A DNA stretch of 64,000 bases from the NCBI RefSeq assembly GCF_009914755.1, contig NC_060933.1; one strand, 5' to 3'. The translations under genes and the position numbers were made by a program. The stretch comes from the human T2T-CHM13v2.0 reference genome, Homo sapiens. Positions 1 to 64,000 of the stretch are shown here, piece after piece. Positions within the stretch are counted from its first letter, which is position 1. Each line of letters opens with the position of its first letter. The notes beneath the pieces were generated by a model, which saw only the letters and a list, made by a program, of their open reading frames with translations, was not told where the DNA came from and did no database searches.

Positions 1-385
1 TATTGGCAATATCAGTTTGCAAACCAGGGAGAGATCATCTCTGGTAAGAACCGAAAGTGCTCTCTTTGAAGAACAAAGAGAAGATTAGAGGTTTTATAAC
101 AAGGAGAAATGTTATGTATTCCTCTTTGAGTAAGTTCATTGGCACTAGGAAGGGTTTGGGGAGCTGGCAAGCTCTGAATGATGAGCAAAGGTGGTGGGAA
201 AAATTAGTCACAGAGTTGTAGCAAGTTATCTCAGAAGCTAAGGATAAAACTGGTCTCAGGTGGCAACAAGCAGTTCCAGCAGTCAGGCTTGCAGAGAATT
301 ACATTTTTGGAGCAATGTTTTGTACCATGAGTGCTTTATCCTCTGGCTTCTCAACTCTGTTTTAGTTGGATGTGATAAGAATGAC
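1..385. mobile_element. Old ERVL-type LTR fragment (MER54/LTR53/MER74-like; family uncertain)
   Basis: Resembles old LTR sequence by recall only; termini not seen. Confidence 0.3.
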
Positions 386-394
386 ATGAATATG

Positions 395-856
395 TACATT
401 TTTGCAGCACTATGTATGATAGCAAAGACTTGGGACCAACCCAAATGCCCACCAATGATAGACTGGATAAAGAAAATGTGGCACATATGCACCATGAAAT
501 ACTATGCAGCCATAAAAAAATGGGTTCATGTCCTTTGCAGGGACATGGATGTAGCTGGAAACCATCATTCTCAGCAAACTAACACAGGAACAGAAAACCA
601 AACACCACATGTTCTCACCCATAAGTGGGAGTTGAACAATGAGAACACATGGACACAGGGAGGGGAACGTCACACACTGGGGCCTGTCAGGTGGTGGGGG
701 GCAAGGGAAGGGGGAGCATTAGGACAAATACTTAATGTATACGGGGCTTAAAACCTAGATGATGGGTTGATAGGTGCAGCAAACCACCATGGCACATGTA
801 ACAAACCTGCATGTTCTGCACATTTATCCCAGAACTTAAAGTAAAATTAAAAAAGG
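395..856 (+). mobile_element. L1PA 3' end fragment
   Basis: ORF2 C-terminal peptide IAKTWDQPKCPPMIDWIKKMWHI, G-rich 3' UTR, A-rich tail. Confidence 0.9.
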
Positions 857-1140
857 AGAAAGCTAGTAACTGGTCTCAGAGCATCTAGAAACAAACAAAC
901 AAACAAACAAAAAAAGAATAACCCAATTTGTATGATCAACCTTCACAAATGTATCATTCAGGTAGCAAACTATGTAAATGTTCGGAGTAATTTCAAAGCT
1001 GCATAACCAAAGGAGAGCAGGGGGACTCAGAAGGGCAGAAGACAGGAGCAGGCAGGGACATGCCCAGGCAAAGCCCTGTGGCAGCTTAACAAGTGTTGAG
1101 GAACTGAATCCATGTGTGATACACCTGAAAGAGAAAAGCA

Positions 1141-1462
<322 letters not shown>

Positions 1463-1619
1463 TGAGAAACACACTTTCTGAGGCTGCTTAGGTGCTCCTT
1501 CATGCACAGGCCCAGGGCACTAGGCTGGAGAAGTAGTTCGACAGTGATTTGTGGGTCCTCTTGTTTATTCACACTCCAGTGACAAAGGCACAGTGGAAAA
1601 TCTTCTTTATTAAAGTAGC

Positions 1620-1998
1620 TGTGTTTGTCTGTTGGGCCACCTTAACAAAGTACCACAGAGTGACCTAAACATCAGGAATTTATTCTCACATGATTCTGGA
1701 GGCCAGAAGTCTGAGACCATGATGTCAGCAAGGATGGTTTCTCCTGAGGCCTCTCCTTGGCTGGCAGGTGCCATCTTCCCCCTGTGTCTTCACACCAGCT
1801 TCCCTCTCAGCATGTCTGTATCCTAATCTTTTCTTAGTAGGACACCAGTCCAATTGGATTAAGGCTCACCACATGACCTCATTTTAACTTAATTACCCCT
1901 TGAAAGACCTTATCACCAAATACAGTCATAGTCTAGGGTACTGCAGGTAAGGGTTTCAACAAATGAATTTTGGGGTAGGACACAATTCATCCCATAAT
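1620..1998 (-). mobile_element. MLT1 (MaLR) solo LTR
   Basis: MLT1 motifs 'aacaaagtaccacaga...aatttattctcaca...ttctggaggccagaagtctgaga' and 'ggacacaattcatcccataa'. Confidence 0.75.
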
Positions 1999-2401
1999 AG
2001 TGAGATAATTTTATTTATAAAAAGGTAGTTATAGGTCAAGAAATGCACCTGGAAATTAAACTTTTCTTTGGAAATAAGAACCCATTAAGAACCCAATTAG
2101 GCCCATACAGGCTAATTGCCTGATAAAGATCCACAAAATCTTGCCTATATAAATGCCTTCACACTTCTCCAATGCTTTACTGCCAAAAGCCAACATTTTG
2201 TGAATTTGGAGTGATTGGGTTCAGAGCAAACTTTCCAGCTATATGTGAATTTTTTTGTTACTGATGCCTTATTTAGTAGATCAACCCAGCAGAACTTAAT
2301 TATTGTTTAAAATGCTTTTTAAAGAAATGATCAAAATGTATGTCGTGGTGTTATGGGGGTAGAGGGGGAATTTCATCATTGTCCTGTTCCCAAGTGTGCA
2401 T

Positions 2402-2630
2402 CTTTTTAAAATTATTATTATTTCAGTAGCTTTATGGAGTACAAGTGGGTTTTGGCTACATGGATGAATGGTATAGTGGTGAAGTCTAAGATTTTAGTGC
2501 ACGAGTCACCCAAGTAGTGTTAATTGTACCCAATATGTAGTTTTTTTAATCCCACATCCCTCTCCCACCGTTCCTGCTTCTGAGTCTCCAATGTCCATCA
2601 TAACACTTTATGTTTTTGCCTACCCATAGC
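2402..2630 (-). mobile_element. L1PB-like 3' end fragment
   Basis: 'ggttttggctacatggatgaatggtatagtggtgaagtctaagattttagtgca' resembles reversed L1PB 3' UTR. Confidence 0.6.
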
Positions 2631-3537
2631 CAAGCCTGCAGCTTAAAGGAGTTTCCATGAGGTAGGAAAACAGCCTGTTCTGATTATTTCTCCAAGTCCA
2701 AGACAGAGGTACAGATGTGGTAAACTGGATCTGGAGAAAAAAATTCCATTAGTTTTGTTCCAGTGGTTTCTGTCCTCTATGTCAGTTAAAATCTAAGAAA
2801 AAGCAATTATTCCATCCTAATGAATTAAGAATGCTTATTAGAAAATGCATTAGTGAGCATGGAATTTAGTAAGTATTTGGAGTCTGGAAATTATCTTATA
2901 TATAAAATGACATTTAAAATACTTTCCTACCAAAAATAAATCACATGGATTTACTAATAATATGGAATGAAAGGTAGTAACACATATTATTTTTCATTTC
3001 AACAGATTTGGGTTAACATTTTGGTCACATTTTCCTCTAATTAGCATTTGAGTGTTAATGTGAGCTTTCCATAAATAGGTGCAAGTTACTTTACCTTTTC
3101 CATTGGTTCCCCATGAGATATCATTGTTGTTCTTACATACACATGAATCTATTGAGCCCTATTCTGTATGTGATGCTAAATAATCCTCCTAGCCCTGGGT
3201 CTCAGACTTCCTGCTCATGTTAAATATTTACTCCTCTTAGTAAGAGGAGTAAACGAAATCACAGACGAAAAGCACTTTGAAGAACTCAGAAGATGTTAGA
3301 GCAAACTTTCTTTCCCTGTCCTCCTGTTTTCCATGTGGACGCTTCCCTAGTGTAATCCTGGCTATCCCTTTCCCTCCGATAGGAGTGAATTCTCTGATTA
3401 ATCAATAGCAAGGATCTGGCATCCATCTGTTTACATACCTTGATTCGGTGCAGTTAATGATTTATTTTTATTTTTATTTTTATTTTTGAGAATAATCAAT
3501 AGCAAGGATCTGGCATCCATCTGTTCACATACCTTGA

Positions 3538-3867
<330 letters not shown>

Positions 3868-4439
3868 ATCTTTGTCCATCTTTGTCCATCTTAATGAAAA
3901 CATAATTTGCAGCAATGATATTGAGATTCACCTGGTGTATTAATATTTTAACAGAAATTTTATGAACTGAATTACAAGCTATCAGGTAAATCAAGTAGGC
4001 CACAGGTTCAGTAAAAAGGAAAGCACCTTCTGAACGTTGATCCTAATACCTGTGAGCATTCATGCTCTGAAATTATAGCTGAGCGCACACTGTGTGCCAG
4101 ATGCGGTCCTACGTGCAGGGATGTACAATGCCCAAGGAACTGCCGGTGCCAGGATCTGGGCTTGTCAAAAGGTGCCTTCGGTGTATGTGAGGAGACCTAT
4201 CATGGGGGACACACTGGAAAAACCACCAACATGGTCCAGCGCAATCAGTGAGGCAAATGCATGGGAAGGTGGAGAGCGAGAGCTACAGAAGGAACAGAGG
4301 CTCCATAGGGAGCCCAGAGTGGAGAGAAGCCCCTGGAGGGAGGGGCTATGGAGGTCCTGGTGGAAGAAAGCCCGGGGAGCCCGGTGGGTGTGGATTAGGG
4401 TCAGGAGGGGATCAGTGAGTGAAGAGAAGCATTTCAAGG

Positions 4440-5718
4440 AGTGTGTGTGTGAGTGTGGATGTGGGTGTGTGTTTGTGAGAGTTTGAATTTGTGTGTGTGT
4501 GAGTGTGAGAGACTGTGGTGTGTGTGATGTGAATGTGGGTGTGGGTGTGTGTGAGCATGAGTTTATGTGTGTGTGTGAGAGTGTGTGAGAGACTGTGGTG
4601 TGTGTGATGTGAGTGTGGATATGGGTGGTTTGTGTTTATGTGGCATATGTGAGTATATATGGAGTGTAGTGGGCTTGGTGTGTGAGTGTGGTATCAGTGT
4701 ATATATGGGGTATCCATGGTGTGTGTGTGGAGTGTATGATGTGTGTGTGGTATGTGGGTGTATGGGGGATGTTTGTGGTGTGTGTGTGTGAAATGTATGT
4801 GAGTAGATGGTGAGTGCCATGTGTGGTGTAAGTGTGTGATGTGTGTGTGGTGTATGTGAGTGGTACATGAGATGAGTGTGGTATGAGGATGTGTGGTGTG
4901 TGTGTGTGGAAGTTATGTGTAGTGTGTTTGTGGTATGTGAGTGTAAGTGTATGAGGCATGGCGGTGGTGTGTGTGGTGTCTGTGTATGTGGCGTGTGTGT
5001 GTGAGTGGTGTGTGTTTGAGAGTTTGTGTGATGTGTGTGGTGTGTGTGATGAGTGTGTGTTCACGGTGTGTGTGTGGAATGTGTGTGTGTTCTATGTGTG
5101 GTATGTGAGTGTGAGATTATGGGGAGTGTTTTTGGTGTGTGTTTTATGCATGTGGTGTGTATGGTTTGTGTGTATGTGGTATGTGTGTGAGTGGAGGTGG
5201 TGAGTGTTGTATTTGTGAGAGTATGTGTGATGTGCATGTGGTGTGTGTGGGGGTGGTATGTGTGGTATGTATGGTATGAGTATGTGTCTATTGGGGTGTC
5301 TATGGTGTGTGTGTGGAATGTGTCAGTGCATGGTATTGTGTGATACGTGAGTGTGAATGTATGCGGGAGTGTTTGTGGTGTTTGTGTGATGCATGTGGTG
5401 TGCATGGATGTAGGAAGTGAGTGTTTACAGTGTGTGAGTTTGTGTGATGTGTGTGGTATGCATGTAGTATGAGTGTGCACGTATTGGGGTGTTCATAGTG
5501 TGTGTGTGGAATGTGTGGCGTGTGTGGTATGTATGTTAGTGTAGGTTGTGGGTGTGATGCGTGTGTGGTGTGGGTGTGGTATTTGTGGTATGAATATGTG
5601 TGTACTGGGGCGTTCATGTGTGTGATGTGTGTGGAATGTGTGAGTTTTTGGTGTGTGGTGTGTGAGTGTATGGGGGCTGTTTATGGTGTGTGTGTGTGTG
5701 TGTGTAGATGTGTTGTGA
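4440..5718. repeat. Degenerate (TG)n / GT-rich low-complexity tract, ~1.3 kb
   Basis: Almost pure G/T on the plus strand with very few C; gives spurious His/Thr and Val/Cys ORFs. Confidence 0.95.
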
Positions 5719-6149
5719 GGGAAAGTGTGAAATGTTTTGCTGGGAAAGGAAGATCATCAGGTAAGAGAACTGTAGCAAGGTTACCGTAGCAGCAGGACAG
5801 CAAATAGAACATGAGGTGCATTAGAGACGAGGAGACCAAAGCAGTTATTACTGGCAAGTTGACCCAAGTAACTGAAATCTGCAAAGCTTATGATTGACGG
5901 AGGAATTATAGAAAGTCAAAATACACACATGCACAATAAGACTTTCTGATTCTGTACCATAGGCTTCTTTTTTAATATTTTTATTTTGTAACATTATCTT
6001 AATAGCACATTATTAATAATATTTTGAATAATGAAAATACCCAGTACAAACATTTTTCCCTAAACTATTGCTTATCTGGTGATGCCACCCAAGGTCAAGG
6101 ACCAGGGTCACATTTCTGTTTTTATACTTCAGGTCAATAGGAGCAATAA

Positions 6150-6350
6150 CAATGGCTAACATTTACAGAAAATCTATGTTCCAAGTCTTATTTACATATA
6201 TAAATTAATTTAATCTTCATAACAGTCTATAAGGTAGGTCACTATTATCTGTTTTTAGAGACTAGGAAACTGTGACACAGAGAGGAAAAGTAAGTTACTC
6301 ACTATCGCACAGCATGAAGCTGTGGAATGAGAATTCCAACCCAGACACTC
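6150..6350 (+). mobile_element. MIR
   Basis: Core 'aggtaggtcactattatctgtttttagagactaggaaactgtgacacagagagg'. Confidence 0.7.
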
Positions 6351-7459
6351 TGCTTGCAGCCACTCCACCCCAATGTCTACCAGAAAGTGTGGTTCAGTAT
6401 TTTGAAAGAATGCTGGTGGATTCATCTTCATTTATATACCTCCACTGTGCCTCTTGTATGTAATTCTGAACATAAAATTAGAAAAAACCTTCACCTGAAA
6501 ACAGAGATATTCTCTCAGCAATAGCATAGGCATGTCATCATGCCCTTGAGCTAGCTAGTCATAAAAATTCTTACAGATCACACAGTAGGTTTTGTAGACA
6601 ATAATGACCAGCCATGGGCAGACACAGAACTCCCCAGCCCAGACTAGTAGGGTCAAGTCTGCAAGCACAACGGAAGCTCCTTCTTGCTGAGATAGGTGAC
6701 TGGAAACAAGACCACAGTTCCCACGCCCAGAGGCAGTTGCGACTCAAGTGTGTTTAGTCTCCTGGGCCTGGAGGAGAGTAATGGGCAGCCCGCTGGGCTG
6801 TAATGGCCATCTGCCCGCCTGCGGTTTCTGCCCTGATGCGCATGGTCCCTTCCTTCCTAGCCAGACCGTGTTCCAATCACCTAGTTCTAATCGGCCTTGC
6901 CCCAAGTGCATCAGATGCTGCTTCAAGTTTCAATTACACTGTATAAACCAGGTTTCTGGAGAATTCCAGCCAGACAGTGATCCGAGGCACTCACCCCGGA
7001 CCCTGCATATGGAATCTGACTCAGATCTATGTTGTATTCACAGCACCCGCCTAGTGATGGCAATTTTGTCCAACAGCACCTGCCTCCCCTCTCCGGCTCT
7101 TTGCTCTTGGGTAGTCTCCCTGACACCTGGCCTTTGTGTCTACCTCAGGAGCTCCCAGCAGCGCTGGTAACAGGCACCAAGCTTCTGAGTAAAGCCTTGG
7201 GCCATAAGTCATGTCATTCATTTTACTACTGGTGGAAGATAAAACACCAAAAATCAGCCAAAGAACTGTTCCTTGGAGAAGTGCCTCAACATTTGGAGGG
7301 GTGAGGTATACTCACAGGAAATTTTATTTTTATTAGGCTTCCCACAAAATATTAATGAAATACTCATAGTGATTCTCCATCTTCCATTTATATTAAAAAT
7401 AGTATATTTTAAATGTATCAATTTTGGCTGGGTGCGGTGGCTCACATCTGTGAGTCACA

Positions 7460-7700
7460 TCTGTGACTTCGTTACAATTAAAAACTTTTGCTCTGGGAAA
7501 GGAAATATTAAGAGAATGAAGAAACAAGCCACAGACAGGAAGAAAATATTTGTAAAACACCTGTCTTGCATCCAGACCATTAAAAACCACTTACAACTCA
7601 ACAATAAGAATTCAAGCCACCCAATTAGTAAATGGACAAAAGATCTAAAGAGGCTCCCATCAGAGATGGCATATAGAAGGCGGAAAGCTTATGAAAAGAT
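7460..7700 (+). mobile_element. Old L1 ORF2 fragment abutting the CpG island
   Basis: Peptide IKNFCSGK...RMKKQATDRKKIF...KWTKDLKR typical of the L1 ORF2 C-terminal region. Confidence 0.7.
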
Positions 7701-7912
7701 GTTCGCCCTCCCCGCGCTTTTCCCTCCCTGCGTCCCTCTCTCTCCCACACACCCTCCGCTGCAGCGAGAGTGGGAGCGGGTCAGGGGCGGTAGGCGGTGA
7801 CGGTGACTTGCTGTCTCTCGTGCGAGGCGTGGGATTTAAGCGCATTATAAGCCGTGGGTCCCGGAGAATCCCGAGAGGCTGCGCTTGGAGCCCAGACTGA
7901 CGCGCTTCTCTC

Positions 7913-8565
7913 ATGGTTCCGGGCCGCTGCCCTGCAGAGCCCACCTTACTCTTACTCTCCACAGGCCTGTTGGCCGCGGCGGGCCTTGGCTCCCCTGAGC
8001 CTGGTGGGCCTGCAAAGAGCTGCGTCCAGGAGCCGCCCCCAGGGAACAAGCTGCCAGCGGGCCTGGGGAGAACCGCCCGTCCGATGAGCTCGGCTGAGCG
8101 TGCACGCAGTGCCGAAATCAAGGACGCCTGGATGCTTTTCGTTGCAGAGTGACAAAGGTTCAACAACAGGAAGAGGATCAGGGGCCAAGACAAGAAGCTG
8201 AAGTTCGGCCTGCCAGGAACCCCGGGCCCCAGCATCCCACCCAAGGCGCTGCTGCAGGAGTTCCAGCTGCTGCTGAAAGGTGCGGTGCCGCAGGGCCAGA
8301 GTGCGGGATCCTGAGCCCTGCATGCCAGTCCTTGCGGGGGCCGATCGCTGTGAGCCTTACTCAGGTCCAGCCGCCTCCAGGGAGGACAATGTAGACGAGG
8401 TGCGGGGCGTGAGGGCGGTGCTGGCCGCACCCCTGGTCCTGAGGCCACGGGAGCCGCGCGAGGAGGCCGCCTTCCACTGACGCCTGCACCGGGACCGGTT
8501 GCTGCAGCGGTGCCAGCTGCAGGAGCTCCGCGTCTGCTGCTTCTCCGACGCCAGGGCGCCGCCAG
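7913..8565 (+). pseudogene. Processed pseudogene of erythroferrone (ERFE/FAM132B/CTRP15), 5' ~two-thirds of CDS
   Basis: Colinear peptides [68 protein letters not shown] match recalled ERFE ([77 protein letters not shown]); frameshifts and stops; no introns. Confidence 0.88.
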
Positions 8566-8894
8566 GATGACAGGTGCAGGAGACTGTGGCTGTGGGCAGA
8601 TGTGGTTTCCAGCCCCAGGTCCCCGCGGCCCCTGGCTTCCCAGCGCGCTGTCCTGTGAGCAAGAAGATGAAAAAAGCCACCCGATCAACAGGTCAGCTGC
8701 CCCGCCTGGCAGCCCAGCCAGACAAGGCAACCGAAGTTCATCCTCTCTGAGTTGACTTCGTGCGGGCAGCGGGCCGGCGCCCAGGATGCTGGGGAGCCCT
8801 GCGCGCCGGAGGCCGACAAGCCGTGGGGCTCAGAGGCGCCTCAGGGCGAGAAGGCACCCGCCTCCCAGCGCTTTCACCCCCTGGCCTGCCCGGC

Positions 8895-9745
8895 CCGCGT
8901 GGTGTCCCAGTGGCTGCGGCCACGCCAGGCATTCTGCCCCGCGGCGGCTGCACAGGGACGAGAACTGAGAACCCCTGCTCAACCCCATCCGGGGTGACTG
9001 CCAAATGCCTATGCCAGCGGCCCCGATCTCCCTCCGGTGGAGGAGTGGGGGGAGACACGGCCTGGGGGCCTCAGGCTGGGCGCGCTGGCGATCCCGAGGC
9101 CGACCAGGTCATGCACCTCCAGTCCGCCTGGGCACCCAAGCTGCAGCCGCCTTCTGTGTGCAGACAGCAGCCTCCAGGCAATCCCCGAGCCCGCCCGCAC
9201 TCCCCGCATCTCAAAACCGGGGCTAGAGGTCCCTGTAGCTGCGGCCAAGCCAGGCGGTCTGCCCTGCGGCGGCTGCACAGGGGCAGGAACCGGCCCTCAG
9301 ACCCAACCCCGGTGGCTGCAGAGGGCCACTGGCTAGAGGTCCCCAGCTCCAGCAGAGGAGGAGCTGGGCGGGGGCAGGGCCTGGCGGGCTCTCAGGCCAG
9401 GTGCACTCGCGATCTAGAGGCAGCCCAGGCCATTCTCCACCACCTGGGCGCCCAAGCTGCAGGCGCCCTCTACCTGCTGGCAACAGCTGCCTGGCCACTC
9501 CCAAGCTGGCTGGCGCTCCCAAGCCTCGCAGAACCGGGGCTAGATGTCGCCGTGACTGCGGCCAAGCCCGGCGGTCTGCCCGGCGGCGGCTGCACCGTGG
9601 CTGGAACCGACCCCCCAGTCCCATCCCCCATGGCTACGGAGGGCCCCTGTCAGCGGCCCCGATCTCTCTTTGGAGGAGGAGCGGGGCGGGAGTCACGGCC
9701 AGGAGGGCCCTCAGGCCGGAAGGGATGCACGTCTGCGATTCCGAG
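8895..9745 (+). repeat. Three diverged ~320-bp GC-rich tandem units
   Basis: Motif 'ctgcggcca(c/a)gcc(a/c)ggc...ctgccc.gcggcggctgcac' recurs at ~8914, ~9239, ~9556. Confidence 0.8.
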
Positions 9746-10043
9746 ACGTCCCGCGCGAGCCCAGGAGAACCCGCAAGCCAGCAGCGCCTGCGCCCGAGCT
9801 GCAGCAGCCCCCTGCAGGCCACGCGGGCTCGGGAGCGGTTTCCGGAGTCCGAGCTGGCGCTGAGCTGCAGGCGCGAGCCTAAAGGCTTAGCCGGGGCCCA
9901 CGCTGTCTGAGAGATCGGAGCGTTCAGCTACAGGCACGCGCTTAACGGCTTCGTGGAGCTCACTCGGTCTGAGAGGTCGGAGGCTGCGAGTGTCGCTGCT
10001 GAAGGCTGTGGTGGACCAGGCTGGATCGCGGATTCTGAGCTAC

Positions 10044-10140
10044 ATCGCGGGTTTGGTGGTGGATCTTGGATTTGGGGGTGGATCGCGGGTTTGGGGGTGG
10101 ATCTTGGATTTGGGGGTGGATCGCGGGTTGTGGGGGGGAT
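10044..10140 (+). repeat. 38-bp G-rich minisatellite (~2.5 copies) upstream of the ANKRD19P ATG
   Basis: 'atcgcgggtt' starts at 10044, 10082, 10120. Confidence 0.85.
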
Positions 10141-10217
10141 GGCGGATTTGGGGCTGGGTGGGGGTGGAAAGGCCACGAGGAGCCGCGGCGGCTCAGGAGC
10201 GGGTGGTGGGCGTCTGA

Positions 10218-10589
<372 letters not shown>

Positions 10590-13444
10590 TAGCACTTGGT
10601 GGATAATTTGATTTAACTCACAAAGTTAAGCATATACACGTTTAAAACATGGGGCCATATACACGATAGGGAGGTGCCTAATGAGAACTCATTCCCATGT
10701 CAAAAATACCATGAGCCATTTTCAGTAGGCGAAGAGTTCTCAAATTAAACCCTGTGTCAGTTTTAAATCCGAATCCACCTAGGTAGATAGGTTCTTTACT
10801 GGGGCTTCTTAGAGGGACACTTGGAAAGGGGACGTGGGTTCCTTGAATGAGAAGACTCATTTTTCTCAAAATGTGAGCTCTATGTTTATCAGATTTACAT
10901 AAACCAAATAAAAATATCAAGGTTTTATCATTTTTGCATGACACTGTCTATCTTACTATTGTGATGATATTTAAAAATGTTCATAATGGAGTGAAAAAAG
11001 ACTTGCTCCTCTAGATATCAAAATGTGCTATTAATTCTCACAATTAATTATTTACTAACAGCTGAAAACACAGATAAATAAATGCAACAGAATAGGAAAT
11101 CCAAAAACACTGAAATATATGTAAGATATATACATAGGGATTGATAATGGTAACATTTCAGATGAGTAGGAAAGGATGAGTTATTAATAACATGCCTGCT
11201 GTGTGAAGAAAACTAATGGAATTTTATGTCGCAAAAATGAGTTCCTGATGGAATTTAGACTGAAATTTTTACATATGCAAAATGAGAAAAGTACCAGAAG
11301 AAAATACAAAGACTTATATATACAGGTACATTTTATGTTAATAAAGGCCTTCCTAAGAATGACCTCGCAAGCAGGCATTCTGAAAGTTGATTTAGCAAAC
11401 TAAAAATTAAAATCCCCTGTGTATCAGAAAAAAATTAACAAAAGGTAACACACTTGAAAAATATTTACAATATATATTTTTACTAATATATAAAAATATA
11501 TATTCAGATGAAAAGTGTATCTTCATCCTACAGGGAAGTTATTCTTTATCATATATAATATGATATATATTACTGATTATATATATAACAAATTGTATAT
11601 ATTACTAATATAATATGTTATATGTATATCAGTTATATATATACAGATAAAAAGCACATCTTTATTTTACAGGGAATTCTTTCCAATCAAATCCACAAGA
11701 AAAGAACTCTAAAAGTGAGCAAAGTACTTTTTTGCAGATCCACAAGTTACTTATGTACATATGAAAAAATCCTTAGTGTTTCTCATAAGAGAATTTAAGT
11801 TAAAAGAGGAATGAGACTGTGTTCTATCCACAGTGTTTGTGAGAATGAAGAGCAGTGGTACTTACACTGCTGCTTGACGTTTAAGTTGCTGATGACTTTT
11901 CAAGTAGATAATTTGGAGATAATTACCACATTTTAAAAATGCATATGCCCTTTACCCACCAATTCCGTTGTATTAAAATACCTTCAGAAAATAGAGATAC
12001 ATGCACTTTGTTTTTCTCAGCATTTATGTTAACAAGAACCCATAGAATGGATATGTGGCCATTGAAGGTGGCAATAGGTGGAGAAGTATGTTGGTGTGTG
12101 AGGATGTATTGTTATAGCCAGTGAGGAAAAAAAATCAATTTGTTTGCACATACACACAAACATACTGTGGTCTTGTGTTAGCCAAAACTATGTACAAAAG
12201 AGCATAAAATTAGTAACTTCTGAGCATTTGTATTTTCAAGTCTTTTGTTCTTTTTTCTTACCTTTGATTTCTGAAGTGAGCATTTCTAAAACTTCTAGTA
12301 AAAATTTATTATTAATGGAATAATTTTTGGGAAGAGAGAAATATGAATCTTGTACAGATAAAAATAATTTCTCACTTTTTTTATCATTATTATTGAGGGT
12401 TGTTATCTCGTTTGAACTTTTAGCTTCTTCAGAAGTAAAAAGGGAATCTTTTTACCTGTGCTTGCAGATTTTATTATGTACATATTATGTATATATGTTT
12501 TTCTTATGTATAGATTCATTACATATATGCAATGATAGATTAATCATTTCATTATAGTTGTAGTCTTATAAAAATAACAAATAGCAAATAGTATTACTAT
12601 CACAAAAATACTGGTTTATAAAAGTTGTATTTAAAAATATTGAGCTCCCCAACTGTATTCTATCAATCCATTTATTCATCAAACATAACCTGAATACCTG
12701 TTATGTAGCAAACATTTTACCTGTTATGTAGCAAACATTTTGCACTATCTCTCAGGACCCTTCCATACTTAAAAACTTTGTTTACCTGTTCTGCCTGAGC
12801 AAGATGAGAGATTTAAAATGGGAATAGTAGGACTTAATCTCCTTGAAGCTTTTCCTCCCACCTTTCAAGCAAAAGCATTTCTGAAGGTAGAAAACAGTAA
12901 GAGATAACCTTTAACTGCCCTTTTGAAAATCTGTCAGTCTTAAATACTAATATGAATAATTGGAAAGTCTGATTTGCATATATTCTGTAAATCTAAGTGT
13001 TGACTAAAATGAGCCATACCTGTTCATCTCAATCATTAGTTTCCTTTAGCTTCATATTTTTAAAAATCAAAGAAGTAATTTGTTTAAAAAATATGTTGTT
13101 ATTTCAGTGCTCTTTCCCCATGGTACTTTTAGGAATTAAAATGTATTTAAGTGTCAATTAGATGCCTAGAACTGCCCTAGACCTGCTGTCTATACCGTAT
13201 TTGCTTAATGTAAGGCCTCATGGATTGTGTGATACCCTACTGTTTTCTATATTAATAAGATGATTTTTTAAACGCTACCAATTGTAGTTATAAAAAATTA
13301 TGAATTATAAATGCCATTCCAATATCAGATATACTAAAATGTGACCTAATCTTTAAATCATCCTGCAAAATGGCAATAATTGTATCATTTTACTTAATTA
13401 AAATGTTTTTGTTAAGTAGTAGTAATAGTAATAATTGTAACATC

Positions 13445-13735
13445 TGGCTGGGTGTGTGGCTCACGCCTGTCATTCCAGAACTTTGGAAAGCTGAGGTGGG
13501 AAGTTCCCATGATGCTAGGAGTTTGAAACCAGCCTGGGCAACAAAGTGACATTCCTACTCTACAAAAATTTTTTTAAAATTAGCTGATCATGCTGGTGCA
13601 CTCCTGTGGTCCCAGCTACTCAGGAGGCTGGGGCAGGAGGATTGCTTGAGCCTATGAGTTCCAGGCTGCAATGAAGTATAAACACCATTGCACTCCAGCC
13701 TGGGCAACAGAGCAAGACCCTGTCCCAACAAACAA
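13445..13735 (+). mobile_element. AluJ
   Basis: Diverged Alu dimer. Confidence 0.85.
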
Positions 13736-13739
13736 AAAT

Positions 13740-13975
13740 TTAACAGTTATTGAGCTGTTGCTTGTTCTGGAGATGGTTCTAAATGATTTACATAGATTTT
13801 CATTTAAGCATCACAGTGGTGTCCCGTGAGCTAGCTGTTGTTGTCATCTTTATTTTATTAATGAGGAAACTGAGGCACAGAAAGGCTAAGCAATAGCTGG
13901 TACCTGACCGAGTTCAAAGTAGAACTCAAACCCTAGTTGAACTGAATGTAAACACCAAGCTCATTCTGTCCAAAT
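13740..13975 (+). mobile_element. MIR
   Basis: Core 'atgaggaaactgaggcacagaaaggctaag'. Confidence 0.7.
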
Positions 13976-14116
13976 AGGCTGCTGTTTCATTAAGGTAGGG
14001 GGCAATAAGAGCTAATAAATATTGTACTTTCTTCAAAAGAAAATTATTTGTTTTGAAGGCAGAGGAATAACTTGCTATTCACTGTTTACAATTACATGAA
14101 CCATTGTAGGTTTTGA

Positions 14117-14317
<201 letters not shown>

Positions 14318-14438
14318 TAAATACATAGAATTAAAATGAATTTATCTCATTTAAATATAACTAGTTGGTGAAACCTGTGGAATATGTATTTTGAATTCTT
14401 AGAATTTATAGTCTAGTTTTTTCATCTGACACTAATAG

Positions 14439-14723
<285 letters not shown>

Positions 14724-15837
14724 TAAATTAATTGTCTAAAATTTTACCTTAAATATTGATACTTTTAAAGAAGCTTTTTTAGTGCACTTATGGGAAATAT
14801 TTGTGAATTTGTTAAGCTAAAACTTCTTCAAGTATTTGTTTCCTACCCCAGGTGTAGGAAAATACTAATTATTTTTCTAATTAGTATTAAAAAAAATCAC
14901 AGGAAAAAAGTTACCCTGGAAATAGGCTTTATCTTAAAACCAGCAATAGCTGGTACGTGACCGAGTCCAAAGTAGAACTCAAGCCCTAGTTTAACTGAAT
15001 CCAAACATCAAGCTCATTCTATCCAAAACAGCAACTTAAAATAAATGGAAGTCTTGCTGCTGCGGACGGTTTTCTAACAAAAGGGATGTATCTTTCATTG
15101 GCAAGGTTTAAGAGGGAAAAATGGGAAGGGAAAAGGGAAGCAATCAAAAACATGCAGGTCAGTTGAAAATTAGGTAATGAGAGAAAATACCAAGAAGAGG
15201 TTTTGTTTTTTAGTTTGTTGTTTTTCCAGTTTATGTATTGAGACAAAGCACTCTTCAGCTTTGGGGTAATCATTTTTGGTTTGGTAAAAGAGGGATTGAA
15301 ACTTGCCTAAAGATTAATTTTTAGAGGACTCTGAGGAAACCAGATTGGCAGTGAATATATGGTGATGAAGTGAGAAACACTTCAGCAAAGGGTGGAACAA
15401 ATTAGTAACTGACTTATTACCCATCCTGGCAAAAACAGCCACTTAGATAAGAGTCTAAACTCTCCTTTCAAATCTAGAATGTCTTGGTGGGAAGGTGGGA
15501 GATAAGGAGCTTATAAATAGCAAAATCAACTGGGATTTTGAGTTTACTTATCCCTGTTATAACCACACCCAGGAAAATTCACTGGCGTTTTAATAAATAA
15601 CTCTATCTCATACTCTTTTCTCTTTCTGGCCACATCCCAAGCTGATAAAGGATATTGGCCATGTGGGTGAGAGATGAAACTGAAGCGATCGTCTGCCACA
15701 GTAATTCTCAGCTAGAATTGTGCATTACAGTGACCTGGGGAAATTTTGTTAAAAGTCTACAAGTGTGGGCTTTCCCCTGAGGATTTTGATGTAATAGATC
15801 ATAAGTTCTGAACATGTATGGTTAAAAATATTTTCTT

Positions 15838-15960
15838 GAAGCCATGCACAGTGGCATGTTCCTGTAGTCCCAGCTACTCAGGAGGCTGAGGTGGGAGGAT
15901 TGCTTGAGCCTAGGAGTTTGAGTCCAGCCTGAGAAACATAGTAAGATTCTTGTCTCTTAC
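15838..15960 (+). mobile_element. Alu monomer (FLAM-like)
   Basis: Single Alu arm followed by A-rich tail. Confidence 0.7.
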
Positions 15961-17408
15961 AACAACAAGAGCGAAAAATAATAATAATAATAATACCTCA
16001 GCATTCGAATACACTCCTGATTAAGAAGCACAGAATAGATAAGTGCAGTATATAAATTCCCATATCTCAAAGACATAAGAAATCTCTGAAAGAGTTGGCA
16101 TTTGATAGGTACTACTTTCTTCAAAGTTCTCCTTTCCAATAACATTAGCCTGACTTATCTGTCTTTCTCTATATTTGTGACTGGGAAGTGAAAGGAAGTA
16201 TCATAGGCAATATCTCTCAGCTGACAGAATAACACCTTTTGCTTCCCACCAGGAATCATTCACTGCCATTCAGAAAGTCTTTAGCAATTTACTTGTGGGT
16301 AATCTTTCAATAAGTAGAGGCTGACCCTTTCACAATTTCATGTTCCTTTGTCACCATTCAAGTGATTATGTGTCAACAAATGTTCATTACAAGTGAGATT
16401 TTCTCAATTACATTAGCAGCAAATCCTGAACCTTTTTTTTTTTTCAGTTGAAGTTGTATTAGGGACTATCTCAGTATGTCTGTTAAGTTTATAGAGCTTT
16501 GGCATAATCAGGATGTCAGTTTTAAACACTGAAATCCTTGAAGTCAGTGAGAATACAATAGGAATTCTTTTAGTAATTTAGTTTCAGCATTCCTATGAAC
16601 TAATTATCTATTTGGTTAACAATCTGGGAAAACTATATAAACATAGATTGCAAACGAATAAATATTGGGAAAATTCTTGAGGTGGATACTATGAGTCTTA
16701 ACAGCAATTTTTATTATGTATATATCAGAGCCTGAGTTTTTTTATTAAACATATGCTACTACAGAAAGAAAAGGTTCCACATGCAAATACTTGGTTTATA
16801 CACAATCATTTAGCAACACATTCATAGCAAATATAAAAATACAAGGGCTATAGTCTAAGTGTGGCATATAGATTTGTTCTTTGCCTCTTTAAATTGAGTC
16901 AACATGTAAAATTTAGTAGACTCATGCAGATATCTGGACCTCAGGCTTGTCTTAAGAATCAAATCTAGTGTCCCCTGGACCGCATCACTTCTTGGTCTGC
17001 TGTGCAGAGGTTGCCCTGTGTAGGAGGCACATATTCTCCAGTATGCTACTGTGCCCACCTGAGTACTTCACTTACTTAGGTAACCTCCTTCATCCTTATA
17101 AGTATTGGAGCTTACAACTCCTTTTTTATAGTATGTTTTCATAAAGATTTCAAGGTTTTCAAGACAGCATATATTGGTTCATAATATATAGTCTATAGTT
17201 TATATAAATCCCTCAATTATAAAGTTGAATTTTAGAATTCAGAAGTTTTTTTTTTAACTGTTTTTTTATATCTATACCATAAATAGTCATCTGCTTATAG
17301 GAATGCCTAGAAGCCTTTTTAGGTTATTCCTGCTGGGAAGTGGATAGATTATGAATATTGCAGGATTATATCTTTCTTCTCAGCAGTTTCCCTTAAAAAT
17401 GCAAGTGA

Positions 17409-17701
<293 letters not shown>

Positions 17702-18855
17702 TCAAGTGACTTATTGGCTTTTATTATGCTAGAAATAAGCCCTATACATCAGTATTAGAACTTTTATTGATAAGCCATTGTATTTTTATTTCTGATTTAT
17801 ATTTTGCCTAAAGTAAAAAAAAGTTAAATAGCAATTTAAATGGAAACCAATACAAATGGATTTAAAAAGTAAAGTTGCATTAGCATCCCAGGATTATCAT
17901 TATAATTGAGAATAAAATTTCTTACTGAGCTTTGCTTTTTAATATTTATTTTCAAAAATTTTTAACTGGTCTCTCTTACACAGAACATACTGAACTTTCT
18001 AATAGTTAAGATAAAAATCTATCCTCTTGTATTAGGAAAAATCCCATGGACTATTTAATAATAAGGAAAATAAGTGCATTTGAAGCCAATCTCTCTTAGT
18101 TCACAGCTCATTTCCTTAGTGGCCCCTTTGGACCAGGAGTGCCTGACATTGGCATCCTGACACCATTGATAGAAGTGAATCAAGCAAGTTTGTGCCACCC
18201 AGAGGAAACCTCCACTTGTACTGGGAAGCTCTGGCAACAGGATCCCTGAAACTCTAGTTCCTAAAATGTTAATGTTTGCCACAAAAAGTATTGTCAAATT
18301 GAGATTAGGCAAAGTTCAAGGGATTTCTAGATTGTTGGCCATGTAATACAGTTTTGTAATACTTCTCAAATGCAGATGATCGTGGAATCTTTTTGTTGGG
18401 GTACAGTTCTTCTGGTAAAACAAATATTCTTTGAAATATAGTTTAAGAAACACTGCTCTAAAGATAATAATTTAGATCATTAATTTATTTTAAAAACGTA
18501 AAGCATTCGCTACTATGTCTTAAGTTTTAGGGTTATAGAGAAAAAAGATACAGCCCTTGCCCTCAAGAAGCTCTTGGTTTCAGTGGGAAACAATGAAATA
18601 ATTACAATGTACTGTGCTAAATGCTGAGATAGAAGCAAGGATTTTGGGGATTGGTAAATATAGTGAGTTTTGGAGATGACCGAAGTTAACGTGGGGAGGC
18701 AGAGGAGGGGTGTTTCAAGGCAGTGTGTGGGAAAGCACAGAGGAGTGAAAAGGACGGGACTGCTTTGCATTTACTTTCTCTCTATATTGCATGTTTAAGT
18801 TCATAGCATCTTATAGAAGATTTTTAGTTCAGTTAAGAAATACGTAATTTTGTGA

Positions 18856-19062
<207 letters not shown>

Positions 19063-19322
19063 TAACAGTCACTCAAGTCAGAAATGTTAATAAGATTAAC
19101 TTATAACTATTGGCATATAGTAAAAAATAACATGAATAATCAGTTAGGTAGAAAAGCAGTTATTTGGACTGAGAAACATAAAAAACAGTATATAGTAGGA
19201 TTCATCTTCTCTTATAGACCGTTACTTGTAATCTGATATTTTTGGTCCTGTAATCTTATATTAGCTAAAGGGGTTTTGTATTTTATTAATTTTATAAAGC
19301 GTAGACTTTAACTTTCAGTTTA

Positions 19323-19378
19323 CAACTACTACTATTACCATTATTATTATTATTATTACTATTATTATTATTATTGCT
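19323..19378. repeat. (TTA)n microsatellite
   Basis: tta/cta triplet run. Confidence 0.85.
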
Positions 19379-19769
19379 GTTGTTTTAAGCCTGCAGATAG
19401 CTCTTACTTATTTGATCCCTAGCTGATTTTGAATTACACTGTATCAGACTAGGAAAGCAATGGGGAAATCTTCATCTAAATCTTTGCCTACTTTAGATAA
19501 GTGACCTCAGCACAGTTTCTTGGCCATCAAAGGACTATAAATTAGCAACTTGTATTATGTCATATCCCAATGGAACATGAAGCTTGCTTGTTGTCCCTGC
19601 CTTTTAGTCTTGGTGGTAATTTACCCAGATGAACACTTTAGCACCCAAGATGCTTATACACATAAGCTAGTACATGTATATGGTTATTATGTCTATCCTG
19701 ACAGGCAAGATACGAAATTGGTGAAGTGTATCCAATTTGCTAATGAAATATCTTTATTAAAGTTCTTGA

Positions 19770-19970
<201 letters not shown>

Positions 19971-21157
19971 TAAGGTTTAAAATAATTACAAATATTGCAT
20001 CTTATACATTAGGTGACAGTTCATAGTTTGTTTGAGGTAGTTTGGAATGGCAACAAGTTAGTCCACTTTTTAGCCAGAAATCAAACAGAAAGCTAGATTA
20101 GTTAGAAGTAGCAATGAATGCAAGATTCTTTCAGGACTTTTAAAGACCTTTATCCCTAGGGATCTCAGTGTTGTTCATTTTATTCCAAGTATAACCCTCA
20201 TATGTGAGATATAAATAACGTCACATCTTTTACTTTTTTTCTTCTTTCTTTTGTTTTGAAACAAGGTCTCACTATGTTGCCCATGTCCCTGAGCTCAAGT
20301 GATTCTCCTGCCTCGGCCTCACAAACTGCTAGCCACCATGCCTGGCCTGACTTTTCTAATTAGTTATTGGGTCTTGAAATATCCAGTTTAGCAGAAAATC
20401 TTGTATTGTCCCCTGGGGCTACCTCCTATGCCTTCCTCCTTTGAATTTTTCAAAAAGCTAAGGGGTTCTCTAAGTCCAAGGAAGACAATCTTACTTTACA
20501 AGTCAGAAGAAGGGGGGAAAAGGCCATTCTAGTCATTCTGTTGTTTCCATTGATTCACTTGCTGTATTGCTGCCATTGTAACTGGTCCTGCAATCTGGTA
20601 ATGATTAACTTTTGCCACCAGGATGCTGTTACTGATTCAGATCCCTCACTCTTCATGGTGACTTATACACAGAGTCCACAGCTGCAATGTTTTTTAGTTC
20701 ATGTACATAGGCTCAGCCATTGTTCCCAGCACCCTGCTCTGGCAGCAAGGCCTCCTGGCTTTACCCACACACATAGTGAGTAAATTGACCTTTCCCCAAC
20801 ACTAAAAACCTTATTTGTAGCCCACGTCTTAGCTAGGCTTACCCTAGTCCTTCATGGTAAGTAATCCTTTGAGGCCAGTGTCCATCTTTTCTCTAGCAAA
20901 TATTAGTTGGGATTGTACTCAACAGTCAGGGATGTTCAAATAATGTTGCAGGAAGAGAGAAGAGGTCCCTTTGCCTTTTGTTATCACATCTGTACCTTGA
21001 GGCTTTTTTCTGTCCTGTGTAGCAGCTTTTGTTAGATAGCAAAAGGTTCCACATTATCCTTCAATAGATAGTGGGCACCAACTTGCCGTTGGCCCCTCAA
21101 GTAATGTGTTTCCACAGTAATGAAAATCTCTAAGGCTACTTGCATCTCTACCTCAAG

Positions 21158-21400
21158 TTTTTTTTTTTAATTATACTTTAAGTTTTAGGGTACATGTGCA
21201 CAACATGCAGGTTAGTTACATATGTATACATGTGCCATGTTGGTGTGCTGCGCCCATTAACTCATCATTTAACATTAGGTATATCTCCTAATGCTATCCT
21301 TCCCCTTTCCCCCCACCCCACAACAGGCCGCGGTGTATGATGTTCCCCTTCCTGTGTCCATGTGTTCTCATTGTTCAATTCCCACCTATGAGTGAGAACA
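21158..21400 (-). mobile_element. Short 5'-truncated L1PA 3' end
   Basis: 'ttatactttaagttttagggtacatgtgcacaacatgcaggttagttacat' is reversed young L1PA 3' UTR. Confidence 0.9.
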
Positions 21401-21526
21401 TTTTAAAATTCTACTTCACAGGAAGTCATTTGATAGAATTCTCTGTATCTAAAGTAAGTAATTTGTATTTCACAGAGCTAAGCCTCATCCATGACTTATG
21501 AGTATCCATGTATAAAACAGGGCTTT

Positions 21527-21632
21527 ATACTTGCCCTAGCAGCACATATTCTAAAATTGGATCAATACAGAACAGATAAGCATGCCTGCTGCCTAACGAT
21601 GGCACACAAATTCAGAAAGCATTCCACATGTT
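21527..21632 (+). pseudogene. U6 snRNA pseudogene (RNU6-xP)
   Basis: 'gcagcacatattctaaaattggatcaatacagaacagataagcatg...acacaaattcagaaagcattccacat' aligns along U6 with many substitutions; ACAGAGA box mutated. Confidence 0.85.
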
Positions 21633-22763
21633 GCACAGTACCCAGAAGGTCGTTTGACTATTTGTTAACTAGCTTCAAGGAAACAATGTGAGTCAAACCA
21701 AAACAGGAGACACCCGATATGGAAATTGTTATTATGATCATTACGAAAGTATTCATATAAGGTGATCTGTGAAATGAGAACAGAGCTGAGTAGCATATGG
21801 GATGTCACATGCAAATATGTTGTTAGTCCATGACTTGGAAATGAGGAAACATAAACTTGCATCTCTTTCATGGAACCAAAAAACAATACAAGCAGGGCTT
21901 TGTCTTGTATGTCAGTCAGAGAGGACCCAGAAGATGCAGCCTCTAACACAGACCTGCTGGCTCCGAGTTTGAGGAGGTAGAGAAGGAATGGTAGTTGTCC
22001 CAGCCGGGTTTTGACACCTATTAGTTTTCTGCCCTTGGTGTGACTGATGTGCTCAGTAATAGGGGACAATTAGGTTATATGTTTTAATGAGATAATAATA
22101 TATTTATGTATAAATTTGGTTACAAGTTATGAACTAGCTAAAATGCTGTGAACTACAAGCCACAATGAACAGAACTAATAACCAAAATTAGCACTTAGTA
22201 ACATTCTCTGAAAACTGTGACATCCAAATATTAGAACCTATGAAAAAACACCCATCAGATTTTGTTTGAGATTCCAAAATGGTTTCAGCAATACAGTTCA
22301 AGAGTAAATTTTTCCATTGCTTTACGATTTCTCTGAACATTTGAACATGTTATCTCATTACATCCTCCTGACAACCTAGTGAAGTCAAATAGTAAAATCT
22401 CTACTTTTTAGAAGAAGCCATGGAGCCTAAGAGAAGCAACTCATCTGAAAACAAAATACCTATTAGTTACAGAGCGAGGACTTACTCTGAGTGCAGGACA
22501 GTTTCCAAGCTGTTAAGCTAGCTAACTAGAATTAATTTACTGAGCTATGCTTTTCTCGGTTTATGAGTACTCCCTGTTTTTCTTCTTTAATTAGAAGCTT
22601 AATAAGTTTATAGAGCTTAAAATTTTAAAGTGTATGGGACATTAGAGTTCCGATATTAGCTCTGATATTGTCTGAAATGCTTTAAGAATTTAATATGTTT
22701 GGTAAATATTTTTCATATCACTATTAAAATACTAATTTTATTTATTACATTTATTATGCATAG

Positions 22764-22831
22764 CATTCAACAACAAATTTTGGAACATAAAAATAAGATA
22801 CTTAAAAGTCATCTTTGAAATGATAATCAAG
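22764..22831 (+). pseudogene. ANKRD19P: ANKRD19P exon 6 with in-frame TGA at 22816-22818
   Basis: catag|c; [21 protein letters not shown]; caag|gtaag. Confidence 0.88.
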
Positions 22832-22900
22832 GTAAGACTTCTGATAGTAAATTTCTCATTTCTCTTGGTGATCTTACTGATTTTAAAAGGCAAAATTACA

Positions 22901-23193
22901 GGCCAGGCATGGTGGCTCACACCTGTAATCCCAGCACTTCGGGAAGGTGAGGCGGGTGGATCACCTGAGGTCAGGATTTTGAGACAAGCCTGGCTAACAT
23001 GGTGAAACCCCATCTCTACTAAAAATACAAAAATTAGCTGGGCATGGTGGCGGACACCTGTAATCCCAGCTACTCAGGAGGCTGAGGCAGGAGAATCACT
23101 TGAACCCAGGTGATTGCAGTGAGCTGAGATGGCACCACTGTACTCCAACCTGGATGAAAGAGCAAGACTCTATCTCCAAAAAAAACAAAAAAA
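22901..23193 (+). mobile_element. AluS
   Basis: Alu dimer with A tail. Confidence 0.9.
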
Positions 23194-23541
23194 AGTAAGA
23201 TTACATATTTTTAATCATAAAAGAGCAGTTTAAAATATATATATTTATATATAAATTAATTTTTTTAATTTAATTTCTTTAGAATTCAGTTAAGAAGTTA
23301 GTTGTAGCTAATTCTCAATCTCAAACAGTATTGTCTGAAAAAAATTCATTTACCTACTTATGATCCCTGAAATTCTACATGATATTTTTGTATTAATAGA
23401 AATAAGAAATTAGATTTTTAAGTTAATATGTTGCATTTTCTTCTATAATTACATTGTTACAAATTGGACTTGTTATTGCAAATGGATCTTCTATTTAATT
23501 TTTATAGTAAATGGTTTATATTTAGTAAATAAAGTTAATTA

Positions 23542-23975
23542 CAGTTGATTCTTGAATATCGTGGGGGTTAGGGACTCTGATCCCTGTGCAGTTGAAAATC
23601 TGAGTATAACTTTGACTCCTTCCAAACGTAACTACTAATAGCCTACTGTTGACTGGAAACTTTACTGATAATATAAACAGTCGATGAACACATAATTGGT
23701 ATGTGTTGCATTATTATATACTATGCTTTTAAAATAAAGTAAGCTAGAGAAATGAACTGTTATAAAGAAAATCATCGAAAAGAAAAAATATACTTACTAT
23801 TCATAAACATAAGTGAATCCTCCCAAAGGTCTTCATCTTTATCATCTTCAGGTTGATTAGGCTGAGGAGGAAGAAAACGGTTGGTTTTGCTGTCTCTGCG
23901 TTGCAGAAGCAGAAGAAAAATCTGCATATAAGTGGACCCCTGCAGTTCAAACTCTTGTTGTTCAAGGGTCAACTG
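23542..23975. mobile_element. Tigger2a-like DNA transposon (TcMar)
   Basis: TIRs cagttgattcttgaa / ttcaagggtcaactg, TA on both sides, 434 bp. Confidence 0.85.
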
Positions 23976-24341
23976 TATTACACAGGAATCTGTGTCACTA
24001 AGAAAGTAACTGTCTTTAGAACTAGGAATTCAACAATCCCTTTCTGATACCATAACAAATGGCAATAAGAACCATAAAACTGAGCCAGTGTGCACCCATA
24101 CAAATAGGAGATTATTTTTGAAGATACCTACTGAATGCAGAAGACAGAAAAGTAATTCCTTCCCAAGAAGCAGAAGTTATGTTATGTATTCCTATACAAA
24201 CAAGGTCTATTTGTAATTTATTCACCGTAAGTTGGAAGCTCATGAGATATATTCACTTCTTAGAACAAGCTGTGTGTTTTTATGTGCTGGATAATTATCA
24301 TAATAATAGTAATTTTGCTGGAAGAAGATAATCTGTTACCA

Positions 24342-24696
<355 letters not shown>

Positions 24697-25967
24697 CTAG
24701 GCTCAAAAAATGAAAAAAATTATAATAAAATTATAAAAATGGTTCACAATAACAAAAACATGACACCTAATGCATTGTACAGTCTGAACCGTATAAAGAC
24801 ACCGTTAATTTAGTAAATAATTATCAAACCACTTCTATAAGTTAGGTTTGGCAAATTGTAGGAGACAAAGATGGAATTGACATAGTTTTTGTCTTTAAGA
24901 TGCTCATAATAGAATATAGATAACTGTTTAATTTTTGTGTTTTTTTCAACAGAATTTTTAAGAAAAATATTTTAATTCATTCATATACTTATCCACTTAA
25001 AAAATAACCATCATGTATCTTTTATAGACTAAGCATTTTTCCAATGTTACAAAATACATTTAAAAAATAGTTAGGAGATTGTTATTACCACTGTTATTTA
25101 TTTTATTTACTACCTTAAGTAGTGCTTACTGTGTGTCCAATGTCATCTGGGAGCTTATAGTTATTATTTATTACGTATGTATCATGTTCAGTATGTGCCA
25201 GGCATGTTTACATTTGTGGTAATGAATGCAAGCTTCTAAAATGTGGGTAGGATTTAGGGTAAGCGTGCAGAGTGAGTGGAACTTTGCCAGGTAAGGAGGC
25301 AGAGGGATGATGCTTGGCAGAAGGAGTATCTAACAAGCTTGCATGTTTGACAGAAGCAGCAGCCATGAAGAATGAAAATTTTAAAACACAAGGAGCAAGT
25401 TCAAAAGATAGGACATCTGAGTGAACTTTGTAGAGTTTATGAGCAGTTCAAATTTGCTAGTGCAAAAAAATATATATGGAGTGCTTGGTAATGAGGTGAA
25501 AATAGCTTATAGTTATTATTTATTATGTATTTATTATGTTTAGTATGTGTCAGTGAAGGCAAGCTTAGGAAAGACTTTGTTGTTGTTTTACCTGTTTCTA
25601 GAAACAAGTTCAATGAAAGACCTTTAATAGTATAGAAATGAGTAGATCTTATCCTGTAGGCCAGGGGAAACTTCTGAGGTAGAATGCTTTCAGCTGCAAA
25701 TTCTAGAAGACCTAACAGTGGCCAAAACTATAAGAACCAGACTTGTTTTGGTTGTCCAGCGATATTATTGGATCCCACTTGTTCCTCTTTCAGCTATGCT
25801 GTTGGCAGTGTCTTGTTCATGTCTCCTTTCATGGTTGGCTACTTAGCAACAGCTCCAAACATCATGTTATCACAAGACAGTATCTAAAGGCTGGAAGGGC
25901 TGCTTTTCTTCACATGTGTCTTTTAAATTGGGAGAAAACTCAGAAGCATGCAGGGGACTTTTTGTAA

Positions 25968-26262
25968 TTTTTTTTTTTTTCCGGGGATGTAGTCTCACTC
26001 TATCACCAGTCTGGAGTCCAGTGGCACGATCTTAGCTCACTGTAGCCTCCACCTCCTAAGTTCAAGCAATTCTCCTACCCCAGCCTCCCGAGGAGCTGGG
26101 ACAACAGGCACTTGCGACCACGCCCAGGTCATTTTTGTATTTTTAGTAGGGACGGGGTTTCACCATGTTGGCCAGGATGGTCTCGGTCTCTTGAGCTCGT
26201 GATCTGCCTGCCTCGGCCTCCCAAAGTGCTGGGATTACAGGCATGAGCCACCGTGCTCAACC
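25968..26262 (-). mobile_element. AluS
   Basis: Reverse Alu dimer; flanking 'ctttttgtaat'. Confidence 0.9.
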
Positions 26263-26561
26263 CTTTTTGTAATATTTTATTAGCTGGGTCACACCACATG
26301 CTCCTTCCTAAACCAGGCACTGGGAAAGCAAATGTAGTTATCTGATTAGCTTAGAATAATCACTTATCCTTTGAAGCTGGGGAGGGGTATTGGGATAATA
26401 AATACCCAAATAAATTTGTGATTCTCCAGCAAGAAACAACAAGGAACTGCTCTTGGGTAGGGAGCCAGCTGTATTTGCTCTAGAAATTCATTGGAAAATT
26501 GTGAGCAGGGGAGGCATTAGATTCGATTTGAGAATTAGGGCATTCTGTTCAGGGTATAAGG

Positions 26562-26838
26562 CAGGGATTGGCAAGCTTTTTCTGTAAAGGGCCAAATAGG
26601 AAATATTTTAGGCCATGTGGTCTCTCTCTCTCTTTCAAAAATGATTTAAGCAGCTGAAGGCCATGCTTAAATGGCCTTAAGTAGCTCTGTCGTAGCTACT
26701 CAACCCTGCCATTGTAGTGTGAAAGCAGTCATAGGTGGCAAGTCAGTGAATAGGCATGACTGTACTCTCATAAAACTTCACTGAGAAAAAACATGGTAGG
26801 CAGGATTTGGCCTGTGGTCTACAGTGTGCTGACCCATT
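26562..26838. mobile_element. MER58A-like hAT-Charlie element
   Basis: 'cagggattggcaagcttttttctgtaaagggccaaatag...tgctgaccc' termini. Confidence 0.65.
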
Positions 26839-27077
26839 ATGTAGAGGGTAGATGGAGGATAGATGTCACCTGGGAGCATGTAGTTATTATTTACTAGGTG
26901 TTTATTATGTTCATTAGATGCCATGCACTTTTAAATTTGTGGTGATGACTGCAAGCTTCTAAAAAAATGGGTAGGATTTAGGGGAAGCACGCAGAGTTAG
27001 TGAAGCTTTGCCAGGTAAAGAGGCAGAGGGATGATGTTTTCCAGAAGGAATATCTAACAAGCTTGCATGTTTGACAG

Positions 27078-27131
27078 AAACAGCAGCTATGAAGCCTTGA
27101 ATTTTGAAAAAAAGACAAGAAGGTGCAAAAG
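27078..27131 (+). pseudogene. ANKRD19P: ANKRD19P exon 7 (54 nt) with second in-frame stop
   Basis: gacag|aa; (E)TAAMKP*ILKKRQEGAK versus recalled ANKRD18A ETAAMKPANLKKRKERAK; aaag|gtaag. Confidence 0.75.
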
Positions 27132-27324
27132 GTAAGACATTTGAGTGTTTCTACTCTTAACCACGTGAAGAGGCTGGGAGACAAGGGAAGCTTCAGCCAT
27201 AGTTAATGCTATAGATTCCTTGTCACAAATCCATGGAGTACATGAGTCTATTACAAAGTTTTCACCCATCCATGATAAAATAAAATGATGGCGCTCCAGT
27301 TTGTTCATTTGAAAATATTGGTAT

Positions 27325-27610
27325 TGCCGGGGATGGTGGTTCCTGCCTGTAATCTCGTCAGTGTTGGAGGCTGAGATAGAAGCATCCCTTGAGTCTAGGA
27401 GGTCCAGCAGCCTGGGCAACATCACCAGACCCCGTGTCTATTTTTTCAAACACTGTAGCTGGGTGTGGTGTTCTGCACCTGTGATCCCAGCTACTTGGGA
27501 GGCTGAAGCAGGAGAATTACTTGAGCCTAGAAGTTTGAGCCTGCAGTTAGCTATGATAGCAACATTACAGTGTGGCCTGGGTGGCAGAGTGAGAACCCAT
27601 CTCTAAGAAA
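27325..27610 (+). mobile_element. AluJ
   Basis: Diverged Alu dimer. Confidence 0.8.
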
Positions 27611-27879
27611 AATCAAGTCAAATAAGACAAGATACAATAAAATAAAATGTTGGTTTTTTTCTTGGAATTATGCTTTTCTAATTTGTTTTGCTTTTTTTTA
27701 TAAACTTAAGAAATGACAATAATAGTTGGTTTATATAAGGCTTTCAGAAACTGGCTTCTGCCCAAATCTCCATCTGCAGCCCTTTCTCTGTCTGCTCCTT
27801 TTTCTGGCATTACTGAGCTGCTGGTGATGCCCCATCATCATCCCTCTCAAGTAGACAAATACATACACTCTGGGAAGGT

Positions 27880-28210
27880 CAATTAGGTAATAGCACTAAA
27901 TCAATGTTAATCCCTGCTTTCATAATTTTACATGGTTATATAGGAGAATGTCTTCATTATTAGAAAATACGAAAGGAAGAATCTGAGGTCAAGGAGAATA
28001 ACGTTTGCAACTCACCCTCAAAGGCTCAGAAAAAAGTAATGTGTGTTTGAGTGTGTGTAAATGCACTTATGTTAATGGGCAGAGAGTGGAAGCAAATGTA
28101 GTAAAAATGTTAACATTTGGGGAATCTGTGTGAAGGATATATGGGAATTTTGTAATGTTCTCATAAATTTAAGACTGAAATTATGTCAGAATACAAATTT
28201 AAAAGAAAAA
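27880..28210 (+). mobile_element. Old L1M (MC/MD-like) 3' end
   Basis: 'gcaaatgtagtaaaaatgttaacatttggggaatctgtgtgaaggatatatgggaatt' motif. Confidence 0.6.
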
Positions 28211-29129
28211 ATGCACAGTTAAGTAAATCACAACAAAAATCAATAGATAAATGACAGATTCATAAGAAATATGTGTAAGGCACATGACAAAGGGATTATT
28301 TCATAAATATATGAAATCAACAAAGAAAAGATAGAACAGTAAAGCAATAGGAAAAGAAAACAAGAAGACAATTCACCATAAACAAAAATGGCTTCTAAAG
28401 CACTCACGCAGAAAACTCTACCACAACCATATTAGAATATAGTTAAATATATGTATATATAATTAGTCTTTTCAGTTATCCAGCTGCCAGAAAAGTAAGA
28501 GCCCTTTAATGTCTTTGATGTATAAAATTAAAATTTCTCCAATGCAAAAATCCCGGTTATAAATACTATGCACTTTGAAATGTAAGAATACTAGCTAAAA
28601 ATAAATGGCCATCAGTAGGGGCTTGGGTAAATGATGGCACATCCATTATCAATTCATATAATATATCTACAAATAACACTTACAAAATAAGTGACACAGA
28701 TATATGTGTACTAATATAGACTAGTTACCAAGGTATGCTAGGTGAAAAAACAAAGATGTATGTGTGTAAATATATATCTACACAACTTCCCATGCCTATT
28801 TTCTGCTAATTTTTGAAAGCTTATAATTGACAGAGGAATGTGGGAACTGTCAGATAGTGGTGATAGAAAGATAGCATTTACTGCATATTTCTTTGTAATG
28901 CTTTAAATATTTTAATCAAGCATATATATTATCAATAAAAGATGAACCAAACTTTTCACAAAATTTAATGCCTATTTTAAAACCTCCTGTTAACATAGTC
29001 TACTTTTAATTATTTACTCTCAATATTTATATTAATACTTGTACCTTTCATAGTACTTTATATACCATATTTTCCAATATTGAGTTAAATAGTTACAGTT
29101 CCAATGGGATACTCTAATTACTGATTTAA

Positions 29130-29425
29130 AAAAAATAAAAAACAGGATCTCACTCTGTCACCCAGGCTAGAATGCAGTGGTGTGATTACAGCTCACCACA
29201 ACCTTGAACTCCTTGGCTCAAGCAATACTCCCACCTCAGCCTCCTGAGTAGCTGGGACTACAGGTGTGTGCCACCCACACCTGCCTAATTCTTTAAAAAA
29301 ATGTTTTTGTGATGACAGGGTCTCCCTATGTTGCCCAGGCAGGTCTTGAACTCCTGTCCTCAAGCAATCCTGCCATGTTGGCCTCTCAGAGCATTGGGAG
29401 TACAGGCATGAGTCACTGCAGCTAG
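29130..29425 (-). mobile_element. AluJ
   Basis: Reverse diverged Alu. Confidence 0.82.
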
Positions 29426-30598
29426 CTCCTAATTAGTGATCTTAATTATCTTCATTATTTCCATGTAAAATATGTGCTCTTGTGATGAAGGGATTCAAGA
29501 CGTCTGACTAGAGGCATCTAGCATTTGCCTCCTCCACAAAGAAGAACCAAAATAGTGAGTGATCACACTTCTAATAGATAATCTAAAAAAGAATACTGGA
29601 ATTCAACAGAGAAGTAACAGGAAACACCTAACGCAAGGAAAGAGAGGGAAGAGAGGCAGCCTGCCTGGCTAGGGTTGGCTGGGAACCTCAAAGAGGCTCC
29701 ACAATGTGGGAAAAAGGTAAGTAAGAGACCCCCATTGGTCTACACTCCCACCACAAACTCCTGCAATTCTAGCCACAGGAGAGCACCTTGACACTCGTGG
29801 GCCCTAAGACTTACACAGGGAGCTGCCTGGAAACTGTGTGATGGCATTGCTCCAGAGAGGGAGCCTATGCTGCATTGCATACATCTCCTGAGCTCTAAGG
29901 AGCCATTTTGAGAGTCCAGCCATCACCAGACTGCATCCTGCTCTGGAGCCCAGCAGTCCCTACATTTTCACATCTCTAGAGATCTATTGACTTCCCATAT
30001 CTACAGCCATTACTACTGCTGGCTACTGCCATCAGAGCTGAAGTGCGAGCCACTGGCAGCAATCCTGACACTCCCAAGCAGCAGGACCACCACACATTTA
30101 CAAGTGCCCTGCTGGCTACCCCACCTGCAGCCACCACCTAGAGCTGACACATACGTCCCCCAGCCACCTGCTTACAGTTGCTGCCACTGAAAAGAAATGA
30201 GGAAGTCAAATTGTCCTTTTTTGCAGATAATATGATCTTATATTTAGAAAAATCTAAAGACTTCACCAAAAATCTCCCATCAGTAAATTTAGTAAAGTTG
30301 CAGGAGACAAAATTAACATACAAAAACCAGTTGCCTTTCTATACACCAATAATGAAATAGATGAGAAATAAATCAAGAAGCCAATCCCATTTCAAATAGC
30401 TACAAAAAACGAAATACCTAGGAATAAGTTTAACCAACAAGGTTAAAGACTCTACAAGGAAAACTACAAGACACTGATGAAATAAATTGAAGGGACACAA
30501 ACAAGTGGAAAGACATCCCATGCTCATGGATTGGAAGAACTAATATTATTACAATGACTGTACTGCCCAAAGCAATCTACAAATTCAATGCAATTTCT

Positions 30599-32882
30599 TT
30601 TCTTTTTTTTTTTAATTATTATTATTATTTTTTTTAATTGATCATTCTTGGGTGTTTCTCGCAGAGGGGGATTTGGCAGGGTCACAGGACAATAGTGGAG
30701 GGAAGGTCAGCAGATAAACAAGTGAACAAAGGTCTCTGGTTTTCCTAGGCAGAGGACCCTGCGGCCTTCCGCAGTGTTTGTGTCCCTGGGTACTTGAGAT
30801 TAGGGAGTGGTGATGACTCTTAAGGAGCATGCTGCCTTCAAGCATCTGTTTAACAAAGCACATCTTGCACCGCCCTTAATCCATTCAACCCTGAGTGGAT
30901 ACAGCACATGTTTCAGAGAGCACAGGGTTGGGGGTAAGGTCACCGATCAACAGGATCCCAAGGCAGAAGAATTTTTCTTAGTACAGAACAAAATGAAAAG
31001 TCTCCCATGTCTACCTCTTTCTACACAGACACGGCAACCATCCGATTTCTCAATCTTTTCCCCGCCTTTCCCCGCTTTCTATTCCACAAAACCGCCATTG
31101 TCATCATGGCCCGTTCTCAATGAGCTGTTGGGTACACCTCCCAGACGGGGTGGTGGCCAGGCAGAGGGGCTCCTCACTTCCCAGTAGGCGCGGCCGGGCA
31201 GAGGCGCCCCTCACCTCCCAGACGGGGCGGCTGGCCGGACGGGGGGCTGACCCCCCCCACCTCCCTCCTGGACGGGGCGGCTGGCCGGGCAGAGGGGCTC
31301 CTCACTTCCCAGTAGGGGCGGCCGGGCAGAGGCGCCCCTCACCTCCCGGACGGGGCGGCTGGCTGGGCGGGGGGCTGACCCCCCCACCTCCCTCCCGGAC
31401 GGGCGGCTGGCCGGGCAGAGGCGCCCCTCACCTCCCGGACGGGGCGGCTGGCCAGGCGGGGGGCTGACCCCCCCACCTCCCTCCCGGATGGGGCGGCTGG
31501 CCGGGCCGGGGGGCTGACCCCCCCACCTCCCTCCCGGACGGGCAGCTGGCCGGGCAGAGGCGCCCCTCACCTCCCGGACGGGGTGGCTGGCCAGGCGGGG
31601 GGGCTGACCCCCCCACCTCCCTCCCGGACGGGGCGGCTGGCCGGGCGGGGGGCTGACCCCCCCACCTCCCTCCCGGACGGGGCGGCTGGCCGGGCAGAGG
31701 GGCTCCTCAGTTCCCAGTAGGGGCGGCCGGGCAGAGGCACCCCTCAACTGCCGGACAGGGCGGCTGGCCGGGCGGGGGGCTGACCCCCCCACCTCCCTCC
31801 CGGACGGGGCGGCTGGCCGGGCAGAGGGGCTCCTCAGTTCCCAGTAGGGGCGGCCGGGCAGAGGCACCCCTCAACTGCCGGACGGGGCGGCTGGCCGGGC
31901 GGGGGGCTGATCCCCCCACCTCCCTCGCGGATGGGGCGGCTGGCCGGGCCAGGGGCTGATCCCCCCACCTCCCTCCCGGACGGGGTGGCTGGCCGGGCGG
32001 GGGGCTGACCCCCCCACCTCCCTCCCGGACGAGGTGGCTGCCGGGCGGAGACGCTCCTCACTTCCCAGACGGGGTGGCTGCTGGGCGGAGGGGCTCCTCA
32101 CTTCTCAGACGGGGCGGCTGCCGGGCGGAGGGGCTCCTCACTTCTCAGACGGGGCGGTTGCCAGGCAGAGGGTCTCCTCACTTCTCAGACGGGGCGTCTG
32201 GGCAGAGACGCTCCTCACATCCCGGACGGGGCGGCAGGGCAGAGGTGCTCCCCACATCTCAGACGATGGGCGGCCGGGCAGAGACGCTCCTCACTTCCCA
32301 GATGTGATGGCGGCTGGGAAGAGGCGCTCCTCACTTCCTAGATGGGATGGCGGCCGGGCAGAGACGCTCCTCACTTTCCAGACTGGGCAGCCAGGCAGAG
32401 GGGCTCCTCACATCCCAGACGGTGGGCAGCCAGGCGGAGACGCACCTCACTTCCCAGACGGGGTGGCGGCCGGGCAGAGGCTGCAATCTCGGCACTTTGG
32501 GAGGCCAAGGCAGGCTGCTGGGAGGTGGAGGTTGTAGCGAGCCGAGATCACGCCACTGCACTCCAGCCTGGGCGCCATTGAGCACTGAGTGAACGAGACT
32601 CCGTCTGCAATCCCGGCACCTCGGGAGGCCGAGGCTGGCGGATCACTGGCGGTTAGGAGCTGGAGACCAGCCCGGCCAACACAGCGAATCCCCGTCTCCA
32701 CCAAAAAAATATGAAAACCAGTCAGGCGTGGCGGCGCGCGCCTGCAATCGCAGGCACTCGGCAAGCTGAGGCAGGAGAATCAGGCAGGGAGGTTGCAGTG
32801 AGCCAAGATGGCAGCAGTACCGTCCAGTTTCGGCTCGGCATCAGAGGGAGACCGTGGAAAGAGAGGGAGAGGGAGAGGGAGC
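30599..32882 (-). mobile_element. Full-length SVA (D-F-like)
   Basis: Poly-T, SINE-R (~30640-31130), GC VNTR, Alu-like part, (gggaga)n hexamer end; TSD tcaatgcaatttct at 30585-30598 and 32883-32896. Confidence 0.97.
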
Positions 32883-33579
32883 TCAATGCAATTTCTATAA
32901 AAATATTAATGTCTTTTTTTCACCAAAATAGAAAAATTACTAAAATTTATATGAAACCAATAAAAAGCCCAAATAGCCAAAGCAATTTTGTGCAAAAAGA
33001 ACAAAGCTGGAGGCATCACACTACTTACCTTCAAAGCATTACAATGCTGTAGTAACCAAAATAGCATGGTATTGATACAAAAGCAGACACAAAGATCAAT
33101 GGAATAGAATAGAAGAACCCAGAAATAAATCCTCATATTCATAGCCAACTGATTTTCAAGAAACGCTCCAAGAACATACATGGGGGAAAGGAGAGTATCT
33201 TCAAAAACTGAATAACTATATGGAGAAGAATGAAACTAGACCCTATCTCTCACCATACACAAAAATCAAATCAAAATGGATTAAAGACTTAAGGGGGTCT
33301 AAGAACTGAAACTGTAAAACTACTAGAAAAAACGTAGGAGAAAAACTTCAGGACATTGGCCTAGGCAAATACTTAATGGCAAAGACTTCAAAGTACAGGC
33401 AACGAAAACAAAAATAGACAAATGTGATTATATTAAACTAAAACCTTCTCCACAGCAAAGAAAACAATCAACAGAGTAAAGAGACAACCAGTTGAATGGG
33501 AGAAAATATTTGCAAACTATTTATCTCATAAGAGACTAATATCCAGAATATACAATGAACTGAAACAGCTCAACAGTAA

Positions 33580-33991
<412 letters not shown>

Positions 33992-34139
33992 TCATCTTAC
34001 CCCAATCAGAATGGCTATTATTAAAAAGACAAAAAATAGCAGATGTGGCAAGGATGTGGAGAAAAAGAATAGTACAGCCACTGTGGAAAACGGTATGATT
34101 TCTAAAGCAAACTGAAATAGAATTACCATTCGGTCCTGC

Positions 34140-34609
34140 TGTAGGGGTTTAGTCAGGATGGTGGGGAAAATTATAAGCCACAAACCTTCTTGGAAGGCCT
34201 GAAGGGTTTTGCAAAAGTCTCAGGATAAGGTTATGTCTGAAGGCAACCTAATCCATACCTTGAGTAAATAGCTTAAAGTGGGTACAAAGGAAGGTAGAGT
34301 AGTTTACCTGACTAGTTTGTTTACTCATGTGGTCCTAAGACTAACCTTTGATCTACCACAGGTGCTTAATTGCTTTCTACTCAGGAAGTCCGGGAAGTCT
34401 GCAATGTCAATTACCCTCTAGTTGTGTTTACTCACAACCTTTGTCAATTAATCTTTACTGAATAAATGCAAGTCTTGCTGACTGATCAAGGCCGTGGCTG
34501 TGACTAAGTGGCCTGGACGCTAGGCTGGACTGGCAAAGCAGAACATCTGTGTGTCAGTGTACTTTATTCATCCGTCGTTGGGTCAGGGTCTGGAGGACAG
34601 ACTCCCACA
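34140..34609 (+). mobile_element. Solo LTR, LTR22-family (HERV-K HML-5)
   Basis: TG...CA ends, internal AATAAA, 6-bp TSD tcctgc at 34134-34139 and 34610-34615; ends resemble recalled LTR22. Confidence 0.8.
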
Positions 34610-35437
34610 TCCTGCAGTTTCACTAATGGGGTTTTATTCAAAGGAAAAGAAATCAGCATATCAAAAGTATACCTGCATCCTCATGTTTATTGCAGCACTA
34701 CTCACAGTAGCAAAGTTATGGAATCAACCTAAGTGTCCATTAATGGATAAATGGATAAAGAAAATGTATATATTCACAATGAAATACTATTTGGCCATAA
34801 GAAAGAATGAAATCATGCCATTTGCAGCAACATGGATGGAACTAGAGGTCATTATGTTAAGAAAAATGAGCCAGACACAGAAAGACAAATATCACATATA
34901 CTCACTCATATGTAGGAGCTAAAAAAAGTTGATCTCATGAGGTAGAGAGTGAATTGTAGATACTAGAGGCTGGGAAGGGCATGTGGGTTGGGGGAGGTAC
35001 GAAGGGAGGTTGTTTAATGAGTGCAAACATATAGTTAAAAGGAATAAGTTCTAACGTTCAATAGCAGAGTAGAGTGACTATATTTAACAACAATTTATTG
35101 CATATTTCAAAATTGCTAGAAGAGAACATGTATTAATATGTTCCCAATACATAGAAATGATAAATACTCAAGGTGAGGGATTCCCTAAATACCCTGACTT
35201 TATCATTACACAGTCTATGTATTTAACAAAGTATCACATGTACCCCATAAATATGTACAAATGTCATTCATCAATTTAAAAAAATTCAAAAAAAAATTGC
35301 TGTTGCATTTAGTTAAATAATTATATTTAGGTAACCTTCTACCAGGCCTATTTTATTAAAAATGCTGAATTAATAAAATACCTTTCAGTGATTACTGCTA
35401 TAAATATATTACCTTCTCTTTTAATTTATAGTAGTAA

Positions 35438-35756
<319 letters not shown>

Positions 35757-36089
35757 AACCTCAATTTCTTGATAGTCTATCACTTTTGAATTTTAGAATT
35801 AAAATCATTACTAATTTTCAAATATACTTCAATATTCTATTCACCACAATGTTATTTAGAATTTTTGCATCTGTGGGTATAAATGACCTGAGTCAATAAT
35901 TTCTTGGTTTTTTTTTTTTCCTGTACTTACTATGATGGTCTAAGAGTGATGATGTATTTTAAAGTTGCAATGAAGCAATTACAAGAAATAAAATATTGGT
36001 ATATACTTCTCTATAACTTGAAATGATTTCAATTAATAAAATGATCTGATCTTTAAACATGAACTATATTCAGATATGGATCTATCTTC

Positions 36090-37130
36090 TGTATTTTAAA
36101 AAATCAACTTTAGCAAGATATTATTTACATACAATAATTGTATCTATTCAGTGTTCATTTTGACAGTGTGTGCACCCATGAAACCACCAACACAATAAAA
36201 ATACAGAACATTTTTATCAACTCTAAAAGATTCCTTGTGCCCCTTTGCTGGCCATCCCTGTCTCTGGCCTAGCTTCAGGCAACTGCTAATCTGAATTTTG
36301 TTACTTCACTATTAGTTTGCATTTCTAGAATTTTATATGAATACAACCATATGGTACATAATACTCTTTCATGTCTGGCATCTTTTACTCAAAATGACTG
36401 AAATTCATCCATGTTGTCACATGTATCATTAGTCTGTTCCTTTTTATTGCTGAGTAGTTTTCTAGTTATGGATACACCACATTATATCTATTCACTTTGA
36501 TGATAAACATGTAGGTTGCTTCCAGTTTGAGGCTATTGTGAATAAAAGTCTTGTCAACATTCATGTACAAGTCTTTGTTTGGACATAAGTTTTCATTTCA
36601 CCTGGGTTAAATACTGGAGTGGAATGGCTGGGTTGTATGGTAGCTATGTGTTTAACTTTTTAAGAATTTGCCAAAGTATTTTACAAAGTCTTTGTGCCAT
36701 TTTACATCCCTACCTGCCACGCATGAGTTCCAGTTGCTCAACATCTTCCAACACTTGGTACTGTTGATCATTTTAATTTCATTAATTTTAATGAGTGTGT
36801 AAAAGTGTCTCATTATGGTTTTGATTTGTATTTCCCTGGTGGCTTATGTTGAAATCCTTTCTTGTCCCCATTGACCATTTCATATCTTATTTTATGAATT
36901 ATCTCTATTGAAGTATATTGTCATTTTTATTGAGTTGTCCTTTTACAATTGGGTTATAAATTTCTTTACATTTTCAGGAAACAAATCTTTTGTCAGAAAT
37001 TTATTGCAACTATTTCTTCCCCTTCTGAGTCTTTCCTTCTCACCTTCTTAAGTGCTTTCAAAGGACAAGAGTTTTTAATTTTGAAAATTCAAAGTTATGA
37101 TTTCTGTTTTTATAGTTCATTATTTATGTG
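36090..37130 (-). mobile_element. Old L1M 3' region (host of the EEF1D retrocopy)
   Basis: Reverse L1MB/MC-like motifs 'ttccagtttgaggctattgtgaataaaa', 'ggagtggaatggctgggttgtatggtag'. Confidence 0.7.
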
Positions 37131-37146
37131 TACTAACTTAAAAATC

Positions 37147-38150
37147 TTTTTTTTTCTTTTTTTTCTTTTTTTTTGCCGGTCTCAGTCTTTAATCCTGGCA
37201 GGGATTCACGGGCGCACACACACACACTCAGGATTCAGATCTTGTTGAAAGCTGCGATATCGACACTCTGCACGTGCTCCTCAAACTTGGTGATCTCCTC
37301 CAGCAAGTCTGTCCCCACCTTGTCGTCCTCCACCACACACTGAATCTGTAGCTTCCGGATACCGTAGCCCATGGGCACCAGCTTGGAGGCCCCCTAGACC
37401 AGCTCTTCCAGCTGGATGGAGCACACACAGGCCTCCAGCTGGGCCATGTCAGTCTCATCGTCCCAAGGCTTGAAATCCAGCAGGATGGAGGACTTGGCCA
37501 CCAGTTCAGGCTTCTTGGCCTTCTTCTCCGCGTACTGCTGCAGCCGCTCCTCCTGCAGCTGTGCCGCCTTCTTGTCCTCCTCCTCATTGTCGCTGCCAAA
37601 CAGGTCAGTGTCATCATCGTCGTCATCCTCTGCTGGTGTGAATGGCTTCTTGGCCAGGGGCTCCACTTGGCGCATGGGAGACATGTGCTGGGTCTGTGGG
37701 GCCGTGGCCCGGTGGCCAGGCGAGTTCTTCTCCAGCACGTTCAGCCGGGCCTCCAGCTTGGAGATGACCTGCTGCAGCTCCTGTACCACACTGCGCAGGC
37801 TCTGGTTCTCCACTTTCAGACTGGTGATCCGGACGACGAGCTCGCTGTGGTCTCCGCTGGGGCCGCTGGAGGCCCCGGGGCCTGAGTTTCCGGCCAGGGA
37901 TTTCTGGATGTTCTCTCTGGCTCTCGCGATGTCACGGAGGATCACGCTGGCGTCGTTCTCTTGGCGGGAGGCACCGGCCACAGGCCCATTCATCTGCTCG
38001 TAGAATCTCCTTTCTGCGTCGTCATATTTGAACTTGTCGAACCAGATCTTCTCATGTACTAGGAAGTTTGTAGCCATTTTTCTGACGCCTGCCAAGGACG
38101 CGACGACCAGGGAGGAGGAATCGGCGGACGCGGGACACCTGAGGAAAGGG
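37147..38150 (-). pseudogene. EEF1DP2: EEF1D processed pseudogene, full length (short isoform)
   Basis: ATG 38077 to TGA 37235: [24 protein letters not shown]...AAFNKI; premature TAG at 37394-37396; ATTAAA, poly-A, ~20-bp TSD; P2 number recalled from locus. Confidence 0.93.
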
Positions 38151-38939
38151 TACTACCTTAAAAATCTTTTCCTATAGTCTTGGTAAATTTTAAATGATAG
38201 CTCTATAAATGATATTTATAAGTTATGGTTATTTTTTTTTTTAGTTTTTCATTAATTTTGATCAATTGTATCTTACTAGGAGATCACCCATTTACTGTAG
38301 GTAGTATTCTCTTCCTACTATATTTCATATCTACCTACTACATTTCATATCATTCCTACTACATTTCATATCTACCTACATTTACATGTAGGTAGATATG
38401 AAATGATTCAATATCCATGTCTCCTTTTACTCATTACAAATCTTACATAATTTTGCTCTCTCTTATCTCTTTACCTTACTCGGGTTTATGTGAGGTATTT
38501 AGTTTACTAAGGTTTTAAAATATTTTCATATTCATTTTAGTAGGAAAAGGACGGATTATTTTATAAATTTCATTGCCTGAATAAGTTTAGGTATGGTTTC
38601 GGGTACAATAAGAAAGAGATAAAATGGAATGCTTTATGCCAAACATGTTTATTTTTATCACACAGCTAAAGTCTGTAGTTAAGTTGCTGCTACTTTTGAG
38701 TCAATAACATCAAGACCAGTGTTGGTGAATCTTTTGGCCTTTCCCCAATGCTTGAAAGAAGATCACCACTGCTGGAGGCATAATGTACAAGGCAGGAAAA
38801 GGGATGGAATTGATGGTGACAGCTAAGTCTGTCTTTTTTCTTAGGAAATAAAGGTTTTCCTAGGATACATTTAAGTGTTTTGCTTCTCTTGGGCTGAGGC
38901 AGGTCATTTGGCCACTACCAGTTTCAGAAGATGATGATG

Positions 38940-39418
38940 TTACAGCACTATTCACAATAGCAAAGACATGGAATCAACCTAAATGCTCATCAATAGTAGA
39001 CTGCATAAAGAAAATGTGGTACATATACATCATGGAATACTATGCAGCCATTAAAAAGAATGAGATCATGTCCTTTGCAGGGATATGGATGGAGCTGAAG
39101 GCCATTATCCTTAGCAAACTAACGCAGGAACAGAAAACCAAACATCACATATTCTCACTTATAACCAAACACCACATGTTCTCACTTATAAATGGAAGCT
39201 AAGTGATGAGAACACATGGACACATACAGAGAAACAACACACACAGGGGCCTACTGGAGGGTGAAGAGTGGGAAGAAGGAGAGGATCAGGAAAAATAACT
39301 AATGGGTTCTGGGTGATGAAATAATATGTACAACAAGCCCCCATGATATGGGTTTACCTGTGTAACAAACCTGCACAGGTACTACTGAACTTAAAATAAA
39401 AGTTAAATTTAAAAAAAG
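38940..39418 (+). mobile_element. L1PA/PB 3' end
   Basis: MWYIYIMEYYAAIKKNEIMSFAG peptide and 3' UTR. Confidence 0.85.
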
Positions 39419-39426
39419 ATAAAGTA

Positions 39427-39798
<372 letters not shown>

Positions 39799-40163
39799 CT
39801 ATACAGAAGACCACTTTAAAATATTATATGTGAAGCTTAAGTTTTAAGATTAAAAATTCAGAAACTGTAAAAGAATACACATTTAAACATGTAGAAAATA
39901 AAATTATGTGAATGGGATAATATCACATGCAAAGTCGAGACAAGGAATGGATGTTTTTTAAAAAAGGAGTTACTCCCTTTAACATAAACAGCTGTTTTAA
40001 ATTAATAAGATAAACAATCCAAAAAGAGAAATGTATAAATAAATGCTTTATAAAGGCAATTTGCAGAATAGCAAATTCAAATGGCCAAGACACATTTGGA
40101 GTCATATTTATATACAAATTATAATTAGTTATCACTTGGAACTTGTAAAATTTCTCAAGGTTA

Positions 40164-40484
<321 letters not shown>

Positions 40485-40778
40485 CTACTTGTAGTGCGGG
40501 AGAGGTATATTTATACACTAATATTGGAAACATAAAAAGCTACAGTCTTAGGACAAAGAAATCTGGCAACATCTGTTAAAATAAAATAACACATACCATT
40601 TGATCAGTCCCACTCCTACAAGCATATGCTACAGAAAAAAATAATCTCTAGTACTTAAGGGCATGATTGTCCTTGTCCAATTGATTATCTGTTGACAGAC
40701 TGTTGGAGTGGTTGGAATTGCTATGAATGGAAGTTCAAAAATCAAGAAGACATAAAATACATTATAAAAGTTACAGTT

Positions 40779-41083
40779 AGGCCAGGTGTGGTGGCTCATG
40801 CCTATAATCTCAGCAATTTGGGAGGCTGAGGCAGGAGGACTGCTTGAGGCCAGGAGTTTGAGACTGACCTGGGAAAAATAGCAAGACCCTGTCTCTAAAA
40901 AACTAAAAAAATTAGCAGGTGTGGTGGCGTGTGCCTGTAGTCCCAGCTACTCTATAGGCTAGGACAGGAGGATCACTTGAGCCCAGGGGTCGAGGCTGCA
41001 GTGAGCCAGGATTGTGCCACTGGACTCCCATCTGGGTGCCTGGGCGACAGATTGAAATCCTGTCTCTAAAGTAAATAAATAAA
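40779..41083 (+). mobile_element. AluJ
   Basis: Diverged dimer with (taaa)n tail. Confidence 0.85.
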
Positions 41084-41169
41084 GTCACATTTATGCCAAG
41101 TTATATATGTATGCATGTGTGTGTGTACGTAAATATTTATTTTAATAGAAAGGAAAGTGTTGGATGGTC

Positions 41170-41950
41170 TGTTTTTCTCCACTGGTTTGAGACATGGGCT
41201 TGAAGTTAAATCAGTAAACAAAATGAACTATGTTTATTATGAAATCTGCTTCTATAGGAAGACCTTTTCCAATGTATCAAATAGAGCTTCTTCTCTATTT
41301 GAATTTTATGGCATTTAATAAGACGATATATTCTTACAAAACCTATTCTTAACAATTACTTGTCTGGTATACAGTAAGCTGTGACTCACAGATGAAGATT
41401 TTTCCATATACAATATATAATGTACAGTAATCACAGGGCTTCTCTGTAGTATGAATAATTTAAAACTGGTTCTGACTTCTGTGAAAAGACTTTCTCACTT
41501 TCAAGAAATACAATTTCACTCGTGTAAATACTGAAGAATACTAAAACCTGATTTCTGTGTGAAGCTACTGCCACATTTGCTCTTAACCCTGTCTCCTTCT
41601 GGTAGAAACTTTCTGATATATTCCAAGTGAAGTGTTTTCCAGTCACTGTTCTTATAGGCTTTGTTCTCCAAATTGTGTTTTTAGTGTATAATGGGATTTG
41701 AATTATTTTTTCTCATGTGTGAATTTACTATGTTCAGGTCATTAACTTTTCAGTGGAAGATTTCCTAGTCATCATAAAGTTTCTCTCCAGCATGAATTTT
41801 CTGATATGTAATGAGGTATGACTTGTAAAGAAAACCCTACCCACATTCAGTACAAACAGAAAATTACTCTCCCTTATGAATTATCTGATGCATACGTAAA
41901 TGTTTGAGTGTATGTTTTCGTATATTTTCTGAATACACAGTATGATTCAC
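41170..41950 (-). pseudogene. Fossil C2H2 zinc-finger array
   Basis: Reverse translation ~41893-41765: MHQIIHKGE*FSVCTECG*GFLYKSYLITYQKIHAGEKLY; also ESEKVFSQKS and an HTTEKP-like linker near 41440-41500. Confidence 0.75.
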
Positions 41951-41980
41951 TTTTTAAAAATTAATTTAAAATGCATTTTT

Positions 41981-42578
<598 letters not shown>

Positions 42579-42667
42579 TTAAAATTAATAAAATAGAATA
42601 AAATGCATTTTTATTAAAATATTTAAACTGTAAAACTGTCTTAAAATAGTTTGCTGTAAATGAACTA

Positions 42668-43012
<345 letters not shown>

Positions 43013-43532
43013 CTACAGTGTTTTCCCTAGTAAAGTCTATATTCCACATGCTTCCAATCTATACTGACCTTTGAGTTCTACTTAACATTTAGCTCTCCCA
43101 ATTCACTTATAGTTTTCCACCATTTATTCCTCAATCAGTTCACAAGTGCCCCTTGAGACGCAAGAAATCTCACAGAAGAAAGTCTTTCTTTCTTCTAGAG
43201 ATTAATACTGTGTTGACAAAAGGTCAAGTAGCTCTTTTATAGTTTCTTCTTTTTCTTGGGAGTATAACATTCTATTTTTTAAAATGTGCCTGAGAATAAA
43301 GGTTGAGAATCACTATCTCAGTTATCCTACTAAGTTAATTTTTCAAACCCTGGGACTCTATACCAGTCTTCATTAACCCCATTTTCTATTAATTGTACAA
43401 AGGAAAAGCCATAGTATTAAAAAAGACATCTGAGAAGCTTTTAGTGAATCTCTTCCATTTGCTAAATTTGGCAGCTACCACAATAAAATCTGAAACCACC
43501 AGAGGTAATTTTCTCTTACGTATCAAAGTTTG

Positions 43533-43537
<5 letters not shown>

Positions 43538-43564
<27 letters not shown>

Positions 43565-43844
43565 GAGATGGAGTCTCGCTCTGTCGCCCAGGCTGGAGTG
43601 CAGTGCTGCGATTTTGGCTCACTGCAAGCTCCGCCTCCTGGATTAACGCCATTCTCCTGCCTCAGCCTCCCGAGTAGCTGGGACTACAGGTGCCCACCAT
43701 CACGCCCGGCTGATTTTTTGTATTTTTAGTAGAGACAGGTTTTCACCGTGTTAGCCGGGATGGTCTCGATCTCCTGACCTCATGATCCACCCGCCTCGGC
43801 CTCCCAAAGTGCTGGGATTACAGGAGTGAGCCACCGCGCCTGGC
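43538..43844 (-). mobile_element. AluY
   Basis: TSD tgtaaaggtt. Confidence 0.92.
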
Positions 43845-44019
43845 TGTAAAGGTTTTAACAAATGGGTGAATGCCTTAAGACTTTTAGCAACAAAAGATTG
43901 GAATAAAGTAATGCTGCAAATCTAAGCATTTTCATTTACAAGTCAGTAATTTTGGAAATTAAGAAAATATATTTTTGGTCTTGATACTTCTTAAATACAA
44001 GTAGCTATCTCAACGAATT

Positions 44020-45745
44020 AAAAACATCTGCCAGTGGCAGAGTAGGTGGTACAGACTAGTACTTCCTTTGGGAACTAAAAAAGGTGAATGAAAATATTAA
44101 ACATATTTAATTTTTTGAAGGCATAAGAAAGCTACCACGGCAGTGAGAAACTGCAGGAATAAAATTGGAGACAAGACATAAAGTCTCATATTTGGGACAT
44201 AATGTCTGAAACTGTTTATTACTAAGAGGTATTTGCTAATTCTGACAGCAAATACTGGGCAAGAGAGGCTGGAGAGAATTTTTGACAAATTCAAGTGACC
44301 GAAGGAGAAATACTAGAATTCAAGTCTTTCCAAAGAGGAGGGGCCTGATGTACCTCCCGAACTCCTAAGTCCTAAAAGTATCCTAGAAATAAGGTTTAGA
44401 TGTTCACATTCTGAACATATAATAAAATAAGATGAGTCTTCTAGAGACTCAAGCCCAGTTTCAAATTATCTTAATACATGACTGGATAAAGGCAATCAGG
44501 GATTACTAGTGATCATAGCCTAAGAAGCTATGTTAGAAGCTATGGCAAATCCTCTCTGGAAGAAGATATTATCCAGACCATCTTATTACCTCTAAAATTT
44601 TAATATATATTGTCTGGCAAGTGATATAAAAATCACCATATGAGGAGATAGGACATCAGCAAAATTCAAGAAAAATAACCATTAGAAAACAGGCCAACAG
44701 AACTGGGTAATAAGGTTATCCCTAAAAGAAACAGAGAAGGAGAATGAGGCAGATGCATAATTTGAATAGATAATAGCTAGGAATTTCCCCAAATGCACAT
44801 GTGCACACACGTACACGCACACGTGCACACACACACCCCAAAACCACTAAACCACAGATTTAAAAAACATTATAAACTCCAAGGAGGATAAATACATGGA
44901 AAAATTACACCTAGGCATATCAATGTGCAACAGTTAAAAAACAAAGACAAATAGATAAATTTCAAAGGAGACAGAAAAGCAGATTGCCTGCAAAGGTAAT
45001 TATATAAAGCTTCTCAATAAAACAATAAAAGACAAACCAAAATAAAATATCATCAAAATACTAATAGAAAACAACTTTCAACTTAGAATTCTATATTCAG
45101 TAAAAGTATCCTTCAAAAATGAAGGCAAAATAAAACACTGCCAACAAATGAAGAACAATTTGTCACCACCAAACTCACAGTAAAAGAAATACTAAAGGGT
45201 GTTCCTCAGTAAGAAGCAAAATAATTCTAGAGGAAAACTTAAAGGACAGGAAGGAATAAAAAAGTAATTAAAATGATAAATATGTGGGTTAATTTAAATG
45301 GATATTGACTCAAATAATGATTGGCTATGTTCACCATGTACAGAATCCAAATATACAAAATTAATACCATATAAGAGACAAATAAATGAAATTATAATGT
45401 TATAACTTCTCCCCTTGTCCAGAAATGTTAGTACTAATTTACATTAGCTTTTAATCCATATGTATATTAGTATCTGACATAGTACATTTAAGGCAAAAAA
45501 TTACTAGAGATAAAAAGAAACATCTAATAATGATAATGTGTCAATTAACCAGGAAGATTACAACAATTCTAAATTGTATGTAAAATCAAAGACAAAATAT
45601 ATAAAGCAAAAATTAGTAGCTCTAAAGGAGACAAATTCACAATTATTTGTAAAATTACAACACAGTTCTTTCAGTATTTGATAGAAGAAAAGACAAAAAA
45701 GTCTATTCAAATACAGAGAATTTGAAAAACAAAATTAATTAAGAT
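44020..45745 (+). mobile_element. Very old L1 (ORF1/ORF2 remnants)
   Basis: A-rich, 'cttagaattctatattcagtaaaagtatccttcaaaaatgaaggcaaaataaa' ORF1 C-terminal motif. Confidence 0.65.
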
Positions 45746-46631
45746 TAGTTTGTAGAGATTGTGAGGAGATAAAAGGAGAAGTCTTCCAAATGTTCAACTA
45801 CATTTTATCTTCTAAGGACACAAACTAAAATTCAAGATGCTTGTGTCTCATGGTAATCTAGCAAGTAACGAACATGTAGAGAATGTACTAACAAAATTAG
45901 TGGGAAAAAATTTTAGGATTTGATATCCATTTTCTTAATTTGTCCTATTTTTCAAACAGGAGTTGGTAACAACAACATCAAAAAAGTGCAGGTTTCTGTG
46001 GTGAAAGCTGAGGATCTAAAGTGCTGCTATCTAGACCTGGGTCCCTGTATCTAAGTTCCATGATCGTAGGGCCAGTTCTAAGGTAATAATATAGACTTTT
46101 GAGAAATAGGCAAAGAGCAATTTCAGACCTCTTGGCTAACTGCTGCCCCAGCATACGCCAACAGATATAACAATAAATAATGGTGACTTCCCAAAGAAAA
46201 TTTTAAAAAAAGTAGAGTCCTTTCTTTCTGTCTTTAGTGTTTTCACAAAAACTGCTGATTCACTTTCATTATAGACCTAAATTGCCCTCTCTTTGCCTTG
46301 ATCTCAGTGTCCTTAGGCTGCTTAGACAATGTAAAATTATCTCATCATACTACTCATTATGAATTTTTGGGGGTCAATATTGAATAGTTGTGGTACCCAG
46401 AACATGAAAAACTCAACAGCCATGAATTTATAAAACTGTTTGCCCAAAAAGTGAAACAAGAAAGACTGCCAATCATCTCCTTGCACATTTACTATTATTT
46501 GCAGGAGCTTGACAACACCAATATCAAGTAACCAAAGATGGCCACTATACATTGCTTAAACACTCTCAAAAGTGTCTCCCCATATGTGTAACTACACATC
46601 AGCTATATGATCCAGATGTTCATAATTCTAA

Positions 46632-48955
46632 CTAGATAGAAGAAAGTTGGCCTTGGTCACCTTCTGAGTCCCCACACCATAATTGTGGCATGGAGCACTC
46701 TACTTCCCCATTGTCAGATTTCTGAGGCATACTGAGTTGTGGCTTCCAGTTTAAGGCTTTCCCCAAGTCACTGCACTTATAGGGTTTCTGTTTAGTATGA
46801 ATTTTCTGGTGTTTAATAAGATTTGATCTGATGGTGAAGGCCTTTCCACACTCAGCACATATATATGGTTTCTCTCCTGTGTGAATTCGATGATGCTCAT
46901 GGAGTTGTGATTTCTTAATGAAAGACTTGCCACAGTCACTGCATTCATAGGGTTTCTCTCCAGTATGAATTCTCCTGTGTCTATTTAAGTGTGACTTCTG
47001 GATGAAGGATTTCCCACATTCATTACAAATATAGGGTTTCTCTCCTGTATGAATTCTCTGATGCATAATTAGTGTTGATTTTCTTGCAAAGGCTTTCCCA
47101 CATTCACTGCACTCATAATGCCTTTCTCCAGTATGGGATTGCTGATGTATATGGAGACCTGACTTCCTAGTGAAGGCTTTCCCACAGTCACTACATTTAT
47201 AAGGTTTCTCTCCAGTGTGAATTTTCTGGTGTGTAAAGAGATTTGATCTGTCAGTAAAAGCCTTTCCACATTCAGCACACCTATAGGGTTTCTCTCCTGT
47301 GTGAATCTGCTGATGTACGTGGAGCTGTGATTTCTTAGTGAAGGATTTCCCACAAATACTGCATTCATAGGGTTTCTCTCCAGTATGAATTCTCTCATGT
47401 GTAATAAAATGGGATTTGTGGAAGAAGGCCTTACCACATTCAGTGCAAACATATGGTTTTTCCCCTCTATGAATTCTCTGGTGCATACTTAATGTTGACT
47501 TCTGAATGAATGCTTTCCCACATTCACTGCATTCATAATGTCTCTCTCCAGTATGACACTTCTGATGTATCCTGAGCCGAGACTTCCAGGTGAATGATTT
47601 TCCACAGTCGCTGCATTTATAAGGTTTCTCTCCAGTATGAATTTTTTGGTGCTTAATGAGATTTGACCTGTCAGTAAAGGCCTTACCACACACAGTACAT
47701 ATATAGGGTCTTTCTCCTGTATGAATTTTCTGGTGTATAATGAGATTTGTCTTGTGAGTGAAGACCTTCCCACATTCTGAACATATAAAGGGATTCTCTC
47801 CTGTGTGAATTCGCTGATGCACATGGAGTTGTGATTTTTTAATAAAGGATTTCCCACAGTCACTGCATTCATAGGGTTTTTCTCCAGTATGAATTCTTTC
47901 ATGTGTGATAAAATGTGACTTCCGGATAAAGGCCTTCCCACATTCAGTACATACATAAGGTTTTTCTCCTGTATGGATTTTCTGATGCATACTTAGTGTT
48001 GATTTCCTTGTGAAAGCTTTTCCACATTCAGTACATTCAAAGTGTTTCCCTCCAGTATGAATTTTTTTATGTATATTAAGGTTTGAATTCTGAGGGAGGT
48101 TTTTCTCACATTCACTGTACTCATAAGGTTTTTCTCCAGAATGAATTCTCTGGCATCTGAACAGATCTGACTTCTGGATAAAGGCTCTTCCATAGTCACT
48201 GCATTTATAGTAATTCCCCTCATAAGGAGTTTTCTGACGGTTTGACTTGAGGGAAAAATCCTTCTCATATTCAGTGCATATTCCTGCATAAACCCTCTGA
48301 CTGCCATCAAGCTGGGACTTCTGAGTGAAGACTGCCTCACATTCATGGCATTCATGCTGCTTTTCTTCAGCACAAATACTCTCATGTGCAAAGGCATGTG
48401 ACTTCGGGGAGAAAACATTTACGTAGTCAGAAAACAAATAGAGGCTCTCTCTAGTATGAATTTTCTGTTGTTGAATGAGAGCTTGCTTATGATGCAGAGG
48501 TTTCCCACATTGGTTACATTCACAAGCAGTCACTTCTGTATGAGAATTCAAATGAGTGAAAATATCACCATCTCCAATAGTCTTATCAGAATTTTCTGTT
48601 GCATTGTTTCTATTATATAAGGTTATGATAGGCTCCAAATTCTTTCCACACGAGTTACAGTTATGGGGTCTTTTTCTTGAGGAAACCAGGTGTGTGTTTA
48701 CATGAACTATTTCCCCAATGTCCTTATATTCAAAGATGCTGTCATTAGCTAGTGTTTTCTTGTTAATGAAGACAACACGACTTAAAGGTTTGTTCTGGTT
48801 TTCTCCACATTTTCTTGTGTGTTCATCGTCTTTCCACAATTCTTCTAAAATGGAATATGGGTCATCTCTTGTGAAGAGATTAATATTAATCTCAGACTGG
48901 AAAGAAACTTCTTCAGACATCCTCTGTTGTAAAGGTCCAAAACCAATGTCCCCAT
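46632..48955 (-). CDS. ZNF484: KRAB zinc-finger protein, last coding exon (15 intact C2H2 fingers plus degenerate ones)
   Basis: Acceptor tttag|at at 48957/48955; [19 protein letters not shown]...GQLSSI*; TGEKPY linkers; matches recalled ZNF484. Confidence 0.95.
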
Positions 48956-49009
48956 CTAAAAAAGAAAGAAAAGATAAGACTGACAAAAAGAACAATTAAC
49001 AGAAAATAA

Positions 49010-49317
49010 GGCCAGGTGCGGTGGCTCATGCCTGTAATCCTAGCACTTTGGGAGGCTGAGGTGGGCAGATCACTTGAGGCCAGGAGTTTGAGACCAGCCT
49101 GGCCAGCATAGCAAAACTCTGTCTCTGCTAAAAAACACTCAAAATATTGTCTCTACTAAAAATTAGCCAGGCGTGGTGGTACATGCCTGTAATTCCAGCT
49201 ACTCAAGTGGCTGAGGCAAGAGAATGGCTTGATGGCTTGAAGGCAGAGGTTGCAGTGAGCTGAAATTGCGCCATTGCACTCTAGTCTGGGTGACAGAGCA
49301 AGACTCTGTCTCCAAAA

Positions 49318-49360
<43 letters not shown>

Positions 49361-49363
49361 AAA
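49010..49363 (+). mobile_element. AluS with (taaa)n tail
   Basis: Alu dimer. Confidence 0.88.
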
Positions 49364-49383
49364 TACAATAGACCTTTGATTCA

Positions 49384-49713
<330 letters not shown>

Positions 49714-49906
49714 CTATATAAATATAACAAATGTACATAAGTATTTTAAATATACATAAATATATAGGTATAATAACTCATTTATATATAATATGTAATA
49801 CAATGATGTAGAGTAATAATATTAATACTAACATTTATAACATGATAAACAATATCATTTAGATGTGCTGTTCTAAGTTCTATATTAATTCACTTAAACT
49901 TTATCA

Positions 49907-50537
49907 CGGCCCGGTGTGGTGGTTCATGCCTGTAATCCCAGCACTGTGGGAGGCTGAGATGAGAGGATTGCTTGAGCCCAGGAGTTTGAGACCAGCCTGG
50001 GAAACATAGTGAGACCCCCATCTCTACAGAAAAATGAAAAAACAATTAGCTGGGCCTAGTGGCACATGCCTATAGTCCCAGCTACTTAGGAGGCTGAAGC
50101 AGGAGGATCACTTGAGCCCAGGTGTTTGAAGCTGCAGTGAGCTCTGATCGCACCATTACACTCCAGCCTGGGTGACAGAGTGAGACTCTGTCTCTCTCTC
50201 TCTCTTTTTTTTTTTTCTTTTTTAAGACAGGGTCTCACTCTGTTGCTCAGGCTAGAGTGTAATGGCATGATCAGAGCTCACTGCAACCTCCACCTCCTGA
50301 GTTCAAGGGATTCTTGTGCCTCAGCCTCATGAGTGGCTGGAACTACAGGCATATGCCACCACAACTGGCTAATTTTTGTATTTTTAGTAGAGACGGGGAT
50401 TCACCATGTTGGCCAGGCTGGTCTCAAACTCCTGACTTCAAGTATCTGTCCGCCTCGGCCTCCCAAAATGTTGGGATTACAGGCGTAAGCCAGCAAGCCC
50501 AGCCAAGACCCTGTCTCTTAAAAACAAAAACAAAAAG
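49907..50537. mobile_element. AluJ (+, 49907-50194; tail after 50518) with inverted Alu (-, 50205-50504) inserted at its 3' end
   Basis: agac(t/c)ctgtctct duplicated around the reverse Alu. Confidence 0.85.
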
Positions 50538-50861
50538 CACTTTATTGTAACCCTTTGCTGTTGGTATTATTATTGTTTCTAGTTTACAGATGAGGAAACT
50601 GAGCCACAGAAGAGTTTAGTTAAATTTGCCCAAATCAAATGTTTAGTAATTGGGGAAGAAGAGATTGCAATTCAGTGCAAATGTAGTAGAACTACATGGT
50701 GAGTGAGGTGTCAGAAGAACAAAGTGATAAACTCTGTGAAAAGAAGTATTTCTGAGTCTAGATTCTTTTCCTTAATCTGTAAATCCTCACAATCTTCCTG
50801 TTTTCTCTTCTCCCTATGATCCACTGTGCCCTAAATACCAATGTATTTATGTTTACAGTAA

Positions 50862-51300
<439 letters not shown>

Positions 51301-51658
51301 TATGGTTCAATTCTTCATCCCTGGTTTGGGGTACTGATGTGATAAATGCATCTGGTAGAAGACATAACAGGAAAGAACTAGACATCAGAAGAGAAGACTG
51401 AAAGTTGTTCATCAAACCTGTGCCCTTCCTTCACAATATTAAGCTTGTAGCCAAGCACATGGCTGCTTCACAACACTAGGTTTGTTCAGCTTCATTTGTC
51501 ACTAGGTGGCACTGAGTAACTCTTTTTCACTCATCAGTGGAAGTGATAAGGCCAATGTCTTAAGAAAGTGGGTTTGTCTCCTACAAACCTCTTCTTTTCC
51601 CACCAGTATATTCCAACTTGGCAGCACCCAGTTCTATGAAGCTGGCAATGCCCTAGGG

Positions 51659-51969
51659 CAGGGGTCAGAAAACTGAAGCCCTTGGGCCAAATCCAGGCCT
51701 CTATCCAAAAGCTAACAATGTATTTTACATTTTTAAATGGTCAAAAAATTAAAAGAAGAATACTACTTCACGACATATGAAAATTATATGAAATTCAAAT
51801 TTCAGTGTCCATAAAGTTTTTATTGGAACACAGCCACACCCATACATTGATGTATTGTCTATAGCTGCTTTGGGGCTACAACTGCAGAAATAAGCAGTTG
51901 TGACAGTAGCCATATGGTCCACAAAGCCTATTTACTTTTGTGCCTTTACAAAAAATTTGTCAGCCCTTG
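51659..51969. mobile_element. hAT-Charlie MITE (MER58B/MER33-like)
   Basis: cagggg...cccttg termini; perfect 8-bp TSD ccctaggg at 51651-51658 and 51970-51977. Confidence 0.8.
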
Positions 51970-52649
51970 CCCTAGGGGATGGTGGTACAATGACTTTCTA
52001 GAAACTTTGTCCCTGAACGGCCATGGAAACAGAGTTGCCCGGTGTTATGGCCATCGAAAAGGGACTAACACACATCTTTCCATTAGTCACTGCAGTCTAT
52101 TTTATCAATGAACCCAAACATACAGTCTTTTCATTTTCTCCATTTAAGCTTCCTTTTTCTGATCTTTTGTTTCTATCAAAAATTCATTGTTCTTCATTAA
52201 TCATTTGGGGTTCTCTGCTTTAAAAGCTAATTTCAAATTTCACCACAACTCTAGAGAGGCTCTCTTTTAACTTAAAAACAAACAACAAAAAGGTACTCTG
52301 AACCACTCATATTTATATTTGAATTGGCATAGATGTGCACGTTAACAAAAGTGTAATGCACAAAGACTGAAATTTTCAAGATTTCATGCAGTTATCCTCT
52401 TTCCAATTAGTTTTTCTAGCCCTTTGAATTGCTCCTAAAAGAAAAATTTTAAAATCTTTCTGAAATAGAGCAAAACGACCTCCTCTGCTTATAACACAAA
52501 TTCAGGAATTTAATTTCACTATTTTCTACAGAAACTTTGCATTTTAATGTACAAGAGTAAAAGCCTCAGTTATCATGTAATTTAATGTAGGTTTCTCTGA
52601 ATTTCTGGAGGTTGTATGCTGCAATAGGTCAAATTCAAGGAGTAAGTGA

Positions 52650-53240
<591 letters not shown>

Positions 53241-54208
53241 AAAATATGTGTATTATTTGAATACGCAGATAGATAACATAATAATCAAAGGGCTCGATGA
53301 AAAGGGAGAATTAAAGAAAATCTTAAAATAGGATAGAAATGGTTATAGAAAACAGGGACAAATGTGAATTGCAAATATGAGGCCATATTCTTTCTCTAGC
53401 TTACAAACCTACTGAGAGGAGAATCTGTCACATGTTAGATATTAAGTAGTAACTTTAGTTTTCTTCCATGTAGCTATGACAGGATAAACACAGCACACAA
53501 TGTTTTAAGTAGTGAAATCTATCAGCAGCATCTGAGATGAAATAGTGAAAAAGAAAGAATGGGATTATCACATACAAATAGGATTAGAATAATCTAGGCA
53601 TGAGAAAACACAGACATGGTTGTAGGTGATATGACTGGGAGGTAAGAAAGAGGCTTTTGTAAATGAGAAAAATAAGTAGAAAAGCAGAATGAATTATCTG
53701 AGAAGATGGATTAGAGGGAAAAGTAAAAAAACTCCAAGAGAAGATGACAACATTTTGAAAGGCAAGCCACCTGCTTTTACATGCTACATTGTATCTTGTC
53801 TTCCTTCACACAAACAGCCAGACCCTTAAATGCAAACAGTATTGGTCTTTCCCCTGAGTGCTGTATACAATAGGGCCAATGCCTGACTGAGACACACAAA
53901 TAACAGTCACAGAGTAAAAGTTGTTCCCATGAGCCAATTATCACTCAGAGCTTATGCTGCAGCTGAGACACATAATCTAAGACACAGATTATGCTGGGCT
54001 GAGACACATGGACCTGGGCAACTTTAAGGAGGGCCCAAAGCCCTTACACCTGCCTCTAAATGTCCATGATAACTTCTAATGTAGGTTAGTTATGTATAGG
54101 ACAGAGGCAAAGTGCATACTTGCCAGCAGGCAGTATAACCAGTTGGGAAGAGGAGAAAGACCCCTGTGGGGGTGGTCATTGCCTTGACATCCTGCTTATT
54201 GCCCCAGC

Positions 54209-54560
54209 TGTAAATGACCTGCAAGGAGAAATGGACCCCACCCCAAACTTGGTTCAGATGTCAAGAGTGACGATGAGACACACACAATAAGAGGGTGTAA
54301 AAAGATTTGTTACTCACATAATGAGGCTTTCTGGGGACAGCTCCAAGCAGGTCCAGATGGGGCTAGAGTGAGCAAGGAAAGGACTGTCTTGGGAGTTTAT
54401 GGCAGGGGCGGGTGGGGCTGGGCTAACTATTCCCTTATGTAGTTGGAATTTCCCAGCAACAATGGAGGGAACTCATGGGCTTTTTTCTCAGTTTGTCCAG
54501 GAAAAAAAGAGAGAGAGATGAGGCTTAGAAAACATCAGCAGTTGAACATCAAAAATGAAG
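54209..54560. mobile_element. Probable old LTR fragment (family uncertain)
   Basis: Begins TGT; LTR-like composition by recall. Confidence 0.3.
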
Positions 54561-54839
54561 GATACAGAATGAGATGTTCAAAGTATTTTATTAGGGAAAT
54601 ACAAATTAAATAATAATTAGAAATTAAAACCCATCAGATTAGCCAAAATATTAAAAATTTGGATAATACTAGGTATGGGTAGGGATGTGGGGAACTAATA
54701 CCCTTGTACAAAGTTCCAGGGACCGTAGAGTGACACAGCCAATCTGGAAAATAATGTGCTTATACCTCATCATATTCAATATTAGTATGCCCAATGATAA
54801 AGCAATCCCACTCCTCTTCCTTAAGAAATTCTCATTTCC

Positions 54840-55164
<325 letters not shown>

Positions 55165-56214
55165 TCATGAAGAAATGTATTGCAGTACTGTTTGTAGTAG
55201 CTGAAAAACTGGACAAGTAAAATGGGGTATATATGTGCACTACAGAATGATATGTAGAAATTAGAATAATGCACTGCAACATGGACCAATTTGAGAAAAA
55301 AAAACTTGAGTAGGATATATAATACAGTACCATTTCTACAAATTAACAATGCCAACAACTCAGATTTTATAAATATCCCACAAATTCAAGGATAAATGGC
55401 ATAACATGTCAAATATATTAGAACAGTTGCCTCTTGGAAGGATAAAAATGAGTATGGAGACTGAGGATTAAAAAGAATAAATAAGAGGGGAGCCTTAAAC
55501 ACATTGATGATGATATTGACTAAAAACTAAGGCTATAATTATTAACTCAATCTTCTGTACAGGATATACCTGTACACTAGATAAAAAACTTTGTGTAAGA
55601 TATGAAAATAAATAAATTAGAAAGATCAAGTCAGTGTTGCGTTGCACTAGCCAAGTAGGAAGAAAATGTCAATGGTACTCTCAAAGTCAACAATCAGAGA
55701 AGAGGCATGGGGGGACTTCAGACAAGCCCATCTCTAGATGACAATTGTGAGGCACTAAGGGGAAAGAGACAAAATGAGAAGAAACAGCAGGAGCTGAAGT
55801 TGTAATGCATAGTAATGTTTTCAGAAGGTAGATCTATGAGTATTTGAATGCATAAGGAAATGATCTAAGACCTTGATGGAGGTAGAAAGAATAAAACTTT
55901 TCTAGGGAAAGAGAGAAAAAAGCAAGAAAACAGGACCCTAGAAAGTAGAGTGTGACATGATCCAAAGAACCAGTAATTGTAGCATATTCCCTCCTAAAAA
56001 GCCAAGCAAAGAAGAAGGCATTGATATGAGAAGGGATCTTAAGTGGGGTTAGCATTTAGCTATCCAAGGGTCCTTGTCTAATAACTGCTCTTCCAAGCAG
56101 TTCTAAAAGTCATTATTAATGACACATCAAAGTTGGGCAAAGTTGGGCACAGCTTCTCCCAGTACAAATGCAGCTGAGTCATACTGTCTACCATGCTCTT
56201 GGTTCCCTTCTCAC

Positions 56215-56307
56215 CTGGACGGCTCTGACTGGGGATCTCACCATCCAACATACATGGCTCTTCTTGTTCCAAGCTGAAGATGACTTCTGGTTTGGGAACT
56301 TGACATC
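56215..56307 (-). CDS. ZNF484: ZNF484 KRAB-B exon (93 nt)
   Basis: cag|GA..CQVPKPEVIFSLEQEEPCMLDGEIPSQSRP..ccag|gtga; phase joins the finger exon. Confidence 0.93.
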
Positions 56308-56557
56308 CTGTTAACAGGGGATGATAGAGGACTTGATTTCAGAGGCCATACAATGAAGCATTCCATTTTTTTCCCAAAAAAGTTCACTGGGAACAGAGGA
56401 ATATTCACACTACCCGAAAGAGATTATTAAGAACATGGGACAAAATAAGGACAAAACCATTACACACTTTAGATGTCCTGCAGTCTTTAGAAGTCCCACA
56501 TACCTCAGAAAACACAGACTTCAGCAATTCTACTGAGAAGAAAAATATACTCAATTA

Positions 56558-56725
<168 letters not shown>

Positions 56726-57133
56726 TTAAAAAAAAAAACAAACTTTAAAATAATTTTTTAAAGAATATATTTGAATTCAAAAAAAAAAACCTTTCAATGT
56801 GAAGGATCGAGATTACAGAATGGAAACAAGATAGGACCTTATTTTTAATGTGATACAATATACTATAAAGAACTTCTACAATTCAATGACAACGAACAAA
56901 ATAATTTTAAAAATGGGTAAAAAGCTGAAATAGACATTTCTGCAAGGAAGATATACAAATATTTAACAAGCACATGTAAAGATGCTCAACGTCATTAATC
57001 ACTAGGGAAATGCAAATTAAAACTACAAGATATTACCTCACACCCATCTGGATGATAAAGAAAATGTCTAAAATTGATTATAATGATGGCTGTACAACTG
57101 AGTGAATACACTAAAAATCAATACATGGTACAC

Positions 57134-57426
57134 TTTTTTTTTGAGACAGAGTCTCGCTCAGTCGCCCAGGCTGGAGTGCAGTGGCTCGATCTCCACTCAC
57201 CGCAAGCTCTGCCTCCTGGGTTCACGCCATTCTCCTGCCTCAGCCTCCTGAGTAGCTGGGACTACAGGCGCCCGCCACCACGCCCAGCTAATTTTTAAAA
57301 ATTTTTTTAGTAGAGACGGGGTTTCACCGTGTTAGCCAGGATGGTCTCGATCTCCTGACCTCGTGATCCGCCCGCCTCAGCCTCCCAAAGTGCTGGGATT
57401 ACAGGCATGAGCCACGACACCCAGCC
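57134..57426 (-). mobile_element. AluY within an old L1 fragment (~56860-57465)
   Basis: TSD atggtacacttt. Confidence 0.9.
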
Positions 57427-58133
57427 TAATATGGTACACTTTAAATGGTAAACTGTGTGGTGTATGAAGGAGAGGGCTCTTTTTCAGCACTGCCATTTCC
57501 AGATGAGATGCAGTAGCTTGGCAGTCCAGTGCTTCCTTCAACAATGAACTGTAAATGCCAGACGCAATACTTGAAATCATCTGTTTCAAAGCACTGGAAA
57601 GCTGCTGAGGTAGCAAGAAATATAGGGGCTAAGACTGGAGAGGAGAGAATATTAAAGATTGAAGCTGACTTATTCAGTCACTCTGACAGTGGGAGCATTT
57701 ACCAATTCTGGCTGTGGACAAAAGCTGAGAATCCAGCTTTTGTCCTGGATTCTCATTTTGTCCTGTCTACTGGAGAATGCAGTAGAAGGCTGCAGCTGGG
57801 TGACAGAGAAACCAACATAACTCAAACACATGGCCATTTTCCCCTCAGGATATTTGCTGAATTCTAGGGTATATAGGGCAGTAGACTAAAAATGTAAGCA
57901 AACAGCCTTTGAAGAACAGAGCAAAAGTCTAGTATCTGTTAAGAAAATAGTTGGGCATCTATCAGGAAGAGGGTCTTTAGAGGACAAAAGGGCTCTCAGC
58001 TGAAAATTCTCAGGAGCCAGGGTGATCCAGAGGTAAAGTGAGTCTTAGCAGAGCTTCAACCCGGCCTTATTTCAACATCAACAGTGCCTGACTGGATGTA
58101 CGTGTTCTCCCTTCCCTCCATTTGCTAACATAA

Positions 58134-58435
<302 letters not shown>

Positions 58436-59245
58436 TACAACTTATTATACACAGTGTTTAAAACAAACAAAAAATCCTACACATCCAAAAAGATAGGACC
58501 ACATATCCAAAATCAGAGAAGGAAAAAATTCAATAGAAACAGTCACACAGAGAATTGGAGTTAGATGAAAAGAGGACTATCTTTAGAGAGTTGGTTCTTA
58601 TAATAAAGAATCAAATGAAAGTTCAAAAATTGAAAAATCTAAAATCTAAAATTAAGAAGTCCTTATGCAGGTTTAACAGCAAAATACAGAATTTCTGAAA
58701 TGGAAGACAAGTAAATAGAAAATATCCAAACTGAAGCAGAGATTTTTTTTTTAAAGAAAAAAACATAGGAGCATTAGGAATATGTGTGACATAGTAAAAA
58801 AGGTATAACCTATCAGAGTCTGAGAAGTTAAAGAGGAGAGTGCAGGGAAAAAGCAATATTTGAAGAAGTAATGGCTATGAATGTCATCAACCCTTAGGAT
58901 TCAAGAAGCTCTTCAAATACCTCTTTACAAAACTGCAAGTATTGACTATGCAAAACAGTAACAGTACTATTCTGGGAGGTTTAAAATGTATGCAAAATTT
59001 AAAATAATGGAAATAATAATGCAAAAATGGGAGGCAGTAAATAGAATTAAAGTGTTTTATAAAGTATCCTAGCATTATTAAGGAGATAAAATAGTAAGTT
59101 CAAGATGAATGTTTTAATATCTGGGGTAACAAACAGTAAAAGAATTATAACAAGTAAACAAAGGAAAAAATTAAAGAGTAAAAAAATTATGTAATATAAA
59201 AAGTCAAGAAAGGAATGAAAAAATAGGTAGTTCAAATAAAAACTA

Positions 59246-59623
<378 letters not shown>

Positions 59624-59974
59624 TCAAGTTAAAAGCAAGGATTGAGACTTCTGGTTCTAAAAAACAAAACAAAAAAAAGAGTGCATTCCACCCAATTCCT
59701 CCTGCTAATTACCTAAAAATCTAGAAAAATACATAAAGCATCTGTCAGAAGACTCACTGGTGGAGAAAAGAAAGTAGAACCTAAGGACTTAAAAAACAAC
59801 ACAGTAGTGAGTTAGTTCCCTAGAGGGAACTTAGAGGGAGAGAGGGAGCTCCTACATATTGCAAAATGAGTACTAGAGGAGCTTGCAACCTGGAAGAACC
59901 AATGAGCACAGACAAAAAAGGCCTCCCCAAAGCATACATTTTCCAGCCAAATAATTTGAAATAGGGCAGCAATG

Positions 59975-60708
59975 CAGGATGGGACCTTTTGACTACACAT
60001 ACCTACAAAGTTCAGAAGTACCCAAGAACACCCTCACTTCTGACACCTACTGCAAGCAGAGGGATTTCCCAGGATCACCTGTACTTCTGACACCAATTCC
60101 AAGTCAGGGGTCCCCAGGACCACCCTCAGGTTCCACAATTCACAGAAGAACTCACAGAAATTAGAAAAGCCATAATACTCATGGCTATGGTGTTATATAG
60201 TGGCTTTACAATGAAAGGATACAGATCAAAATCAGCCAAGGGAAGATGTGCTTAGTGCAGTGTCAATGAGAGTTCCAGGTGTGAGCTTCCAGTGGTTTTC
60301 TCCCAGTGGAGTCATATGGACAGCACTTACTTCTCCCAGCAATGATGTGTGATGATAATACGCATGGAGTATTGCCAACTGGGGAAGTTCACTTGAGCCT
60401 TGATGTCCAGAGTTTTTACTGAGACTTGATCATGTGGACATGAATGACTCCCACTGTGGCTGATCTTAGTCTCCAGCCCCTCCAGAGCTGATATTGCATG
60501 GCCAAAGGTACCCCACTATAAACCACATGTTGGCATAGAATATTCAGTGTGGCCCAAAGCTCCCACCATAAATCACACTGTCATTATATACTATCTTGCA
60601 TGGCCTAAGCAAGGCCTGCAGGACATTCCAAAGATTTAGAGGTTACCTCCCAGGAGCTGAGTGCAAAGGCCAAACCTCTCTTTGGGCAAAGTTAATCCTT
60701 TACTGCAC
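59975..60708 (-). mobile_element. MER21-like LTR
   Basis: 'ccctcacttctgacacc', 'aaaatcagccaagggaag', 'gggcaaagttaatcctttactgcaca' motifs. Confidence 0.6.
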
Positions 60709-60722
60709 AACAATATACTTGA

Positions 60723-61161
<439 letters not shown>

Positions 61162-61399
61162 TCAAAGAGAGGTAGCACCCCTCTTGCCTCTCCAGCAGGC
61201 ATTATATAGACTGTATTGGCTAACCCTACCCCAAATTAAGTGAATGACAGCAAAGAAGAAGTAGCTACCTTCTTCCAATAGAGAGTGGAGGATGGATTAT
61301 GGAGAAAGTTATAAAAAGGGGTTCTTTAAATACATGTATGATGACCTGGGCACACCTACGAGCAGCCCAGATATAAAATGAATCAGAATCAACATAGAA

Positions 61400-62495
61400 A
61401 AAGCTTTCAGGGCTGAACTAGGGTGTGGGATACTGTCCAGGTTTCAAATTAGCTTCTGGGTAGCACAAAAATGAGGGAGACCAAAATAGAACTGCAAAGA
61501 CTTTCAAAACTAAGTTGAATTTGAAATACAGCCCATAAAAATAGACCAAGACATGCACTCTAAACCTAAATGTGTTGACAACTGCTAAAATAGAGGATTT
61601 GAAGAGAAAACAGAATCTCATAACATGATATTCAGAATGTCCTGAATAAAGCCAAAATTATTCATCATCTTAAGAACCAAGAAAATCTGAAATCAAATGA
61701 GAAAAGAGCATCAACAGATAGCAACACTCAGATGAATCAGATGTTGGAATTATTTGACAAGGATTTAAAGTAGCTAACTAAAAGTGTTGCAACAAGCAGC
61801 TGTAAATAGTGTTGAATCAAGTGGAAATATATAAATTCTCAGCAAAGAAATAGAAGGTATGAGGAGGAACAAAATGAAAATTTTAGAACCAAAAAATACA
61901 GTAAGTGAAATTAAAAACCTCACTGGATGATCTCAACAGCAGAATGGAGATCCAAAGGAAAGAATCAGTTACCTCAGTTACCTGTAAGATAGATAAACAG
62001 AAATTATCCAATCTGAACAATAGAAAAAATAATTGAAGAAATGATTGTTTCATCAATTCCCTCAGGCTGTATTCAGCCTAAGGGACCCAGCGGGACAATA
62101 ACAGAACAGCCAACAATCATTTCAGCAGTCCTAGAAGGAATGAAAAAGTAGGACGGGAGACTGGAAAAAGATATGAAGAAATAATAGCTGAAAACCTCCC
62201 AAATCTGGTAAAAGGCATAAATGTACAGATTCAAGTCGCTGACCAAATCTCCAAAAGGAAAACCTCAAATAAATCCATGTCTAGATACATTGTAAGATTT
62301 ATAAAATCCAAATTTAAGAATAGAACCTGAAAACAGTCAGAGAGAAATGACACATTACATGTAGGGAAAGGGCAATTTGAACAAGAATGACTTTCTCATT
62401 AAAAACCACAGATGTCAAAAGGAAGTGGGACCATATTTTTCAAGTGCTGAAGAGAAAGAGCTGTCAATATTGAATTCAATATCCAGTGAAAATAA
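61400..62495 (+). mobile_element. Old L1M ORF1 region
   Basis: 'gaagaaataatagctgaaaacctcccaaatctgg' and other ORF1 motifs. Confidence 0.65.
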
Positions 62496-63169
62496 AATAG
62501 GCTCTGTTTAAATTCTCTTAAACTTAATTCTGAGGAATTACCTGCCATTGGTAGTTGAGAAAGAAGTCTGAAAAAAAAAATAAAAAAAGAATTAACTGCC
62601 ATACATTTATTAAGCATAATTACTTAGGTAATTCTTAGGAATTACCTGCCATATATTTACTAAGCAAGATGTTGAGAACTTTATGTTGTGAACATCTTCA
62701 CAACTTTACACAATATGCTTCAAGACATCAAAGAACTTACAACAACTTTCTAAGATATTATAAAGGGCATAAGAGATGTGCAAAGCATAGCATGACCCCA
62801 AATAGAGAGAAGAAAATTCTACATGGAGTGTAAGACTAAGTTCTGTAGAGTTGATGAAACTTAAGCTTAGTCTTGGGAGATGCCATGTTTAATGCAAGCA
62901 GAGTAGGGCAAAGTGATTTTTAGAAGGGAGCAGCATGAGCAAAGGTATAAAGACAGGAAAATACATGATAAATTCAGGGAACCACAAATTAGTCTGCATA
63001 ATGAGAAGTATGTATGCAGTGAAGGAAAGGTGTTTATGAGGAAATTTCAGTAGAGGTATGCTGGCATGAGATCATGCAACTATTTTTCCTCCAATACATA
63101 ATGGACTGCCATTAAAGTAATTTATATAGAGAGAAAAGATTATTAGATTTATGTTTACAACTGCCAAGA

Positions 63170-63840
63170 AGATGCTGGCCAGGTTGTGGAGAAATAGGAA
63201 CGCTTTTACACTGTTAGTGGGAATGTAAATTTGTTCAACCATTGTGGAAGACAGTGTGGTGATTCCTCAAAGATTTAGAAGTGGAAATACCATTTGACCC
63301 AGCAATCCCATTACTGGTTATATACCCAAAGGAATATAAATCATTCTGTTATAAAGATACACGCATGCATATGTTCATTGTGGCACTATTCACAATAGCA
63401 AAGACATGGAATCAACCCAAATGCCCATCAGTGATAGACTGGCTAAAGAAAATGTGGCACATATACATCATGGAATACTATGCAGCCATAAAAAGGAATG
63501 AGATCATATCCTTTGCAGGGACATGCAGGGAGCTGGAAGCCATTATCCTCAGCAAACTAATGCAGGAACAGAAAACCAAACGCTACATGTTCTTACTTAT
63601 AAGTGGGAGCTGAACAATGTGAACACATGGACACAGGGAAGGGAACAACACTCACTGGGGCCTGTTGGGGAAGGGTGGGGGGTGGGAGAGCATTAGGGAA
63701 AAAAGCTAATGCATGCTGGGCTTAATACCTAGGTGATGGCTTGATAGGTGCAGCAAACCATCATGACACACATTTACCTATGCAACAAACCTGCACATCC
63801 TGCACATGTACCCTAGAACTTAAAATAAAAAATAAAAAAA
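63170..63840 (+). mobile_element. L1PA 3' fragment
   Basis: EIPFDPAIPLL...IAKTWNQPKCPSVIDW peptide, 3' UTR, A tail. Confidence 0.9.
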
Positions 63841-64000
63841 GACTATCAAGAAACAGCAGGGAGAATACATTTGAATGAGCAAGAGTGGAAGTCTAGGCAA
63901 TATTTCATGTGAAAGAATTAAAACACCTTAGTTAGGGAGAAAATATTATTTAACAGGAATATAGAAAAAGAAATTGGTGTAGATAGTAGGTAATTAGAAT

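What the first reader, a model, noticed from the sequence alone, without database searches (positions are those of the whole stretch)
7913..8565. Cryptic erythroferrone (ERFE) retrocopy inside the ANKRD19P CpG island
Seen: frame-shifted translation gives signal-peptide-like [85 protein letters not shown]...EAAFH*RLHRD...LQELRVCCFSDA in order with no introns. Known: this is the domain order of ERFE (multi-exon, C1q/TNF family, suppresses hepcidin), matched from memory. The Gly-X-Y stretch is shortened. Similarity stops near the start of the C1q domain with no poly-A, which is odd because retrocopies are usually 5'-truncated. Inference: an old retrocopy, later cut at its 3' end, now forms part of the promoter island and may be carried by other ANKRD18-family duplicons. 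Whether it is already annotated is unknown to me.
Basis: partly seen in the sequence, partly recalled or inferred. Interest (0 to 1): 0.8.

Follow-up and report, generated by a model that had tools for sequence, protein, structure and literature searches.

The report
Decayed ERFE–CDT1 chimeric processed pseudogene
The stretch is a real but long-dead intronless copy of the front half of the erythroferrone gene, and it lacks a tail because it is fused directly to an intronless fragment of the replication gene CDT1; the pair is an old primate chimeric pseudogene that now forms the upstream end of the ANKRD19P CpG island.

Summary
Window 7708-8560 (+) aligns as one block to the spliced ERFE exons from chr2. 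It runs from 199 nt upstream of the parental ATG to 18 nt into exon 5 and crosses four exon junctions. Identity is 78% over 836 aligned columns: 483 bits, against at most 39.7 bits in 100 shuffles.

The copy was not simply cut at its 3' end. At about 8541-8568 it abuts an intronless CDT1 fragment (to 8898), which runs from the end of exon 1 into exon 4 and crosses three junctions (E 2e-44). There is no poly-A tail and no target-site duplication.

At about 8901 the chimera meets a 318-bp tandem array that begins the ANKRD18/20-family upstream duplicon. Only one other locus, chr9:38.64 Mb, carries the chimera; 0 of 18 other family loci do.

Likelihood placement on ortholog trees puts both pieces on the stem leading to monkeys and apes. 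A gelada gene model spans the junction.

The copy is dead as a gene: it has frameshifts, a stop codon and a 27-nt collagen deletion. It keeps CpG-island composition (observed/expected 0.69) and is antisense exon sequence of lncRNA LOC101929748. It is a new member of a known kind and of modest interest.

The parts
7243..7703 (+). Old LINE-1 ORF2 C-terminal fragment. It is flanking DNA and probably the target site.
   Evidence: The open frame 7243-7800 reads like L1 ORF2. The assignment to an old L1M-type family is from recall, not from a repeat library. It abuts the ERFE homology within about 5 nt. The same junction is present in the chr9:38.64 Mb copy.
7708..7912 (+). Copy of the ERFE 5' flank and 5'UTR (parental -199 to -1 relative to the ATG), including a TTATAAG element at 7845-7851.
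   Evidence: Alignments. TTATAAG is identical in the parent, the window and the 9p13 copy. That most of this stretch lies upstream of the canonical ERFE start site rests on a recalled gene span plus the poly-A signal found.
7913..8085 (+). ERFE exon 1 coding part (signal peptide and N-terminal region), decayed.
   Evidence: frameshifting indels at 7934, 7946 and 8053, and in-frame deletions. The exon 1/2 junction lies at about 8085.
8086..8203 (+). ERFE exon 2 equivalent.
   Evidence: The junction with exon 3 is clean at 8203|8204.
8204..8279 (+). ERFE exon 3 equivalent (collagen-like run), with a 27-nt in-frame deletion.
   Evidence: deletion after 8215. This block is 91% identical to the parent.
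8280..8543 (+). ERFE exon 4 equivalent, with a TGA at 8478-8480.
   Evidence: The stop is seen. The 9p13 copy has Cys at that codon.
8544..8560 (+). First ~18 nt of ERFE exon 5, where ERFE similarity ends.
   Evidence: Nothing from ERFE exons 5-8 occurs anywhere else in the 64-kb window.
8541..8568 (+). ERFE|CDT1 junction zone. It is not at an exon border of either parent.
   Evidence: Both parents carry GACGC near here, so microhomology is possible, but it cannot be resolved at about 25-30% divergence.
8568..8898 (+). Intronless CDT1 fragment: end of exon 1 (to 8604), exon 2 (8605-8726), exon 3 (8727-8843) and the first ~55 nt of exon 4 (8844-8898).
   Evidence: One alignment block against the virtual CDT1 e1-e4 cDNA, E 2e-44. 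Identity is 74.4% over 355 aligned columns, K2P 0.315. Score is 163 bits against at most 29.7 in 100 shuffles. The parent is identified as CDT1: 100% identity to PDB 2wvr_C residues 164-228.
8899..9850 (+). Breakpoint at ~8899-8903, followed by three ~318-bp tandem units that begin the ANKRD18/20-family upstream duplicon.
   Evidence: In six other family loci that were examined, the array runs 160-245 nt further upstream. ANKRD18B/C/D-like loci also share other upstream DNA that is absent from the window.
7700..10600 (.). CpG island containing the chimera, the tandem array and ANKRD19P exon 1.
   Evidence: GC is 68% and CpG observed/expected is 0.66, with 214 CpGs. The ERFE piece alone has observed/expected 0.69, with 65 CpGs.
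5950..8652 (-). Annotated single-exon lncRNA LOC101929748. It starts inside the CDT1 piece and reads antisense through the ERFE piece and the L1 fragment.
   Evidence: Coordinates come from the hub annotation given with the finding. An AATAAA lies about 30 nt before its 3' end on the minus strand.

Best explanation
Window 7708-8898 is a bipartite chimeric processed pseudogene. A cDNA copy of the 5' part of an ERFE transcript (about 200 nt upstream of the ATG, exons 1-4 and 18 nt of exon 5) is joined head-to-tail, on the same strand, to a cDNA copy of an internal part of CDT1 mRNA (end of exon 1 to early exon 4).

Inference 1: the two pieces arrived in one RNA-mediated event in the common ancestor of monkeys and apes. 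The most likely mechanism is a LINE-1 reverse transcriptase that started on CDT1 mRNA, jumped to an ERFE transcript and ran to that transcript's 5' end. That ERFE transcript had started upstream of the usual start site.

Inference 2: the insertion went into an old L1 element.

Inference 3: the 3' part of the CDT1 copy, with its poly-A tail, was lost when the 5' edge of an ANKRD18-type duplicon was joined at ~8901.

The composite was then duplicated, giving the ANKRD19P copy and the chr9:38.64 Mb copy.

The chimera encodes nothing. It survives as unmethylated-looking, CpG-rich DNA that forms the upstream third of the ANKRD19P CpG island. It supplies the start site and much of the body, in antisense, of lncRNA LOC101929748.

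The confidence given (0.65) is for the whole chain. That the stretch is an ERFE-CDT1 chimeric processed pseudogene I hold at about 0.95. That it arose in a single event I hold at about 0.8. That the mechanism was template switching and not filler capture I hold at about 0.55.
For: Shown:
- Four ERFE junctions and three CDT1 junctions are crossed without introns.
- Parent identities are confirmed by named hits.
- Both alignments score far above shuffles.
- The two pieces abut within about 25 nt, on the same strand, and not at exon borders.
- Neither the ERFE 3' exons nor CDT1 exons 4-10 occur elsewhere in the window or elsewhere in the genome.
- Divergence from the parents is similar: K2P 0.26 for ERFE and 0.32 for CDT1.
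- Likelihood placement on fixed species trees. For ERFE the best branches are the catarrhine stem and the anthropoid stem (difference 0.18 lnL); summed RELL support within anthropoids is 0.84 and outside primates 0.04. For CDT1 the best branch is the anthropoid stem, with RELL support 0.63. Summed over both pieces, the anthropoid stem beats every other shared branch by about 5.9 lnL or more.
- A gelada (Old World monkey) gene model aligns across the junction, at window 8338-8685.
- Both human copies share the L1|ERFE junction, the ERFE|CDT1 junction and about nine frame breaks. The chimera was therefore already dead before the duplication.
- 0 of 18 other ANKRD18/20 loci carry it, and their DNA upstream of the 8901-equivalent point is different.
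- CpG observed/expected is 0.69 in the ERFE piece.

Mechanism precedent: directly fused, same-orientation chimeras formed by template switching are described in PMC2104539 (passages read). Fusions of mRNA 5' exons to LINE-1 are described in bioRxiv 10.1101/2025.02.02.635956 (passages read).
Against: - There is no poly-A tail and no target-site duplication. The longest word shared by the two flanks is 6 nt, a length reached in 621 of 1000 shuffles. The hallmarks of LINE-1 integration are therefore absent, and an extra truncation event has to be assumed.
- The CDT1 piece is truncated at both ends.
- The ERFE piece is not a full-length RNA copy, whereas the 5' part of classical template-switch chimeras is full-length (PMC2104539).
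- The trees use short, X-riddled pseudo-translations. The AU test does not reject several deeper placements: for ERFE, the Glires, Euarchontoglires and Primatomorpha stems have p of about 0.10-0.11; for CDT1, most deeper stems have p of 0.10-0.27.
- ERFE alone slightly prefers the catarrhine stem.
- The claim that the copy carries promoter DNA depends on a recalled ERFE gene span.
Confidence: 0.65

Rival explanations
1. The ERFE and CDT1 cDNA fragments were captured as filler at a double-strand break or at the junction formed when the ANKRD18-type duplicon was pasted next to the L1 element. This would be end-joining with templated insertions, not LINE-1 target-primed integration.
For: Four features need no extra step under this model: no poly-A, no target-site duplication, a CDT1 piece cut at both ends inside exons, and direct abutments L1|ERFE|CDT1|array. 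The window's ANKRD part is 79.9% identical to the ANKRD18B-like locus. That is about as diverged as the chimera is from its parents, so similar ages are not excluded.
Against: The ANKRD part is 85-89% identical to the other family loci examined, which is less diverged than the chimera is from its parents (K2P 0.26-0.32). This suggests the chimera is older than the junction, unless gene conversion has homogenised the family. The ERFE piece reaches a plausible RNA 5' end, as expected if a reverse transcriptase ran off its template. Known cases of templated insertion are recalled, not read here.
Confidence: 0.2
2. Two independent retrocopies, one of ERFE and one of CDT1, landed next to or inside each other. 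Later deletions removed the ERFE 3' half, the CDT1 5' end and the CDT1 3' half.
For: Nested and adjacent retro-insertions are common. ERFE alone is placed marginally better on the catarrhine stem and CDT1 on the anthropoid stem.
Against: This needs at least three or four events to produce a seamless same-strand junction with no poly-A, no leftover intervening DNA, and no remnant of either missing part in the window or the genome. The placement difference for ERFE is only 0.18 lnL.
Confidence: 0.1
3. One reading: a plain ERFE retrocopy whose 3' half was later cut off by an unrelated rearrangement, with non-genic DNA following it.
For: The ERFE part is intronless and lacks its 3' end.
Against: The DNA that follows is a spliced CDT1 fragment at E 2e-44, not anonymous sequence. 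The true rearrangement edge is about 340 nt further on, at ~8901.
Confidence: 0.03
4. The chimera is, or was, a functional element, not passive DNA. In this reading the carried ERFE core promoter and the CpG-rich cDNA seeded the bidirectional promoter island now used by ANKRD19P/ANKRD18A and their antisense lncRNAs.
For: CpG observed/expected is still 0.69 after about 22% substitution; 46 of 123 parental CpGs are retained. The TTATAAG element is conserved in both copies. The lncRNA start site at 8652 and a RefSeq enhancer at 8265-9155 lie inside the chimera (hub annotation).
Against: All other ANKRD18/20 copies lack the chimera, yet they share the region from 8901 to exon 1. The ANKRD promoter therefore does not depend on it. 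No transcript is annotated from the ERFE start-site equivalent. CpG retention could simply reflect spreading of the neighbouring island.
Confidence: 0.15

Closest known systems
Ordinary LINE-1-mediated processed pseudogenes (retrocopies)
   Same: It is an intronless copy of a multi-exon gene on another chromosome, riddled with frameshifts and a stop.
   Different: It has no poly-A tail and no target-site duplication. It is complete at the 5' end, even extending upstream of the likely start site, and truncated at the 3' end, which is the reverse of the usual pattern. It is fused to a second gene's cDNA.
Template-switch chimeric retrogenes (Buzdin/Gogvadze type; features listed in PMC2104539, passages read)
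   Same: Two different cellular transcripts are directly fused in the same orientation. The 3' partner is truncated at its 5' end at an apparently random internal site.
   Different: Both partners are mRNAs. The 5' partner is not a full-length RNA copy, because it stops in exon 5. The 3' partner has also lost its 3' end. No flanking direct repeats were found.
mRNA 5'-exon/LINE-1 chimeric insertions (bioRxiv 10.1101/2025.02.02.635956, abstract and passages read)
   Same: The first exons of a cellular gene are fused upstream of another retrotranscribed sequence. The first-exon region is rich in regulatory sequence.
   Different: The downstream partner here is CDT1 mRNA, not LINE-1. The junction is inside exons, not at splice sites, so trans-splicing is unlikely.
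Retrocopies that carry parental promoter sequence because the source transcript began upstream (recalled from the literature, not read here)
   Same: The copy includes about 200 nt upstream of the ATG, with the parent's TTATAAG element.
   Different: No sense-strand transcript from that element is annotated. The position of the canonical ERFE start site is inferred from recall, not shown.

Membership tests
Processed pseudogene (retrocopy) of ERFE | Significant similarity to the parent's mature mRNA, with the parent identified | tested here: met
   E 4e-139 and 483 bits, against at most 39.7 bits in 100 shuffles. The parent is named erythroferrone by orthologs.
Processed pseudogene (retrocopy) of ERFE | Parental introns absent across exon junctions | tested here: met
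   Four junctions are crossed. Parental introns of about 2.4, 1.0, 0.9 and 0.08 kb are missing.
Processed pseudogene (retrocopy) of ERFE | 3' poly-A tail | tested here: not met
   The similarity ends 18 nt into exon 5. The only A6 run between 8500 and 9000, at 8670, lies inside CDT1-derived sequence.
Processed pseudogene (retrocopy) of ERFE | Flanking target-site duplication | tested here: inconclusive
   The longest word shared between 7661-7715 and 8886-8945 is 6 nt, a length reached in 621 of 1000 shuffles. The original 3' end is probably lost, so absence is uninformative.
Processed pseudogene (retrocopy) of ERFE | Loss of coding capacity (pseudogene, not retrogene) | tested here: met
   There are multiple frameshifting indels in the coding part, a TGA at 8478-8480 and a 27-nt deletion. 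About nine frame breaks are shared with the 9p13 copy.
Template-switch chimeric retrogene | Copies of two different transcripts directly joined in the same orientation | tested here: met
   ERFE runs to ~8560 and CDT1 starts at ~8568 or a few nt earlier, both on the + strand.
Template-switch chimeric retrogene | 5' part is a full-length copy of a cellular RNA | tested here: not met
   The ERFE part is complete at its 5' end but stops in exon 5 of 8.
Template-switch chimeric retrogene | 3' part is a 5'-truncated copy ending in the RNA's 3' end and poly-A | tested here: not met
   CDT1 is 5'-truncated inside exon 1, which fits. It also ends inside exon 4, at 8898, with no poly-A. This could be secondary loss at the 8901 breakpoint.
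Template-switch chimeric retrogene | Flanked by short direct repeats | tested here: inconclusive
   None were found, but the 3' flank is not the original one.
CpG island | GC above about 55%, CpG observed/expected above 0.6, length above 500 bp | tested here: met
   For 7700-10500, GC is 68.2% and observed/expected is 0.66. For the ERFE piece, GC is 66.7% and observed/expected is 0.69.

The most novel reading that the evidence does not exclude
The ERFE-CDT1 cDNA mosaic is not an ordinary LINE-1 insertion. It is RNA-templated filler captured at the junction where an ANKRD18-type segmental duplication was pasted into 9q22. The captured ERFE core promoter and CpG-rich cDNA then became a working part of the bidirectional promoter that fires LOC101929748 and, at 9p13, the lncRNA opposite ANKRD18A. 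On this reading, pieces of a hormone gene and a replication gene were recruited as regulatory DNA for a primate-specific gene family.
Probability: 0.12. Interest if true: 0.55.

Novelty: new member of a known kind. Interest (0 to 1): 0.3.

Why it matters
Practical points:
- Reads, probes or guide RNAs designed against ERFE exons 1-4 or against the CDT1 N-terminal exons have weak off-target homologs at 9q22.31 and 9p13.1.
- Gene predictors already mis-call the GC-rich antisense frame as a protein. One example is a bonobo model named 'TFIID subunit 4-like'.

Biological points:
- It is a clean example of a two-gene chimeric processed pseudogene that is complete at the 5' end and seems to carry its parent's TATA-containing core promoter.
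- It marks the exact 5' breakpoint (~8901) that separates the ANKRD19P/ANKRD18A lineage from the rest of the ANKRD18/20 family, so it is a useful cladistic marker for the history of that duplicon.

It has no bearing on erythroferrone function or iron regulation.

Tried and rejected
- PDB sequence search with ERFE exon 4: no hit at E up to 1.
- Full-text search for the peptide DAWMLFV: 0 papers.
- Pfam on baboon erythroferrone: no family at E <= 0.001, so the C1q-domain boundary could not be placed with Pfam.
- The bacterial-type promoter and terminator scan on 7700-7900 is not applicable to a human promoter and found nothing.
- The mouse Erfe promoter paper (PMC10772350, passages read) gave no human start-site position.
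- I looked for the missing halves, ERFE exons 5-8 and CDT1 exons 4-10, in the window and in the whole genome. Only the parental loci matched, apart from weak intronic-repeat hits and one 72% match to ERFE exon 7 on chr1.
- I looked in the window for the upstream DNA that other ANKRD18 loci carry before the 8901-equivalent point. Only the tandem-array units matched, so a simple insertion into an ANKRD18 upstream region was rejected.
- Trans-splicing at the ERFE|CDT1 junction was considered and rejected, because the junction is inside exons and about 24 nt of CDT1 exon 1 sequence precede the only acceptor-like site.
- CDT1 similarity beyond 8898 (tblastx to ~8930) was rejected as spurious, because that stretch is homologous to the start of tandem units 2 and 3.

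Full report
**Observation**

The start codon is at 7913-7915.

A search of the window's own genome with 7700-8700 found four things:
- the window itself;
- a paralog at chr9:38,645,986-38,646,891 on the minus strand (86-91% identity);
- two short matches about 1 kb apart on chr2 at 238.65 Mb;
- one match on chr16 at 94.875 Mb.

**The parent is ERFE and the copy is intronless**

I fetched 20 kb of chr2. BLASTN gave four colinear blocks. They are contiguous in the window but separated by about 2.4, 1.05 and 0.9 kb on chr2.

GT-AG sites and open frames define eight exons and a 354-residue product. The exon 4 translation is 98% identical to proteins named erythroferrone in chimpanzee, and it matches named orthologs across mammals.

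The virtual spliced cDNA aligns to window 7708-8560 as one block. BLAST gives E 4e-139 and 70.8% identity over 921 columns with gaps. A global alignment gives 78.1% identity over 836 aligned columns, K2P 0.261. In 100 dinucleotide shuffles the best score was 39.7 bits, against 483 bits for the real sequence.

Exon junctions map as follows:
- e1/e2 at about 8085, blurred by small deletions;
- e2/e3 at 8203|8204;
- e3/e4 at 8279|8280;
- e4/e5 at 8543|8544.

The last junction removes a 75-nt intron, and 18 nt of exon 5 follow it.

**The copy is dead**

The coding part has about ten frameshifting indels, a TGA at 8478-8480 and a 27-nt in-frame loss in the Gly-X-Y run.

**Its 5' end is unusual**

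Homology runs 205 nt upstream of the ATG (parental -199). It includes a TTATAAG element at 7845-7851 that is identical in the parent and in the 9p13 copy.

The ERFE poly-A signal lies at chr2 locus coordinate 14611. Combined with my recalled gene span of about 9.93 kb, this puts the canonical start site about 45 nt upstream of the ATG, just downstream of that TATA-like element. If so, the copy carries about 150 nt of core promoter, and its source transcript began upstream. This step rests on recall and is flagged as such.

Immediately upstream (7243-7703) is a LINE-1 ORF2 fragment on the same strand. The L1|ERFE junction is shared with the 9p13 copy.

**Why there is no ERFE 3' end: a CDT1 fragment follows**

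The chr16 match led to a second set of colinear blocks. I fetched 9 kb of chr16 and defined exons 1-4 of the gene by GT-AG sites and reading frames. Its exon 4 translation is 100% identical to human DNA replication factor CDT1 in PDB 2wvr and 8s0e, residues 164-228. It also matches named CDT1 orthologs.

The virtual CDT1 e1-e4 cDNA aligns as one block to window ~8568-8898 with E 2e-44. Identity is 74.4% over 355 aligned columns, K2P 0.315. The score is 163 bits, against at most 29.7 bits in 100 shuffles. Junctions lie at 8604|8605, 8726|8727 and 8843|8844.

The ERFE|CDT1 transition lies within 8541-8568, inside exons of both parents. There is no poly-A run.

Apart from Alu matches, nothing else from either gene occurs in the 64-kb window. 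The missing halves occur nowhere else in the genome.

**The 3' boundary of the chimera**

From about 8903 the sequence is a 318-bp unit repeated three times. A genome search with 8560-10500 gave 69 matches, with 40 of 88 candidates scored. Only the chr9:38.64 Mb locus matches from query position 1. Nearly all the other primary matches begin at 8901-8902. The exceptions are the ANKRD18B-like locus, which begins at 9064, and one chr9 locus, which begins at 8928.

In six other loci that I examined, the tandem array continues 160-245 nt further upstream. Three ANKRD18B/C/D-like loci share 332 to 1229 nt of other upstream DNA that is absent from the window.

None of the 18 other loci fetched has ERFE or CDT1 similarity.

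So ~8901 is a breakpoint specific to the ANKRD19P and chr9:38.64 Mb lineage. The paralog shares the whole mosaic: 88% identity over 7469-8183 and 91% over 8269-13000. It lacks 8184-8268 and has a 3.8-kb insertion in the L1 part.

**Age**

I made pseudo-translations of both human copies, with X at every break. I then placed them on fixed species trees.

For ERFE, with 30 orthologs:
- The best branches are the catarrhine stem and the anthropoid stem, differing by 0.18 lnL.
- RELL support summed within anthropoids is 0.84, and outside primates 0.04.
- The AU test rejects the lemur, loris, Laurasiatheria and Boreoeutheria stems.

For CDT1, with 32 orthologs:
- The anthropoid stem is best, with RELL support 0.63. 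The next best is the strepsirrhine stem, at +3.07 lnL.
- Placements inside hominoids or Old World monkeys are rejected.

Single characters agree with this:
- the primate-specific F in KLKFGLPG is present;
- the pre-anthropoid A in LPAG and the pre-catarrhine H in AAFH are present;
- the anthropoid-type loss of K before DAGE in CDT1 is present;
- several pre-anthropoid CDT1 residues are present.

Summed over both pieces, the anthropoid stem wins by about 5.9 lnL or more. This is consistent with one event.

An independent check: a gelada gene model (LOC112608462) aligns to the antisense frame over window 8338-8685, across the junction. The chimera therefore exists in an Old World monkey.

About nine frame breaks are shared by the two human copies. 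The chimera was already a pseudogene before the duplication.

Several deeper placements are not statistically excluded, and no non-human DNA could be examined.

**Present state**

Window 7700-10600 is a CpG island: GC 68%, observed/expected 0.66. The ERFE piece has observed/expected 0.69, and 46 of 123 parental CpGs are retained. That is more than a methylated pseudogene of this divergence would be expected to keep.

According to the supplied annotation:
- lncRNA LOC101929748 starts at 8652, inside the CDT1 piece, and reads antisense through ERFE and L1 to 5950, where a poly-A signal sits;
- a RefSeq enhancer at 8265-9155 overlaps both pieces;
- ANKRD19P starts at 10176.

All other ANKRD18/20 copies keep the region from 8901 to exon 1 without the chimera. 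The ANKRD promoter therefore does not need it.

**Mechanism**

I commit to a single RNA-mediated chimeric event.

The most likely route is a LINE-1 reverse transcriptase switching templates from CDT1 mRNA to an ERFE transcript. That explains a partner that is complete at the 5' end but truncated at the 3' end. Loss of the CDT1 3' end at the ~8901 breakpoint would have followed.

The main rival is capture of both cDNA fragments as filler at a break or duplication junction. That route explains the lack of poly-A and target-site duplication without an extra step.

The defining features of classical template-switch chimeras (PMC2104539, passages read) are only partly met. Two independent insertions need several more events.

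**Literature**

No paper in the searched library contains 'ERFE retrocopy', 'ERFE pseudogene', 'FAM132B pseudogene' or 'CDT1 pseudogene'. The nine papers that hold both 'erythroferrone' and 'pseudogene' were seen as a listing only, and none has either term in its title or abstract. Three papers mention FAM201A together with ANKRD18A, also seen as a listing only. That the 9p13 antisense lncRNA is FAM201A is my recall.

**Verdict**

This is a real and correctly spotted ERFE retrocopy. Its odd truncation is explained by fusion to a CDT1 cDNA fragment. It is a new member of a known kind, and of modest interest.

Noticed in passing
window 8903-9850: A ~318-bp unit is repeated three times in tandem upstream of ANKRD19P. 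The same array is present in at least 40 scored loci genome-wide, on pericentromeric and acrocentric chromosomes as well as chr9 and chr3. Other copies have up to about 245 nt more array upstream. Tandem Repeats Finder did not report it at the default settings.
   Followed up: partly
window 10022-10157: A 19/38-bp G-rich tandem repeat (about 7 and 3 copies) lies immediately upstream of the annotated ANKRD19P start at 10176.
   Followed up: no
window 7663-8829 (-): A 389-residue frame is open from stop to stop, antisense to the chimera. A bonobo gene model 97% identical to it is named 'transcription initiation factor TFIID subunit 4-like', and a gelada model covers part of it. It is most likely a GC-rich frame free of stops by chance, and the name looks spurious.
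   Followed up: partly
L009 (chr9:38641001-38651000), minus strand: The 9p13 paralog of the chimera lacks the equivalent of window 8184-8268 (the end of ERFE exon 2 and most of exon 3). It also has an insertion of about 3.8 kb inside the L1 fragment, between the equivalents of window 7449 and 7469.
   Followed up: partly
L037 (chr1:671325-671422, minus strand): There is a 72% match to ERFE exon 7 (C-terminal globular domain). It is probably a paralogous C1q/TNF-family gene, adipolin/FAM132A by recall.
   Followed up: no
P0001: A 377-residue database protein from an unnamed source is 100% identical to the ERFE exon 4 translation, but otherwise reads through intron 3 and into intron 4. It is an unspliced conceptual translation, not a real isoform.
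   Followed up: no
window 10230-10435: ANKRD19P exon 1 still has an intact ATG and an open reading frame through the end of the exon, although the gene is annotated as a transcribed pseudogene.
   Followed up: no
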